Shown piece by piece: positions 1-61,152 of a DNA stretch of 61,152 nt. Both the position numbers and the translations under genes were made by a program. The stretch is taken from IMG/VR virus record IMGVR_UViG_3300034118_000426. One strand, written 5' to 3'. This stretch comes from an uncultured virus (IMG/VR IMGVR_UViG_3300034118_000426). Lineage: Duplodnaviria; Heunggongvirae; Uroviricota; Caudoviricetes. A model generated the notes under the pieces. It was not told the DNA's origin. It did not search any database and saw nothing but the letters and a program-made list of their open reading frames with translations. The first letter of the stretch is position 1; every line of letters begins with the position of its first letter.

Positions 1-1
1 T

Positions 2-1039
2 TTTGTATCCGCTGCTGGAAATTACGGTGATACCAGTGTGAGTTCTACGCACCCAGATTATAATAATTCGTTAGTTTATAATTACCAAAGTCAAAACAGC
101 ACCCAAGTCTATACTGGATTTATAGATTTTTATAAGAGAGGAACAGATCCCGCTGCTGTTCCAGCAGGAATAACCGTAGGAAATATAGATTCAGTTGCTG
201 CCCTAAAAATGAGCACAACATCACCAGATTCCGAACAAGTGTGGGTAGAATTCAAAGCAAACTCTTCATCCCATGGCAACACATGTGATGTGTGGGCAGC
301 AGGAACAAATATTCTGTCTTCAGTATACACATCACAAACACTGAAAGATCCAAGAAACAATTCGTTCTCTTTGAATGTGTTGAGTGGGACAAGCATGGCA
401 TCACCACAAGTAGCTGGTATGATTGCTTGTCTGGCAGAAAGATATCCAAGATTTAAACAATCAGACTTTCTAAATTTATTAAGATACTATGGTTATACAG
501 GACCAAATTATAATTATTCAAGAACGTTTCCTGGTTTCTATCACAAACATTATGTTACAAATACAGGGTCAACTTCGTATGAATTTACATCAAACGCAGA
601 TAGATTGTTTGGGAGAAATGGATCCAATCAAAACTTTGATGTGAGAGTTGGTGAGATCATGGAGTTTTCGGTAAACACTCCTGGTCAACCATTTTGGATT
701 AAAACATTACAAATTATTGGAACTGGTAACGTAGTGACAACTGGCATTACAAATAATGGAGCAACATCAGGCAGTATCATTTGGGACACCACTAACGTTG
801 CTCCTGGAACTTATTATTATATTTCACAAAACTCTTCTATCATGACAGGAACTATCACCCTAAGATATTCTCAGATTGATAGATCTTACACTGCGGTTGA
901 TGCTAGAACTCAACCATATGTTTTATTCCCAAAAACACTAAGAAAAACTACAGGTTACGTTACTCCAGATGCTACGGCAACACCAAGACCTTCATCTGGG
1001 TTGACATTTCCACGAAGAATAATTTATCAATCAAAATAA
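2..1039 (+). CDS. Subtilisin-like (S8) serine peptidase, 5'-truncated by the window; probably a virion protein
   Basis: Frame is open from base 2 (FVSAAGNYG, oxyanion motif). Also has DVWAAGTNILS and the catalytic SGTSMASPQVAG. Confidence 0.85.
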   Translation, partial: FVSAAGNYGDTSVSSTHPDYNNSLVYNYQSQNSTQVYTGFIDFYKRGTDPAAVPAGITVGNIDSVAALKMSTTSPDSEQVWVEFKANSSSHGNTCDVWAAGTNILSSVYTSQTLKDPRNNSFSLNVLSGTSMASPQVAGMIACLAERYPRFKQSDFLNLLRYYGYTGPNYNYSRTFPGFYHKHYVTNTGSTSYEFTSNADRLFGRNGSNQNFDVRVGEIMEFSVNTPGQPFWIKTLQIIGTGNVVTTGITNNGATSGSIIWDTTNVAPGTYYYISQNSSIMTGTITLRYSQIDRSYTAVDARTQPYVLFPKTLRKTTGYVTPDATATPRPSSGLTFPRRIIYQSK

Positions 1040-1042
1040 TAA

Positions 1043-1648
1043 TTAGTTGAATGATATATTAAAAGATATTGCGATTTTTTCTTCTTCCGATCCTCTTCTA
1101 GGATTTCCATGTAATAAATCACTATTCCAAATCAATAATGTTCCAGGAAAACATTTATAAGTTGTCTGTGAACAAGAAATTCTAGTGGGACTATTTGCTT
1201 TATAAATATTGCTAATCAATTTTTGTGTATTGTAAAATATTATAGAATCTTCTTGACTTGTTTTTACATAAAAAACTCCAGATAACATAGATCCTGAATG
1301 TGTGTGTGGAAATAGGAAACTTTCTTTTTCACATACATTACACCACATATCAATACTTAATTTTGTATCATCATTGATATTATATCCTTGAGCACCAAGC
1401 ATTATTAAAGAATAATGGTTTATATATTCTCCCAAAGAATCAAATGGATATGTATTTAATTTTTTAAATGAAGTATGAGTTGAATCAACGTAGAGAATAT
1501 TGTTTTTAAATGAATATTCTTCAACTTCTTTTTTACAAGATGTTTCCAAATCTGCCAAAAGATGATTACAGCAATCATCAACTATCAATATTGGACAAGG
1601 AAACAACTCATCTATGACATAATTTTGATTAACATATGAGTCTGACAT
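1043..1648 (-). CDS. 2OG-Fe(II) oxygenase (TIGR02466-like)
   Basis: HTHSGSMLSGVFY ... LLHG ... KIAISFN; family is common in cyanophages. Confidence 0.85.
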   Translation of the reverse strand: MSDSYVNQNYVIDELFPCPILIVDDCCNHLLADLETSCKKEVEEYSFKNNILYVDSTHTSFKKLNTYPFDSLGEYINHYSLIMLGAQGYNINDDTKLSIDMWCNVCEKESFLFPHTHSGSMLSGVFYVKTSQEDSIIFYNTQKLISNIYKANSPTRISCSQTTYKCFPGTLLIWNSDLLHGNPRRGSEEEKIAISFNISFN

Positions 1649-1649
1649 T

Positions 1650-1681
1650 AAAAAAAAGATGTAAGCAATTGCTTACATCTT
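1650..1681 (-). terminator. Intrinsic terminator after the hli cluster
   Basis: Palindrome AAGATGTAAGC-AATT-GCTTACATCTT followed by a U-run on the minus strand. Confidence 0.7.
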
Positions 1682-1709
1682 ATCAAAGATATTTTATTTT
1701 GTCAAGTTA

Positions 1710-1829
1710 TCACCAAATGCCAGGAATAATCTGACCAGTAGTAGCGTATGTTCCAACAGCAATGACGAAACCGAGCATTGCCAGACGAGCGTTGAGGATC
1801 TCTGCCTCAGGGGTGAATCCGAATTTCAT
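1710..1829 (-). CDS. hli: High-light inducible protein (39 aa, not in ORF track)
   Basis: MKFGFTPEAEILNARLAMLGFVIAVGTYATTGQIIPGIW; ExxNxRxAMxG motif; AGGAG RBS. Confidence 0.95.
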   Translation of the reverse strand: MKFGFTPEAEILNARLAMLGFVIAVGTYATTGQIIPGIW

Positions 1830-1840
1830 AGTAGTTCTCC

Positions 1841-1927
1841 TTAATAAGTTTCAGCGAGTTGTTCTACAGCATAGCACAGGGTTACGAAAAAAGCAACCGC
1901 AGTAAAAGTAAAGATTACTTCAGTCAT
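1841..1927 (-). CDS. 28-aa single-TM peptide between the two hli genes
   Basis: MTEVIFTFTAVAFFVTLCYAVEQLAETY; start overlaps the stop of the upstream hli (TGATG). Confidence 0.7.
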   Translation of the reverse strand: MTEVIFTFTAVAFFVTLCYAVEQLAETY

Positions 1928-2130
1928 CAGAAGACTCCGAAGAAGAGTTTACCAGTGAGAGCATAAGAAATAGCACCAGCAATAATACCGACCATTGCCC
2001 AGCGTCCATTGTACATCTCCGTAGTTTGCATAGGAGTCAGAAGACCCTTGCGATTGTATTCTTGGTAAACCATAGTGGGCTCCTTTGCCCACATGTTCTG
2101 TTGACCACGATCATTCGTTGTTACAGTCAT
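1927..2130 (-). CDS. hli: High-light inducible protein
   Basis: QQNMWAKEP ... EMYNGRWAMVG. Confidence 0.93.
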   Translation of the reverse strand: MTVTTNDRGQQNMWAKEPTMVYQEYNRKGLLTPMQTTEMYNGRWAMVGIIAGAISYALTGKLFFGVF

Positions 2131-2157
2131 GTTACATTCTGTTGTAAATCTTTACAT

Positions 2158-2186
2158 AGTATATAGCATCCCAGCGCCCCTGTCAA
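2158..2186 (-). promoter_or_regulatory. Sigma70-type promoter of the hli cluster
   Basis: TTGACA-N17-TATACT. Confidence 0.75.
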
Positions 2187-2255
2187 GCCCCCGTTTGTCA
2201 GCAAATCTTAATAAGTATATTGACTCATCTAAATAGCTCGTTATACTACATGTGT

Positions 2256-2381
2256 ATGAGATACATTCACATCTGCCTTTTACTTTGGAATGGAAAAACT
2301 GAATGGAGGGTGATACCTTGGGGCAAAAAGCACCTTGATTTTCACAGACAACATGGCGACATAATAATGTATAGAGAGTAA
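2256..2381 (+). CDS. Hypothetical 41-aa protein
   Basis: MRYIHICLLLWNGKTEWRVIPWG...; follows TTGACT-N16-TATACT at 2220-2247. Confidence 0.5.
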   Translation: MRYIHICLLLWNGKTEWRVIPWGKKHLDFHRQHGDIIMYRE

Positions 2382-2385
2382 CCAT

Positions 2386-2598
2386 ATGTATAACCTATCA
2401 AGCAGAGATGTCAATCGAATTATCACAGCATGTAAGCACTATGCCTATCACGAAACTGGTAGCGAATGGATGCATGATGAATATCTAAAAATCATTGAGA
2501 AACTTTGTGTTTACTTAGATCAAAACTTTGACGCAGAGACACAAAAACCACTTGAGTGTTACATCCATGTAAAGAAAAATGACTCACATAATAGTTGA
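2386..2598 (+). CDS. Hypothetical protein
   Basis: ORF track; part of a tightly packed plus-strand operon. Confidence 0.7.
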   Translation: MYNLSSRDVNRIITACKHYAYHETGSEWMHDEYLKIIEKLCVYLDQNFDAETQKPLECYIHVKKNDSHNS

Positions 2599-2722
2599 AA
2601 TCTTAAATAACCCTATCAGTTTGGGCATCCTATGCTTTGCCCTTGTTATGTTTCCCATTATTGGTATCGCTAAAATTCATGACACAAGTAACCAAAGAAG
2701 AAGTGAAGGAGATGATAGATGA
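2579..2722 (+). CDS. Small membrane protein (47 aa)
   Basis: MTHIIVEILNNPISLGILCFALVMFPIIGIAKIH...; hydrophobic helix. Confidence 0.6.
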   Translation: MTHIIVEILNNPISLGILCFALVMFPIIGIAKIHDTSNQRRSEGDDR

Positions 2723-2867
2723 TGCAATACGACAACATAATCGTAATGCTTCAATTATCTCAATGTGTGTTGGCTGGGTTGTTTTGTCTCTTTTTGCTGA
2801 AGGTTTGCTTCGACTTATTGGAGTAATTCCCCCACTACTACCATGGCTCAACATTACCCTGAAATAA
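2679..2867 (+). CDS. Small membrane protein
   Basis: MTQVTKEEVKEMIDDAIRQHNRNASIISMCVGWVVL...; internal ATG is the likely start. Confidence 0.7.
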   Translation: MTQVTKEEVKEMIDDAIRQHNRNASIISMCVGWVVLSLFAEGLLRLIGVIPPLLPWLNITLK

Positions 2868-3022
2868 TAGGAATAGCATCCCTTCTAGTGTTTGCTGCCA
2901 CCATGTTCTATCAAGGAACATGTATTATGAAAGGGCAGCGTGGTTATTCTTTGAGAGATTATCTCAAGCAAGATAGCACAAACATGCGTAAAAGAGTAGA
3001 AGAATTATTAAAAGACAAATGA
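2843..3022 (+). CDS. Small membrane protein (59 aa)
   Basis: MAQHYPEIIGIASLLVFAATMFYQG...; overlaps both neighbours. Confidence 0.65.
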   Translation: MAQHYPEIIGIASLLVFAATMFYQGTCIMKGQRGYSLRDYLKQDSTNMRKRVEELLKDK

Positions 3023-3129
3023 TTGTTTTAACGGAAGAAGATTTACAAGAACTAAGAGAAAGAGTTTACCAACAAAAGATGGATGAGTTATTTGAAGAAC
3101 CATCTACTTACGAGGATGAACATGAGTAA
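3019..3129 (+). CDS. Hypothetical acidic 36-aa protein
   Basis: MIVLTEEDLQELRERVYQQKMDELFEEPSTYEDEHE; ATGA coupling. Confidence 0.6.
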   Translation: MIVLTEEDLQELRERVYQQKMDELFEEPSTYEDEHE

Positions 3130-3247
3130 CTTACCTTGGGGAGTTATCACTATTCTTGGTATCGGATTAGCAGGCACTGTTTATATCATCTATTACATTC
3201 TCAAACTAGCAAACGAGGAAATGAAAGATGAATCACATAAGCACTAG
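3122..3247 (+). CDS. Small membrane protein (41 aa)
   Basis: MSNLPWGVITILGIGLAGTVYIIYYILKLA...; GAGG RBS. Confidence 0.65.
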   Translation: MSNLPWGVITILGIGLAGTVYIIYYILKLANEEMKDESHKH

Positions 3248-3461
3248 TCCATATGATTGGAGAGAGAAGAATGACAAGTGGCAAAAAAGACATTTCCTTT
3301 TGTCGTCTTTTGTTAGATTAGGTCTGCCAATCAAAGCAAATGTTTATGAGTTCATAGATTATCTTATTAGTCAAGGATACAAAGCTCCCTTGAATAGTTT
3401 AACTGATGTAGATAAAGATATCAAAAAAATGTATCACGAGTATGTCGAGCACCAATTATGA
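3228..3461 (+). CDS. Hypothetical protein
   Basis: ORF track; operon context. Confidence 0.7.
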   Translation: MNHISTSPYDWREKNDKWQKRHFLLSSFVRLGLPIKANVYEFIDYLISQGYKAPLNSLTDVDKDIKKMYHEYVEHQL

Positions 3462-3547
3462 CTCGTTTAATTCTTAGTAGTATTTGTTTGTTTGGTTCTA
3501 TTGGTCTTTTTATTGTTTGGGGATTGACTCACGCATATCCCTCTTGA
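3458..3547 (+). CDS. 29-aa single-TM peptide
   Basis: MTRLILSSICLFGSIGLFIVWGLTHAYPS; ATGA coupling. Confidence 0.6.
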   Translation: MTRLILSSICLFGSIGLFIVWGLTHAYPS

Positions 3548-3572
3548 CAAATTTACATATATATCTTATAAT
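3544..3572 (+). promoter_or_regulatory. Consensus sigma70 (early) promoter
   Basis: TTGACA-N17-TATAAT. Confidence 0.8.
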
Positions 3573-3595
3573 TAGCCACATATATCTGTTTTGTC

Positions 3596-3796
3596 ATGAC
3601 ACACTACAAACCATATTCACCCGAGTGGCACCGTAAACGCTATCTAAAAGAAGCGTTAGACAAATATCTGGATGAATACATTGACAATGATGTAATCCTT
3701 GATGATATTTCTGATATTCTATCCGAAAGGTCTGAGCGAGCATACGAAGAGTTCAGTAGAATCAATGATTTGGAATCAATGATTAATGCTAAATAA
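3596..3796 (+). CDS. Cyanophage-type hypothetical protein
   Basis: YKPYSPEWHRKRYLKEALDKYLD. Confidence 0.75.
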   Translation: MTHYKPYSPEWHRKRYLKEALDKYLDEYIDNDVILDDISDILSERSERAYEEFSRINDLESMINAK

Positions 3797-3815
3797 CCCT
3801 ATATGGAGACTACAT

Positions 3816-4142
3816 ATGCTCTCTACACAATATCGTCTACGCTTAGAAGAAATCTGCAGAAAGATTATCTTACACGAAGCGGTAGGTTTAGAAGATATGA
3901 TTTGGGCAGAAAAACTAGCTAAAGCAAATCGCACTGCTGGCACAATGCTTCGTCAAGCAAGACGGAAGGCAGAAAATCCAGACATGCAAGATGGTGACAT
4001 GGATGATTTTCTAAATCAACTTGATATCGGTGGATTGGGTAACGAAAGATTTGGTGTCAGAAGATTTGATTCTGTAGATGACATCGTTGATTTCTTCTCT
4101 GAAGGTAGAGACAAACCAGAAGACTGGAGACAAAGAGATTAA
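3816..4142 (+). CDS. Cyanophage-type hypothetical protein
   Basis: MLSTQYRLRLEEIC...DWRQRD; GGAG RBS before the ATG at 3816. Confidence 0.8.
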   Translation: MLSTQYRLRLEEICRKIILHEAVGLEDMIWAEKLAKANRTAGTMLRQARRKAENPDMQDGDMDDFLNQLDIGGLGNERFGVRRFDSVDDIVDFFSEGRDKPEDWRQRD

Positions 4143-4168
4143 AAAAAGGGGGCATATGCCCCCTTTAA
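4141..4168. terminator. Bidirectional terminator between convergent operons
   Basis: AAAAAAAGGGGGCATATGCCCCCTTT. Confidence 0.8.
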
Positions 4169-4170
4169 AA

Positions 4171-4257
4171 TTATCCAAGAGTTGCCATATGATATTGAGC
4201 TTCTTGAAGTTTTCTTTGCTTTTCAATTTGTTTGCGAATAACTAGTAACCAATTCAT
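4171..4257 (-). CDS. 28-aa basic peptide co-transcribed with the DUF4278-like gene
   Basis: MNWLLVIRKQIEKQRKLQEAQYHMATLG; AGGAGG RBS; ATGA overlap. Confidence 0.75.
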   Translation of the reverse strand: MNWLLVIRKQIEKQRKLQEAQYHMATLG

Positions 4258-4415
4258 TGTGTTACCTCCTTGTTATTATTACAAGGGCGATACTCAACAC
4301 CACGATATTTATTGGTTGGGTGAGCTGGTGCGTGAGTTTGCAAATACCAGCGTTGATATTCTTGCTTGGCGGTATCAGTATTATACTGACAACCACGATA
4401 AGTTGCTTGTGACAT
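4254..4415 (-). CDS. DUF4278-like protein (53 aa; related to the IF17/GifB N-terminal repeat)
   Basis: MSQATYRGCQYNTD...KYRGVEY; two YRGxxY motifs; AAGGAG RBS. Confidence 0.8.
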   Translation of the reverse strand: MSQATYRGCQYNTDTAKQEYQRWYLQTHAPAHPTNKYRGVEYRPCNNNKEVTQ

Positions 4416-4445
4416 TAGGTTTTCTCCTTAATGGTTTAGGTTAAA

Positions 4446-4529
4446 GAGCGTTCCTTCGGTCGTTTGCGTTCGCTATAGCGAATGAACGTTCCGTTCCGCG
4501 ACTTACTTCCGTCCCATAGGGATGAACGT
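4446..4529 (-). ncRNA. Tandem glnA-type (glutamine-I) riboswitch
   Basis: Two units, CGUUCAUCCCUAUGGGACGGAAGUAAGUCGCGGAACG and CGUUCAUUCGCUAUAGCGAACGCAAACGACCGAAGGAACG, directly 5' of a DUF4278-like gene, a known context for this motif. Confidence 0.8.
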
Positions 4530-4552
4530 ATTTTATATATGATATTGAGATT

Positions 4553-4566
4553 GTAACATTCAATAC
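4553..4566. promoter_or_regulatory. Putative NtcA box
   Basis: GTA-acattcaa-TAC (GTA-N8-TAC) overlapping a TTGAAT -35-like hexamer upstream of the riboswitch. Confidence 0.55.
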
Positions 4567-4570
4567 CAAA

Positions 4571-4645
4571 CACTCTCTGTAGGATTCGAACCTACGACAC
4601 CTTGATCCGTAGTCAAGTGCTCTATATCCACTGAGCTAAGAGAGT
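4571..4645 (-). tRNA. tRNA-Arg(ACG)
   Basis: Cloverleaf; anticodon arm CTTGA-CTACGGA-TCAAG. Confidence 0.92.
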
Positions 4646-4648
4646 AGG

Positions 4649-4720
4649 CGAAGGGCCAGAGACTTGAACTCTGAACTTTGGTTTTGGAGACCAAGATGTT
4701 ACCAATTACACCAACCCAAC
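4649..4720 (-). tRNA. tRNA-Trp(CCA), two U-U mismatches in the acceptor stem
   Basis: TTGGT-CTCCAAA-ACCAA; acceptor GTTGGGT/GCCCTTC. Confidence 0.8.
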
Positions 4721-4723
4721 ACA

Positions 4724-4795
4724 TTCTGAGGGTAGGATTCGAACCCACGAATGGCGGGACCAAAACCCGCTGCCTTACCGCTTGGCGACCTCAGA
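4724..4795 (-). tRNA. tRNA-Gln(TTG)
   Basis: GCGGG-TTTTGGT-CCCGC. Confidence 0.92.
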
Positions 4796-4867
4796 AGCCC
4801 TCAGTCGGATTTGAACCAACGACCTACTCATTACTAGTGAGTTGCTCTACCACTGAGCTATAGGGGC
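4796..4867 (-). tRNA. tRNA-Thr(AGT)
   Basis: ACTCA-CTAGTAA-TGAGT; GCC 5' end typical of Thr. Confidence 0.88.
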
Positions 4868-4869
4868 GG

Positions 4870-4940
4870 GGTGTCGTGAGGGAATCGAACCCTCATGTAG
4901 AGAACCACAATCTCCTGTCTTACCATTAGACTAACGACAC
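4870..4940 (-). tRNA. tRNA-His(GTG)
   Basis: GGAGA-TTGTGGT-TCTCT; C73; no encoded G-1. Confidence 0.88.
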
Positions 4941-4941
4941 A

Positions 4942-5015
4942 AGGCAGTAGGTAGATTTGAACTACCGACCATAGGAATATGAGACCCGTGCTCTGCCAGA
5001 CTGAGCTATACTGCC
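4942..5015 (-). tRNA. tRNA-CAT (elongator Met or Ile2), weak anticodon stem
   Basis: Good acceptor, D and T arms; anticodon arm CGGGT-CTCATAT-TCCTA. Confidence 0.75.
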
Positions 5016-5019
5016 AAGT

Positions 5020-5109
5020 TGGGAGAGGGTGGAATCGAACCACCATTGCCAATGAACGGAATCGAACCGTCTCTGATACCGTCGTACCCACCATCCAAGG
5101 TGCTCTCCC
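5020..5109 (-). ncRNA. tRNA-like RNA with two T-arms and no anticodon loop
   Basis: Acceptor GGGAGAG/CTCTCCC+A; T-loops GACGG-TTCGATT-CCGTT and GGTGG-TTCGATT-CCACC. Confidence 0.7.
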
Positions 5110-5112
5110 AAG

Positions 5113-5184
5113 TGGAACCGACAAGATTTGAACTTGTGACCGCTCGGTTATCAGCCGAGTGCTCTACCACTGAGCTACGGTTCC
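5113..5184 (-). tRNA. tRNA-Ile(GAT)
   Basis: CTCGG-CTGATAA-CCGAG. Confidence 0.93.
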
Positions 5185-5188
5185 AAGG

Positions 5189-5261
5189 TCGAAGAGGGTG
5201 GAGTTGAACCACCGACACCATGTTCTTCAGACATGTGCTCTACCAACTGAGCTACTCCCCG
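5189..5261 (-). tRNA. tRNA-Phe(GAA)
   Basis: CATGT-CTGAAGA-ACATG. Confidence 0.9.
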
Positions 5262-5264
5262 AGA

Positions 5265-5338
5265 TAGTCCCAACGGGATTCGAACCCGTGTCTACACTGT
5301 GAAAGAGTGTTGTCCTAGGCCGACTAGACGATGGGACC
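5265..5338 (-). tRNA. tRNA-Glu(TTC)
   Basis: ACACT-CTTTCAC-AGTGT. Confidence 0.92.
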
Positions 5339-5341
5339 AGA

Positions 5342-5434
5342 TGGGAGGGGTATCCCACACGAAGTTGCTTACGGATTACGCTTCGTAGCCTTATGAATCC
5401 TGCCATCATCCGATGGTGGTTAGAAATCCCTCCC
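5342..5434 (-). ncRNA. Unnamed structured RNA with an acceptor-like closing stem
   Basis: GGGAGGG/CCCTCCC+A; internal CCATC/GATGG, GGATT/AATCC and ACGAAG/CTTCGT pairings. Confidence 0.6.
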
Positions 5435-5437
5435 CAA

Positions 5438-5516
5438 TTCCAGTTGTTGCTACAACATTTCTCTACACACTGGCAAACTCTAAGAAATGCGTGAGAGTTA
5501 GAATACTGACTCTCAA
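5438..5516 (-). ncRNA. Unnamed structured spacer RNA
   Basis: TGAGAGT/ACTCTCA hairpin, CATTTCT/AGAAATG stem and crossing CCAGT/ACTGG pairing. Confidence 0.45.
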
Positions 5517-5590
5517 CGACCCATACGGGATTCGAACCCGTGATCTCCACCGTGACAGGGTGGCGTCATAGACCGCTAGACTAATGGGTC
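5517..5590 (-). tRNA. tRNA-Asp(GTC)
   Basis: CCACC-CTGTCAC-GGTGG. Confidence 0.93.
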
Positions 5591-5594
5591 AAGG

Positions 5595-5685
5595 TGAGAG
5601 AGGAGGGAATTGAACCCCCGATGGTTCTTATGTAACGGTTTTACAGACCGCAGCCACACGTATTGCCAACAGTAGCCACTCTCTC
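5595..5685 (-). tRNA. tRNA-Tyr(GTA), enlarged D-loop
   Basis: GCGGT-CTGTAAA-ACCGT; long variable region. Confidence 0.85.
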
Positions 5686-5688
5686 ATA

Positions 5689-5760
5689 TGGGTCTGGCGG
5701 GATTCGAACCCACAACTTGCTGGTTAAAAGCCAGTTACTCTACCGTTGAGTTACAGACCC
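5689..5760 (-). tRNA. tRNA-Lys(TTT)
   Basis: CTGG-CTTTTAA-CCAG. Confidence 0.92.
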
Positions 5761-5765
5761 AAGAG

Positions 5766-5836
5766 TTAAATTGTCAAGGTGCTGGTGGGTCTCCCACCGA
5801 TGTATCTACAATAAAATAGGGGGGCGGTTTTGTCAA
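5766..5836 (-). promoter_or_regulatory. tRNA-operon promoter with boxB/boxA-like leader
   Basis: TTGACA-N17-TATTGT, then hairpin GGTGGG-AGA-CCCACC, then GCACCTTGACAA. Confidence 0.6.
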
Positions 5837-5876
5837 CTGCCCCCCTGATAAATCTTGCTTATGTGTCAGATGTCGG

Positions 5877-5978
5877 TCATCGTTTCCACTTATGAGCAAG
5901 CACGGGGGCCTGAGCAATATGCCAATAACGGCAATCGCTTTCCATAAAAATCTCAATTTGCTTGCTGAAGTTAGTCAT
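5877..5978 (-). CDS. 33-aa peptide upstream of the tRNA operon (possible leader peptide)
   Basis: MTNFSKQIEIFMESDCRYWHIAQAPVLAHKWKR; downstream of late promoter TATAAATA (5999-6006) and AAAGG. Confidence 0.5.
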   Translation of the reverse strand: MTNFSKQIEIFMESDCRYWHIAQAPVLAHKWKR

Positions 5979-6014
5979 GATGTTCGACCTTTAGTGTTTA
6001 TTTATAAGAGTTTA

Positions 6015-6111
6015 GATGGAGTAAGCGTAATACACCTCAAGGATGTAACAGAGGCTTACCCTCTATCTCGCTACGGCATTCTGGATTATCAGCTCCAGCG
6101 CAAGTAGCAAC
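6015..6111 (-). ncRNA. 97-nt structured RNA, copy 1 (repeat of 9619-9715)
   Basis: Near-identical repeat directly 3' of tRNA-Asn; the differences between copies preserve base pairs. Confidence 0.75.
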
Positions 6112-6183
6112 TCCCCCACCTGGACTCGAACCAGGAACCCCAGAGTTAACAGCTCCGTGCTCTGCCAATTGAGCTATAAGGGA
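6111..6183 (-). tRNA. tRNA-Asn(GTT)
   Basis: CGGAG-CTGTTAA-CTCTG. Confidence 0.92.
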
Positions 6184-6189
6184 ATGAAA

Positions 6190-6360
6190 TCAGGATTGCT
6201 TACAATCCATCATGTATTCTACAGTATTTGCTATGTCATTCATAGCATCACGTAGATGTGGTTGTTGACCACTTTCTTGTCTAACCATTGGGCGATGGTT
6301 ATCGGTAAGAGACCAGCGCCATTGCTTTACAATAGCACAATACCATAGATTAATTTTCAT
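6190..6360 (-). CDS. Cyanophage-type hypothetical protein
   Basis: MKINLWYCAIVKQWRWSLTD...QESGQQPHLRDAMNDIANTVEY. Confidence 0.75.
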   Translation of the reverse strand: MKINLWYCAIVKQWRWSLTDNHRPMVRQESGQQPHLRDAMNDIANTVEYMMDCKQS

Positions 6361-6520
6361 GTTTGAAATATTCAAGTCTAATCCAGTTGAGAAGGGCATT
6401 GATTTCAAATGACGAATGATTTGGTGTGCCCAGATAATACTCAGTATTCTCTGCGTCGGCAACATATTTTTCAAGAGCTGCTATGGCAACTTCTCTGTCT
6501 CTTTGTGAAATAAGTGACAT
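6350..6520 (-). CDS. Hypothetical protein
   Basis: MSLISQRDREVAIAALEKY...LLNWIRLE; ATAAATA and GAGG upstream. Confidence 0.7.
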   Translation of the reverse strand: MSLISQRDREVAIAALEKYVADAENTEYYLGTPNHSSFEINALLNWIRLEYFKHEN

Positions 6521-6542
6521 GTTATTTATCCTCAAGGATAAG

Positions 6543-6614
6543 AGCGGGGTATCGGAATCGAACCGACGACATCTAACTTGGAAGGATAGCGTTCTACCGC
6601 TGAACTAACCCCGC
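6543..6614 (-). tRNA. tRNA-Gly(TCC)
   Basis: CTATC-CTTCCAA-GTTAG; GCG 5' end; U73. Confidence 0.92.
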
Positions 6615-6616
6615 AG

Positions 6617-6853
6617 ATGCTCTCTGCTACACTATGTATCTGCTACGATACCATGTAGTTTTGAGCAAACCCAACATATTGGGTTGCAATCTCCAGTTTT
6701 TCATGCCTTTGATTGCGTGATAGAGGCTTGATTGCGAAAGGCAATCTGTTTGAGCATATCATAACGACCGTGCCAATCTCGGACTAGGCTAACTTAATAC
6801 TACCTGGCCAGATAGTTGGCGTCTTTCTAGGCTATCTGCCTAACGACTACCAA
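6617..6853 (-). ncRNA. Unnamed multi-hairpin non-coding region between tRNA-Leu and tRNA-Gly
   Basis: TAGGC/GCCTA, GATTGC/GCAATC and AACCCAA/TTGGGTT hairpins; ATGCTC/GAGCAT closing stem; no ORF in track. Confidence 0.5.
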
Positions 6854-6934
6854 TGTCGCTGAAAGGACTTGAACCTTCACGTTAAAAACACTGGAACCTA
6901 AACCCAGCGCGTCTACCAATTCCGCCACAGCGAC
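6854..6934 (-). tRNA. tRNA-Leu(TAG)
   Basis: CTGGG-TTTAGGT-TCCAG; variable arm. Confidence 0.92.
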
Positions 6935-6938
6935 GTGG

Positions 6939-7012
6939 GGGCGGGAGTGGGATTTGAACCCACGACCTGCGGCTTATGAGACCGCTGAACTACCAGACTG
7001 TTCCATCCCGCG
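6939..7012 (-). tRNA. Initiator-type tRNA-Met(CAT)
   Basis: C1 x C72 mismatch, A11-U24, CGCGGG 5' end; GCGGT-CTCATAA-GCCGC. Confidence 0.85.
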
Positions 7013-7023
7013 TTGACCCCCAT

Positions 7024-7053
7024 ATTATATATGAGGGAAGTGGGGGTTGTCAA
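7024..7053 (-). promoter_or_regulatory. Sigma70 promoter for a tRNA sub-operon
   Basis: TTGACA-N18-TATAAT; similar to 9816-9845. Confidence 0.75.
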
Positions 7054-7065
7054 TCCCCCCGTTGC

Positions 7066-7157
7066 TCGGCTCGCCACCTGCCCTTTGACCAGAGGCAGGA
7101 AACTGGGCGGGAGTAACCCCATCCGCACCACCAGTTTTTGAGAGAAACTGGAAACTC
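7066..7157 (-). ncRNA. wcaG-like RNA motif
   Basis: Hairpins each followed by UGGYG (CCAGTTT/AAACTGG then TGGTGCGG; CCTGCC/GGCAGG then TGGCGAGC), the described wcaG signature in cyanophages. Confidence 0.65.
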
Positions 7158-7195
7158 ATGAAGGGGGACTTCACCCGACCAGGGCAAGTTTAGTG

Positions 7196-7390
7196 TCATT
7201 CCGAGACAGGTTGAGGAATCAAATCCTCGTATGCAGCTTCTACTGCTTTTTCAAAATCGTCGAAAGGTCCGTGGTTTACTTCATTATAGACATAATAATA
7301 TTTGTCTTCCACTTCCAAAACATCGAAGTAAGTAATAACTTCATCATCGTTGTCAAGTTTTTCAACAATTCTCATCTTAACAGGATTCAT
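7196..7390 (-). CDS. Hypothetical acidic protein
   Basis: MNPVKMRIVEK...HGPFDDFEKAVEAA. Confidence 0.7.
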   Translation of the reverse strand: MNPVKMRIVEKLDNDDEVITYFDVLEVEDKYYYVYNEVNHGPFDDFEKAVEAAYEDLIPQPVSE

Positions 7391-7400
7391 ACCTAAGCAT

Positions 7401-7772
7401 TCAAAGGGTAACATTGACTCCACCAGTACTGTTATAGTCCGTCCGTGACTCTGTATAATATGTATAAGGAGCAAATACATTCATATGCTCATTAAACTTT
7501 ACAGGAGTGCTGGCATACTTAAAATCATATTGTACTTTGCCATCTTCTCTTTTGGTTTTGTCAATAGAAATCAAACCTTCCACTGCGGAACCGCCCCTTT
7601 CTTTAGCAGCTGCTTCAATGCGCTCAGCAAACATCGTATTGTCAATTTCAATCAATGCTTTAGAAATCGCAGAGATTACATAAACACTTTCTTTATCAGC
7701 AAACTTAAGTGCTGTGCGTAGAGCATCTTCTGCTCGCTCAAGTTGATACTTTACTGAGTCATTCATCTTCAT
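7401..7772 (-). CDS. Hypothetical protein
   Basis: MKMNDSVKYQLERAEDALRTAL...; AGGAG RBS. Confidence 0.75.
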   Translation of the reverse strand: MKMNDSVKYQLERAEDALRTALKFADKESVYVISAISKALIEIDNTMFAERIEAAAKERGGSAVEGLISIDKTKREDGKVQYDFKYASTPVKFNEHMNVFAPYTYYTESRTDYNSTGGVNVTL

Positions 7773-8028
7773 CATCGTCATCTCCTTTAATATAGCATGG
7801 AACTGTATCTGGGTCAAGCCACTTAGTATACTCAAAATCCTCAATCGCTGTCATAAACTGCATTTCGTTATCACAGAGATACATGTCACGGTAACGACCA
7901 GTAAACGAACACATCTTCTGAATTCGATAATCTGGTTTGCCGTTAATCTCCAGGATGCCTGCTTGAACGTAGCGATAAGGGAAACGATCAAGAATGGTCT
8001 TCACGCGGTTTGGGTTTGTTACACTCAT
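7759..8028 (-). CDS. Cyanophage-type hypothetical protein
   Basis: RFPYRYVQAG..NGKPDYRIQK..YLCDNEMQF..KWLDP. Confidence 0.8.
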   Translation of the reverse strand: MSVTNPNRVKTILDRFPYRYVQAGILEINGKPDYRIQKMCSFTGRYRDMYLCDNEMQFMTAIEDFEYTKWLDPDTVPCYIKGDDDDEDE

Positions 8029-8203
8029 TACAGTAGTAGGAGAATCCTGTGCGAAAGTATTTTACCACTTGGTAGTGGTCCTTGTCAAGGGGTTGCTCGG
8101 TGTGGCACTTGGAACAGATTCTAGTCCCACCACCAACAGAGATTTGTGAGCGTTGCGAGGAACTGTTCGTGATAGACTGTACGACTCGGATTGGGTTTAC
8201 CAT
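7988..8203 (-). CDS. Small Zn-ribbon protein (start uncertain)
   Basis: CSKC...CNEC. Confidence 0.5.
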   Translation of the reverse strand: MVNPIRVVQSITNSSSQRSQISVGGGTRICSKCHTEQPLDKDHYQVVKYFRTGFSYYCNECNKPKPREDHS

Positions 8204-8708
8204 CTTTCATGTCTTGTAGATACTGGATTATACCACGAACTACTGGGGTGTCTTGGAAGTATTCGTGCATTCGGTAACAATCAAACTTCTCATTGTATTG
8301 AATGAAATCGTGAAGTGGATCCATGTTACGACGGTATCCCCAAATGAATACATCTTCATCTTTGATGCCATGTTTGTTGATGATTTCTAATGGATAAAAC
8401 TTTTGTCCATCTTCATCTTTCACAGCATCTTCTTCCCTTTCTTCTGTATCAAACTTGAAATGAAGACCATCATAATACTTTTCATGTAACTCTTCATCTG
8501 GTGCTACACGAACTCGCTCATTCTTTGCCATGATATATTCCATGCGACCTTTGGCATCCTCGTTAGTCAAACGGAATACAATATTGCCAATGTAGTAATG
8601 TACGGGACCACCATAGAGGTGAGAAGATTCCCGTCTCCTGAATGATAGATGAGTAATCTCAAATCCAGGGTCTTCGTGTTCAGTTTCAACTAATCCTTGT
8701 GAAATCAT
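8121..8708 (-). CDS. Hypothetical protein
   Basis: 195-aa ORF coupled (ATGA) to the upstream gene. Confidence 0.8.
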   Translation of the reverse strand: MISQGLVETEHEDPGFEITHLSFRRRESSHLYGGPVHYYIGNIVFRLTNEDAKGRMEYIMAKNERVRVAPDEELHEKYYDGLHFKFDTEEREEDAVKDEDGQKFYPLEIINKHGIKDEDVFIWGYRRNMDPLHDFIQYNEKFDCYRMHEYFQDTPVVRGIIQYLQDMKDGKPNPSRTVYHEQFLATLTNLCWWWD

Positions 8709-8908
8709 AGTTCAAAATTGTCGAGGTCTTTACCAGATTTGATATGCTGCTTGCGAAGTTTTTTTAGTTCCTTCATCATGTCTTTAATCTCTTTGTATGC
8801 TTCATCAGCATTCATTTTACCACCAACTTCTAAACCAACGATAAGTTCTACTTTGTCACCGAATCTAGCAAGGGCTCGCTCAAATTCAGTAAGTGTTTCG
8901 TAACCCAT
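8705..8908 (-). CDS. Conserved cyanobacterial/cyanophage-type small protein
   Basis: FERALARFGDKVELIVGLEVGGKMNADEAYKEIK; GAGG RBS before the ATG at 8908. Confidence 0.8.
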   Translation of the reverse strand: MGYETLTEFERALARFGDKVELIVGLEVGGKMNADEAYKEIKDMMKELKKLRKQHIKSGKDLDNFEL

Positions 8909-8932
8909 AATAACCTCATGTGTTTGTTTATA

Positions 8933-9025
8933 TAGGGGCGGAGGGACTCGAACCCCCAACCGCACGGTAATCTGCCGTATACGAAAGGTATAAGCTTTCC
9001 GCTCTGCCAATTGAGCTACACCCCC
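8933..9025 (-). tRNA. tRNA-Ile(TAT) with a long variable arm
   Basis: GAAAG-CTTATAC-CTTTC; 25-nt variable region with TACGG/CCGTG stem; A73. Confidence 0.8.
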
Positions 9026-9032
9026 GTAAATA

Positions 9033-9105
9033 TGGAGAATAGCGGACTCGAACCGCTGACATTCGCCTTGCAAAGGCGCTACTCTACCAACTGAGTTAAT
9101 TCCCC
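9033..9105 (-). tRNA. tRNA-Ala(TGC)
   Basis: G3-U70; loop TTTGCAA. Confidence 0.93.
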
Positions 9106-9252
9106 TTGTATTCGCTCATAGTATGAATATGGAAGAAGCATAACATCAGAACCATTAGCAGTCGTAATAATAAAACTTTCTTTATTGAGCATCACAGCAT
9201 CCATAATCTCATCAAAGTCGTGGCAAAAAGTTTCTTCTGTAATCGTTTTCAT
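9079..9252 (-). CDS. Phd/YefM-like antitoxin-fold protein
   Basis: MKTITEETFCHDFDEIMDAVMLNKESFIITTANGSDVMLLPYSYYE fits the Phd/YefM pattern; 3' end runs into tRNA-Ala. Confidence 0.65.
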   Translation of the reverse strand: MKTITEETFCHDFDEIMDAVMLNKESFIITTANGSDVMLLPYSYYERIQGELTQLVE

Positions 9253-9521
9253 ACCATACACTCCATGTCTTTTTCTTCTTGTAGGCAACCGATACTAGTT
9301 AAATATTCGATGGTTTCATTACATCCTCCCATCAGATGACCATCAAGAGTCACACGAGGAAAAGTAGCACCTTCACCAAACTTATTATAGAATGCTTCCC
9401 TATTGAAGTCAACATCCAGTTTATACTGCGTGTATTTGACAGTAAAACTATCAAGGATGACCTTGAGCTTACGACAATATTCACAGTTATCTCTTGTGTA
9501 AATAACCAGTTGCGAAATCAT
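9249..9521 (-). CDS. nrdC: Glutaredoxin
   Basis: CEYC, TFPRV, GGCNE. Confidence 0.9.
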   Translation of the reverse strand: MISQLVIYTRDNCEYCRKLKVILDSFTVKYTQYKLDVDFNREAFYNKFGEGATFPRVTLDGHLMGGCNETIEYLTSIGCLQEEKDMECMV

Positions 9522-9542
9522 TAATGTCTCCTAAAAGAAGAA

Positions 9543-9616
9543 TCGGCGTGGCAGGATTTGAACCTGCGACCTTCTGCTCCCAAAGCAGTTGCGCTACCAA
9601 GCTGCGCTACACACCG
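9543..9616 (-). tRNA. tRNA-Pro(TGG)
   Basis: CGG 5' end; loop TTTGGGA. Confidence 0.92.
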
Positions 9617-9618
9617 TT

Positions 9619-9715
9619 GATGGAGTAAGCGTAATATACCTCAAGGATATAACAGAGGCTTACCCTCTATCTTGCTACGGCATTCTGGATTATCAGCTCC
9701 AGCGCAAGTAGCAAC
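9619..9715 (-). ncRNA. 97-nt structured RNA, copy 2
   Basis: Repeat of 6015-6111 between tRNA-Ser(TGA) and tRNA-Pro. Confidence 0.75.
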
Positions 9716-9799
9716 GGAAGTGGTAGGATTCGAACCCACGATGGCTTTCACCATGCTTGTTTTCAAGACAAGTTCCTTCAACCACTCGGACACACTTCC
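9715..9799 (-). tRNA. tRNA-Ser(TGA)
   Basis: CTTGT-CTTGAAA-ACAAG; variable arm; G73. Confidence 0.93.
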
Positions 9800-9815
9800 A
9801 TTTGTTGACCTCCAT

Positions 9816-9845
9816 ATTATATAGGAGGTCTGGGGGGTCTGTCAA
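9816..9845 (-). promoter_or_regulatory. Sigma70 promoter for a tRNA sub-operon
   Basis: TTGACA-N18-TATAAT. Confidence 0.75.
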
Positions 9846-9858
9846 CCCCCCACGGTCA

Positions 9859-10737
9859 TCAGAATTTGATGCCGAGACCCGTGGTAAACACAGGCGAGTA
9901 GGTGCCGTTGGTAGCACCGTAGCTGTTAGCAGCGTTGGTGGTAGGGAATTTCAGATCAGCAAAACCAACGAGGGAGTTGGTGATACGACCTTCAAGACCA
10001 ATAGCAAGCACAGCTTGTCCACGATTACCAACTGCCGATTGGAAGTTAGCATCAGAGTTGTTAACAAAAGGCACTTGATAACCAGCAGCAGCATAGATGT
10101 TAGCGGCGCTTACACCTGCCTTGCGAGCGATAGACCAGTCATAAGAGACGAGAGCACCACCAGCAGTGCCAATGTTGCCAGAGGGACCAGCAACGGCATT
10201 CAGATAAGGACGAATAGACACAGCATTCTGGTTGCTGAAGTTTTTCACAGCATAGCGAGCCTGGAGGGTAGCACCACCCACAGTCTTCTGAGCGGTCTGA
10301 CCAGCACCAGCAACGCCTTGCTGATTCAGCAGCACACCGAGACCAACGTAGTTGCCAACGCCCTGTGCCTTGCGAGCAGCAGCGACCTCAAGGGCGCTCA
10401 CGCGGGTGTTGGTAGCAGCAATCTCCTTAGCAAACTGAGCGCGTAGAGCAGCAGCCAGAGCAGCGTCAGCGGCGCTCTGATACTCGCTGATACGGTCAAG
10501 GCAAGCGTTAGTGAGAGCGGCGAGCTCAGCACGAGAAGCAGGTTCACCAGGCTTGAAAGTGCCGTTAGGATAACCAGCGACACAACCGTAACGAGAGATC
10601 AGGTTAGAGATAGCTTGATAAGACCAGTCAGTAGGTTGGACATCTTTCAGTTGAGTCACACTGGTAACTTGTGCCATGGCAGGAGCAGCAATAGAAGCAG
10701 CAGCAACACCAGCAGCAATAAATGAACGAATCATCAT
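9859..10737 (-). CDS. SLH-domain outer-membrane protein (cyanobacterial porin-like N-terminus, beta-barrel-like C-terminus)
   Basis: Signal peptide; QLKDVQPTDWSYQAISNLISRYGCVAGYPNGTF..SRAELAALTNACLDRI; C-terminal Phe. Confidence 0.85.
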   Translation of the reverse strand: MMIRSFIAAGVAAASIAAPAMAQVTSVTQLKDVQPTDWSYQAISNLISRYGCVAGYPNGTFKPGEPASRAELAALTNACLDRISEYQSAADAALAAALRAQFAKEIAATNTRVSALEVAAARKAQGVGNYVGLGVLLNQQGVAGAGQTAQKTVGGATLQARYAVKNFSNQNAVSIRPYLNAVAGPSGNIGTAGGALVSYDWSIARKAGVSAANIYAAAGYQVPFVNNSDANFQSAVGNRGQAVLAIGLEGRITNSLVGFADLKFPTTNAANSYGATNGTYSPVFTTGLGIKF

Positions 10738-10781
10738 AGTTTCTTAATGTTTAAACGACATGTCATGCCCGTAATGGGCAA

Positions 10782-10870
10782 CGGAAGTGGTTGGATTCGA
10801 ACCAACGGATGCCCATAAAGACATCGGCGGTTTAGCAAACCGCTGCTTTAGACCTCTCAGCCACACTTCC
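10782..10870 (-). tRNA. tRNA-Ser(GCT)
   Basis: GCGGT-TTGCTAA-ACCGC; variable arm. Confidence 0.93.
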
Positions 10871-10872
10871 AA

Positions 10873-11220
10873 TCACTCAATCACTTCAACATCAACTTGG
10901 TCAATTGATTCATCGAAGTCTTGAACAAACTCGGATGGAGAGAGATCAACAAATTCTTGTTTTAATTTTCTTTCTTCAATTTCTTTTGCTGCTTTATCAA
11001 TCGCATCCCAATCAGGAGCAGATTTCAATTCAACAACATCTGGAAGGGCAGAAGAATATTCTACCACTTCCATGTTGTTTCCACTGTCAACAATTTTTTG
11101 TGGATCTTCTTTGTTGTCAAATTGTTGAGCTTCTTCGATATTAGTTGACCACAATTTTCCTGGTTCGGTATTACCAGTCCAGTATCCATTATAACCAACA
11201 ACACGAACAATATATGTCAT
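10873..11220 (-). CDS. Hypothetical acidic protein (paralog of 11237-11527)
   Basis: MTYIVRVVGYNGYWTGN; GGAGG RBS. Confidence 0.75.
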   Translation of the reverse strand: MTYIVRVVGYNGYWTGNTEPGKLWSTNIEEAQQFDNKEDPQKIVDSGNNMEVVEYSSALPDVVELKSAPDWDAIDKAAKEIEERKLKQEFVDLSPSEFVQDFDESIDQVDVEVIE

Positions 11221-11236
11221 AATAAATTCCTCCAAA

Positions 11237-11527
11237 TCAAGAAGCTAGTTTTCTTAGATCTTCTACTGATAGTGGTGATTCTTCTACCACAGTTTCTTCA
11301 GATACTTCTTCTGTTTCTACTACAGGAAGTTCTACCGAGAGAGCATCCTCAGACTTTACCGCATTAAGAGTCGAATATCCATGAGACTCAGCAATTTCCT
11401 TGAGTTCTTTTTCTGCTTCTTTCTTGGTAGCGTACTCTTTTGCTTCCGCAGCTTGATTTACAAAAACAGCTTCTGGATTGCCAGACCAGTAAGTTGGGTT
11501 TTCTCCTACTCTAATTAGATAAGCCAT
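11237..11527 (-). CDS. Hypothetical acidic protein
   Basis: MAYLIRVGENPTYWSGN; late promoter TATAAATA upstream. Confidence 0.75.
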   Translation of the reverse strand: MAYLIRVGENPTYWSGNPEAVFVNQAAEAKEYATKKEAEKELKEIAESHGYSTLNAVKSEDALSVELPVVETEEVSEETVVEESPLSVEDLRKLAS

Positions 11528-11571
11528 ATTTTTATTTAAACAATACGTTTATTCTATCCTATTTATACCAA

Positions 11572-11829
11572 TCAACGAATTTCAAAATCCAATTTCCTTG
11601 GTATCCTTTTAGTATAACCTGATGCCAAAGGAATGTCAAGCTTCTTTTCTTTCGGTTTTCCGATCCCATCAATAGCAGTTACTAATGAAAGGTCGTTGCC
11701 TGTAATGATAGGAAGACCATTCCTATCTAGCCTCAAAAGCGTATGATTATCACAACCACACGCTTTACTTTTATTTGCTTGGTATACTTCTATCTCTACG
11801 CCACATGCGTTACATCTTATCTTTGCCAT
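11572..11829 (-). CDS. Zn-finger hypothetical protein
   Basis: CNAC...CGC..., RKLDFEIR. Confidence 0.75.
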   Translation of the reverse strand: MAKIRCNACGVEIEVYQANKSKACGCDNHTLLRLDRNGLPIITGNDLSLVTAIDGIGKPKEKKLDIPLASGYTKRIPRKLDFEIR

Positions 11830-12037
11830 TTTCTTTTAACCATTCCATCATTTCTTTTTGCATTTTCTTTGATTCCTTATCAAGTTGTCGTTTCATATTC
11901 CTTGCCATGTTCCAACGAATGAAGTTAATATGGAGTAATTTTAATCTAAGATTAATATACTCTGGAACATTTGGATCCTGCCATATGATATAAATCATGG
12001 CACAGATTAGTATTAAAGAAATATAATATGTATTCAT
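11810..12037 (-). CDS. Small membrane protein
   Basis: N-terminal TM segment then DPNV. Confidence 0.7.
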   Translation of the reverse strand: MNTYYISLILICAMIYIIWQDPNVPEYINLRLKLLHINFIRWNMARNMKRQLDKESKKMQKEMMEWLKENGKDKM

Positions 12038-12045
12038 AGTTTATA

Positions 12046-12117
12046 TGGGCGATACTGGAATCGAACCAGTGACAGCTTGCTTGTAAGGCAAGAGCTCTAC
12101 CGCTGAGCTAATCGCCC
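12046..12117 (-). tRNA. tRNA-Val(TAC)
   Basis: CTTGC-CTTACAA-GCAAG. Confidence 0.93.
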
Positions 12118-12416
12118 TGCCTAAGTTCTACGTGAACTTCACGATGACAGTTAGCACAAAGTATAGCACATTTGTCTAGTTCTGTCATTATCTTTTCCCA
12201 ACTCCAAAGACGCATCTTATTCCAAGCTGCTTCTTTTTGTGTAGGGTCGAGATGGTGGAACTCTAAAACCTCTGAGTATTTATCATACCCACAACGTTCG
12301 CACTTTCCACCTTTGTATTCTACAGCATCAAGTTTGCGTTGTTGCCATCTTTGAATACAATACTGATTGAAAGATGATTTCTCATCTTCGGTCATCAGTT
12401 TATAAGGTTTTCCCAT
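12108..12416 (-). CDS. HNH endonuclease
   Basis: GGKCERCGY..LEFHHLDP..KCAILCANCHREVH. Confidence 0.9.
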   Translation of the reverse strand: MGKPYKLMTEDEKSSFNQYCIQRWQQRKLDAVEYKGGKCERCGYDKYSEVLEFHHLDPTQKEAAWNKMRLWSWEKIMTELDKCAILCANCHREVHVELRQGD

Positions 12417-12456
12417 TTGCTTAGACCAAATAATTCTAATCTATTTATACGGGAAA

Positions 12457-12528
12457 CAGGCTCACCTGGAATCGAACCAGGGACGACCGCTTAGAAGGCG
12501 GTAGTTATATCCGCTTAACTATGAGCCC
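12457..12528 (-). tRNA. tRNA-Arg(TCT)
   Basis: ACCGC-CTTCTAA-GCGGT; promoter TTGACA-N17-TATAAT at 12541-12569. Confidence 0.92.
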
Positions 12529-12546
12529 GTGTGTAGGATTATTATA

Positions 12547-12948
12547 TCACTGCTGAGGGCAGTTGTCAAGCCATGGAGCACAGAGTCTCATTGGAGGGGC
12601 GAGTGCTTTACACTCATCACTGTAGCATAATGTTTCGTCATTTGCTTCTTCTATATAGCGTGGTTTGTATACTTCTGCTTTTGATAAACCAGATTGTCTC
12701 CAATAATCATTGATAGCATTGGTGACATCTCTTTCTACTCTACGTTTTACTTTGTCAGGGTCTTCAGTAATAACCCTGTTAATAGAAGTTTGTGGGAAAT
12801 ATTTTCTTTGAATCTCGTCAAATAAATCCCAAAGATTGTTTTCATGGATTCCTGTACATTGTGAAAGTGCTGCGATAATAGAAGATAATACTATACTGGT
12901 TGTTATAATAGTTTTTTTAGAGGGCTTGCCAATGTGAAAGTTAAACAT
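12547..12948 (-). CDS. Membrane-anchored hypothetical protein (lysis-associated?)
   Basis: N-terminal TM; Cys-rich C-terminus CYSDECKALAPPMRLCAPW. Confidence 0.7.
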   Translation of the reverse strand: MFNFHIGKPSKKTIITTSIVLSSIIAALSQCTGIHENNLWDLFDEIQRKYFPQTSINRVITEDPDKVKRRVERDVTNAINDYWRQSGLSKAEVYKPRYIEEANDETLCYSDECKALAPPMRLCAPWLDNCPQQ

Positions 12949-12990
12949 AAAGGGGAGTTCTGCAGCACTCCCCAATATTTATTCAGTTAT

Positions 12991-13353
12991 TCAAACCCGT
13001 GAATAGCAGACGCTGGCAACGCCTTGACCTGGGTGAGCGATAGAAGAGAAAGCACCATAAGACAAGTCAAGATCTCTACCTCCAACGTAGGGACCGCGAT
13101 CATTTACACGCACAATCACTGTCTTGCCATTTCGTTGATTTGTAACCCTTAATCTAGTTCCGAAAGGAAGCCATTTGTGTGCGACTGATTTGCCATAAGC
13201 ATTGTATCTTTCGCCGTTTGCAGTCGTCTGCCCATGATATCCGTCACCAACTCCATAATGTGATGCGAGGGAACATCCGCTCGCTGCCTTTGCCTGTAGG
13301 GGTGCCAGTCCTGAAATAGCAACGGCAAGAATCGAAAGTGATTTAAGAAGCAT
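12991..13353 (-). CDS. rlpA: RlpA-like lytic transglycosylase (DPBB domain)
   Basis: ASHYG..TANGE..AHKWLPFGT..VRVNDRGPY..RDLDLS. Confidence 0.9.
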   Translation of the reverse strand: MLLKSLSILAVAISGLAPLQAKAASGCSLASHYGVGDGYHGQTTANGERYNAYGKSVAHKWLPFGTRLRVTNQRNGKTVIVRVNDRGPYVGGRDLDLSYGAFSSIAHPGQGVASVCYSRV

Positions 13354-13371
13354 TAATTTACATTGAACTCT

Positions 13372-13429
13372 ACATCCCAATAGAGAAAGCGCACTTCCCC
13401 TTTCTCAAGGGGCAATCTCCTGGGCTCTA
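13372..13429 (-). ncRNA. Candidate structured 5'-UTR element of rlpA
   Basis: CCCA/TGGG closing stem; CCCCTT-GAGA-AAGGGG hairpin; GAGAAAG/CTTTCTC pairing. Confidence 0.45.
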
Positions 13430-13548
13430 ATTTTCATTCACGTTATAATGACGAATGATCCCCAATTGTGAGGAATTCATAATATAACATTTATTTAGGA
13501 TTTTGTCAAGCCCCTCCTAAATACCAGTGGTGTCGGGAAACCGAATGT

Positions 13549-13740
13549 ATGCCAAGAGAGTGGAATACTCCAATCAGGGAGCCATGGAATGCTCCCATCC
13601 ATAATACTTTAAAAGCAATAGACAACCACACTCAAGAGTATTTCAAGAGTGGCGACATTTGGCACCTACAAAAAGCAGATCAACTCAGGCAATATCTACA
13701 CGAGTTAAAAACCTGGATACATAGGCAGGAAGGAAGATGA
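13549..13740 (+). CDS. Cyanophage-type hypothetical protein
   Basis: MPREWNTPIREPWNAPIH..LKAIDNH..LKTWI. Confidence 0.8.
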   Translation: MPREWNTPIREPWNAPIHNTLKAIDNHTQEYFKSGDIWHLQKADQLRQYLHELKTWIHRQEGR

Positions 13741-13976
13741 AACTCAATCTAAGCAAACTGATCTTTATTGTTTGTATATCAGCCGTTGGTTTTGTTGGAT
13801 TGAATTTTATTGCCTGTAACTTTATGATACCAGGATCTATTATTAGTGCTAATGTATTGGGTGGATTAAAAAATCCTCCTCCCTTGGATTGTAAAGAATC
13901 CGAGAGAAGAGGATATGAAACTTTATTGGCAATTCTAACAACAGTAATTGCTTTAAGAACTAAAGTCGAAGATTAA
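13737..13976 (+). CDS. Two-TM membrane protein (holin-like candidate)
   Basis: Hydrophobic N- and C-terminal helices; convergent with the lysozyme. Confidence 0.65.
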   Translation: MKLNLSKLIFIVCISAVGFVGLNFIACNFMIPGSIISANVLGGLKNPPPLDCKESERRGYETLLAILTTVIALRTKVED

Positions 13977-14431
13977 GAAACCCAGAGTTTACCTTCTGCT
14001 TTTCTTCTTCTGAGTAATCCTGCTTCAACTTTGCTACCAGGATTACGATACATCTCTAATGTTTTTGGGATGAGTCCCCAATTCTTCTCACGTAGATGGC
14101 GAGAGATAGTACTGAAATTATATGCACCGTAAAACCCAGCACCGAGATTATAAGCAAAGGATAAAAGTGCTCCGCGTTGGTTATCATTCATTTCACTCCA
14201 ATAAGGTATTTTAGATAGGGCAGGAATAAACTCCTTCTTAATCTGATTCATCAAGAGATCATCAGCAACCTTCTGCGAAATCTTATCACCAAGTTTAAAT
14301 GGTTTGCCGTTGAAATCTCTGGTGCTTCCCCAACCAATAGTGATGGGCAAACTACCTGTATGTGGATCTGGGTATGCTGTCAGTTTACAACCTTCAAACT
14401 CTTTGATTAACTCTACTCCCTCCACAGGCAC
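13973..14431 (-). CDS. Phage lysozyme (GH24); probably made as a -1 frameshift fusion to the upstream peptidase
   Basis: IKEFEGCKLTAYPD..TIGWG..ALLSFAYNLG..GLLRRRKAE; only a GTG start with no evident RBS. Confidence 0.9.
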   Translation of the reverse strand: MPVEGVELIKEFEGCKLTAYPDPHTGSLPITIGWGSTRDFNGKPFKLGDKISQKVADDLLMNQIKKEFIPALSKIPYWSEMNDNQRGALLSFAYNLGAGFYGAYNFSTISRHLREKNWGLIPKTLEMYRNPGSKVEAGLLRRRKAEGKLWVS

Positions 14432-14473
14432 ATCATATTTGCTCGCTGAAGGAGTAGAGTTGTCTACTTTTTT
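14409..14473 (-). other. Putative programmed -1 ribosomal frameshift signal
   Basis: A_AAA_AAG_TAG, 5-nt spacer, then 11-bp stem AACTCTACTCC/GGAGTAGAGTT; the -1 frame runs open into the lysozyme. Confidence 0.8.
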
Positions 14474-15165
14474 ACGTCAAAGATTCTCCCCCATCCATCA
14501 TTGCGATTGGGGCACCAGCGACGCATGAGATCTGTCTTCTTATATACGGCGCCCTTACCGTTGGTTACAGCGCCCGTATAACCGTCGTTAAGACTGCCGT
14601 AAGGGTCGTTAACAACATAATCACCTGTAGGGGTCTTGCCGATGATTACAACCATGTGCCCCCCAGTAGGAGCAGATAGAGGGCCGCGATGGAGAATGCC
14701 AGCAACCACGGGTCTCCCAGCAGCAAGCTCACGGTCAAGGTCATTAAAAGATAGACCATAACTAAAGTGTGACTTAATACCATAAGATGCCAAAACTTTG
14801 GTTTGAACCACATGGTCAGTTGTGTCACCGATTGAGAAAACTTTTTGAACGTAAGCATCGTCGCCTTTCGCTCCCTTGAGTGTGCCTGGCTTAAAATATT
14901 CTAACACCATAGCACAGGCAGATGAGTTACAAGTGCGATTAGCATCTCTGTAGTTATCTGTCTGTGGAAAGAAAGGCACGTCAAGTATATTTGATTTTGG
15001 TTTTTCTGGTTGTGCTCTAAATGTTTTAACCCACCCAGAAGAATCTTCCATTTCTTCTGGTGTTTTTTTATTGAGAGCATCTTCAAAATATCCAACAGCT
15101 TCTACATGCTTTGGATTCTTTTCGTCGTAATGTTTAAAAAAGTTGTGTAAATCAATCTTTGCCAT
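14464..15165 (-). CDS. C39-like cysteine peptidase (endolysin-type)
   Basis: LDVPFFPQTDN..RTCNSSACAM..GGHMVVIIG..VNDPYG. Confidence 0.85.
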   Translation of the reverse strand: MAKIDLHNFFKHYDEKNPKHVEAVGYFEDALNKKTPEEMEDSSGWVKTFRAQPEKPKSNILDVPFFPQTDNYRDANRTCNSSACAMVLEYFKPGTLKGAKGDDAYVQKVFSIGDTTDHVVQTKVLASYGIKSHFSYGLSFNDLDRELAAGRPVVAGILHRGPLSAPTGGHMVVIIGKTPTGDYVVNDPYGSLNDGYTGAVTNGKGAVYKKTDLMRRWCPNRNDGWGRIFDVKK

Positions 15166-15499
15166 CTTTGTCTCCGAATAGTTGAATGTAATACTCTGCG
15201 TCTACTACGACCAGTGGTTTTTTGCCATTCTTTTTCATGACAACAATAGGCTCATAGTCACCACAGTTGGCAGATGCTTGCTCGTAAGCATCCCAGATAT
15301 TTAGCTTCTCTACATTCTTACATTCAATGCTATGAGGAAACTTTAATCTAGCAGCACGAGCCATGATAAGGTCTTCACCACCTGCCCCCATAGAGCGTGA
15401 TTCAATATCTTCTGGATGAATATTGAGACACTCTACCAGTTTATCTCTCACCCATTGTTGCAGACGGCGACCTTTTGCTTTTGCTGATTGTGGGCGCAT
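15152..15499 (-). CDS. PD-(D/E)xK nuclease / Holliday junction resolvase-like
   Basis: SAKAKGRRLQ..GEDL..SIECKN. Confidence 0.75.
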   Translation of the reverse strand: MRPQSAKAKGRRLQQWVRDKLVECLNIHPEDIESRSMGAGGEDLIMARAARLKFPHSIECKNVEKLNIWDAYEQASANCGDYEPIVVMKKNGKKPLVVVDAEYYIQLFGDKDGKD

Positions 15500-15530
15500 A
15501 ATAAAAAACCTCCAAGATGGAGGTATTTAT

Positions 15531-15668
15531 CTATTCAGTTGAACCAGGGATCTGGAATTTTTCCATTAGAATCTTTAGTATCCACCTTTGTTGATGATTT
15601 AAATTCTCTATATTTTGTTCCTGCTCCCTGAGTTTCTTTTGAATCTTTTCTATTTTTTTCTTTCTCAC
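15531..15668 (-). CDS. Small basic coiled-coil peptide
   Basis: GTGA overlap with the nrdB stop; MRKKKIEKIQKKLREQEQ... Confidence 0.45.
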   Translation of the reverse strand: MRKKKIEKIQKKLREQEQNIENLNHQQRWILKILMEKFQIPGSTE

Positions 15669-16846
15669 AGTTTAAAACCAGCGAAAGTATCTTTCTTAAC
15701 ATCTTGTTTAATGCCTCCAATGACATAACTCTCAACCTCTGTTTCCTGTGGGGCAACTTGAAGACCCTTAGAAGATAACCAATGCTGAGTCCAAGGCAGT
15801 GGATTATTTGACATAGGAGTATCAAACACAGGCTTCAAACCAATCGCTCTCATGCGACGGTTGGCGATATACTCAACGTAAGAGTTGAGTAGTTTATCAT
15901 TCAATCCAATGATGCTACCATCCTTGAATAGATACTGTGCCCATGCTTTCTCTTCGTCAACCGTCTTTTTAAACTGCTCTACTGTCCACGCTTCTTCTTC
16001 TTTAGCGATTTGAAGAATGTCTGGGTCATCTCCATTAAGCCAGTTTTTGATAATGTTTTGCGTAAGGACAAGATGCTGGCTTTCGTCTCTGGCGATGAGA
16101 GAGATAATTTTAGCGGATCCCTCCATAAGTTTAAGTTCGCCAAAAGCGAACGAGCACGCGAACGAAACATAAAATCTAATCCCCTCTAAGATGTTAACGT
16201 TGACTACGGCACGATAGAGTTTACGCTTCAACTCATAGAGAGTCTCCTTCGCAGCAGGCACACCTTCAAGTTGATGTTGCCACTGATTACCCGACGAGTA
16301 ATCTTGTGCTGCTTGAATGAAGTCATCGTATGCTTCAGTTACACTCTTCGCCCTATCAAGGATATTCTGGTCATCAAGGATAGTATCAAATACTTCTGAT
16401 GGATCAGAATAGATATTCTTAATAATGTATGTATAAGAGCGGGAGTGAATCATCTCCATCGTTTCCCAGATAGTCATCGCTGACTCCAACTCTGGGAGAG
16501 AACAATAAGGAATAAATGCCATGCCTGGACCACGACCCTGCACAGAGTCAAGCATAATCTGATACTTCAAATTAGAAGTATAGATATGCTTCTGCTCTGG
16601 GCGAAGGGTAGCATAGTCAGCACGATCCTTCTGAAGAGAAACCTCTTCAGGTCTCCAAAAGTATCCGAGTTGCTGTTGAGTTAGTTTATCGAAGATAGGA
16701 TACTTGTAGGTATCATATCTCTGAATGCCCAAAGGAGCACCGAAGAACATCGGTTGCTTTTTAATATCAACATGTTTGGTGTTGAATACCGTCATACCTT
16801 CTACGCTAGGTGTGTTTTCGGTTAGTTTAAATCTTACAGCTGTCAC
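15665..16846 (-). CDS. nrdB: Ribonucleotide reductase class Ia beta subunit
   Basis: FWRPEEV, EMIHSRSY, LEGIRFYVSF, RDESQH, VAPQETE. Confidence 0.98.
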   Translation of the reverse strand: MTAVRFKLTENTPSVEGMTVFNTKHVDIKKQPMFFGAPLGIQRYDTYKYPIFDKLTQQQLGYFWRPEEVSLQKDRADYATLRPEQKHIYTSNLKYQIMLDSVQGRGPGMAFIPYCSLPELESAMTIWETMEMIHSRSYTYIIKNIYSDPSEVFDTILDDQNILDRAKSVTEAYDDFIQAAQDYSSGNQWQHQLEGVPAAKETLYELKRKLYRAVVNVNILEGIRFYVSFACSFAFGELKLMEGSAKIISLIARDESQHLVLTQNIIKNWLNGDDPDILQIAKEEEAWTVEQFKKTVDEEKAWAQYLFKDGSIIGLNDKLLNSYVEYIANRRMRAIGLKPVFDTPMSNNPLPWTQHWLSSKGLQVAPQETEVESYVIGGIKQDVKKDTFAGFKL

Positions 16847-19142
16847 AGTCTTCCTCCTCTTGTGCTCCTTCTAGAATTGAATTAAGTAGATTCTCTACTG
16901 ACTTTTTCTTTTCTTCATCCTCAACATCATCTTTCTTAATATCATATGTGTTCTGATAATAAGATGTCTTCCATCCATATTTGTAGGTGTTGAGGAGATC
17001 TTGTGCCATTACCGACACAGGTACTTCATTATCGGCATAATGCTCTGGATTATACGACCAGTTACCTGAGATTGCCTGATCAAAGAACTTCTGCATAACA
17101 GCAACAATATTGATATAACCAGTATTGTTAGGCATATCCCAAAGAAGCGTATAAGCATTCTTAAGAGTTTGATACTGAGGGACAATCTGCTTAAGAACCC
17201 CTTTCTTGGACTTCTTAACGGACAGGAAGGCACGGGGAGGTTCGATTCCATTTGTCTCATTTGACACAACGGAACTGCTCTCCGATGGCATCTGTGCGGA
17301 CAATGTTGAGTTCCTAAGACCGTGCTGTTTAATAGATTCCCTGAGCTTATCCCAATCATAGTGGAGAATGTTTGGTACGATTTCGTCTACGTCTTTCTTA
17401 TATGTGTCAATGGGAAGAATGCCATCAGCATATTTGGTGCGATCAAAATAACCACACTTACCTTTCTCGATAGCAAGTTGATTAGAAGCCTTTAGTAGAT
17501 AATACTGAAATGCTTCAGTCAGACCATGTACAAGATGAGCAGCAGCTTCATCAGAATACTTAACCTGATGACGAGCCAACCAGTGTGCCAGTCCGATGTA
17601 ACCAATGCCCAGCGAGCGGCGGTTGCGAGTGGATGCTTCAGCAGCAACCACAGGATACTCTTGGTAATCAATCAACTCGTCCAGCGCCCTCACAGAGAGG
17701 TCACAGAGTTCTTCTAGGTCATCAAGGTTCTTAATCTTACCTACGTTAACCGCAGAAAGAATACAGAGAGCAATCTCACCATTGATATCATCAATGTGCT
17801 GTAGAGGATTAGTGGGTAGCGTAATCTCCTGACAAAGGTTACTCATCCAAACTTTATCCTTAAAAGAAGAGTGCTCGTTACAATGATCAATATTCATAAT
17901 GTAAATACGACCAGTTTCTGCCCTCTCTTTCAGAAGTGAAAGAAATAGTTCTTGAGCGCCAATAGTTTTTCTTGGAATAGAGTCATCTCGTTCATAAACA
18001 TTGTATAGCTCGTCAAATCCAGCAAGACCAAAAGCATCAGACAAACCTGGAACGTCGTGTGGAGAGAAGAGTGAGATGTCTTCGTTACGGATGAATCGTT
18101 CATAGAAGAGTTTGCTGATTTGAATGCTGTAGTCTAACTTACGAACTCGGTTGTCTTCAGTTCCCTTATTGTTTTTTAATACAATGATGTCTTCGATTTC
18201 TTTGTGCCAGATTGGGAAGTGGACTGTCGCGCTTCCTCCTCGTATACCATTTTGCGTACAGCAACGGACAGTTGCTTCAAACTTTTTGAGAAACGGTATA
18301 ACGCCAGTGTGGCTGACTTCGCCGCCTCTAATTTTGCTGTTGAGAGCACGGATTCTACCTGCGTTGATACCGATGCCCGCCCTTTGAGCAACATAGCGAC
18401 CAATAGCCATGTCGCTACTGAAGATGCTATCAAGGGTGTCATCAGAATCAACCAGCACACAACTAGCGAACTGTCGCAGAGGCGTCCTAACTCCTGCGAG
18501 GATGGGAGTTGGCACGTTGATTTTGTGCTTGCTGATTGCGTCGTAGTATCGTTTGACATAAGATAGACGATTTACCTGAGGGTAGTTTGCAAAGATGGTT
18601 GCAGCAACCAACATATAAGCGTATTGTGGTGTCTCAAAAACACTCCCACTGCTTCTATCTTGTACCAGATATTTATCTACTACTTGACGAAGACCAGCAT
18701 AAGTGAAGAGATAGTCACGGTCATGATCAATGAAACTATTAATCTTATCCCACTCTTCATCCGTATACTTACCAGCAAGTTGCTTGTCGTAAATACCCTT
18801 AAAGATACCTTTAGTAAGATGCTCTCCTACTGTGGGAAAACCGTGCTTCCAATCATTTCCAAAGACTTGCTTATATAGACCGAACAAAAGAAGACGAGCA
18901 GCAACATACTGATAATTTGGAGTGTCAAGGTCAATGAGGTCACTAGCTGACCTAACCAGGATTTCTTGGATTTCATTGGTCGTGATACCATTATAAAATT
19001 GAATACCAGAGTTGATTTCTACTTGCGATGGGGACACTCCCGCGAGACCACCACAAGCACATTCTACCATGTTATGAATCTTATCAAGGTTAAGAGATTC
19101 TGTAGAACCGTCACGCTTTTTAACTTTGATTCCGTTGCTCAT
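16827..19142 (-). CDS. nrdA: Ribonucleotide reductase class Ia alpha subunit
   Basis: ATP-cone VKKRDG; QFASCV; SNLCQEI; KTSYY; C-terminal CDSC. Confidence 0.98.
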   Translation of the reverse strand: MSNGIKVKKRDGSTESLNLDKIHNMVECACGGLAGVSPSQVEINSGIQFYNGITTNEIQEILVRSASDLIDLDTPNYQYVAARLLLFGLYKQVFGNDWKHGFPTVGEHLTKGIFKGIYDKQLAGKYTDEEWDKINSFIDHDRDYLFTYAGLRQVVDKYLVQDRSSGSVFETPQYAYMLVAATIFANYPQVNRLSYVKRYYDAISKHKINVPTPILAGVRTPLRQFASCVLVDSDDTLDSIFSSDMAIGRYVAQRAGIGINAGRIRALNSKIRGGEVSHTGVIPFLKKFEATVRCCTQNGIRGGSATVHFPIWHKEIEDIIVLKNNKGTEDNRVRKLDYSIQISKLFYERFIRNEDISLFSPHDVPGLSDAFGLAGFDELYNVYERDDSIPRKTIGAQELFLSLLKERAETGRIYIMNIDHCNEHSSFKDKVWMSNLCQEITLPTNPLQHIDDINGEIALCILSAVNVGKIKNLDDLEELCDLSVRALDELIDYQEYPVVAAEASTRNRRSLGIGYIGLAHWLARHQVKYSDEAAAHLVHGLTEAFQYYLLKASNQLAIEKGKCGYFDRTKYADGILPIDTYKKDVDEIVPNILHYDWDKLRESIKQHGLRNSTLSAQMPSESSSVVSNETNGIEPPRAFLSVKKSKKGVLKQIVPQYQTLKNAYTLLWDMPNNTGYINIVAVMQKFFDQAISGNWSYNPEHYADNEVPVSVMAQDLLNTYKYGWKTSYYQNTYDIKKDDVEDEEKKKSVENLLNSILEGAQEEEDCDSCKI

Positions 19143-20125
19143 ATTTTCTTCCAAAGACTAAGTTTTACTTTTGCTTCTAAACCATTATAGGTGTTACATT
19201 CTACCATGGATTGTACGTCATGTCCAGCCAAGACCATATCGTTGATATCTTTTTCCTTAACTGACTCTGGCCAAATTACAATGCTCTCTCCTTTGTCAAT
19301 ACACCTTTCGTATCGTTCAACGATTTGTTTGTTTCTTGGTTCGTTGTCGTAAACAAATGTCCGACTAGGATAACGTACCCCGTCAAGTACAACATCAGCG
19401 CCACACATCGCCAGTCCATTAGACAAGAAAAGAGAGTCGAACGGACCCTCTGTAACGTAGATATTTTCATTTGTGTTTATACGATCAAGTCCAAATAGTT
19501 TAGGATATTGCTTATCCAAGATGGTAGTGATATAGCGAAGGTTTGAATTTTTGTTAAGAGACCTTGCTTGATATCCGAATACATTTCCATCTTCCGAGAT
19601 TAGTGGGAGTATAATTCTAGGTTCTTTAATTGTATTTTTATTATTCTCCCAAGCGTTAAAATTCTCTGCGTAATAGAAGTTTGAGAAATAAATCTCTGGT
19701 ATCTTTCGTGCGAGCAGATATTGTTTTGCTGGGTGTGTAGTATTTAGCGATTCGATAATTGGTAATTCGCTAAAAATATTTTTTTTAAAAACTGGAGTGG
19801 AAACAAATGGTTTAAAATCTGGAGTTTCTACCTGATAATTCTTGCCAGTCATGCCTTCCTTATAACGCTCCAACACATACTCATCATGGAGCATAGTGTT
19901 CTGGTCCTTCAGAAACTGTGAGAAGTTACGAGTGACTCCACAGTTATGACACTTATACACAAAGCTATCTCTCATCGAGAAGAGATATCCTCGTGCCTTA
20001 TTCTGCTTCTTCTCCGAGTCACCACAATAGGGACAACGGAAATTGTAAGTTCCTTTCTTTTTCTCAGTAAACTTAAGGAGTTGTGAAGAGACCAAACCAA
20101 TATACTTGGTGTCAATGTAGTTCAT
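19139..20125 (-). CDS. g61: DNA primase (gp61)
   Basis: CPYCGDS Zn finger; TEGPFDS; DNEPRN; KDINDM. Confidence 0.96.
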   Translation of the reverse strand: MNYIDTKYIGLVSSQLLKFTEKKKGTYNFRCPYCGDSEKKQNKARGYLFSMRDSFVYKCHNCGVTRNFSQFLKDQNTMLHDEYVLERYKEGMTGKNYQVETPDFKPFVSTPVFKKNIFSELPIIESLNTTHPAKQYLLARKIPEIYFSNFYYAENFNAWENNKNTIKEPRIILPLISEDGNVFGYQARSLNKNSNLRYITTILDKQYPKLFGLDRINTNENIYVTEGPFDSLFLSNGLAMCGADVVLDGVRYPSRTFVYDNEPRNKQIVERYERCIDKGESIVIWPESVKEKDINDMVLAGHDVQSMVECNTYNGLEAKVKLSLWKKI

Positions 20126-20547
20126 TATCTAGTGTAGGTTTGCTGACTACCCCCATTATAGTGCGATCCGAGCATGTTGTCAACAAAGGGAACGACCAAC
20201 CCCACAAGCAAAACAGCAGCCCCAACGAGAGCTGCTGCCTGCCATTTGAATTTTGATAACTCGTTAACATTGTTTTCAACTGTCTCTAGTCTTTTGATGA
20301 CCGAAGCATGTTCGATTGAGTTTTGGTGCTTGACATCCTCAATCATTTTGATAATGAGTTCGTCTGTCTTTATGCTTTGCTCAATACGCTCATCATGTTT
20401 TGTCAGAATGTTAGCAATACGCTGATTCGCATCAGAGATTTTATCTACTGCTGTTTCCAACTTGTCGAGCATCTCCCTTGAGAGTGATTCGTAGATGTTT
20501 AATTTAGATTCCAATACATCTAATTTCGATGAGTTTCCGTTAAACAT
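20125..20547 (-). CDS. Coiled-coil membrane-anchored hypothetical protein
   Basis: MLDKLETAV..HDERI; C-terminal TM. Confidence 0.75.
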   Translation of the reverse strand: MFNGNSSKLDVLESKLNIYESLSREMLDKLETAVDKISDANQRIANILTKHDERIEQSIKTDELIIKMIEDVKHQNSIEHASVIKRLETVENNVNELSKFKWQAAALVGAAVLLVGLVVPFVDNMLGSHYNGGSQQTYTR

Positions 20548-20560
20548 CTTTTCCTCTTTA

Positions 20561-21340
20561 TCAAACGTTACGAACGGCGAAGTCAAGTGCCTTTTGATAT
20601 GAAGATGCGCTCATGTTGAGCATTACACGGAACTTGTCTCTATTCTCTGGGGATAAACCTTCATAAGTTGCTAGAATTCTTTTGGCATCAAAGACACCAA
20701 TTCTTCCACCAGTGCCGTCTTGGAATACAAGATTAGCAAATGATGTCTCTGGATCTCTGCCATATGCCGAACCTTCTTCAGCAACCTTTAAAGCAGTGGT
20801 GAATACATCTACACCACCAGCAGAACCAGTTCTAGGTACGCTAATCATTTGATCCATCTCCGAAATAACATTACCTTGTGGATCAAAAGAATTCTTTTGA
20901 ACTACTTGCTTCTGTGCTTTTTGTTGCTTCGATGCTGCTTTTTTTCTAAAGTCTGACATACGTGCCTTAAGCAAAGTATTCATTTCATCAGACTTGTCTT
21001 GTGCTTGCTGCTTCGCTTCTCCGCGCTTCTTTTGAAGTTCTTTCTTAGCTCTCATCTGCTTGGCAGCTTTAATTTGCTTTTGAGCCTTCTCAGTTTCAGA
21101 TGTTACTTCTGAGATCATTTCCATATTTTCTTCAGACATTTTAGTTTTCCTCCTTGACATAACTCGTTGGATTAATTTTCTAGCACTTTTTTTACGACCA
21201 TCAATCTTTTCATCTTTGGTCTTTTTCAGATTTTTCTTTTTCTTTGCTGTGTTAACAAAGACAAAGGCAGGAGGAAGTGCTAGTCCAGATCCATCACCTG
21301 CCATCATTTCATTCACAGTAGTTTGAGAAGTTTCAGACAT
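20561..21340 (-). CDS. Hypothetical protein
   Basis: 259-aa ORF with a Lys-rich coiled coil. Confidence 0.75.
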   Translation of the reverse strand: MSETSQTTVNEMMAGDGSGLALPPAFVFVNTAKKKKNLKKTKDEKIDGRKKSARKLIQRVMSRRKTKMSEENMEMISEVTSETEKAQKQIKAAKQMRAKKELQKKRGEAKQQAQDKSDEMNTLLKARMSDFRKKAASKQQKAQKQVVQKNSFDPQGNVISEMDQMISVPRTGSAGGVDVFTTALKVAEEGSAYGRDPETSFANLVFQDGTGGRIGVFDAKRILATYEGLSPENRDKFRVMLNMSASSYQKALDFAVRNV

Positions 21341-21672
21341 TGTTCGTCTACATCTGTTGTGTCTACGTTTTCTGGCAATCTATCCAAGAATAACATATAT
21401 GCTTTTAAAATTGACCAGTATTGCGATTCTATTTTATAGAATAGAAGCAGCGTTGCTGCGTCATTGAATACATTATATAATGTAATTATATGATTAAGAA
21501 TTAAGTGATGTTTCAATTCACCCGTAGTTTCATAACGTCGAAGTAATCTTTTGATATATTTGAACTTTTGTAAGTCCTCTTCGAAGTCATCATATGTAAC
21601 AGATAACGGATTGTTGTAGTTTTTTATCGCAAACAACAACCAGTTATCTGGTGTCAACTCATGAAAGATCAT
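21313..21672 (-). CDS. Conserved T4-like phage hypothetical protein
   Basis: FEEDLQKFKYIKRLL..LILNHII. Confidence 0.85.
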   Translation of the reverse strand: MIFHELTPDNWLLFAIKNYNNPLSVTYDDFEEDLQKFKYIKRLLRRYETTGELKHHLILNHIITLYNVFNDAATLLLFYKIESQYWSILKAYMLFLDRLPENVDTTDVDEQCLKLLKLL

Positions 21673-21678
21673 ACATCA

Positions 21679-22797
21679 TCAAGCAAAATTATTATTATCA
21701 ACTGTTAGGGTTGCTGTATTAGAAATAACTTCCTCGCCTCCAGCAGATCCACCAATCTTGACACGATATTTCTTACCGCTGTCACCAACGAGAAGACCAG
21801 TGAGCGCAAGTGAAGATGATGTAGCACCAGTGATGTTGCTCCACTTAGTTGTCTGCGAAGCATTTTGAACTTGCCACTGATAGATGAGAGTTCCAGTTCC
21901 AACCGCAGCAGTTACCGAGAAGGTAGCAGCAGCAGTTCCAACAGCAGTTACAGTGAGTACCAAATTATCAGTTACATCAACACCACCAATTAGAGAACCA
22001 AGAATAGTAATGGTTTCGGCAGCAGCAAATCCAGTACCAACAGCAGTAATAGCAACACTGCTTACTGCTCCACCAGCACCTCTGGTTACAGTGAATGCTG
22101 CTCCAGTTCCAGCAACTGATCCAGCAAGACCAGTTAGAGTATAAACTTGATTTGCTTGACCAACAATAGTTGTAGTTGTTCCAGCTGTGTAATTGGTAAT
22201 CGAACCAGCAGGTGTGAAAGCAGTGGCGTTAGCAGGTTGTCCAGAAATTGTAATAGCAGATGCTACATCAGCAGCAGGATTATCTTCGGTTCCACCCTGA
22301 GCGGTGCCATAGTCACCAGCGTTAGCAGCGGTCTGATTGGCAAACGCAATACACTCTGCCTTGTGACGAGTGTTGCCGTCGCCATCAGTGTAGGTTCTAT
22401 ATAACCACCAACCTGGCCACTTGAGACCACGAATCTTATTCTCTTCTAAAGCAGCTTCGGTATCATCAACGAAAATAAAATTAGTGCCGCTTGGATAATG
22501 ACTTTCATGTAGAAGACGAGCTGCTACTTCTTTTGGAGGAGTTCTGCGAATAGCATTAGCAGCAGTAACGGTTCCAGTTGTGCCTGCGTATGCTACTTTA
22601 AGTTTGAGTGTGGTTGCCGAAACTACAGACTCAACAGTATACTGAACACCAGATAAAGAAAGAACGTCTCCGTTTTGAACAAAATCGTTGGTTGTTCTAT
22701 CAGTGAAGTCGCCAGTTGTAGTAACAGTTGTGCTACCATTAGTAACACTAACATTATTTGCTAACGCCTTTGCGTCAATTGTTCCGAAAATTGCCAT
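21679..22797 (-). CDS. Virion structural protein with Ig-like domain
   Basis: PGWWLYRTYTDGDGNTRHKAE; YQWQ..NITGATSSSL..YRVKI; late promoter upstream. Confidence 0.8.
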   Translation of the reverse strand: MAIFGTIDAKALANNVSVTNGSTTVTTTGDFTDRTTNDFVQNGDVLSLSGVQYTVESVVSATTLKLKVAYAGTTGTVTAANAIRRTPPKEVAARLLHESHYPSGTNFIFVDDTEAALEENKIRGLKWPGWWLYRTYTDGDGNTRHKAECIAFANQTAANAGDYGTAQGGTEDNPAADVASAITISGQPANATAFTPAGSITNYTAGTTTTIVGQANQVYTLTGLAGSVAGTGAAFTVTRGAGGAVSSVAITAVGTGFAAAETITILGSLIGGVDVTDNLVLTVTAVGTAAATFSVTAAVGTGTLIYQWQVQNASQTTKWSNITGATSSSLALTGLLVGDSGKKYRVKIGGSAGGEEVISNTATLTVDNNNFA

Positions 22798-22840
22798 CGG
22801 TTTCCTCTATACAATATTTGCTTTTCTAAAAAGTATTTAT

Positions 22841-22866
22841 AAAAAAAGGGATGCCTAAGCATCCCC
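22841..22866 (-). terminator. Intrinsic terminator
   Basis: GGGATGC-TTAG-GCATCCC followed by a U-run. Confidence 0.75.
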
Positions 22867-22886
22867 AAGCACATATGATTTGATTA

Positions 22887-23057
22887 TCAGCAACCCTTCA
22901 TAAGGGCAACTCTTACTGTTGATGCGATTACGTTGTCAACATCGTTGTCTGTCTTCTCAACATACTTGTCAAGTAGATCACAAACGAGTTTCTTGGTATG
23001 GCAGCTGTTAAGTGCTGCAAAAATAATTGGTTTTACTAGTTCTACGAGTGCGCCCAT
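22887..23057 (-). CDS. Hypothetical 56-aa protein (not in track)
   Basis: MGALVELVKPIIFAAL..KTDNDVD..; GAGG RBS. Confidence 0.75.
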   Translation of the reverse strand: MGALVELVKPIIFAALNSCHTKKLVCDLLDKYVEKTDNDVDNVIASTVRVALMKGC

Positions 23058-23088
23058 GGTTATATCCTCTAAGAGAGTTTACAGCTAT

Positions 23089-23709
23089 TTAGGCTGATTT
23101 TTTTGCCATTGTGGTAGCAGTTCCATACATCACTTCTTTTGCTCTGTCGCCATACTTTGTCTTGAAGGAACCAAACTTCTTCTTCATACCTTTAACAAAT
23201 TTTTCTTTCTTTGCTGCTTCTGCCTTAGAAAGTTTTTTCTCGTCAAGAATTTCCACTTCTTCTTTCTTTAGTTCTTTTTCTTTCTTTGCTTTCTTACCAG
23301 TTTCTTTTTCTGGATCATTGGGAATATCAACATCTGGCATTACTTCAATCTCAACTTTCTTTCCCTCAGCAATTTCTGCTGCCTTCTCCCACATTTCTTT
23401 TACTGATTTCTTAGCTTTCTTTGCGCGAAGAAGAGCAAAGTCATGAGCATCTACTTTACCATTCTTGTTGGCATCAATCTTTTCTTGATTGCCAGGCATA
23501 TCTTTTCTTTCGGATAGTTCTTCGCCCCCATCCATTTCATACCCTGCCTTCACGCACTTATCTTTACCATTCTCAGTGCCAGCATACTTATAACCTTTCC
23601 AACAAGCTTTGCCGTCAGCACCTTGTTCCTTGCCTTCTTTGTTTTTTGCTTCATCTAATTCGGCAATTGCCCTTTCAATTAGACTTTTTGAAAACTCATC
23701 AATTGTCAT
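23089..23709 (-). CDS. Hypothetical charged protein
   Basis: CWKGY..CVK motif and EF-hand-like DANKNGKVDAHDF. Confidence 0.75.
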   Translation of the reverse strand: MTIDEFSKSLIERAIAELDEAKNKEGKEQGADGKACWKGYKYAGTENGKDKCVKAGYEMDGGEELSERKDMPGNQEKIDANKNGKVDAHDFALLRAKKAKKSVKEMWEKAAEIAEGKKVEIEVMPDVDIPNDPEKETGKKAKKEKELKKEEVEILDEKKLSKAEAAKKEKFVKGMKKKFGSFKTKYGDRAKEVMYGTATTMAKKSA

Positions 23710-23986
23710 TGGTCTTTTGTCGTTTATTTTTATTTATAAATGACTTGACCTTATCCTTAGCACTCATCTCTTTTTCATCACATCCACAATGTTCTTTAAT
23801 ATCTTTCACCCAAGCGCGAAACATCTTACCTTCATTAGTAACAGCAATAACATAATTAACTCCACGGCGATGAATTCTTCCTGCTTCACCATTAGAATTT
23901 TGAACCCAATCACCCTCAGCAAATACATTACCGAGCATGTAAGATTTTTGTTTCGATTGTGCTAATAGTTCTTTAAGTGATTTCAT
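23699..23986 (-). CDS. Conserved phage hypothetical protein (SH3-like)
   Basis: GRIHRRGVNYVI..MFRAWVKDI. Confidence 0.8.
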   Translation of the reverse strand: MKSLKELLAQSKQKSYMLGNVFAEGDWVQNSNGEAGRIHRRGVNYVIAVTNEGKMFRAWVKDIKEHCGCDEKEMSAKDKVKSFINKNKRQKTNDN

Positions 23987-24537
23987 TTAATTCCCAATCC
24001 TTCTCTAACTTCTGTCATTAATTTCATCATTTCTTTGTCATCTAAAGTTGTTGGAATTCCTTGACGAAATACAGCAATGTTTCCATTTGTTGCTGCCTCT
24101 CTCATTTTACTAGCTGACATTCCAGTTGCCCCATCAGCATCAGGATCTCGTTCACCAGCAGATTTTGTTTCAAGAGATCTAAATGTATACTCTGTTCCAT
24201 TGTAACGCTGGATCAAAGTATCCATTTCAGACACACGATCACTACCAACCACAAGAGTAAGATCAGAATATTCACCTTGTAAACTTTGAAGAACTTTAAT
24301 AATAGTCTTCAAATCTGTATCTAACATAATATGATCCTTATGTCTTGGAAACATTTTTTTCATGTAACCAACTTTCTGTTCAGAAGATAAAGGATTCTTC
24401 TTCTTGTCTTTTGTATGACTGGTATAGATTTTATAGTCATCGGTTCCAGCAATCCTCGCCACAGCATTGATCAATTTTTCATGACCGATTGTGGGAGGAT
24501 TGAAGCGACCGAAAGTAATGACTACTCTCTTAAACAT
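23983..24537 (-). CDS. Cytidyltransferase-family nucleotidyltransferase
   Basis: FGRFNPPTIGHEKL; VGSDR; MSASKMR. Confidence 0.92.
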   Translation of the reverse strand: MFKRVVITFGRFNPPTIGHEKLINAVARIAGTDDYKIYTSHTKDKKKNPLSSEQKVGYMKKMFPRHKDHIMLDTDLKTIIKVLQSLQGEYSDLTLVVGSDRVSEMDTLIQRYNGTEYTFRSLETKSAGERDPDADGATGMSASKMREAATNGNIAVFRQGIPTTLDDKEMMKLMTEVREGLGIK

Positions 24538-24549
24538 TTTTATTAGTAT

Positions 24550-25761
24550 TTAGTTTCCTTTCACCCAGTTCTTTTGAAGCGTGAAGTTTGCCTGACTGAA
24601 CTCAAGGCGGTCAACTAACTTGGTAGCAGAACCATCCTTGATAGCCACAAATCCTTCAGGAGCAGTAACTTTAAATCCATCATCAGTGCGAAGGAAAGTG
24701 CGAGTGCTATCAGCAGATTCCAGTTTCTTCACAAACAGATTCTTGGCATTCTGAAGAATAACATAGAGGGTGATCGTTGCCTTGAATCCAGCGATGTTGG
24801 AATCCACGAACTCGATACCATCATAGAGTTTCTTCAGTTTAGCAGCTTTGGTTTTCTCCTGCTTCACTTTGTTAACTTCCTTCATCATCGTTTCGTGATA
24901 AGCATTCTTGAAGTCGCTGATAAATTTGTTAACATTATTGATACGTTTGCCTTCTCTTACATAGGTATTGAAGTAAGTTTTTAAACGAGTGCCAACGCTA
25001 AAGTTATCGTTGGAATTAATTTGAGCAGATACTTCACCCAAGAAAGAACCAGCATTGCGAAGAGCAACAGGAGCAGTTCTCTTCATGTTATTAAGATTCC
25101 TCTTCTCAGTTGCGCTAAGAATCATATTACTACCAAGAGTGTCAACCTCGGCACTAATTACAAACACATCATCAGTCTTGTTAAACTTACTGATGTCAAC
25201 TCCAAAGGTAGCATTAGAAGTTGCGATGCTGGAACCAACATAACGAGTGTGAAATACTACGCCGATCTTAGCTCGCTTTGCTTTTTTGTATGCGTCAGTT
25301 CCTTTGGGGATGGCATAGGTAATCGTGTTAGGAGTAAAGGTGAGATAATCTACACCATCAATCTTCTCCTCTTTGGCATCATCAGTGAACAACAAGTCAC
25401 CTTGAATGATCCCTTTGATGCCAAGTTTAGGAAAATGCTCCAATGCGACTTTTAACTTCTCAACTAACCCAGGAGAGTTGCCGTGGTTTGCTTCAATAAA
25501 AGTATCATTATAATTAATTTTAGGTTCGGTCTTATTAAAAACAGATTTAGTTCCAACAAAAAATTTGTTGGTTTCTGGATCAATACCACAGATCACAGCA
25601 GGAGCACCATCCCACTTGGTAGTGATTTTAAAGTTGCTGGTTTGAGTGCCACTAAAAGTTTTAGTAAGAGCATCAAGAAACGCAAACGCATCCTTAGCTC
25701 CCTCCTTACCATCAAAAAGGATGCTGTCTTCTAAGTGTTCGAGGTGAGTGTTCTTACTCAT
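24550..25761 (-). CDS. Conserved T4-like phage protein (ligase-like motifs)
   Basis: KNTHLEHLED; KWDGAPA; QGDLLF; PEGFVA; KLVDRLEFS. Confidence 0.85.
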   Translation of the reverse strand: MSKNTHLEHLEDSILFDGKEGAKDAFAFLDALTKTFSGTQTSNFKITTKWDGAPAVICGIDPETNKFFVGTKSVFNKTEPKINYNDTFIEANHGNSPGLVEKLKVALEHFPKLGIKGIIQGDLLFTDDAKEEKIDGVDYLTFTPNTITYAIPKGTDAYKKAKRAKIGVVFHTRYVGSSIATSNATFGVDISKFNKTDDVFVISAEVDTLGSNMILSATEKRNLNNMKRTAPVALRNAGSFLGEVSAQINSNDNFSVGTRLKTYFNTYVREGKRINNVNKFISDFKNAYHETMMKEVNKVKQEKTKAAKLKKLYDGIEFVDSNIAGFKATITLYVILQNAKNLFVKKLESADSTRTFLRTDDGFKVTAPEGFVAIKDGSATKLVDRLEFSQANFTLQKNWVKGN

Positions 25762-27041
25762 GTTACTGGATGCATTTGGTAGTTTCCTTTGCGGTCTTTC
25801 GACACGATGAATTTTGCGGCGCGACTCGCCCTCGGTTGAACCACTACTCTAGCACCTTGGATGCCATACTGTCGCCTATCACCTTTGTTAATAAGCATTA
25901 ATACTGGTTCATAATCCCCCGTCATAGGAGTTGGATTCATAATTAAATGAGCAGACATTTCTAATTTATATTTACTTCCTATTTTTCTTAATGATGGTGT
26001 TCCTTGTAAAACTCCCGTACAATTAGATATTCCGTATGTGGAAGTTCCAAAATTTTTCCCATAAACAGATTCCATTTTTAAAGCAGTATCTTCAATTTCC
26101 ATCATGGCGGTAAAACCTCTTCCACTGGATTGCTGAAAATCATACTGCATTCCAGCACCGCAAAAATTAGAAAGGTATTTCGCAAAAGCTCTAATCTCTG
26201 GAAACTTATCTAAGGTTTCATCTGCTCCATCCTTATCATTTGCATAATGACTAACGCCACCCCATTGCTGAAAATGACTGGCACGAGATCCTTGCTTATG
26301 AGAAAACCAAGCAACATCTACAAGTTTTCTATTTTCTAAAGCAACAAAGGCAAGATCTGCTTTGACCTTTCCTTCAACTTTATTAACCCCAACAATATTA
26401 GAAAAAGTTTTATTTCCTATTTGTAAGTCTATAGATGGAACACCAAGATTATCAAGTTCTTTATTAAAGGTGTTTATAAAATCTGCTTCTCCTTGTTCGG
26501 TTGCTGATGGGTCATTCAGTGAATATGAAGAGTCAATTGTATTCACATAAAATCCTAATTTGCCCCAATACATTCCAGGTTTACTTCCACCAGAAACTTT
26601 TCCACCAAAACCAACATCCATTCCCATTCCATTATCTTTTAAAATTTTTCCACTATTAATAGAACTAGCAGTTGACTTTGTTGTTGTTGTATAAAAATTT
26701 ACACGAAAAGGAGCTTTATCTAAATTTGGAGTATTTTTAATTGAATTTTCTATTGTTTTCAATATACCATTTTTCCCAGAATAAAAATTTTCAAATGAAG
26801 TAAATTTTTTTGGTTGAAATTCTATAAACTCTTTACTTTGTTTCCACCTGCCATTTACTTTTTCTGGTATGCTAATGCCAACCATTTTAAAATAAATTTC
26901 CACGCCATTATCTTCAGACAATCTATTTTTATCCAACAAAATAAATGGTCTGTCGTTTTTAATTCTGTCGTATATAACCTCAAAACACTGTTTGTATCTT
27001 TTGGTTATTTCTCCCCAAGTTAGTCCTTTACCGCCTGCCAT
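25758..27041 (-). CDS. Hypothetical protein, possible PD-(D/E)xK-fold nuclease
   Basis: E..F...KADLAFV..WFSHK..FQQWGG. Confidence 0.65.
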   Translation of the reverse strand: MAGGKGLTWGEITKRYKQCFEVIYDRIKNDRPFILLDKNRLSEDNGVEIYFKMVGISIPEKVNGRWKQSKEFIEFQPKKFTSFENFYSGKNGILKTIENSIKNTPNLDKAPFRVNFYTTTTKSTASSINSGKILKDNGMGMDVGFGGKVSGGSKPGMYWGKLGFYVNTIDSSYSLNDPSATEQGEADFINTFNKELDNLGVPSIDLQIGNKTFSNIVGVNKVEGKVKADLAFVALENRKLVDVAWFSHKQGSRASHFQQWGGVSHYANDKDGADETLDKFPEIRAFAKYLSNFCGAGMQYDFQQSSGRGFTAMMEIEDTALKMESVYGKNFGTSTYGISNCTGVLQGTPSLRKIGSKYKLEMSAHLIMNPTPMTGDYEPVLMLINKGDRRQYGIQGARVVVQPRASRAAKFIVSKDRKGNYQMHPVT

Positions 27042-27079
27042 ATAAAAATACCTCCCCAATTATTTAGGGGAGGCAAGCA

Positions 27080-27484
27080 TCAAAGGTCGTTGGCGACTCT
27101 GTTTTCACTTCGTTCAATACTGAAGGTTCCTTCTGGATATCGAGCAGTCAGTTTCTCAAAATTCATTTGAGCAATTTCTTCAAACGAAATATTAAGAGCA
27201 ATACATGCTTGAGCAACATACCACAGAATGTCACCGAGTTCACGTTTCATATGGAAGATGTTATCTTCGTTATAAGGTTTACCTTGGAAAGCAATCTTTT
27301 TCACAATCTCAGTAAACTCCCCACCCTCAGCTGTAATACCACAAGCAGCAGTCATGAGACGCTGAATATCAGCACCTTCATCTCTAAGTTCTACAATACG
27401 AGCAACAAACTCACTAGTATCGCGTGATGCTGGACTGGTGACGGCACCAACAAACTCAACATACTTATTAAAATCAATTGTCAT
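27080..27484 (-). CDS. mazG: MazG pyrophosphohydrolase
   Basis: EGGEFTEIVKK..RELGDILWY. Confidence 0.93.
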   Translation of the reverse strand: MTIDFNKYVEFVGAVTSPASRDTSEFVARIVELRDEGADIQRLMTAACGITAEGGEFTEIVKKIAFQGKPYNEDNIFHMKRELGDILWYVAQACIALNISFEEIAQMNFEKLTARYPEGTFSIERSENRVANDL

Positions 27485-28863
27485 AAAATAAAACTGGTAA
27501 ATTTACTTTGCGTGTTTCTACTTTGCTCTGCTGCCATTTCTTCAAAGTCATATTCTTCTTCTTTATCTGAAGAAAGGTCAACAGCATTGTCAACATTATA
27601 CAACTTCATACGTGCTCTGTCAACCCCAACAAGGAAACGCTTATACATGGTGGGATCGTTATATCGGTTCTTCAACTGCTTAACCATAATCTTACCATCC
27701 TTCTCTAGATCCTCTGTAGCAATAAGAGCAAACATGAAGTCAGCAGTAGCGGGTAGACCAAAAGATTCAGAAGTATCAGTGAGGTCAACATCAGAGTTGC
27801 CGAATCCACTTCTAGTAGTTTGAGTAGCGGAGACAAGAGGAACGTTATGTTCAACCGCCAATCCCCTAAGTTCTTCAGCAATCGCTTTAACATAGGTGTA
27901 AGAGTTTACAATAGCTCCTTTGTATCTAGCCGAAGCACAGATGTTAAGATAATCAATAAAAATAATATCTGGTTTGAATGTCTTCTTCAGTTGTAGTTCG
28001 TTCAGCAGAGATTTGAAATGACCGACATGCGCTGATGCTGTTGGATATTCTTTGATGATAAGACGACCTTGTGTTTTACGCTTCAGTTCATTGATGCGAC
28101 TTTGAAAGATTGTCTCAGGCAAATCTACAAGGTCTTTGATGTTGACGTTGAATAGATTAGCATCAATACGTTCGGCAATCTTCTCCTCTGCCATTTCCAT
28201 AGTGATGTAGAGAACGTTACGACCCATTGATAAACAATGAGCGGCAAGGTCACACATGAATAGTGACTTACCTACACCAGTGCCAGCAAGAGCTACATTA
28301 AGAGTCTTGTTTGGCAGACCACCTTTTGTAATCTTATTGAAGTATTCGAGGTGGAAAGGAATCTTATCTTCTTCACGATGGTAGAACTCATATCGCTCTA
28401 CGCTATTCTCTAAGTAATCGTGACCTACATGTTCATCGAACGATACTGCCAGGGCCTCTTGAAGGATTGCGGGAATCGCATCCTTTGATATTTTTGGATT
28501 ACCTCCATCCGCGACCTTGATTGACTCAAGCAAGGCGAGGTAGATTGCTCTGTCTTTACACCACTTCTCTGTGGTGTCGAGCAACCAGTTATATTCAATT
28601 GGATCGGTAGACAACTCAGCAATTGTTTTAACTGCGTTTTGATATACTTCCTCATTTAAATCTTTTCTTGCTTCAAGGTTAATAGTTAATACTTCTTTGG
28701 TAGGCACCAATTCATATGTGCTTGCGAAGTTCCAGACTTCTTCATAGATCACACGTTCATGAATCTCATTGAAGTAATCTGGTTTTACAAAAGGAACAAC
28801 CTTCCTATAGAACTGTTCGTTACACAGGAGGTTGCGTAAAATAGTCGTTTCAATTCTCTCCAT
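27481..28863 (-). CDS. g41: Replicative DNA helicase (gp41)
   Basis: [26 protein letters not shown]. Confidence 0.97.
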
Positions 28864-29875
28864 CCACTACTCCATACAGAAACTCTTTGCGGGCACATTC
28901 ATCAAGGGCTTGCATTACTTCTGGCGTGAAATACTTCTCAGGATCGGCAAGGATAACAGAAGGATAAACGGAAGATTCCCCAACAACAACCCGATTGCCC
29001 TTGCGTTGGAATACTCCGTATTTCTCACCCAACTCCAGTAATCCATAATATTTGTCCAATCCCCGTGCGTCATAGAAGAGCCTCGTTTCGATGTCTGAGT
29101 TTTCTTTAGTGAAGCGCGACTTCTGTGCCTTCACCTTGATAATGTTACCAACCACTTCAGTGCCATCTTTTTCTTTCTTCTTAGAGAGGAAGAGAATAGT
29201 CGAGGCAGAATATTTCAGACCACTACCACCACCCATCTCTTTGGTTGGCACATAAGCACCGACCACTTCATATGTATGGTTGGTAACAATGAGAGGAATA
29301 CCTGCCTGCCCAAGTTTGAGTGACAGAATACGGAAGATAGATTTGATTACCTGAGCACGAGTCATGTCTCTGGTTTCTTTGCCGTCCGTAGCATCCTGCA
29401 CTTCCTTAGAGGTTGAGAGCATCCCCAAAGAGTCTAGCACAAAAAGCAGCGGAGGTCTATCCTCCTTCTTAAGTTTCATATACTCATCCACTACCTTGAT
29501 AGACTGAGTGCGAAACTCTTGCACGGTAGTAACAGGAACCAAACCAACACGTTTCACATCAATACCACGCGAAGTCATCATATCTTTTGAGATAGCTGAC
29601 TCTGTTTCAAAATAGATTACCTGAGCGTCTGGGTTGTTGAGAAAGTTCCTGCATATTGAGAGAGCAAAAAAAGTTTTGCCAGTTGAGGATTCGCCCGCGA
29701 GGGCTGTGATTTTATTCGCGGGAAGTCCACCATAAATGCTCCCAGAAATAAGAGCATTGAGAATGAAACTACCAGTATCAACAAACGATTCACAGTCACC
29801 AGCAGCGACTCCATCTTCAACAACACTTGCGAATTCATTATCTAACTCCTTAATAACAGATTGTAGGAAACTCAT
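28850..29875 (-). CDS. uvsX: RecA-like recombinase
   Basis: [23 protein letters not shown]. Confidence 0.96.
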
Positions 29876-29881
29876 AATACC

Positions 29882-32374
29882 TCAAAAGAAAAAACTAGTT
29901 AAATTGCCTTTACGTTCCGCTTGCCATCCGATACATTCTAGCACGTTCTTCAGCGGTTCAAAGAAACTCTTCTCAAATTGTAGCGTGTAGTCAATGTATT
30001 TGTCAAGGTTCAGTTCCTTCGGCAGTTGTTGAAAGAAAGAAATGACATTCTCGCGGATAGGATTTGGTGTCTTCAGATAGATGAACTTGATCTTTTCACC
30101 TTCTTGAATAAGTGGATACTTGTGTTCCAAATTGTTTTTACGAACGTAATAGTTGTAGAGTAATGCTCCTCTTACTTGAATAGGAGTGCCTTTAGCATAA
30201 ATGTCAGCAGCACTGCGATACTTCTTCAGACCATTACAACCGCGAGGGAAAGCAATGTTAAGATAGTTCTGTTTCTTGGTGTCTTCCTTGATCTCGTTAA
30301 TGAAATCAAGAACATCATCGTTAGTTTTGGTTACAATGATACGATACGCCTGTTCCAGTTTGTCGCGGTAGTAAGCTGGCGTAGAAGAACGTGCTGTTTC
30401 CATACCACAGATTTTCATCTTCGGTTTGGCATAACGCACACCTTCACTATCCCATACGTTGAGAACATAGCGTTTCTTGGCGGTCCAGAAACCACGCTCA
30501 GCAATGTTCTCGCGTTTCATCTTCATTTTCTGGTCGTATGCTTTGAGATAGTCGGCCAGTTCTTGGTAAGAACTTTCAATATATTGCTCAAGTTCCAGTG
30601 AAGCGACCTTATCAAGGAACGTAACAATGCTTTCAGGAGTTTTCTCTCGTACTCCGTATACACGTTCAACCAGAGGACCAAGGTTAAGATACATAGAGTC
30701 AGTATCAGAAGCAATAACATAATCAACATCCTGTGTCTTTAGAACTTTGTTAAGATAAGCATTCATCTTTCTCTCAATCCAGCGAATAGATAACTGACCA
30801 GAAAGAGTGATTGCCTCAGCGATTTCAAGTTTATAATAACGGAAGTGCTCGTTACCGATAGCACCATAAGCAGAGTTGAGTTGGATCTTACGTGCCATCT
30901 GAATGTTATTACAGCGGGCAATCTCTTTCTTCAACTCAATCGTTGGAGTCTTTTCGTATTGCTGTTTGGCAGCAAGCATCTTCTTTTTGTAGATGGTTCG
31001 GTCTTCGTAGATCTTCTCCATCAGCTTGGGCAGGAACCCCTGAAACTTGGTGGTGTAGTGCGTCCCATTGGCGCACAGGGTCTCCCCTACGAGGTCGCTG
31101 GTATCAAATGCCTTATCCAGCAGCATATCCACGTTGACGCTGCTGCGGCGCGGCAGGAGGGTCTCTGGGGACAGGTTATACTGCATGATCAAGTGAGGAT
31201 ACAGTGAATTTAAGTCGAAGTTCACAATCCAATCATACATACCAGGCACAGGTTCCTTCACATAAGCACCAGCATACTTAGCATCCTTGACACTATCTTT
31301 CTTGGGAGGAATCACAACGCCCATCTTCGCCAGATAGATGAAGATGATGTTATCCCACATACGCACCTGAGAATAAACATCTTCGTAGTTTACTTTGGCG
31401 TCGTATGCCATAGTAAATGCCAATTCAAGCAACTTCATCTTGTCTTCCAGATGATCAACAAGGCGAACGTCGTGGATGTTATACAGCACGAACTTATTCC
31501 AGTCCTTAGTGTAAAACTCTTTGAAAGTATCAAACTCAGAGTGGTCAAGTTTCTTGGCATCCAGTTCCACAGATGCGATATGGTCTAGGCGATATGATTC
31601 TTGGTTGGTGTACGTAAACTTCTTATAAAGTTCAAGGTAATCCAACGTGGCGATGCCAGGAATATCATACGCAATCTGTTTGCGACCCTTGATGAAAATC
31701 TCACGCGATGAGATTAGTTTCCAAGGCGATAGAAGTTTGGTGTGATCTTCACCCAGCACTCTATCCATACGTCGGCAGATGTATGGCATATCGAATAGCT
31801 GAACGTTCCAACCAGTGATTACGTCGGGGGTATTCTCCTGCCACCATCTGAGGAAGCACGAAAGGAGTTTCGTCTCATCGTTACAATGGATGTAATCAAC
31901 CTGTCTGTCTTCATTCTGGAAACTCTTGCTTCCCCAGACAGTGATACGATTTGTAAAAGAATCACGGATAGAAATGAGTAGAATCTCTTGGTCTGCCGAT
32001 TCAATATCAGGGAAACCGTTTTCTGCTCCAGTTTCAATATCCAAAGTAAATGTGCGAATGAGGGAAGAGTCGAAACGAATCTCATCATCGGGATATGCTT
32101 CGTTTATGTACTGATACAAGTATCTAGTATTTCCGTGAATTTCAAATCCCTCAACACCTTCATACTGATTGATAAATTGCCTACAATCATTAATAGAGCC
32201 TGGAGAGACTTCCTTGAGGAAGCGCCCATCCAGACTCTTATGATCTGTTTGCTTATTGCTAAGCACATACAGTTTGGGATTGTAGTTTACACGATACTGA
32301 ACACGCTCACCATTTTCATAACCACGAACGAGGATACGATTCCCCGCCTGTTCAATGTTCGTATAAAACTTCAT
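29882..32374 (-). CDS. g43: Family B DNA polymerase (gp43)
   Basis: DIET exonuclease; FDLNSLYP; KIQLNSAYG; SDTDS; KKRY. Confidence 0.98.
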   Translation of the reverse strand: MKFYTNIEQAGNRILVRGYENGERVQYRVNYNPKLYVLSNKQTDHKSLDGRFLKEVSPGSINDCRQFINQYEGVEGFEIHGNTRYLYQYINEAYPDDEIRFDSSLIRTFTLDIETGAENGFPDIESADQEILLISIRDSFTNRITVWGSKSFQNEDRQVDYIHCNDETKLLSCFLRWWQENTPDVITGWNVQLFDMPYICRRMDRVLGEDHTKLLSPWKLISSREIFIKGRKQIAYDIPGIATLDYLELYKKFTYTNQESYRLDHIASVELDAKKLDHSEFDTFKEFYTKDWNKFVLYNIHDVRLVDHLEDKMKLLELAFTMAYDAKVNYEDVYSQVRMWDNIIFIYLAKMGVVIPPKKDSVKDAKYAGAYVKEPVPGMYDWIVNFDLNSLYPHLIMQYNLSPETLLPRRSSVNVDMLLDKAFDTSDLVGETLCANGTHYTTKFQGFLPKLMEKIYEDRTIYKKKMLAAKQQYEKTPTIELKKEIARCNNIQMARKIQLNSAYGAIGNEHFRYYKLEIAEAITLSGQLSIRWIERKMNAYLNKVLKTQDVDYVIASDTDSMYLNLGPLVERVYGVREKTPESIVTFLDKVASLELEQYIESSYQELADYLKAYDQKMKMKRENIAERGFWTAKKRYVLNVWDSEGVRYAKPKMKICGMETARSSTPAYYRDKLEQAYRIIVTKTNDDVLDFINEIKEDTKKQNYLNIAFPRGCNGLKKYRSAADIYAKGTPIQVRGALLYNYYVRKNNLEHKYPLIQEGEKIKFIYLKTPNPIRENVISFFQQLPKELNLDKYIDYTLQFEKSFFEPLKNVLECIGWQAERKGNLTSFFF

Positions 32375-32380
32375 GCGTCG

Positions 32381-32770
32381 TCAACCCAGGGTCTTCTGGT
32401 AGTATTCTAACACAGAATACGATGGATCGCAAATGGTGAGGATGTCATCTGCTCGCATGTAGATTTGTGTTTGATTTGTATACTTGGGAAATTTCTCCAA
32501 AAGAATATAATCAGACTGAGTAACTGTTATTTCATTACCCTCCCTATCAATTTCTTTATCCGTGCTTTCACTAATAAAGAGAGCATCAGGATTACGAACG
32601 CTTTTATAATCTACGTTGGAATGATCCCAATAAGTTAAATCAAGAATCCGATACGGATTCGTCAGAAGACACTCTGGACTTTCTTCCCTTTCTTCTATCT
32701 CCGCTATTAGATAATCCCGATCCTTCAGAACTATCACTTGAATCACTGGTTGGTACGGTGTTGTTGTCAT
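32381..32770 (-). CDS. Hypothetical protein (Sm-like fold?)
   Basis: LIAEIEE..CLLTNPY..ILTICDP. Confidence 0.7.
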   Translation of the reverse strand: MTTTPYQPVIQVIVLKDRDYLIAEIEEREESPECLLTNPYRILDLTYWDHSNVDYKSVRNPDALFISESTDKEIDREGNEITVTQSDYILLEKFPKYTNQTQIYMRADDILTICDPSYSVLEYYQKTLG

Positions 32771-33074
32771 TTAATTTATCTCCAAATTTTTTCATGTATA
32801 CATCAAGAATTCCATCTTCTGGTTCACCCAAAGCAACTACCGAAGTATATGGAATACGAAATTCTTCTGATTTAGAATACGCAAACCACTTGGTAAAGTT
32901 AATAGAAAATTGAGATGGATTGCCATCTGTATTATAGTCTCCTGTTGGTGCCATATCTAGAATATACGGACACTTAAGAAGTAAACAAATACCCTGACCA
33001 TTTTCATCAGTTACTTCAGAAACTCCAGAGATTATTCTTTCTCCAGAATTTAAAATCATAACTCTCGGAATCAT
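32640..33074 (-). CDS. Hypothetical protein (Sm-like fold?)
   Basis: LNSGERII..LKCPY..W..VVALGEP. Confidence 0.75.
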   Translation of the reverse strand: MIPRVMILNSGERIISGVSEVTDENGQGICLLLKCPYILDMAPTGDYNTDGNPSQFSINFTKWFAYSKSEEFRIPYTSVVALGEPEDGILDVYMKKFGDKLNDNNTVPTSDSSDSSEGSGLSNSGDRRKGRKSRVSSDESVSDS

Positions 33075-33119
33075 ATAATTCTCCTAATGATAATTTGATT
33101 ATAGCACAAAAAAGAAAAT

Positions 33120-33190
33120 AGGGCAAGACTGATAGTTGCCAGTCTCGCCCATCGTGCCGACGATATTTGGGTTGCCCCGCGTCTATTTAT
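33120..33190 (-). ncRNA. Candidate late small RNA / terminator downstream of hsp20
   Basis: ATAAATA, then a GC-rich segment and hairpin GGGCGAGACTG/CAGTCTTGCCC followed by a U-rich run. Confidence 0.4.
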
Positions 33191-33630
33191 CCTTCCGTAA
33201 GTAGTTGCTTACTACCAGATCCAATTTTATACATCGTGCGCTTTTGATGCTCTGGGATAATTTTTTCCAATGAGATTGTTAGTAATCCATCAGCAAAATC
33301 TACAGAGGATACTCTGACATCTTCTGATAGTTGCCAGGAGTGATTGAAGGAACGTTTGGAGAGACCTTTGTGGAGGTATGTTCTTTCAGTATCTCGTTTC
33401 TCAGACTTAGAGGCAACTCTGAGAATGCTTTGTTCTGTAGAGACTTCAATCTCTTCTGGTTTAAATCCAGCAAGAGCGACTTCAATCTCATAGTTAGAGC
33501 TATCATTTTTGATGATGTTGTAAGGTGGATAGTTAGTATTGTGCCCAGACATGGCATCCAGTCTGTTGAAAATGCTTTCTAATCCAACTCCAAATGGGGA
33601 ATAGACATCCCAAGTATATGCGTTTGTCAT
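33187..33630 (-). CDS. hsp20: Small heat-shock protein
   Basis: NYPPYNI; ALAGF; GLSKRSF; DGLLTI. Confidence 0.96.
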   Translation of the reverse strand: MTNAYTWDVYSPFGVGLESIFNRLDAMSGHNTNYPPYNIIKNDSSNYEIEVALAGFKPEEIEVSTEQSILRVASKSEKRDTERTYLHKGLSKRSFNHSWQLSEDVRVSSVDFADGLLTISLEKIIPEHQKRTMYKIGSGSKQLLTEG

Positions 33631-33705
33631 TTTAGTTCTCCTTAATAAGCGAGAGTTTGTTTAAGACCCCGAAGGCGTCTTCATTATTATATATCAGAAA
33701 GCAAT

Positions 33706-33728
33706 AAAAAAGGGAGTGTGGAACTCCC
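33706..33728 (-). terminator. Intrinsic terminator after regA
   Basis: GGGAGT-TCCAC-ACTCCC followed by a U-run. Confidence 0.7.
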
Positions 33729-33735
33729 TACAAAA

Positions 33736-34164
33736 TTATTCGGTTACTTCGGTCTTTTTGCGACCAATGTTGTATTTACTTTCAAGCGTCCATTCATCTT
33801 TCTCTTTGAAAGCAAGAACTTTGATTTGATTCAACGGAGCAACATCAGCGATTGCTTCTGCTTTAACAACAGAAATCAATCCCCAATCGGATAACAGTTG
33901 AATGATTCTGTTTCTACGTTGAACATCATTCACTGAAAGATTTGTATTCTTTCCATCAAGGGCAAACAGCTCCTTGAAGTGAACAATATAATATCTACCT
34001 TGCTTATGAAGAATATGGCAAGATTGGTAGATTTTCTTTTCTTTACGAGATGCTACACCGATACGGGTTAAGGTCTCACGAACTTTGAGGAAATCATCAG
34101 GTTCATTGAGAGTCACCTCAACCATATCAGCTTGCTTCCATTCTACTTCAATATCAGGAGTCAT
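33736..34164 (-). CDS. regA: Translational repressor RegA
   Basis: DDFLKVRETLTRIG; CHILHKQG; HFKELF. Confidence 0.97.
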   Translation of the reverse strand: MTPDIEVEWKQADMVEVTLNEPDDFLKVRETLTRIGVASRKEKKIYQSCHILHKQGRYYIVHFKELFALDGKNTNLSVNDVQRRNRIIQLLSDWGLISVVKAEAIADVAPLNQIKVLAFKEKDEWTLESKYNIGRKKTEVTE

Positions 34165-34547
34165 TTCTTTCCACCTTTGTCTACAAGTTTTTTAATGTGT
34201 TCAAGTTGATCTTTTGATAAAATTCTCAATGCCTGTAGAGCTTTATCGTCGTTATAACCATAATACTCCTTAATCGCATCAAGGTATTCTACTTGAGATT
34301 TTTTCGCCCACGGCGAAAACCGCTTGCGCGGGTTGATACTATTTATAAAAAAGTCATACTGTAACTTCTTGTCCAAGTGAGGATACATATTCATCTCATT
34401 AGCAAAAAGAACTGTATCGTGAAAAGCAGCAAGACACTTGTTGACGATAAAAGGTGGATATGCTTTTTCAGATTCCTCGTCAATAACTACCGACTTCTTG
34501 TTTTGATTTATTGAGTTCAAATATTCCGTTAGAGATGGTTTCGTCAT
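34161..34547 (-). CDS. g62: Clamp loader small subunit (gp62)
   Basis: YPPFIVNK; ANEMN; RKRFSPW. Confidence 0.93.
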   Translation of the reverse strand: MTKPSLTEYLNSINQNKKSVVIDEESEKAYPPFIVNKCLAAFHDTVLFANEMNMYPHLDKKLQYDFFINSINPRKRFSPWAKKSQVEYLDAIKEYYGYNDDKALQALRILSKDQLEHIKKLVDKGGKK

Positions 34548-35370
34548 AGTTAGTAATCAATAGTTCAGCGCGGTCTTTTTGCTCGTTCATGTAGTCACCC
34601 ACTGAACGCATAGTATAGGTCAAATCCCATTTGGTTTGATAGTAACCATCATACCACTCTACGAGAGTTGGGTTGGTATTGTAAGTAATCATCCACTTAT
34701 CTTTTACATTCCCCTGAGTAATCCAAGCATGAAACTCTTCGTGATTGAATCCTTTGTGTAGCTCTCCTTTCTTTCCATAAAGATTATCTTTGATATCGTA
34801 AGGAGGGTCAAAGAACCAGAATGTACCTACAGGAGCAGAAGTCATCATCATATCCCAGTAAGGACCACAAGTAATCTTCCAGTTCTGAACTAGTTCAGAA
34901 TATTTGGGAAGGTTTTCAATACCTCGCATAGTAAAGTTATGGTCACTTGCTTGTGGAGAGAATGAAGATGATTCAGTCAGACCAGAGAAACTACACTTGT
35001 TAACCACATAGAAAGCAGCAGCTCTACAAAGTTCTGGTTTCTCACTATCGTTCAGATCTTCTTTACAGTAGTTAAAAAGTTCCCTGGCAGTATCTGGTGT
35101 TGAGTGTTCTTTCTTGTATGCCTCCAGGAGAACAAACAATCCATCAGGTCTTGTCTGTAGCATCTGCCAGAAGTTTACCAAGGGTTCATAAAGATCATTC
35201 ACCCACACAGGAATGTCAGGGTATTCTTTTGTGAACGCGATTGCTACACTGCCACCACCAAGAAAAGGTTCACGATATTCAGTAGCATCCTTAGGCATCC
35301 TAGGGAGGAGGTATTTCATGGCACGAGATTTGCCACCAGGATAACGAAGAGGGGTCTTTAGTGATTTCAT
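34480..35370 (-). CDS. dam: DNA adenine methyltransferase (Dam/D12 family)
   Basis: LRYPGGKS; EPFLGGGSV; DPPY. Confidence 0.92.
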   Translation of the reverse strand: MKSLKTPLRYPGGKSRAMKYLLPRMPKDATEYREPFLGGGSVAIAFTKEYPDIPVWVNDLYEPLVNFWQMLQTRPDGLFVLLEAYKKEHSTPDTARELFNYCKEDLNDSEKPELCRAAAFYVVNKCSFSGLTESSSFSPQASDHNFTMRGIENLPKYSELVQNWKITCGPYWDMMMTSAPVGTFWFFDPPYDIKDNLYGKKGELHKGFNHEEFHAWITQGNVKDKWMITYNTNPTLVEWYDGYYQTKWDLTYTMRSVGDYMNEQKDRAELLITNYDETISNGIFELNKSKQEVGSY

Positions 35371-36311
35371 TTAAACTTACACTCCACCATGATTTCAGTT
35401 AGACAAGCGAGAAGGTTAATCTCTTGGTCTGCCACAAAGGCAATCTGATACTGATACTTAGCAAGCACCAACACAGCAGGAGGAATAGAAGAACCTTCCA
35501 GCACTTCACTAAGAGCATTGTAGATTTTGCGAATGATAGTGTTGGGATCACTATCCATATTATCTACAACCCACTGACGAACAACATTATATTCCTTACC
35601 TTTCATCGCTCGCATGGGCTGGTCAATATTAACGTCAGCAATATCACAGAGCACAGCAGAGTCAAGGGAACCGCTTGCTGAGTGGCGCTGTGCTTCGTTC
35701 AGAAGACGCCTCCAATCGGGGTAGTAACGCTGAATCAGTTTGACCAGCACCTTGTCCTCATACGCCACGCCAGAGGCGTCTAGGATGCCCTGTAAGCGGG
35801 CGAAAAACGCCGCTTGGAGTTTCTGCTGCTCGCCCGCTTTGGTGCGGAAGTCAACGACGGTACAACGGGAATGGAGGGGTTCGACAATCTTGTTGATGAA
35901 GTTACAGGTGAAAATGAAACGGCAGTTGCTATGAAACTCTTCAACAAATGCGCGAAGAGAAAGCTGAACATCATGTGTTGTGTTATCTGCCTCATCAATG
36001 ATAACAACTTTATGTTTACCACCACCAGTGAGACTGATAGTTGATGCGAACTGTTTAACTTTGTTTCGAATCGTGTCAAGGAAACGACCTTCATCAGAAC
36101 CATTAATGACAATGTAACTAAGGTCAAGTTCTTCACACAATGCTTTGGCAACTGTAGTTTTGCCAACGCCAGGGGGACCAGACAGAAGGAGATTAGCAAT
36201 CTCTCCCTGCTCTACAAATCCAGTAAATACTTTCTTTAACGAATCAGGGAGGATACAGTCTTCAATAGTATGAGGACGATATTCCTCCACCCACAGAAAT
36301 TTTTTCATCAA
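35367..36311 (-). CDS. g44: Clamp loader large subunit (gp44)
   Basis: LWVEEYRP; GPPGVGKTT; IIDEAD; LHSRC. Confidence 0.96.
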   Translation of the reverse strand: MMKKFLWVEEYRPHTIEDCILPDSLKKVFTGFVEQGEIANLLLSGPPGVGKTTVAKALCEELDLSYIVINGSDEGRFLDTIRNKVKQFASTISLTGGGKHKVVIIDEADNTTHDVQLSLRAFVEEFHSNCRFIFTCNFINKIVEPLHSRCTVVDFRTKAGEQQKLQAAFFARLQGILDASGVAYEDKVLVKLIQRYYPDWRRLLNEAQRHSASGSLDSAVLCDIADVNIDQPMRAMKGKEYNVVRQWVVDNMDSDPNTIIRKIYNALSEVLEGSSIPPAVLVLAKYQYQIAFVADQEINLLACLTEIMVECKFK

Positions 36312-36970
36312 GGTTCAAGCGCAATGTAATATGTAACGTCAAGGTTTAGATGCTTCCACTCAGAAATGTGATGCTTAGAAACACCAACCACATAGTCACC
36401 TTGAAGGAGGCGAATATTCTCAACCTTTAGGTCAAGAGAATGCGTTCCTTCGAAAGTTCCAGGAACAACAATATCATACGTGTTGGAAGTTGACACTTCA
36501 TTATCACGCACTGAAAGAACAATCTCTTCATCAGAACTGATGTTCAAATCAGGCAGTTTGTAAATACCAGTTGCTTTCTGAATAGCAGCGATATCAGAAG
36601 CAGACAGAGTAAACTGAATATCTGAACCAGGATACTTTACCGATTTGTCGGGAGCAGTCTTGAGCGTAATCTCAGGATCTGAAAAATAGTATTTGACACG
36701 GCTACGTCCGTCTTTGATAGTAACATAATCAGCATTGTCAAAGACCAGAGAAGGATTGTCAAACAAACTAAGACCAGCGAGAAACTGATTGAGATCATAA
36801 ATCGCAAAAGTCCGAGGAAAAGACTCTTCCACATTTGCCGCAGCCAAGATATTTTCAGCGTTGGAAATGGTTCGTAATGTGTTTCCCTTTTTGATAATAA
36901 TGCCATTGTTAATCGTGGCGAAGTTTTTTAGAATATTCAGAGTAGTTTGGGAAAGTGCGACTGTGCTCAT
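36308..36970 (-). CDS. g45: Sliding clamp (gp45)
   Basis: LKNFATIN; FAIYDLNQFL; YYIALE. Confidence 0.95.
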   Translation of the reverse strand: MSTVALSQTTLNILKNFATINNGIIIKKGNTLRTISNAENILAAANVEESFPRTFAIYDLNQFLAGLSLFDNPSLVFDNADYVTIKDGRSRVKYYFSDPEITLKTAPDKSVKYPGSDIQFTLSASDIAAIQKATGIYKLPDLNISSDEEIVLSVRDNEVSTSNTYDIVVPGTFEGTHSLDLKVENIRLLQGDYVVGVSKHHISEWKHLNLDVTYYIALEP

Positions 36971-37275
36971 TTAAACTCCTGTAGACCGTTCTGTGTACGA
37001 CTGTAGTGACCATCAAAGTTAAGCAGAAGCATAGCATAGTGAATTACTTTGAGTAGGTCACGTTTGTTGCGACCATCCTTATCTCCGTAGCGACTGCCGT
37101 ATTTTAAAATGTTTGCTTGACAGAAAGGAGCAGCGAGTTTTTTTGCTGCCATTAGATCAATTGTTTGAATATCATCGTATCCTTCTTCATCACCACAGTA
37201 ATGTCCGTGGTAGGTAGTCACAACATAATCCTCAACGTCTTTGAGAATTTTGTCTTCATTGTATTTCCATTGCAT
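36967..37275 (-). CDS. Conserved phage protein (DUF3310-like)
   Basis: HY..QTID..ANILKYGSRYG..DLLKVIHY. Confidence 0.75.
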   Translation of the reverse strand: MQWKYNEDKILKDVEDYVVTTYHGHYCGDEEGYDDIQTIDLMAAKKLAAPFCQANILKYGSRYGDKDGRNKRDLLKVIHYAMLLLNFDGHYSRTQNGLQEFK

Positions 37276-37277
37276 AA

Positions 37278-37484
37278 TTAAAATTCCTTGATAACAGAAT
37301 CTATTTGGTTAGTATAGCACTTTGAGGAGTAAGAGTCAACACCCCCCATGCCATTTGGATATCGAATACCAAGATAGCAGTCAACATCTTTACCACTATG
37401 ATATTCAGTAATTTTACAGTAAACTAAAAAAACACCCCCATTTTTAAGATGGATGAGGGTGTGACGAGGAAGATTATCAAACAT
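37278..37484 (-). CDS. Hypothetical protein
   Basis: Coupled to the cobS stop. Confidence 0.55.
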   Translation of the reverse strand: MFDNLPRHTLIHLKNGGVFLVYCKITEYHSGKDVDCYLGIRYPNGMGGVDSYSSKCYTNQIDSVIKEF

Positions 37485-38578
37485 CAGGATTCAATAGTCA
37501 GTTCAGGTTCAGTGGTTTCAGTCTTAGGAGCATCAATGGAAGCATCAATCTTGGTGTAAAGCTCCATGAAGGATTGCTTAGTCTCATCATCAAAACGAGC
37601 AATACACACTTCGATTGCTTTCTTGCGCTTGCCGAAGATGCTGAAGGCACGAATAACGTGAACCAGACGACGGGTAGAGATGATTTCATCAACACCACCA
37701 TCGTAGAAAGTCTTACGAATGATTTCCGCCCAAGCAACCAAACGGTCAACGAATTCTGAATCGTAAGCATTCAGAGACTCAGAAGCTTTCTTAAGAATGG
37801 CAGTTTCAACCTTAGGAGTAGGATATGCCTGCTCAAAGGTCACAGGAAAACGCTCAAGGAATGCCTCGTTAAGCACGTTGGTGCCGATGAAGCGACCATC
37901 ATCGCTACCCTTACCTTTGGTGTTAGCAGTAGCTACCACATTAAAACCAGCAGCAGGTTTGACATACTTACCAATCTTCTTAAGGAAGACACCCTTACCC
38001 TCAAGCACAGACTGGAGACAGAGGATTTTGTTAGAGGCAAGGTCAATCTCATCCAACAGCAGAATAGCGCCACGGTTGAGTGCTTGCACCACAGGTCCAT
38101 CATGCCACACAGTCTCACCGTTAACGAGACGGAAACCACCAATCAGATCATCCTCATCGGTTTCGATGGTGATGTTAACACGAATCAACTCACGCTTCAG
38201 TTGAGCACAAGCTTGCTCCACACCGAAAGTTTTACCATTGCCAGAGAGACCAGTGATGAAGATAGGGTAATACTGACGAGAAGAAATAATCTTCTTAACA
38301 TCACTAAAGTTACCAAAGCTGACGAAGGTAGCATCTTTCGCAGGAATAAAGTTTTCAGGATTTTCGACCACAGATTCTACAGCAGGTTGACTATAAGTTT
38401 GCTCCAGTTGCTCAATCGCAGTCAGGTGCCACATGCCGCGATGCACCTTAAACTGCTCCAGTTTCTTGGCGAGAGTCTGATAAGACATACCAATCTCATC
38501 AGCATAAGCACGAAGGTCAGCAGCAGTAACGACAGGACCGAAACGCTCGATGATGGGGGCGACTTCAAAGTTTTTCAT
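37484..38578 (-). CDS. cobS: CobS-like MoxR AAA+ ATPase
   Basis: GLSGNGKT; LLDEID; NEAFLERF; promoter TTGCGC-N17-TATAAT upstream of the ATG at 38578. Confidence 0.92.
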   Translation of the reverse strand: MKNFEVAPIIERFGPVVTAADLRAYADEIGMSYQTLAKKLEQFKVHRGMWHLTAIEQLEQTYSQPAVESVVENPENFIPAKDATFVSFGNFSDVKKIISSRQYYPIFITGLSGNGKTFGVEQACAQLKRELIRVNITIETDEDDLIGGFRLVNGETVWHDGPVVQALNRGAILLLDEIDLASNKILCLQSVLEGKGVFLKKIGKYVKPAAGFNVVATANTKGKGSDDGRFIGTNVLNEAFLERFPVTFEQAYPTPKVETAILKKASESLNAYDSEFVDRLVAWAEIIRKTFYDGGVDEIISTRRLVHVIRAFSIFGKRKKAIEVCIARFDDETKQSFMELYTKIDASIDAPKTETTEPELTIES

Positions 38579-38649
38579 GGTGTGGGTTGTTTCGTATGTA
38601 AGTATTATAGGGGAAAGAGGGTGGGGGCGCAAGCCCCCAAGTGATTAGG

Positions 38650-40791
38650 TTAACTAATGAGTGTGGCAAAGGAAGTCAGCATTTTCTTATTGACGCCTTT
38701 CTTAGCAAGTGCCGTGGTGAATGCCTTGCCGATTTCTTTCTCAGAAGCATCTTCAGCAACTTCAAATTCGCTATTCGCAGATAGCGAATCGGTGCCCATC
38801 AGATAGAGTGCCTGATAACCAAGATGCTCAACCAGCTCAGCAGACTTAGTTTTCTTCCATTGCTTCTGAACTTCATTCCAATCGGTTTTACAATCTTCAG
38901 CATTGTAGGTGGTGTTAAGACCACGACCATTCACCAGACGAATACCAATCAGGTTTACATCCGAGAAACGATCACGCACATTCTGGAGAAATACTTTGGT
39001 GATAAGATCCGAGTTACCATAGTAACCTCCATCACTAAAGCGAGGATATACGCGACCAGTTTTACGGTCACGCAGAATACAATCATTACTCACATAGCTG
39101 GTGCCAAGACGGCTACCGTAAGTCTGATCGGTGTAGTAATTGATATTGGAAGATTCGCCGTCAGTCAAAATAATAACGTTAGTCTTTTGAACCTTGTTAC
39201 GCTTCTGAAAGTCGGGGATAAGTGCGGTCAGAGAAATTGCTGCTTCATGAAGAGGAGTGCCAGAAAGACTATATCCAGCAGGCATAGAGTAACCAGAGTA
39301 ACTACCGTTGCCAACAACAAGACGCCAGAAGTTTTTAAGTTGTGCTTCAAGGTCTTTACCGTTTCGCCCATTGCTGCTAACAAGATTCAGCATATTGAAA
39401 TGGTCACACAGTTTAACTTGACCAGCCTTAGGAGTCTGAAGGCGAGGAGATTTGTTGCGAGTTTGAGTCTGATAATCGTAGGATTTGTGATACCAATAAT
39501 CATTGGTAAAGGCATAGATGTCAAAAGGAATCTGAACTTTCTTACAGAACCAAGCAAGGTTGAGAAGTTGCTTAGCAGTATCCTGAAGAATGTTGCCCAT
39601 CGAACCAGACCAATCGAGAACAAAAATCAAACCGTGATTCTTACCGTCAGGCACCACATTGATTTTCTTGAATACATCTTCATTCCACTTGTAAGTGTGA
39701 AGAAGTGCCGTATCAAGGATACCAGTCTTGGCAGTAGATGCACGGGCATACTGATCTGCCGACTTACGCATTTCAAACTCTTTCACAAGGTAGTTAACCT
39801 CACGTTGAGCTTCACTACGAAAAGTAAGATACTGTTTGTCAACTTCCCTAAAGAGAGATTGCGATTGCTCGCCAAAAGTTTGATTACAATCTTCTTGAAC
39901 TTCTTTATTAGTAATAACAAATTTTTCTACTTTCAAATCAGGCAACTCAATATAGTTGAGATGATGAGAACGAGGGTGGTCACTAATCAGTTGTTTCTGA
40001 TTCTCAGTGAATGCCTTGTCAGTTTCAGACTCAAGTGTATTGTGTTGACCACCAGAAGTAGCTCCTTCACCCGCACCTTGAGGTTGATTAGCATCAGCAC
40101 CGTCACCTTGAGTTTGATTACCATTGCCAGACACTTCTTGCGGTTGCTCGCCTTCGCCTTGATCACCCTCACCTTGAGTGGAATCACCCCCACCTTGAGT
40201 AGATTGCTGAAGGTCGGGTTGTGCTTCTACAACCTGCTGTTGCTCCTGTTCTTGAGTATATTGAAGAATCTTACGAGCAACTTCTACAACTTGCTCAAAG
40301 GTTTCGGCATTAGCAAGCTCATCCACCAGCATCTTCTCTTCAGTATTCCAAGCAAACACTTCACCAGCATGAATGCCAATCTTAAAGTAAAGATTCACAC
40401 GGTCAATCAGAGCATAAGAATCTAACTCACGGTCACCAATACAGAAGAAATCATCATCTTGTAGCTCTTTGTAACCAGCATAGAAGTTACGAGCAAGACC
40501 AGGAAACTTACGTTTCATCAGTTTCTCAATACGAGCATCCTCACACACATTCAGGTAGGATTGAGGAATGCCATAATCATCACCCCATTTGTCGGGGGTA
40601 TACAGAGCGTGACCGACTTCATGCCCAACCAGCATATCGTATACGTTGGCAGATGCTTTCTCCCACATAGGCAGGGTCAGCACACGATCCTTCACGTTAA
40701 ACATCGCCGTCTCAACAGGGCGGTGCTCTACGATCAGGTTTTCGGTAGCAAGAAGGCGAGCGAGATTGCCCTTGACTTCGGCGTTGAACAT
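38650..40791 (-). CDS. CobT-like metallopeptidase/VWA protein
   Basis: HEVGH; NVCEDARIE; acidic linker; DWSGSM; GTPL; LTDGE. Confidence 0.88.
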   Translation of the reverse strand: MFNAEVKGNLARLLATENLIVEHRPVETAMFNVKDRVLTLPMWEKASANVYDMLVGHEVGHALYTPDKWGDDYGIPQSYLNVCEDARIEKLMKRKFPGLARNFYAGYKELQDDDFFCIGDRELDSYALIDRVNLYFKIGIHAGEVFAWNTEEKMLVDELANAETFEQVVEVARKILQYTQEQEQQQVVEAQPDLQQSTQGGGDSTQGEGDQGEGEQPQEVSGNGNQTQGDGADANQPQGAGEGATSGGQHNTLESETDKAFTENQKQLISDHPRSHHLNYIELPDLKVEKFVITNKEVQEDCNQTFGEQSQSLFREVDKQYLTFRSEAQREVNYLVKEFEMRKSADQYARASTAKTGILDTALLHTYKWNEDVFKKINVVPDGKNHGLIFVLDWSGSMGNILQDTAKQLLNLAWFCKKVQIPFDIYAFTNDYWYHKSYDYQTQTRNKSPRLQTPKAGQVKLCDHFNMLNLVSSNGRNGKDLEAQLKNFWRLVVGNGSYSGYSMPAGYSLSGTPLHEAAISLTALIPDFQKRNKVQKTNVIILTDGESSNINYYTDQTYGSRLGTSYVSNDCILRDRKTGRVYPRFSDGGYYGNSDLITKVFLQNVRDRFSDVNLIGIRLVNGRGLNTTYNAEDCKTDWNEVQKQWKKTKSAELVEHLGYQALYLMGTDSLSANSEFEVAEDASEKEIGKAFTTALAKKGVNKKMLTSFATLIS

Positions 40792-40854
40792 CGGTCTCTT
40801 TCGTTGATGAATCAACTATACATCAAAAGGGGTGCCGAAGCAACCCCTCTTAAG

Positions 40855-42579
40855 TTATTCTAATGTCTCTTCCGTGACGTATGAGAAATTCTTATGCTTC
40901 TCAAATCGTAGGCAGCGGTCAAACTTGTCTGCCATATTGTCTCGATGAGAGATAACAAACACATTTGTTTTGTCATCAAAGGTTTTAAGAATCCACCCAA
41001 GATCGCTGTTACCAGATTGATCTAGTGAACCGTCAAAGATTTCATCAAGGATTAGAAGATTAGTATCCACGCTATTCTTAAGTTTAGCAACACTACGCCA
41101 AGTAAGCAGCAGAGCAATATCAATTCTAGCCTTTTCGCCCTCAGAAAAAGATTCATAACTAAATTCATCTCTGTAACGTGATTTGATTACTTCTTCAAAA
41201 CTTTCGTTAAGCATAAACGATGCTGGAAACTCCATCTTATCAAGGTAATCATTGATAAGCTTGTTCATCGTTGGAAGGTATTTTTTGATGATCCTCGTTT
41301 TGATGCCCGAGTCTTTGAGGAGTTGCGCCGCCGTGAGTAGGCAGTCTTTTTCTTCTTTTGTTTCAGAAATCGTTTCTTGGATTCGCTTCCCGTCCTCGCT
41401 GAGCGATTTAAGTATTGAAAACTGCTCTCGTTGACTGACATCTGAATCCCGCAGTTTTCTGATGTCGTCGTCCAGTTCTTCAATTCGTTTATGAAGTGAC
41501 TTAATTTCATTATTGAGTTGTCTGTTCTTTAGATTGAGTTCGTTTATTTCATCAATCAAAAGAATAAAGGTATCTTCTTTACTTTGGAGATCGGAAAGTT
41601 GTTGTCCCAAATCAGACACACCTTTCTCCACCTCAGCAAGTTTATCCGAGAGAAGCGCGATCTTCTCTTGTTTAAAATGCTCTTCGATACTCTGACCGCA
41701 TGTTGGGCAAGTATCATTCTCCTCAAAGAATTTTTTCTCTTTTGTGTGAGACTTTCGTTTGGTTGACAATTTTTCTTTGATCGTAGTGATCTTAGATATC
41801 GTTGCTTTAAGCGTCTGCGTGTCTGAAATGGCAGCGGTCTTAATGTTGATTTCCTTGTCGTTATTGAGGATTTCTGTTTCATGATTTAGAGATTCTGTTA
41901 ACAGAGTTTCTTTCTTGTTCTCTTTTTCTTGAATGTCTTCTTTATTCTTTTTCTCAATTTCAAGCATAAACTGTTTCTGCATATCAATCTTTTCTTTGAC
42001 AAGAGACAGTTTATACTCGTGATCTTTTAATTCGTCGTTAATTACTTTAATCTTTTCTTTGAGATTGACATTCATTGTCGAGAAGATTTGAATGTCAAGA
42101 ATGTCTTCAATGATTTCTCTACGAGCTGCCAATGGAAGACGCATAAATGGCACAAAGGTAGATGACCCGAGCACCACAATCTGAGTAAATGATTTGTAAT
42201 TCATTTTCAGAATAGTTTGCTCAAAATGTTTTTGCTGATCTACAGCAGAAGAATCTTGATTGAGTAGCGCACCATTCTGGTAAATTTCAAACTTCGCTGG
42301 TTTAATACCACGAATCACTTTGTATTTATTATTACCAATATTAAAATTAACTTCTACAACACAATCACTTTGATTAATGGAGTTGAGAAGTTGTGGTTTG
42401 TTAATTTTTCTAAATGGTTTACCAAACAACGAAAAAGTGAGGGCATCGAGAATGGTGGATTTACCAGCACCATTGCTCCCCACAATCAAACTACTTTTAG
42501 TGTCAGTAAGAGATACTTCAGTAAACTGAGCACCAGTAGACAGAAAATTTTTCCATTTAATGGTTTTGAATATAATCAT
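40855..42579 (-). CDS. g46: Recombination endonuclease SbcC/Rad50-like subunit (gp46)
   Basis: GSNGAGKST; CPTC hook; FSEGE; LDEIFD. Confidence 0.96.
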   Translation of the reverse strand: MIIFKTIKWKNFLSTGAQFTEVSLTDTKSSLIVGSNGAGKSTILDALTFSLFGKPFRKINKPQLLNSINQSDCVVEVNFNIGNNKYKVIRGIKPAKFEIYQNGALLNQDSSAVDQQKHFEQTILKMNYKSFTQIVVLGSSTFVPFMRLPLAARREIIEDILDIQIFSTMNVNLKEKIKVINDELKDHEYKLSLVKEKIDMQKQFMLEIEKKNKEDIQEKENKKETLLTESLNHETEILNNDKEINIKTAAISDTQTLKATISKITTIKEKLSTKRKSHTKEKKFFEENDTCPTCGQSIEEHFKQEKIALLSDKLAEVEKGVSDLGQQLSDLQSKEDTFILLIDEINELNLKNRQLNNEIKSLHKRIEELDDDIRKLRDSDVSQREQFSILKSLSEDGKRIQETISETKEEKDCLLTAAQLLKDSGIKTRIIKKYLPTMNKLINDYLDKMEFPASFMLNESFEEVIKSRYRDEFSYESFSEGEKARIDIALLLTWRSVAKLKNSVDTNLLILDEIFDGSLDQSGNSDLGWILKTFDDKTNVFVISHRDNMADKFDRCLRFEKHKNFSYVTEETLE

Positions 42580-42844
42580 AATCTCTGGGGGGAACAATAA
42601 TGTCGTCGGGTTCAATAATAGTGTACTTCATCCCTTTCATTTCACACACTTGTATTCCAGCTTTTGGATCTACTTCGTGAGTTGTAAGAGGGGGTAGAGT
42701 TCCTTCGTAGTCGTTTGCCTCAAGCAAACCAAGATACCTCTCGGCATCTTCTTCTTCTTTGAAAAAGTATACCACATGATCACCCTCGTCGTCAACAACC
42801 GAATAAACTCCATCTGAATGTTCGGCAAGGGTGATAAGAAACAT
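42557..42844 (-). CDS. Cyanophage-type hypothetical protein
   Basis: FKEEEDAERY..DDIIVPP. Confidence 0.8.
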   Translation of the reverse strand: MFLITLAEHSDGVYSVVDDEGDHVVYFFKEEEDAERYLGLLEANDYEGTLPPLTTHEVDPKAGIQVCEMKGMKYTIIEPDDIIVPPRDYDYIQNH

Positions 42845-43894
42845 TTATACTACCTCACAACTCTCAATATATAGGGACTTCATAACGCTTTTTAATTTTG
42901 CTTTGTCTACGGCAATCTCTACCTCATCAATATATTCGTTAAGAAGTGTGAGTGTGTCTTTGATTTCTACATTCTCATCATCCTCCACAAAAGAATCATT
43001 CACAAGTGTCTCAACAATTTTAACATCATGTGGTTGAGTAGCAAATACAGAGTCAACAAACTTCTCAAACTCTGTATAGTCTTTCTTATCTTCTACGATA
43101 ATCTTGACAAAAGAATTTGAACACTCACTGGTATCGAAGCTGAGATGAGAACCAGTAGAATCATTGTAATAGATTTTCTGGAAAATCTCATAAGGGTTCT
43201 TGACCCGCTTGAGTTTATTTGTCTTTGGTTCATAGAGATGAAATCCTCGCTCGTCTTTATAATCATTCCAGAACATCTGGTAAGGATTACCCAGATAAGT
43301 GATGTTACCTCTGGATGATTTGTGGTGGTAGTGTCCCGAGAATACTTGTTTAAACTTTTTAAAAATCTTAGGATCCATACCATGTTCCTGTGTATTTCCA
43401 GGAGTCACTTCAAAACCAGATAGTTCAAGGTGACCCATAGCAATCTCAGCACTGGTCCCTTCAAGATGCTTCATGGTATCATCATAATTGCTGGAGTTAA
43501 TCCAAGGCAACATAAGAATCTTAGCACCATCAATCATTACTGTCTCTGGATGAGCGTAGATTTCAATGTTGCTGAAGTCCTTGAGTAGAAGTTCGGGTGA
43601 GTTAATCTCGTTAGTGTTTTTATAGTAGACGCAATGATTACCAAGAATCATGTGAACGAAGATACCCATGTCTTCAAGGCGTTGAAAATAATGTTGGCGA
43701 ACCCTATTCCAAACATTAAAATCAATCCCCTTACGATTATCAAACGTATCACCGAGGTCAATAACAGTTTTGATTCCGTGTCTCTCCAGTGTTGGGAAGA
43801 AGATGTCGTCGTAGAATTTTTTGAAGTATTCCCAAAACGCAACACTACCTTTCCTCCCGTCAAGATGTTGGTCAGTAATCAAAGCTACGGTCAT
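42845..43894 (-). CDS. g47: Recombination endonuclease SbcD/Mre11-like subunit (gp47)
   Basis: TDQH; LGDTFD; GNH; SGHYH. Confidence 0.96.
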   Translation of the reverse strand: MTVALITDQHLDGRKGSVAFWEYFKKFYDDIFFPTLERHGIKTVIDLGDTFDNRKGIDFNVWNRVRQHYFQRLEDMGIFVHMILGNHCVYYKNTNEINSPELLLKDFSNIEIYAHPETVMIDGAKILMLPWINSSNYDDTMKHLEGTSAEIAMGHLELSGFEVTPGNTQEHGMDPKIFKKFKQVFSGHYHHKSSRGNITYLGNPYQMFWNDYKDERGFHLYEPKTNKLKRVKNPYEIFQKIYYNDSTGSHLSFDTSECSNSFVKIIVEDKKDYTEFEKFVDSVFATQPHDVKIVETLVNDSFVEDDENVEIKDTLTLLNEYIDEVEIAVDKAKLKSVMKSLYIESCEVV

Positions 43895-44409
43895 CGTTTA
43901 GATCTCATTTCAAGGTTTTCTTTGATGCTGTTCATGTCAGCACTACTGCTATTATATCCTATCATGTCACCACTGTAACTGTCTGTATGCAAAACTTCAT
44001 CATATCCAGAACGCTCAAGCAATTTATTTTTTGTTTCTAATTGCTTTTTCTCTTTAGCAATTCTACGAAGAAACGCAAAATATATCATTTGTGTAAAGTA
44101 AGCAAAAGGATTAGTAGATTTTGCTGGATCAAATCTATCAATATACTGTACACAATTTTCTACCGCATCACCTATCATATCATCCCTAAACATGTAATTT
44201 ACAAAGTTAGGCTTGTAGGATAAATGCGTAGCAATTTTATAAAAACACTCCCCAATATAATTTGGAATACGTGGGCGCTGTGTTCCTTGTCTTGTTGCTT
44301 CGTCACACTGAAGTTTATAGACAACCAAAGCGTCCAAAAATTCTCTGTTGTTGACGTAGTTTTCTGTTTTCTTTTTGGTCATTTTTGACGCTATGGTACT
44401 GGTACTCAT
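43891..44409 (-). CDS. g55: Late sigma factor (gp55)
   Basis: YVNNREF; NPFAYFTQ; AFLRRI. Confidence 0.95.
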   Translation of the reverse strand: MSTSTIASKMTKKKTENYVNNREFLDALVVYKLQCDEATRQGTQRPRIPNYIGECFYKIATHLSYKPNFVNYMFRDDMIGDAVENCVQYIDRFDPAKSTNPFAYFTQMIYFAFLRRIAKEKKQLETKNKLLERSGYDEVLHTDSYSGDMIGYNSSSADMNSIKENLEMRSKR

Positions 44410-44432
44410 GAACTTAACCAATTTACAATACA

Positions 44433-44461
44433 ATTGTAGCATACGCTAACAAAATTGTAAA
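44433..44461 (-). promoter_or_regulatory. Sigma70-type promoter for g55-g47-g46
   Basis: TTTACA-N17-TACAAT. Confidence 0.6.
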
Positions 44462-44465
44462 GGGC

Positions 44466-44494
44466 TTGACAAGACCTTCAATTCTGTGTATAAT
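44466..44494 (+). promoter_or_regulatory. Consensus sigma70 promoter firing antisense to the uvsW operon
   Basis: TTGACA-N17-TATAAT with no plus-strand gene downstream. Confidence 0.65.
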
Positions 44495-44509
44495 AGCAAT
44501 GTGGCGCTT

Positions 44510-44926
44510 TCAAGATTTATTATAGATCTGTTCTAAAATACTTCTAGCTTCTTTAGTTGAACTGATGTATCCATCCATTATTCTTGTATCACGGCGGTGT
44601 CCTGGAATACCGCCGTTTTTTAACATGTGATCTTCTTGTTGTTTTCTTTGTAGATACTGTTCATAGAAGGAAACAATTCTACCGTCAGTCTCAACCATTG
44701 TAACAATTTGATTACGAGGAATAATAAACATGTCTTCGTGTGTTGCTTGTATCCAAGATTGGAATTCAAATCCTTCTATTTTTATTCCCTTTTTTTTCAT
44801 TTCAGTTCTAATTACAATCCTTGGATTAAAAATAATAATAACATCATCATCAGGATCATAGGAAACTTTTCCAACTAATTCTTCACTAGAAGTTAATTTA
44901 ATAGTGGCATAAAATTCTTCTTCCAT
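44510..44926 (-). CDS. Conserved cyanophage protein downstream of uvsW
   Basis: MEEEFYATIKLTSSEE..GYISS..AR..LEQIY. Confidence 0.8.
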   Translation of the reverse strand: MEEEFYATIKLTSSEELVGKVSYDPDDDVIIIFNPRIVIRTEMKKKGIKIEGFEFQSWIQATHEDMFIIPRNQIVTMVETDGRIVSFYEQYLQRKQQEDHMLKNGGIPGHRRDTRIMDGYISSTKEARSILEQIYNKS

Positions 44927-44927
44927 A

Positions 44928-46406
44928 TTATCTTAAATCTATTTTAATAATTTCTACATTAAATTTTTCTTCCTCATAAATTTTTAAACGCTCATCTAAA
45001 TGTTTTAGCGTGTAATTTTTTTGTGGTGTTCTACAATACTCATCGGCAATGTCATAAAGAGTAGCGTAGGTTTTGTTGTTGCCCTTACGCAATACACGAC
45101 CGATAGATTGTAAGTTTCTTACTCTTGATTTTGAAGGTGAAGCAAATACAACATTGTGTAGATTACGAATGTTGATGCCAGTGCTGAATGTTCCGTATGA
45201 AGCAACAATCACTGCGTTGTTTTCAGTTTCAGTGATGCGTCTAATCTCTTCGCGTTCTTCAGTGTCTACACCACCATAGACCAGAAAAACTTTACGACCT
45301 TTTTCAACAACACTATTTATCGCCTCGTAAAGTGGCACTCCATGACGTTCCACATAGTTAAAGAGAACTAAAGAGTTACCTTCAAGATCACGCACAAGAT
45401 TTTTAATTAGACGATTGCGTTTTGGATTATCAACAATCGCATCAATCTCTCCTTGATAATCCCAGAACTCCATCTTCTCATGCTTGAGTAGGAGAACTTT
45501 AATTCTAAAATCAGATAGGTGACCTTCTTTAATAAGCTTCTCTGTTTTAGTAACATGCTTACACTCACCAAACAATCCTTCCAACACCCACTTGTGTGTG
45601 GCAGAACCATCCAGTGTTCCAGTGAAACCGAAACGATATTTGGCTTCATGGAGTTTTGTCATGATGCCAGTGAGTGATTTGGATTTGAATAGATGTGCTT
45701 CGTCACCGATAACACACGAGAAATCATCAAACCAACGCTTAGGAAACTTGTAGATAGATTGCCAAGTGGAAATGATAACTGCTTTCTCTACGTTCTTATC
45801 TTTACCACCATAAATTTTATGGCAGTGTTCTTCTACATTCCAACCGTAGTCTTCGAAGTCTTTATACATCTGTTCCACCAGTGAAGTGGTGGGAACAATG
45901 ATAAGAGTTTTCTTCCCCGTTTGTTTATATTCAGATGCGTAGTAATAACGCACCAGAGAATAAATCATCAAAGACTTGCCTGAGGCAGTTGGAGATAATA
46001 GGAGTCTGCGATTGTTTAGCAGTGCTTGATATACTGCTTGAACCTGATAATCGCGTGGTTCGTGGTTGGGGCATACAGCTGCCATGAAACCTTTTACGCC
46101 TTCAAGCGTAATATGTTCATTCTTTTCTTCTACATCTCCATAGAACTTATTACCTTGATATTCTATTGAATAACCTTTAACTCCACTCCACTCTTTGAGG
46201 TGTGAGATGAGACCACAATAGAGCTCACCTGTTCCTGGAGAATAGAGTCTAATCTTACCGTCCCAGACACCACTTTTATATTGTGGCATAAACTTGGCAT
46301 TAGGGATATCGAATGTAAAATAGTCTGCGAGTTCATAGTGAACATGTGGTTCTGCTTTGATTGTCAAGAAAATGTTGTTCTTTTTTGCGACGACCAGATT
46401 TGTCAT
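44928..46406 (-). CDS. uvsW: RNA-DNA/DNA helicase UvsW
   Basis: SPTASGKS; GDEAH; QSIGRVLR. Confidence 0.96.
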   Translation of the reverse strand: MTNLVVAKKNNIFLTIKAEPHVHYELADYFTFDIPNAKFMPQYKSGVWDGKIRLYSPGTGELYCGLISHLKEWSGVKGYSIEYQGNKFYGDVEEKNEHITLEGVKGFMAAVCPNHEPRDYQVQAVYQALLNNRRLLLSPTASGKSLMIYSLVRYYYASEYKQTGKKTLIIVPTTSLVEQMYKDFEDYGWNVEEHCHKIYGGKDKNVEKAVIISTWQSIYKFPKRWFDDFSCVIGDEAHLFKSKSLTGIMTKLHEAKYRFGFTGTLDGSATHKWVLEGLFGECKHVTKTEKLIKEGHLSDFRIKVLLLKHEKMEFWDYQGEIDAIVDNPKRNRLIKNLVRDLEGNSLVLFNYVERHGVPLYEAINSVVEKGRKVFLVYGGVDTEEREEIRRITETENNAVIVASYGTFSTGINIRNLHNVVFASPSKSRVRNLQSIGRVLRKGNNKTYATLYDIADEYCRTPQKNYTLKHLDERLKIYEEEKFNVEIIKIDLR

Positions 46407-46882
46407 TAGGTGCTACCGTTAATAAATTTCTCCCACTCGATAGCGTTTTTAATTTGGAAACTTCTATTGGAAATCATTTTAAGAACATTATCCAAAAAGA
46501 AAAGTGCCTTATTAATAAACTCTATTTTCATTTCAATGTTAATTAAATCCTCATCCGCTTCCAAATATACTTTCATCTTCTCGGATGTTTTAATGGATTG
46601 TCCAAAAGGTTTTTCTTTATAAACTTCTGGGTCTGCTTCCCCTTGATAATATTCTCTTTTTTCTTTTAACTTCATACGATACTGGAATTCCAGTGCTGTT
46701 TTCTCTGTTGAGAAATCGTTGTAGAAGTTTAAATATTTATTGTGCTGATAAGGGATGTCTAGTGAAATTTGTGCTAGATCTGCTGAGTATTGTTTGTTTT
46801 TAAACTGGAAGTCAATATGTGAATCTTCTTGCCATTCTGATTTAACATGATTAAAAAGAGTTTTCAAATCATCAAATTTCAT
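46406..46882 (-). CDS. uvsY: Recombination mediator UvsY
   Basis: HNKYL; YLEADED; RSFQIKNAIEW. Confidence 0.9.
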   Translation of the reverse strand: MKFDDLKTLFNHVKSEWQEDSHIDFQFKNKQYSADLAQISLDIPYQHNKYLNFYNDFSTEKTALEFQYRMKLKEKREYYQGEADPEVYKEKPFGQSIKTSEKMKVYLEADEDLINIEMKIEFINKALFFLDNVLKMISNRSFQIKNAIEWEKFINGST

Positions 46883-46885
46883 AAA

Positions 46886-47401
46886 TTAAATTCTCCTGTT
46901 GTTTTTGTTTGTGAAGTAATAGGTTGTAAATTTAAATACTACGTCAGCAGTCAAATAATCTACATCTCTATCTTCTACATCAAATGATAGTTCTGTCAAA
47001 GACGTTGGAAAAATATTCTCAAATTCTACAATAATATTTGGATTAAAATTGCTATTTAAAATTTGTAATTGAGCATTAGAATATTCTGGAATTTCTTGGT
47101 CGTCCATTTCTTCTGCTAAATTATTTTTTCTAATCCATTTCCAGATGGTCAAATAATTACTTAAATCTTCGTCAACAATAAATTTTAAATTTAAATCTCC
47201 GTATTCAACTCCACCAGATGCTGGTAGAGCAATGCTTCTATATCTTGTTGGTGCCTCTACTGTTCCAACAGAAATGTCTGGAAGATTTGCTCGTTGACAG
47301 AAAAAATCTACACCAGCAAAAATATCAAGATTCATCTTGAATCCTGCTGGGGCAAGAAAATTTCTATTTGTTGGTTGCTCGTTATACCACTTAGCAGACA
47401 T
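46886..47401 (-). CDS. g3: Tail completion / tube terminator (gp3)
   Basis: NRNFLAP; FIVDEDLSNY; FPTSL; position after g23. Confidence 0.9.
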   Translation of the reverse strand: MSAKWYNEQPTNRNFLAPAGFKMNLDIFAGVDFFCQRANLPDISVGTVEAPTRYRSIALPASGGVEYGDLNLKFIVDEDLSNYLTIWKWIRKNNLAEEMDDQEIPEYSNAQLQILNSNFNPNIIVEFENIFPTSLTELSFDVEDRDVDYLTADVVFKFTTYYFTNKNNRRI

Positions 47402-47432
47402 AACTTTATGTTTTTTTACTATTTATTTCCAT

Positions 47433-47457
47433 AAAAAAAGACCCCCTTTCGGGGGTC
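47433..47457 (-). terminator. Terminator after the major capsid gene
   Basis: GACCCCC-GAAA-GGGGGTC followed by a U-run. Confidence 0.85.
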
Positions 47458-47475
47458 AATGTATTTACCTGAAAA

Positions 47476-48894
47476 TCAGGTGAGGTTGATAACTTTAACT
47501 CTTCTGTAATACTGGTTGGTATTAGCAGTGAGAGCAGAACCATCAGGAGTAGCACCAGCGATACCGTTGCTATTTGTAGTTGAAACGAATGGGTTGCTGA
47601 CCATACCGTAACGAGTCTTGAAGCCAATCTTAGGCTGGAAGGTGTCAGGGTTGATCGAACGAACCATTTGGAGAGGAACGTATGGGCAATAGAAGAGACC
47701 AGCATCATAAGGTGATGTGCCCTTGTAACCCATGACGTAGTAGTGCTTAGCAGCTTGTGACTGACTATAGATAGGAGCACCGAATGGATCAATGTAAACA
47801 CGGATACCACCCTGAAGAACACCAGCAAATACGTTACCAGTGTCATCAACGTTGAGTGAAGTGTTGAGAGCAGGAGCGTAATCAAGCATACCAGCCATTG
47901 ACATGGCGGAAGCAACGTCTGCTGAGCAGATCATGAAGTTGCCCTTACCACGACGGGTTAGTTGACCGATAGCGTTTGCGTCACGCTGAATTTGGAATAG
48001 AAGACCCTTGAACTTCTCTGCCATCCAACGACCGTTTGAATCAATGTCAAGGTCGAAAGTACCTTGAGTAGCAACGTCGTTCTGAGCGCCAGGAAGGGCA
48101 ACAGTGTAGACGGTACGGATGATTTCACGGTTGATCTCAGCGAGGATTTCGCTTGAGAGGATGTTAGCAAGCTCTTGCTCAGCATCAAGACCATGGATTG
48201 CCTTGAGGTCTTGTGCTAGCTCTAGGGTGTACTCAGCCTTGAGAGCGCGTGTCTTAGCAGTCACCGAGGTCTTCTCGATGCTGAATGCCATCTCGCGGAA
48301 GAGTGTACCAGCTTCGCCAAGAACTTCTGAATTTTCACGAGTTAGTGAAGTTGTACCGCGCTCGTAAGTACCAGGAGTGCCGTCGTTAAGAACAGCTGGG
48401 TTGTTGCCCTCAGCATCGCCACCTGAACCAGCAGCGGAACGAACGTTATAAGCACCAGCAGTTGCGTCGGAACCACCCGAGAATCCTGCGTCTGGCTCGT
48501 AGTAGAGAGCTTCAGCGCCATTTTGGTTCTCATAGCGAGCACGCATTGCGAAAATAAGTCCAGTAGGACCGCTCATTGGTTGAACGCCAGCGATGTCGTA
48601 AGCGACAAGGTTAGGCATTGAACGGCGGATTAGGCTGATTAGGATAGGATCGAAACCAGCAAGACCAGCGGTGTTGCTTGAAGATAGAGCTGAACCAGCA
48701 GGTGATACAGTTCCAGCGCCGAGTGAGTTAACGGCAACCTCGTTGAGCATACCATGCTCTTCGCGGATTGCACGCTCTTGGTTTTCTAGCAGGGTGGCAA
48801 CTACCTGTCTGCGATATGCGTCCTTGATTTCAGGAAGGTCTTTGTGACCGAGAACAGGTGCCCACTTTTCCTGCAAAATTCTAGTGTCAGACAT
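47476..48894 (-). CDS. g23: Major capsid protein (gp23)
   Basis: GVQPMSGPTGLIFAMR; ELAQDLKAIHGLDAE; FQPKIGFKTRYG. Confidence 0.99.
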   Translation of the reverse strand: MSDTRILQEKWAPVLGHKDLPEIKDAYRRQVVATLLENQERAIREEHGMLNEVAVNSLGAGTVSPAGSALSSSNTAGLAGFDPILISLIRRSMPNLVAYDIAGVQPMSGPTGLIFAMRARYENQNGAEALYYEPDAGFSGGSDATAGAYNVRSAAGSGGDAEGNNPAVLNDGTPGTYERGTTSLTRENSEVLGEAGTLFREMAFSIEKTSVTAKTRALKAEYTLELAQDLKAIHGLDAEQELANILSSEILAEINREIIRTVYTVALPGAQNDVATQGTFDLDIDSNGRWMAEKFKGLLFQIQRDANAIGQLTRRGKGNFMICSADVASAMSMAGMLDYAPALNTSLNVDDTGNVFAGVLQGGIRVYIDPFGAPIYSQSQAAKHYYVMGYKGTSPYDAGLFYCPYVPLQMVRSINPDTFQPKIGFKTRYGMVSNPFVSTTNSNGIAGATPDGSALTANTNQYYRRVKVINLT

Positions 48895-48941
48895 TTTGCT
48901 TTTACTCCGTTGAGTGATTGGGTTAAAATTATTTATTATTA

Positions 48942-50069
48942 TCAGTTGCTCCAGCGTGAAATCGCCTGAAGATAAGCAGCCATTACTGGTGATACTTCTT
49001 CGGATGATTGTTCGCCTGAGACTTCAGAAATTGCTTGTTCAGTTACAACATGCTTAGGGAAGTAACTTGAAATGAGAGTGGAAACTTTATTGCGGAAGTC
49101 TTCTTCCGAAACAAATTCTACACCTTCAGCAAGAGAAACAAGCTTTTCTCTTTGGGTATCAACTAGTCCCTCGCTCATCTGATTGAGGATTACGGTTTTT
49201 TGATAACCAGCGAGTTTATTATTAAGATCAATATTACGCTCAATCTGTTCGTTGAGACGACCTTCCATTTCACAAAGCTCCTCAGTCATTGTTTCTACAA
49301 CATTGACTTTCTCCTCGGGGAGATTGAGGTAGTTATCTTCAAAAACTTTTTTGAGACCACCCATGAACTCTTCAGCGATCTCAAGCTTGAGACCAGCATC
49401 AAGAGCTACTTGGTTTTCTTCTACCCAAGTGGTGATTGCGTAGTTGAGTGTTTCGTCAACTTTCTCTGAGAGAGCAGCAATCTCTTCTTGGAGTTTTGTG
49501 GAGAATTGCTCTTCTAGAGTTGAAGCAATAGCATTTACTTGCTCTTCGATGCGTGACTTAACAGCAGCTTCGAAAATTGTAGTTGCTTTTGCTTTGAACT
49601 CTTCGGAAAACTCTTCGCCTTCGGTAAGGGCAGCAACGTCTTCCGCAGCGGAATATTCGATTGCTTCCATACCAAATACTTTTACGTTATTTGGACCACC
49701 AGGAATCTGGTAACCAGATGACTTAACCGATGGAGCTGGATCTTGATGCTTCCCACGGGTTTGCTGATCGCTAACCTTTGAATTATGGTTAGATGACTTA
49801 GCACCAGGATTTGATTCACCCTGAGGCTTCTCAAAGGTTGAACCACCGTCATCCTCTTCCGATTGACCAGGAGCAACGGAGGTTGGGATTTCAAATCCTG
49901 AGTCTTTATGACCACCGCGAGTTTGAGCATCGCTTACAGCAGCACCAACTGGTTGCATGTACTGAGTGCCTGAAGATTGACCAGGAACGATTGAAGGGGA
50001 GAGCGCACTAGTGCCAACTTCTGACTCAGTTACAAGCTCCTCAAACTTTTCGTTTAAGTTATCTGACAT
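48942..50069 (-). CDS. g22: Prohead core scaffold (gp22)
   Basis: FKAKATTIFEAAV; acidic coiled coil; synteny. Confidence 0.92.
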   Translation of the reverse strand: MSDNLNEKFEELVTESEVGTSALSPSIVPGQSSGTQYMQPVGAAVSDAQTRGGHKDSGFEIPTSVAPGQSEEDDGGSTFEKPQGESNPGAKSSNHNSKVSDQQTRGKHQDPAPSVKSSGYQIPGGPNNVKVFGMEAIEYSAAEDVAALTEGEEFSEEFKAKATTIFEAAVKSRIEEQVNAIASTLEEQFSTKLQEEIAALSEKVDETLNYAITTWVEENQVALDAGLKLEIAEEFMGGLKKVFEDNYLNLPEEKVNVVETMTEELCEMEGRLNEQIERNIDLNNKLAGYQKTVILNQMSEGLVDTQREKLVSLAEGVEFVSEEDFRNKVSTLISSYFPKHVVTEQAISEVSGEQSSEEVSPVMAAYLQAISRWSN

Positions 50070-50121
50070 TTGAGATTCCTCGTAATTCTAATATGTGTTT
50101 ATTCTACAATTATTTATTAAA

Positions 50122-50766
50122 TTATAAACTTTGTAAGAAGTGGTTGAACGCTTTCAACGACCTCTCTTCAATATTTTTTCTGGTAGATTCAGAAATATAT
50201 TTATGATATTTAGCAACATTAACCTCTTTAATGATGCCATTTTCCCAAACCCACTCTTTTCCTTCCATAATTCCGTTCACAAAAGCGTCAGGTGCGGAGG
50301 GATCTGCTACAATATCAGCAGCAGTTGCGAGCATAAAATCATCACGTACATAATTGGCACCGTTCTTCTCTTCGATAGAACCCATGCCTCTAGAAGAAAC
50401 GCCAAGCTTAACTCCTGATTCCAGTAGTGACTTAGCAATGTTTCCCATTGGTGTATTTAGGATCTGTGCTTTACCGATAAAATTTGAACCTTCTGCTTTG
50501 AGAGAAACAATTTTATGCGACACACGATCTAGGTTTACAGTAGGACCATCGGGATGACCTAGTTCACCGAGAGCACGACCAACGTTTACATACTGTTCGT
50601 TGTATCTACCAACTTCACGCTCAAGAACGCCAAATGGATAAACGCGACCATTGCGATTTTTAATATCTCCCTGAAGGAACACACCTTCGATATGGAGAAT
50701 TTTTCTTCCGTTTGATTCTTCTTCGAGGATCTGAATATCCTCAATACTCTCGGTGATTAGTTTCAT
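50122..50766 (-). CDS. g21: Prohead protease (gp21)
   Basis: GELGHP; GVSSRGMGS; DIVADPSAPDAFV. Confidence 0.97.
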   Translation of the reverse strand: MKLITESIEDIQILEEESNGRKILHIEGVFLQGDIKNRNGRVYPFGVLEREVGRYNEQYVNVGRALGELGHPDGPTVNLDRVSHKIVSLKAEGSNFIGKAQILNTPMGNIAKSLLESGVKLGVSSRGMGSIEEKNGANYVRDDFMLATAADIVADPSAPDAFVNGIMEGKEWVWENGIIKEVNVAKYHKYISESTRKNIEERSLKAFNHFLQSL

Positions 50767-50963
50767 TGTTCTGATTCCTCTGCGGATGTTTCTTCCACCT
50801 CCTCTTCTGGAGATTCTGGTTCATCAAAAAAAGTTTGAGCAACTACTTGTTTGTAATCTTTCATTGCCTCTGCTGCTTTTCCGTAGAGGATATCAGCAAT
50901 TTTATCAAGTGCTTGAACTCTGTCGCCGTTGCGAACGGCATTTACAACTTCAATAGTGTCCAT
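50763..50963 (-). CDS. Small acidic prohead core protein (gp67/68-like)
   Basis: Located between g20 and g21; acidic tail. Confidence 0.7.
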   Translation of the reverse strand: MDTIEVVNAVRNGDRVQALDKIADILYGKAAEAMKDYKQVVAQTFFDEPESPEEEVEETSAEESEQ

Positions 50964-50986
50964 TTAATTTACCTATAATAAATTAT

Positions 50987-52612
50987 TTATTGTTCTGATG
51001 TTTTAGGTTTTGGTGCTGCAACAGGTGCTGGTGGTGGTGGCGGTAAAGCACCAATCTCCAAAGATGCTGCATTCATCAAGTTTGTGTGAACTGGGTCTGG
51101 AATTTTCCCTTCGGAAATTTCATTTTCCATTTGTTTGGAAATTTCTTCATACTCAGCATCAGATTGCATTAAAACTTGCTTTCTGACATATTCAATCGAA
51201 TAGTATTTACCCAAAAATGGATCTAATGCGGTAGCAACTTGGAGACGATTATTCATCAACTCTGCTTGCTTAAGTTCTTCAAAGTGATTATCAAATTGAT
51301 AATCATATTGAATATGTTCTTGCATCTCTTCCCAATCTTCGGGAGCAATAATTCCCTTTAGAATCAGTTGAGTTTTTAACATATCGTGGAATAATCCACT
51401 GAATTTTTTACGAAGTCTCGCAATCCACTTCGCAAATTTAAGCTCATCACGAAGAATTTCTGATGAACGACCTAGAGAAAATCCTTGATTGGCGTCATCT
51501 AAACGTGATGGCGGGAGATTGAGGGAGTTGTATAATTTCTTTTTGAAGTATTCAACATCTTTAAGTTCGCCAAGATTTTGACCACCAGGAAGAGTAGTGA
51601 TCTCAGTTCCTCTACCACCTTCGCGGCGAGGTAGCCAGAAATCTTCAAGCATACTCATATGCTTTTTGTCATCGCGGATTTCTCCAGTGGCAGCATCGTA
51701 TACAAGTTTGTTGCGGTAACGTGCCATTACCTCTCTGAGATATTGCTCTGCTTTTACTTTGGGTAGATTGCCAACATCAATGTAGAAAATTCTGCGTTCT
51801 GGTGCGCGTGAGAGTCTGTAGATAACCAGCGCATCTTCAATCATGCGTAACTGGTTGAGTGCCTTGATGGATTTGTGAAGGAAACTCAAGGTCATCTTTT
51901 TGTTATAATCTTGAATGCCAGAGGTAATAAAAGTTATAGCATCATTTGCGATTCTAACACCAGTACCCACATTGTTGGTATCAAAAGAAGAAGCAATAAA
52001 ACCTCTAGGATTATACATGTAGAATTCTACATAGTCTCCAAAATCATATCTTGCTGCTCCATCCATCACCGTAGCGTTAGCAGTGACAGTGCTTAATTTT
52101 GGATCTTTATTTTGAACTCGTACCTTTTTAATTTTTAACGGATCTATGTATCTGAGTTCAGTAATACCAGCCTTAGGATTTGCTAAATCAATTACTTTGT
52201 GATAAAACATTCTACCATCTACATACCAAGTTCTAAAAATTTCATGTGCTCTAGTATCAAAAGCAAGAAGTCTTTTGATGTAATCAAATTCTTCACGAAT
52301 TTTTTTCTTTATTGATTCGCTTACTTCGAGATTAGAAAGTTCTATTTGAACTGGAGAATCATCTAAACTTGAATTAATTGCTTCATTCACAATTTCGTCA
52401 ATCGCAGAGTCAACCTCTGGATGCATCGCCATATCACGATAGCGCCTAATGAGATCAAACTCATTACGCGCTATACCGTCTATATCTACATACGAACCAA
52501 AATAACCACCAGCTACGGTGGTTACCGAATCATCTGCGTTAGGAGGAACTGGAGATTGACCTCTCAGCTCCTCCTGTTTAGATTTAATTGAGAATCCAAA
52601 TAACTGACTCAT
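50987..52612 (-). CDS. g20: Portal protein (gp20)
   Basis: RAPERRIFYIDVGNLP; EDFWLPRREGGRGTEI. Confidence 0.98.
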   Translation of the reverse strand: MSQLFGFSIKSKQEELRGQSPVPPNADDSVTTVAGGYFGSYVDIDGIARNEFDLIRRYRDMAMHPEVDSAIDEIVNEAINSSLDDSPVQIELSNLEVSESIKKKIREEFDYIKRLLAFDTRAHEIFRTWYVDGRMFYHKVIDLANPKAGITELRYIDPLKIKKVRVQNKDPKLSTVTANATVMDGAARYDFGDYVEFYMYNPRGFIASSFDTNNVGTGVRIANDAITFITSGIQDYNKKMTLSFLHKSIKALNQLRMIEDALVIYRLSRAPERRIFYIDVGNLPKVKAEQYLREVMARYRNKLVYDAATGEIRDDKKHMSMLEDFWLPRREGGRGTEITTLPGGQNLGELKDVEYFKKKLYNSLNLPPSRLDDANQGFSLGRSSEILRDELKFAKWIARLRKKFSGLFHDMLKTQLILKGIIAPEDWEEMQEHIQYDYQFDNHFEELKQAELMNNRLQVATALDPFLGKYYSIEYVRKQVLMQSDAEYEEISKQMENEISEGKIPDPVHTNLMNAASLEIGALPPPPPAPVAAPKPKTSEQ

Positions 52613-52645
52613 GTTTAAAGTTATATCACTTACTCTAGTTATTTA

Positions 52646-53245
52646 TCAATCTTCAATTCCGCCTGGTGATCTACCCTTTCTTCCATTTTCAACTTCCCAG
52701 TACTGAAGTTGGAATTCAACTGTAAAGTCTTCAATCTGATCATTGCTATCGTAGGCAAGATCAATTTGAGAAATGTTAGTTGGGAAACAACCCCAAAGAG
52801 TATATTCTCTAATAACTGATCCAGTTTCGCTGCTATCTCTCTCAAGTTGTTTTACGTGAAGATCGGCAGTATATCCTGTTGAAAACTCAGGAACAATCAA
52901 CTGTGCTCTATTTCCTTCGTGAGAATTAATCTTCGCCATCCAAGATTCCATGTAATGACGAATCTTGAAATCTTTATCATTAATAAATGTTGCTGTCCAA
53001 GTATCAAATGTTCTGTCACCAGCAATTTTTACAGTTCTTCCACGGAAAGGAACTTCAATTACACCTAGGTTGGAAGCAGGAAGAGCAGCAGACTTACACA
53101 GAATGTTGACTAGTTTTCCATCTTCGCTAGAACCAGCTGGCAATCCAGCTGAATTAGGAAACACAATATCAACAAGGAATAAATTAGGTCTTACGCCTTG
53201 CTTAATAGTATTGAGAAAATCTTTAACGTTACTTTTGATGGTCAT
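52646..53245 (-). CDS. g19: Tail tube protein (gp19)
   Basis: RPNLF; VPFRGR..AGDRTF; FPTNIS. Confidence 0.96.
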   Translation of the reverse strand: MTIKSNVKDFLNTIKQGVRPNLFLVDIVFPNSAGLPAGSSEDGKLVNILCKSAALPASNLGVIEVPFRGRTVKIAGDRTFDTWTATFINDKDFKIRHYMESWMAKINSHEGNRAQLIVPEFSTGYTADLHVKQLERDSSETGSVIREYTLWGCFPTNISQIDLAYDSNDQIEDFTVEFQLQYWEVENGRKGRSPGGIED

Positions 53246-53277
53246 TGTTTGTTTACCTCGTAATTAGTTTTTAAATA

Positions 53278-54897
53278 TCAAGCGACTGATCTAACTACTT
53301 CTGAAAACTCTACACCAGATCTGGTAGCAACAAAAGTAATCGTGATGAAGTTAATTGAACGTGTTGGTTTAATATAAAGTTCAGCAACAAATTCGTTTCT
53401 ATCAATTACATCTGGGGTGTTGTTTGTAGAATCACATACTACAAGATAATCTGTGAGACCTCTTTTTGCCTGAACTTCAGAAAGATATGAAGCTGCTGCG
53501 GAATAGAAAGAAGTTCTGGTCGTTTCATCATTAAGTTCAAACATTACAGTTCTTGCTAGTTGACCAATTCTTTTCTCTATAGCAAGGAAAAGACGACGAA
53601 CATTAATTCTGTCGAAAGCACTTGGAGTTGCTAAAGCAGTTTTATCACCAAACAGAACAGTTCCCTGACCTGGGAATGTAGCAATTGGATTAATTCTCTT
53701 AAGATATAATTTATCCCTGTCTGCTTTTGATGGAGCAAAGGCAAGTTTTACAACATTTTTAATGTTACCTCTGCTAACACCAGCGGGAGAGAACCAATCT
53801 TCTAAAGTGGCGGAAGTCTCTACGCAGAGACCAGCAACGTCTCCATTACATGGAATGTAACGATAAACGTCATTATACTTATCATAGAGATACTTGTATC
53901 CACTATCAAACACAGCGTATGAACTGCTGCTACCCACACCGTCGAAGAAAGTGATGATATCATCCCTTTTCGCTGAACTAGTGGAGAGTGAAAGCATTCC
54001 ACTGTGGGGTGAAACAAAAGCAATACAATCTTTTCTGGAACCAGCAAGCGTAATAACTTTTTGTGCTTTTGTGATTTGGTCTGCTTCTACGGCAAGATTA
54101 CCACCAGTGAGAATAAAATCAATTGAAATATTTTCTGTGTCATCGAAAAGATCATAAGCTGCTGTGATGTTGGCAACTGTTGTAGTGTAAGCATCAATAC
54201 CACCAGAAAGAACTACGTCGGATTCTCCAGCAGCTGCATTTTCTGGTCCAGCATAAATGTATTTTGAACGAGAATTGATTACGTTCTTATAAAAAATTGA
54301 ACCACCCTGCGAATCTTTTGCGGTTGATACGCGAGAAACATATAAAAATGTTTCTAAAATGTTGTTGTTAGCATCTAGAACCGCGATGTGAAGATCATCA
54401 GCTCCACCTGGATCAAGAGCAATTGTGCTCCAAAGAACCGTGCCGTAAATAGTTGCTGTTGCGTAGTTAGTAACGCCACCATCTACAATAGCAATCTTGA
54501 GACCATTTGCCCAAGTTCCTGCTGTTCTAGCAGCAAATTTAAAATCATATGTACTAAAAGCTGCTTCAAATGCGTCTGTATCTTTGATAAGAACTGGTGT
54601 TGCAGTTGTATCGTCGCAAGCATTTTTTAAAGCACTGTCTTCAATTCTTACGACATTTAATTGACCACCGTATGAAAGGAAGGATTGAGATACAAACCAA
54701 TCCTCGTAATTGTTTGCGTTAGGGGCACCGAATGTTTCTAATAATTCTCTTTCTGAAGCAATGCCGACAATTGATCCTACTGGACCCTGAGCAAAGCTAC
54801 CAACCAGAGCAGCAACATTTCCTTGTTGATTCACAACTGTTTGATTGGTTAAATCACGTTCTCTTAGAACAATTCCAGGTGATACTTGACCTGCCAT
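53278..54897 (-). CDS. g18: Tail sheath protein (gp18)
   Basis: VSPGI; WFSPAG; FDRINVRRLF; IKPTRSINFI. Confidence 0.97.
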   Translation of the reverse strand: MAGQVSPGIVLRERDLTNQTVVNQQGNVAALVGSFAQGPVGSIVGIASERELLETFGAPNANNYEDWFVSQSFLSYGGQLNVVRIEDSALKNACDDTTATPVLIKDTDAFEAAFSTYDFKFAARTAGTWANGLKIAIVDGGVTNYATATIYGTVLWSTIALDPGGADDLHIAVLDANNNILETFLYVSRVSTAKDSQGGSIFYKNVINSRSKYIYAGPENAAAGESDVVLSGGIDAYTTTVANITAAYDLFDDTENISIDFILTGGNLAVEADQITKAQKVITLAGSRKDCIAFVSPHSGMLSLSTSSAKRDDIITFFDGVGSSSSYAVFDSGYKYLYDKYNDVYRYIPCNGDVAGLCVETSATLEDWFSPAGVSRGNIKNVVKLAFAPSKADRDKLYLKRINPIATFPGQGTVLFGDKTALATPSAFDRINVRRLFLAIEKRIGQLARTVMFELNDETTRTSFYSAAASYLSEVQAKRGLTDYLVVCDSTNNTPDVIDRNEFVAELYIKPTRSINFITITFVATRSGVEFSEVVRSVA

Positions 54898-54985
54898 GTT
54901 TGTCTCCTCGTGAAGTAGTTCATTTTTTAACTACAAATATTTATTAAAATGAGTATCTTCATTGGGGAAACAACGCATGAACAAT

Positions 54986-55213
54986 TTACCAGTCAGGATA
55001 TTCCCATAATTTAGGTGGTTTGACCACACGTTTTGCCATAATTCTTTTTATGGTACATTGTTTACATTCGTATGAATACGAAGAAGGTAAATATTTTTTT
55101 GATTTTCTAATAACATAGTAATCTGTCATGAGGTCTTTTGTCTCTCCACAGACCCTACACGTTCTTTCTCTAAACAATAAATGTTCTAGTGAAAATTCGT
55201 CTTCTAAATCCAT
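54986..55213 (-). CDS. Zn-ribbon hypothetical protein
   Basis: CRVC..YSYECKQC..WEYPDW. Confidence 0.8.
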   Translation of the reverse strand: MDLEDEFSLEHLLFRERTCRVCGETKDLMTDYYVIRKSKKYLPSSYSYECKQCTIKRIMAKRVVKPPKLWEYPDW

Positions 55214-56877
55214 TAGAACCCTAGCATGTATTCTACGTCTGAAAAAGGATTGCCATACCCATCGGTGTACCAAACGTTTCCGTCTTCATCAATAAATTTT
55301 TCTTCGGCATCTGTAATACCATCAGATACAAATCCAAACGGTGCCATGTCTTGTTCGATTTGATTCTTCTGTTCTTCGTAGATGCGTTTACGAACATCGT
55401 TATCAGTCATCTCCCTAAAGTAAGGTTGAACCGCTAACCACGAGAATAGAACTAGACACATCACAAGGTCATCGTTGTATCCATCATCAGCTTCGAAAGA
55501 TTGATTCTTCTGAATGAATGTGGTAAGCTCACTGATGATTTCGTAGTCTGAGATTAGGAGTTTATCATCTTCGATCAATGTCTTTAAGTTAGAACATCCA
55601 ACCTTCTTAGTAACTTTTGACATCTTTAGACCAAGTTGAGATTTGGTGCCAGAAAATCCCTGACCTACAATTTGACCTGCTCTACCACGCATGGCACACA
55701 TCAAAATGTTTGGATACTCCAAATCATAATGGAGAATGTTTGTTACCTGTTCTCCAATATCATTGACTTCCGCTAAGATGTATGCTTTATTGTAGTTCTT
55801 GGCAACCTGTTCGATAATGTTGGGAAACAGGATAGGTTTGATTTCGTTATTTCGATATTTAGCAACAACCTTCCAAGGTAGTGTGGTGATATCAAATACA
55901 ACAAAAGCAGAGTAATCATTGTTGGTTCCCCGCGATACGTCAACCGTCATGATATAATCGTGATCTGGTTTTGCTTCCTCGTATACCTTTAATCCTTTAC
56001 TATTATCTTGTATAGGATCTTCGAATACCATCGAGCGTAACTTAGACGCTGAGATCAAAGTATCAACCGATCCAAGGAACTCACATTCAAACTCTTGTGT
56101 GAACTGCCTCTCAGAGGTGTTCCTGATCGTCTCTTCTTTCCACTTCTCATCTCTACCAGGAACTGCGCTCCAGTGAACTTCAAGTGGCACATATCCGTTC
56201 CTACCGCGCTCTGCGTCGTGCCACAGCTTGTAGAACATGTTCATACCCTGTGGGGTAGAAATGATAATAACTTTTGTTGTTTTACCAGACGAGATAGTAG
56301 GATATACAGACGAGAAGAACTGTTCCGCCATATGGTTAGGAACGAACGCAAACTCGTCAAGGAAGATGATGTTGAAAGAGTTTCCTCGAACAGCAGATGA
56401 TGATGTGGAAGCAGCAATAATCTTGGAACCATTATCAAGTTCCATGGAACCTTTGTTCCATGCTACAATGCCTTGCTGCATCCACTTGGGCAGATTTTCA
56501 TATGCTAACTGTAAACGAGACAGAAGTTCTCTTGACGTTTCTGCTTTGTTTGCTAGAATAGCAATCTTAATATTGTCGTTGAATACTGCGTAATGAAGTA
56601 GGTATGAAATAACAGTGGTAGATTTACCAGTCTGTCTTGGAAGTTTCGCAATATTAAATCTATGATTGTGAAAATTTTCAATAAGTTTCTCTTGAAAATC
56701 ATACATCTCAAAGGGAACAAGACCTTCATCGAGTGAGATGATCTTTACATAGTTTTTTGCGAAGTAAACTGGATCATCTTTACATTTGATGAACTCTTCT
56801 ACTTGTTCTTTTGTAAAACTAATGGCGGTATTAGCTTTCTTTAAATTAGGATTACCAAGATATACTGCGTCACTCAT
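55213..56877 (-). CDS. g17: Terminase large subunit (gp17)
   Basis: PRQTGKST; LDEFAF; QEFECEF; DDLVM. Confidence 0.98.
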   Translation of the reverse strand: MSDAVYLGNPNLKKANTAISFTKEQVEEFIKCKDDPVYFAKNYVKIISLDEGLVPFEMYDFQEKLIENFHNHRFNIAKLPRQTGKSTTVISYLLHYAVFNDNIKIAILANKAETSRELLSRLQLAYENLPKWMQQGIVAWNKGSMELDNGSKIIAASTSSSAVRGNSFNIIFLDEFAFVPNHMAEQFFSSVYPTISSGKTTKVIIISTPQGMNMFYKLWHDAERGRNGYVPLEVHWSAVPGRDEKWKEETIRNTSERQFTQEFECEFLGSVDTLISASKLRSMVFEDPIQDNSKGLKVYEEAKPDHDYIMTVDVSRGTNNDYSAFVVFDITTLPWKVVAKYRNNEIKPILFPNIIEQVAKNYNKAYILAEVNDIGEQVTNILHYDLEYPNILMCAMRGRAGQIVGQGFSGTKSQLGLKMSKVTKKVGCSNLKTLIEDDKLLISDYEIISELTTFIQKNQSFEADDGYNDDLVMCLVLFSWLAVQPYFREMTDNDVRKRIYEEQKNQIEQDMAPFGFVSDGITDAEEKFIDEDGNVWYTDGYGNPFSDVEYMLGF

Positions 56878-57103
56878 TTGCTCGTTTAATATCCTTTTCT
56901 ATATCGTCCATACTATTTAATCTTTTTTCCCACCCATCGCCTTTGGTGGTTCCCTGTGCTGGGTTGATACAAGTATCATCTCCAAATTTATCACAAACTA
57001 AAGAAGCGAGTTCAGTTTCGTTTCCCTTCTTATTTGTGCCAGCCCAGAAGTGTTGTCCTCCAATCCAGCACGCCCCACACTTAGGGCAGGTTTTGGTATC
57101 CAT
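56870..57103 (-). CDS. Cys-rich hypothetical protein
   Basis: CPKCGACW..LVC..CINP. Confidence 0.75.
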   Translation of the reverse strand: MDTKTCPKCGACWIGGQHFWAGTNKKGNETELASLVCDKFGDDTCINPAQGTTKGDGWEKRLNSMDDIEKDIKRANE

Positions 57104-57180
57104 AAGTCTTACCATGAGACGGTAATGCTATTATATAGGTAAATGTATGTTTGTCAAGTTACAAATGACACATATTTGTG

Positions 57181-57909
57181 TCAGCAATTCCAAGCTCTTA
57201 ATGACTTATTGATACGTGAATCTGGATCTCTTGCTGTTTTCTTTGAAGTTAGTTTCTTTTTCATGCCTTTCATTCTGGCACAGAATGACGCCCTGCGGGG
57301 ATTTCCAACCTTTTTTGAAGGTGCCTTAAGGTCGCTTCCAGGATTCTCACGTTCGTAAGATTTTCTGCCTTTTTCATTCAGACCACCCTCTGAATTTTTA
57401 CCAGACTTTTTTGTCCAAGCAGCTCCCTCAGCAACATACTCTTCATTCTTGCTGCTCATATAATCAGCAGCGGTATCAATATAATCAGCAGCGAGCGTGA
57501 CCTTAGATTGAACCCATCCAGGTAGTTGCATCTTTGGATCTTGAACAATCAAACGAAGACGGTTAACAGCATCTTCGATCGTATCAAGTTGACTCATAAT
57601 CATTCCACCTTCGTCATCAATCTCTTTGCCCATAGCAACAGCGATGTGATTCTCACAAATCTCACGCATTTCTTTGACGGTTCTTTTCTTTTTGTGTTGT
57701 GCTTTTAGTTCTTTTTCCATCTTAAGTAAGTGAGTATAGTAATCTGGGAATTCATCTAAATGCTGGAGAGCAATACCATATGCTTCTTCGTGTGTAGTGA
57801 CATGCTCTCGCTCTACAGTAGAACCAACTTCTGCCTGTTTGATAATAGTTTCAACAGACACACCATGCTTCTTGGCGATTTCTTTTTCTGTGGGAACTTT
57901 CTTTTTCAT
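57181..57909 (-). CDS. Multi-motif phage protein (DUF5661-like plus DUF6321-like segments)
   Basis: VEREH..IALQHLDEFPDYY; WVQSKVT; GGLNEKGRKSY..RRASFCARM. Confidence 0.75.
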   Translation of the reverse strand: MKKKVPTEKEIAKKHGVSVETIIKQAEVGSTVEREHVTTHEEAYGIALQHLDEFPDYYTHLLKMEKELKAQHKKKRTVKEMREICENHIAVAMGKEIDDEGGMIMSQLDTIEDAVNRLRLIVQDPKMQLPGWVQSKVTLAADYIDTAADYMSSKNEEYVAEGAAWTKKSGKNSEGGLNEKGRKSYERENPGSDLKAPSKKVGNPRRASFCARMKGMKKKLTSKKTARDPDSRINKSLRAWNC

Positions 57910-59294
57910 TAGTAAATCTCCCTCCATTGAAGTGCTGCTCTAATTGTTCCAGAGTTATTACCAATATTTGTTGCTAACACAACATATACTTCTGATGAAG
58001 TAGAGTCAAAATTTTGAACAATAATGTTTTTCTTGGCAGCAGAAATAGAACCTGTCGAAGCAGACGACAAAGAGTTCTGTGACGAACCAGCAGTTACAAA
58101 ACCACCAAATAAAGCATCACCACTTCCTACTGTATAACCAGTAGCACCAACTGAATATTGAACGCCACTATTGGTATCAACATCGGTCCAATTAAGTGTG
58201 CCAGTCAAGTTTGATTGACTTGGTAATTTAACAATTTGGAATGAAAATGTTTCTCCAGAAGGATACAAAGAAATATTATTTAACCTAACCGAAATTCTGT
58301 TGGGGTAAGATTGAAATGTATTTTTCAAACGAATTGCCAATACTGGTAGAGTAGCACCACCAACAACTGACCTAGATGTCGTCATCATATACATGAAGTC
58401 AATACCACTTTCAACATATCCACCTTCTGACATAACAGTGGAACAAATCTGATCAAATGAACCACCAGATGTTGTACCTGTGTTTAGTATCTCACATCTT
58501 ACTGGTAGATTAGGATTTGCGATATAAACTTCATCAAGTTCATTAGAACAATAATATTGGTGTGCTAAAATAAGTTGCCCATTATGAACAAAACCACAAC
58601 GAACTCTACCAACTCCCAACCATTGGAAGTCAATATAAACTAGTTGTGTTTTTGAAGTATTGATGTTGAAACCAGAAACACCAGTTCCATCACACTTATC
58701 AATGTTCCATTCTGATTGTGGAACTCTTCTTTTGTAAGTTCCTGATGTTGCTTCGCTAGCAGTGCCACTAACATAAGAACGAACAACAAAGTTTAGAGTG
58801 CCATTGGTTGTTCCGTTGGCAGTAGCATCACCAACTTGCTCAAAATAGATACCATCTCTATCATCGTAGTATCCAGTTCTTTTGGTTACATTCTGTTGAG
58901 CATAACCAAAACATACCGAACTGTAAATCATCTGTGACTTACCAGGCTGGTAATGATGATAAAACTTAGTTTGGTGAACAACACGAGAAGTGGTGTTTGA
59001 TGTGGTTGCTAAAGTAGCACAAGCCTTATTGATATTATATGTTGCTGTGCCGCCATTAGTTAAGTTATCAAGAAAGTTTGGGTCAATAGCATAAAGGTGT
59101 TTGTAATCACCCAGAGTAAATGATTCAGTAACTTTGAGACGACCAAAAGCATCTACTGCTGTTTCACTAAAAGATACAGAAGCACCAGAACTACCAGGCC
59201 CCACATTGCCGTTTGCGTCGGCAATCATGACTACCTCAAAGTTTGTTTTTTCCTGTGGTAGGAAATCTTCGTAATGCTTACTATACTGTGCCAT
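57909..59294 (-). CDS. Probable virion structural protein
   Basis: DAFGRL; YQPGKSQ; IDFQWLGVGRVR; late-operon context. Confidence 0.75.
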   Translation of the reverse strand: MAQYSKHYEDFLPQEKTNFEVVMIADANGNVGPGSSGASVSFSETAVDAFGRLKVTESFTLGDYKHLYAIDPNFLDNLTNGGTATYNINKACATLATTSNTTSRVVHQTKFYHHYQPGKSQMIYSSVCFGYAQQNVTKRTGYYDDRDGIYFEQVGDATANGTTNGTLNFVVRSYVSGTASEATSGTYKRRVPQSEWNIDKCDGTGVSGFNINTSKTQLVYIDFQWLGVGRVRCGFVHNGQLILAHQYYCSNELDEVYIANPNLPVRCEILNTGTTSGGSFDQICSTVMSEGGYVESGIDFMYMMTTSRSVVGGATLPVLAIRLKNTFQSYPNRISVRLNNISLYPSGETFSFQIVKLPSQSNLTGTLNWTDVDTNSGVQYSVGATGYTVGSGDALFGGFVTAGSSQNSLSSASTGSISAAKKNIIVQNFDSTSSEVYVVLATNIGNNSGTIRAALQWREIY

Positions 59295-59539
59295 CAGATT
59301 GAATACGCGACTTTAGCTGCTTTAAATGCCGCGCCTCCTTCTAGTGTGTCTGTAGAATCTTTTTCAACATAAGCAACTTCATTTGCCGCCATTGTGAAAC
59401 TACCAATCGTAGCGCCAGCAGAATCCTTACGAGTTACTACCGCTGCTGTGCTGGTATTAATAACTCTAACAACAGTTGCTGAATCAACATTAGTAGCTGA
59501 GGTGAGCGTTGTTTCCGCCGCCAATACTTTAATGAGCAT
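59294..59539 (-). CDS. Hypothetical protein
   Basis: ATVVRVIN..VEKD..; ATAAATA late promoter upstream. Confidence 0.75.
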   Translation of the reverse strand: MLIKVLAAETTLTSATNVDSATVVRVINTSTAAVVTRKDSAGATIGSFTMAANEVAYVEKDSTDTLEGGAAFKAAKVAYSI

Positions 59540-59559
59540 TGTATTATTCCGTTTATTTT

Positions 59560-59967
59560 CTATTTATTCTTGGCGGCATCTTTAATCATCTTTTGAAGAT
59601 CTGCCGTTGTGCCAATAAACATTGTATTATTGACAGTAGTTGGTGTTGATTTTTTGTCTTCTTTGCCAAGATTTTTCATCTTGTGCTGAAGGTCAATCAG
59701 TTTGTCTGTCATGTCTGAGACCTGCTTCATAGCGTTCACAGCAACCTCATACGCTCTAGGGTGCCCCGACTCCTGAGCAACCTCTAAGGCACCTTGTACC
59801 GCCTCCTGACCCTGTGATATGAGAGTGTATAACTGCCCTCTGGTATATTCATAATCTTTGTTGGCATCAATGCTAATTTCGCTATTTGCTTGTGTGATCA
59901 TTTCAGTTGTTTCTTCAATCGGTGTTATGTCAAAAATTTCTTCCATGTTGTCTTCAAATTTACTCAT
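59560..59967 (-). CDS. g16: Terminase small subunit (gp16)
   Basis: DYEYTR; HPRAYEV; FIGTTADLQ. Confidence 0.93.
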   Translation of the reverse strand: MSKFEDNMEEIFDITPIEETTEMITQANSEISIDANKDYEYTRGQLYTLISQGQEAVQGALEVAQESGHPRAYEVAVNAMKQVSDMTDKLIDLQHKMKNLGKEDKKSTPTTVNNTMFIGTTADLQKMIKDAAKNK

Positions 59968-60761
59968 AGTAGTGTAATTCCCTCGTTAAATCCAAAGTCA
60001 TCGTCTGGCATTAGAAGCGCATCATCTGCTACATCAACATCACCATCTGCGTCTTGATCCGAAAGAGCTTTTGGTGTTACATCGTAACGAACTGCTCTCC
60101 TATGTTCTTGGAAATCGCCAAGACTTTCAAATACTGTCGCCTTGCGAATGATTTGGGAATCTGTGACTGGACCATATAAGTAAGTTTTTAATGTGAACGA
60201 CAATGTATAAATGATAGCTCTTCTACGCATCATATCATCTTCATAATCATCCTCGTAACTAATATTGTTTAAAATAATTGGTAAATCTTTTTTTTCATCC
60301 ATCTCAGGAATTAGATTTACTGTGACGTTGAAAGATGGTTGAAAGTATGGTAGAATTTGCTCAAGAATTTGTAGAGCGTCATCTTGATTCTTTGATAAAA
60401 TACCAAGTTCAAATTCAAGATTATATGGAACAGGCATATACTGAACACTTACTGAATCAGCATCTGCCTTTTTTAAATACTTTTGAATTGGGGAAGTTTT
60501 CCTTGAAGGATCGTAGGTTATACTAGTCATCTCAAAAGAGATGCGAGGCATTGTAATACTTACTTTGCGCTCTGTGCTTGGATCTTGATCTAGACGAGCA
60601 AGGAATTTACTCTTGGGACCATAAGCAAGAGCAACTTTTTCTTGACGAATTACTGCGTTAGTATCTGGATCTCTCTTTTCAACTTGAATGTTGTTGAAAA
60701 TAGTTCCAAATGCTTTTACATTTTTTTTAATAATTTCGTGATAAAAATGATTTCCTAACAT
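59964..60761 (-). CDS. g15: Tail sheath stabilizer (gp15)
   Basis: FGTIFN; AYGPK; QILEQILPYFQP. Confidence 0.95.
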   Translation of the reverse strand: MLGNHFYHEIIKKNVKAFGTIFNNIQVEKRDPDTNAVIRQEKVALAYGPKSKFLARLDQDPSTERKVSITMPRISFEMTSITYDPSRKTSPIQKYLKKADADSVSVQYMPVPYNLEFELGILSKNQDDALQILEQILPYFQPSFNVTVNLIPEMDEKKDLPIILNNISYEDDYEDDMMRRRAIIYTLSFTLKTYLYGPVTDSQIIRKATVFESLGDFQEHRRAVRYDVTPKALSDQDADGDVDVADDALLMPDDDFGFNEGITLL

Positions 60762-61150
60762 TAGAATACTCCCATATCTCCATATTCACCAAAAGGATTG
60801 TCCTCGTTAAAATCAATAATTAAATTAGCTTTATCTTCATACCACTTATTCTCGGCATTGTCATAATTGTCAATTTCAAAATCAATAGTGGAGAAAGTAT
60901 CTACAATCCATGATGCGTTACTTGTTTGCCCAATTAAAACAACATTTTGTTGTAAATCACCATTTATATATGTTAATCTCAGTTTACGAGTAGCAGCAAC
61001 CCATTCGGCAACTGTTGCTTTAGTAATTGTTGGTACTCCTCCAACAGTATAAGTCTGTCTAACTTCTTCTCCAACAACATATGTTCCTGTGCCACCAACC
61101 TTTACTGTTACAGGGAATACATGGGATTCTTGTGTGAGATCATCAATCTC
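60761..61150 (-). CDS. g14: Neck protein gp14, C-terminal part (5'-truncated)
   Basis: Open minus frame ending ..IIDFNEDNPFGEYGDMGVF; synteny with g15. Confidence 0.85.
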   Translation of the reverse strand, partial: EIDDLTQESHVFPVTVKVGGTGTYVVGEEVRQTYTVGGVPTITKATVAEWVAATRKLRLTYINGDLQQNVVLIGQTSNASWIVDTFSTIDFEIDNYDNAENKWYEDKANLIIDFNEDNPFGEYGDMGVF

Positions 61151-61152
61151 AG

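Follow-up and report, generated by a model that had tools for sequence, protein, structure and literature searches.

The window, by which we mean the whole 61,152-nucleotide stretch of DNA analysed here, is DNA of a T4-like myophage, with genes for gp23, portal, sheath, DNA polymerase, the gp55 sigma factor and nrdAB among the 52 open reading frames scanned. The named phages that match it best are Synechococcus phages, from which we infer a picocyanobacterial host, and the virus is most likely a cyanomyovirus. There are 24 tRNA calls, all on the minus strand, and a 97-nt repeat is present twice among them. Read on the minus strand, the repeat consists of a 5′ half (module A below) and a 3′ half (module B), scored by covariance models R1 and R2, respectively. 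The features discussed in this report are the following:

4445–4530, glutamine riboswitch aptamer at the edge of a tRNA run (Rfam)
6015–6111, minus strand, repeat copy 1, the first base of which is the tRNA-Asn discriminator
6015–6067, minus strand, module B copy 1 (R2, 80.7 bits; host homologues in Abi_2 leaders; pairing counts)
6068–6110, minus strand, module A copy 1 (R1, 61.3 bits; covariation; context)
6111–6183, minus strand, tRNA-Asn(GTT) with no encoded CCA, whose discriminator adjoins module A copy 1 (tRNA call and Rfam)
7024–7053, minus strand, candidate sigma-70-type promoter (12/12 match to consensus as sole basis) upstream of the copy-1 run of tRNA-Met/Leu/Gly/Asn
7063–7159, wcaG RNA at the edge of a tRNA run (Rfam)
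9079–9288, minus strand, gene for a Phd/YefM-like protein antitoxin within the tRNA cluster (PHROG 375, E 7.5e-10; Pfam PF02604, E 1.3e-5, which is under its cut-off)
9543–9616, minus strand, tRNA-Pro(TGG), the 3′ flank of repeat copy 2 (tRNA call and Rfam)
9619–9715, minus strand, repeat copy 2, the first base of which is the tRNA-Ser(TGA) discriminator
9619–9671, minus strand, module B copy 2 (R2, 81.8 bits)
9672–9714, minus strand, module A copy 2 (R1, 62.9 bits)
9715–9799, minus strand, tRNA-Ser(TGA) with no encoded CCA, the 5′ flank of repeat copy 2 (tRNA call and Rfam)
9816–9845, minus strand, candidate sigma-70-type promoter (12/12 match to consensus as sole basis) upstream of tRNA-Ser, A, B and tRNA-Pro

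Several other elements of the cluster were recorded. An HNH endonuclease gene (12108–12416) lies between tRNA-Arg and tRNA-Val, and similar insertions recur in other arrays. The ARAGORN calls tRNA-Ser(cga) at 5020–5093 and tRNA-Arg(gcg) at 5593–5685 are absent from Rfam at gathering and are probably atypical or miscalled. A 37-nt hairpin straight after tRNA-Leu (6815–6853, minus strand) has no Rfam match, recurs in about 23 other inter-tRNA spacers and is a candidate for a further module; two stable hairpins (z −3.5) are present ahead of tRNA-Gly at 6615–6690 on the same strand. The 176-nt spacer between tRNA-Asp and tRNA-Glu (5340–5515) has no Rfam match and a fold no better than that of shuffles, and similar sequence occurs in two lake metatranscriptome contigs. 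Metatranscriptome contigs (from 4 of 9 runs) shared at most 10% of words.

The duplication, which was reported in an initial annotation of this DNA, is real: the two copies are identical at 94 of 97 positions and differ at 6033/9637, 6045/9649 and 6069/9673. Base pairing is preserved at all three, as had been claimed; on the minus strand 6045 and 6033 change together from C-G to U-A in a hairpin, and at 6069 a U-G pair in a stem becomes U-A. The helices named there are all present in the predicted fold, and each copy does start at a tRNA 3′ end, namely at the discriminator G of tRNA-Asn or tRNA-Ser(TGA), so that the shared non-tRNA part is 96 nt long. Copy 2 ends 2 nt before tRNA-Pro. The minus-strand fold has a z of −2.7 in both copies and the plus-strand folds are equal or better (z −3.6 and −3.9), so folding alone cannot choose the strand; the minus strand was chosen because of the G-U/A-U change and the strand of the tRNAs. 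One double and one single change between two copies are weak covariation evidence by themselves, and the strong covariation comes from the wider homologues described below, in which the helices are kept. No Rfam family covers the element, either at gathering in the window or at E ≤ 10 over positions 5300–7200. The annotation's picture of a functional structured RNA is supported in substance and altered in form, in that the repeat is two independent fused modules rather than one RNA. Its statement that no named family could be assigned is right as far as Rfam is concerned, but module B can be assigned by homology to a clade of Abi_2/AbiF leader RNAs.

Both modules are common in the tRNA clusters of cyanomyoviruses. 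Named cyanophages carry the two halves apart: module A comes after tRNA-Thr in both S-RIM50 and S-RIM8, with S-SZBM1 as a further carrier of A, and module B is present alone in S-RIM8, S-RIM32 and S-SRM01. Pattern scans of IMG/VR gave at least 121 stretches for each module, and the module counts given here and below cover 246 loci and the window and are not counts of independent events, because the loci overlap and include near-identical phages. Among the matches listed, the module A pattern fits 137 sites, 109 of which keep a GAUAA loop that the pattern does not demand, and the module B pattern matched 155 sites, 13 of which were discarded as unrelated to leave 142 (one more was discarded later). 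Among the matches listed, B comes straight after A at 48 of the 109 A sites, and 41 of the 142 B sites have A in front of them. Within 150 nt there is a tRNA for 106 of the 109 GAUAA-bearing A modules, for none of the 28 fits that lack GAUAA and for 137 of the 142 B modules, and the nearest flanking tRNA is never on the opposite strand, again among the matches listed.

The same scans brought up further elements of the arrays. An element of about 100 nt that starts GTAGGAAGTGCAA (L014 1091–1192, L130 and others) is often found directly after module B and has no Rfam match at gathering in L014 or L130. Between the modules there are tRNA-like elements with odd anticodon arms that were left unscored by Rfam (L001 2846–2919 and L003 3052–3124, in S-RIM8 and S-RIM32). 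Just upstream of module B, L146, L167 and L207 have a stretch bounded by TTCTACT and GTAGAT, which we take to resemble the handle of a Cas12a repeat, though with a larger loop, and L012 has a tmRNA of cyanobacterial type (239–535) within its phage tRNA array.

Module B folds into a hairpin with a basal AGA/C loop, an 8-bp stem, a CHC/C 3×1 loop, a U-U mismatch and an apical stem-loop. Over the host and phage copies taken together, pairing is kept in 98.5% of cells, with changes on both sides in 9 of 19 pairs. A search in which both stem arms were left free gave 120 matches, of which 110 are in loci that have a tRNA, with 26 distinct arm pairs, in which 180 of 182 positions pair. The register that pairs 7–14 with 44–51 as a continuous stem was selected by the host copies; the first register, on which model R2 was built, was rejected, since the host copies support the shifted one. 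The unpaired AGA/C, CHC/C and U-U bases are conserved while the stems swap, and this is also true between phage and host. The idea that the apical loop mimics an anticodon was dropped because that loop comes in lengths of 5 and 7 nt, and a truncated apical stem is also seen (L068).

Host copies of module B lie at Abi_2 genes. Model R2 matches 3 of 151 Cyanobiaceae genomes at 44–46 bits, and all three matches sit between a TTGACA promoter and the gene for an Abi_2 protein (Pfam PF07751, E ≤ 1e-45; PADLOC AbiD; PDB 8VZ6, E 4e-26); type II antitoxin or toxin genes adjoin two of the three loci. Abi_2 is present in only 6 of the 151 genomes, the three B-bearing ones among them, and the other three comprise two with a canonical-type abiF hairpin and one with a broken gene. 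R2 had no match in 151 genomes of the phylum of a Rahnella genome. Metagenomes supplied 21 AbiF relatives, 14 of them close (73–100% protein identity); B is upstream (37–47 bits) in each of the 11 close relatives whose 5′ end is intact and the remaining 3 lack the 5′ part, and these copies are not independent because they are essentially one lineage. More distant relatives (two metagenomic ones and 8 of 239 plasmids) mostly have B-like or other hairpins at the same place, with 12–21 bits or no score against the B model, and a leader is missing from one of them. When 34 proteins were placed in a tree, B or B-like RNAs went with 11 that group as a single clade (98/97), separate from the proteins that have canonical abiF leaders, the RNA types having been labelled by eye, with the distant loci scoring weakly (12–21 bits) or not at all. 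AbiF is a HEPN toxin that is neutralised in cis and in trans by the RNA upstream of its gene (PMC12373285; PMC13064643; PMC12737573), and its R-x4-H motif, reported to be required for toxicity in AbiFCd (PMC12373285), reads RNRCAH, and so is intact, in each of the tree's six B-type proteins. On sequence comparison, then, module B is homologous to the RNA that precedes an Abi_2/AbiF HEPN toxin clade in Cyanobiaceae and some Proteobacteria, and we consider its descent from an AbiF-type RNA highly probable.

The Rfam abiF family (RF03085) does not detect module B, with no match in the window at its 37-bit gathering threshold and none at E ≤ 10 over 5300–7200, and it has no match at E ≤ 0.5 at the host B loci. 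In the cyanobacterial phylum as a whole, Abi_2 was found in 44 of 401 genomes, and 20 leaders were read from 30 loci. The strong Abi_2 matches among these loci mostly have an abiF-type hairpin, yet Rfam abiF was detected in only 4 of 20 loci scanned, and the Rfam model is therefore narrow. The Abi_2 genes of L303, L305 and L272 have leader RNAs unlike either abiF or B (those of L303 and L272 without an Rfam match), so the Abi_2 family has more RNA classes.

In phages module B is an orphan with no Abi_2 gene. A tblastn search with the 34 proteins found no Abi_2 in the 246 loci and the window, and none was found in the complete genomes of the four named cyanophages S-RIM8, S-SRM01, S-RIM32 and S-RIM50; the nearest virus record (55% complete) has neither Abi_2 nor module A. 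Canonical abiF RNAs also occur as orphans in phage tRNA arrays, with seven Rfam matches, one in 4 named-phage loci and six in 12 viral loci that had been preselected as likely. Canonical abiF also occurs there in longer-loop versions, some of them immediately behind B, which look like the leader of a second Cyanobiaceae AbiF system. At about 6716–6763 of the window (minus strand) and in L061, and there only, the conserved halves of abiF stand in reversed order around a hairpin; a circularly permuted abiF at this place was considered and rejected, as the fold gives it no support (z −0.76).

Because B precedes the gene of a suicide-defence toxin in bacteria of the host type, the virus probably silences that defence with it, and because the phage keeps B without the toxin, we propose that B tops up the antitoxin. 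The steps would be as follows: host-type sigma-70 promoters would transcribe the tRNA operon of the T4-like phage early, together with its duplicated cassette of two small RNAs; maturation of the tRNA ends would free these RNAs, by a 3′ cut after the discriminator and by RNase P at the next tRNA; and B would bind B-clade AbiF and hold the toxin inactive, supplementing the antitoxin when infection would deplete it and in this way preventing abortive infection. We give a probability of about 0.7 to this reading, namely that B is a captured AbiF-type RNA antitoxin which is released by tRNA processing and blocks abortive infection in trans. One point that counts against such a decoy is that B-type AbiF is rare in hosts (3/151) whereas B is common in phages.

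The position of the host RNA in a 5′ leader would also suit a cis-acting attenuator or leader of abi_2, the phage copy of which either titrates away a regulator or is a neutral remnant of a captured gene, and there are precedents in AbiD1, which is controlled through its 5′ UTR, and in RCd22, which is reported to act in cis as well (PMC12373285). We think this very unlikely, given that canonical abiF RNA works in trans according to the same report and that the phage B has no Abi_2 nearby, yet persists in many contigs, its changes being compensatory, and is duplicated in the window. It is only a little easier to believe that B, though derived from AbiF, is now a generic stable hairpin that aids the processing of tRNA precursors or protects transcript ends, and that A is likewise. 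The places in which the modules occur would allow it, since among the matches listed A starts at most 12 nt from an upstream tRNA in 85 of 109 cases, B ends at most 6 nt from a downstream tRNA in 82 of 142 and B comes straight after a promoter in 31 of 141. Against such a generic role, unpaired bases are conserved in B and in A (GAUAA) despite freely swapping stems, which indicates a specific ligand; moreover, 13 (A) and 10 (B) different tRNA calls neighbour the modules among the matches listed, and most tRNA junctions of the window have neither module. Theta ribozymes, which are HDV-like, sit at the 3′ ends of phage tRNAs, and ribozymes of this type have a nested double pseudoknot that begins at the cleavage site. 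The element is like them in lying directly after phage tRNAs, and it starts exactly after discriminators that are followed by no encoded CCA, so that a self-cleaving ribozyme of the HDV type that forms tRNA 3′ ends had to be considered. The repeat differs in being two separable hairpins: its covariation supports simple hairpins and does not indicate a double pseudoknot, its halves occur apart, no Rfam ribozyme matches at E ≤ 10, and about a fifth of the A modules among the matches listed are not directly after a tRNA, all of which makes a ribozyme exceedingly improbable.

Module A is a 43-nt hairpin with a covarying outer stem, a conserved UUGCG/AAUGCC core and the GAUAA loop. Over 45 sequences, pairing is seen in 94% of cells and both sides change in 9 of the 15 pairs; 0 of 500 shuffles reached the covariation score, the core being fixed by the search pattern and the outermost modelled pair not being real; relaxed scans of the core found G-U to A-U variants and some U-U. 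The loop could be taken for the anticodon stem-loop of tRNA-Ile(GAU), with A as a decoy for an anticodon nuclease or a tRNA-binding enzyme. In the window it reads CUGAUAA, which we take to be the tRNA-Ile anticodon loop, and GAUAA is found in all 109 tRNA-linked or loop-bearing A modules, with none of the 28 fits without it lying near a tRNA, among the matches listed. It is also kept in a distant phage that is unrelated in gene content (L325, a complete 50-kb genome), where module A lies between tRNA-Leu and tRNA-Met (1493–1537) and the inner stem is fully swapped; the host of this phage may reveal the partner of module A. Set beside an anticodon arm (7-nt loop, U33, 5-bp stem), however, only GAUAA is invariant; the loop is not of constant length and the base ahead of GAU is variable, the loops having 8–10 nt and the commonest variant having no U before GAU. 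The conserved internal loop of A has no counterpart in tRNA, and no cellular partner was found in the searches for A. This mimicry is the main alternative for A, and we consider it unlikely.

The searches for a cellular module A were samples, so that A is to be called not found rather than absent. R1 matched 1 of 151 Cyanobiaceae genomes, at a phage-looking fragment of a tRNA cluster, none of 11 genomes of one genus, none of 151 from the Rahnella genome's phylum, and 1 of 151 genomes across the class (27 bits, in the centre genome and apparently within a coding region). The A pattern had six matches on genome contigs, two of which (L249 and L252) are tRNA-cluster fragments that look phage-derived, the R1 fragment among them, and the other four were rejected because they have no outer stem or lie within coding DNA; L322 was rejected as it is antisense in a long ORF. 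A relaxed pattern matched 4 of 401 Cyanobiaceae, with no pairing in three of the four, plasmids gave only chance-level matches, and there was no match at E ≤ 5 in 46 Abi_2 loci. Beside DUF3800 genes R1 gave nothing significant in a small sample of 4 loci from 251 Cyanobiaceae genomes. Two of the Cyanobiaceae DUF3800 genes (L334 and L337) have in common a conserved, promoter-proximal hairpin RNA upstream, which has no Rfam match at E ≤ 0.5 and no copy in the phage loci. The conserved unpaired bases of module A, its fusion to B and their shared lifestyle suggest that A is most likely a protein-binding decoy like B, for a host factor, a reading to which we give even odds.

A wider reading, which we advance tentatively and judge slightly less probable than not, is that the tRNA clusters are counter-defence arrays, in which processing would free shuffled decoy RNAs, each for a different RNA-inhibited host defence protein. 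B and canonical abiF would then address two AbiF clades, and antitoxins of undescribed defence systems would be found in A and the remaining unassigned spacer RNAs, so that phage arrays could be read backwards to discover such systems. The route taken here, from phage spacer RNA to covariance model to neighbouring host gene, is applicable to the remaining orphan RNAs. It also suggests a possible function for the non-tRNA cargo of cyanophage tRNA clusters, which is usually annotated as regulators of host metabolism. Module B would be a candidate RNA-based counter-defence against AbiF, a toxin-antitoxin family proposed as the ancestor of Cas13, and the structurally distinct class of AbiF RNA to which it belongs, missed by Rfam, helps in understanding how HEPN nucleases read RNA. 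We found no phage inhibitor of AbiF in the literature, and no experiments on B-clade AbiF in the portions of the AbiF literature that were available. Phage decoys of the AbiF antitoxin and motifs A and B were likewise not found in the available portions of the literature (including PMC12283969 and PMC5737381), and Zilberzwige-Tal 2025 or the supplement of PMC5737381 may already describe RNAs of the B type or their phage copies.

How does module B compare with the RNAs already described? Inspection of the Rfam consensus beside the folds predicted for B, for its host form and for abiF-type leaders shows that abiF RF03085 and B have a common core, which is a helix, a CHC (CUC-type) bulge opposite one pyrimidine and a variable apical stem-loop. 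They differ in that RF03085 has a CCCGCC/GGCGGG outer stem and a 6-nt 3′ bulge, the place of which is taken in B by an unbroken 8-bp stem and a basal AGA/C loop, and they are paired with different clades of AbiF protein. Like the AbiF antitoxin RNA (AbiFr, RCd22; 8VZ6), host B has a sigma-70 promoter on one side and an Abi_2 HEPN gene on the other; the antitoxin of the AbiF type III system is beside its toxin, whereas phage B has no toxin gene. The inhibitory bases of the PbAbiF RNA are reported to be in a single-stranded bulge (PMC12737573), and this bulge could not be mapped onto B. Cyanophage S-CREM1, a cyanomyovirus with small structured RNAs, is reported to have abiF, wcaG, manA and glnA RNAs (PMC9964418), and wcaG and glnA are common to it and the window, but modules A and B are not Rfam families. 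In the available portions of PMC9964418 and PMC12197685, cyanophage abiF is listed as an sRNA with no assigned role and is not read as an antitoxin decoy. A precedent for the proposed function is the pseudo-ToxI of PhiTE (PMC3475682), likewise an orphan RNA of a lytic myophage that resembles a type III antitoxin and suppresses abortive infection; there, excess pseudo-ToxI suppresses ToxIN abortive infection and the wild-type, unexpanded locus gave no protection. Pseudo-ToxI acts on ToxN and does so as an expanded repeat, whereas B would act on a HEPN AbiF and is present in wild phages as standing, structurally conserved copies between tRNAs. Phage mimicry of a type III antitoxin is thus already known, and what is new here is the class of AbiF RNA and its proposed delivery from tRNA arrays.
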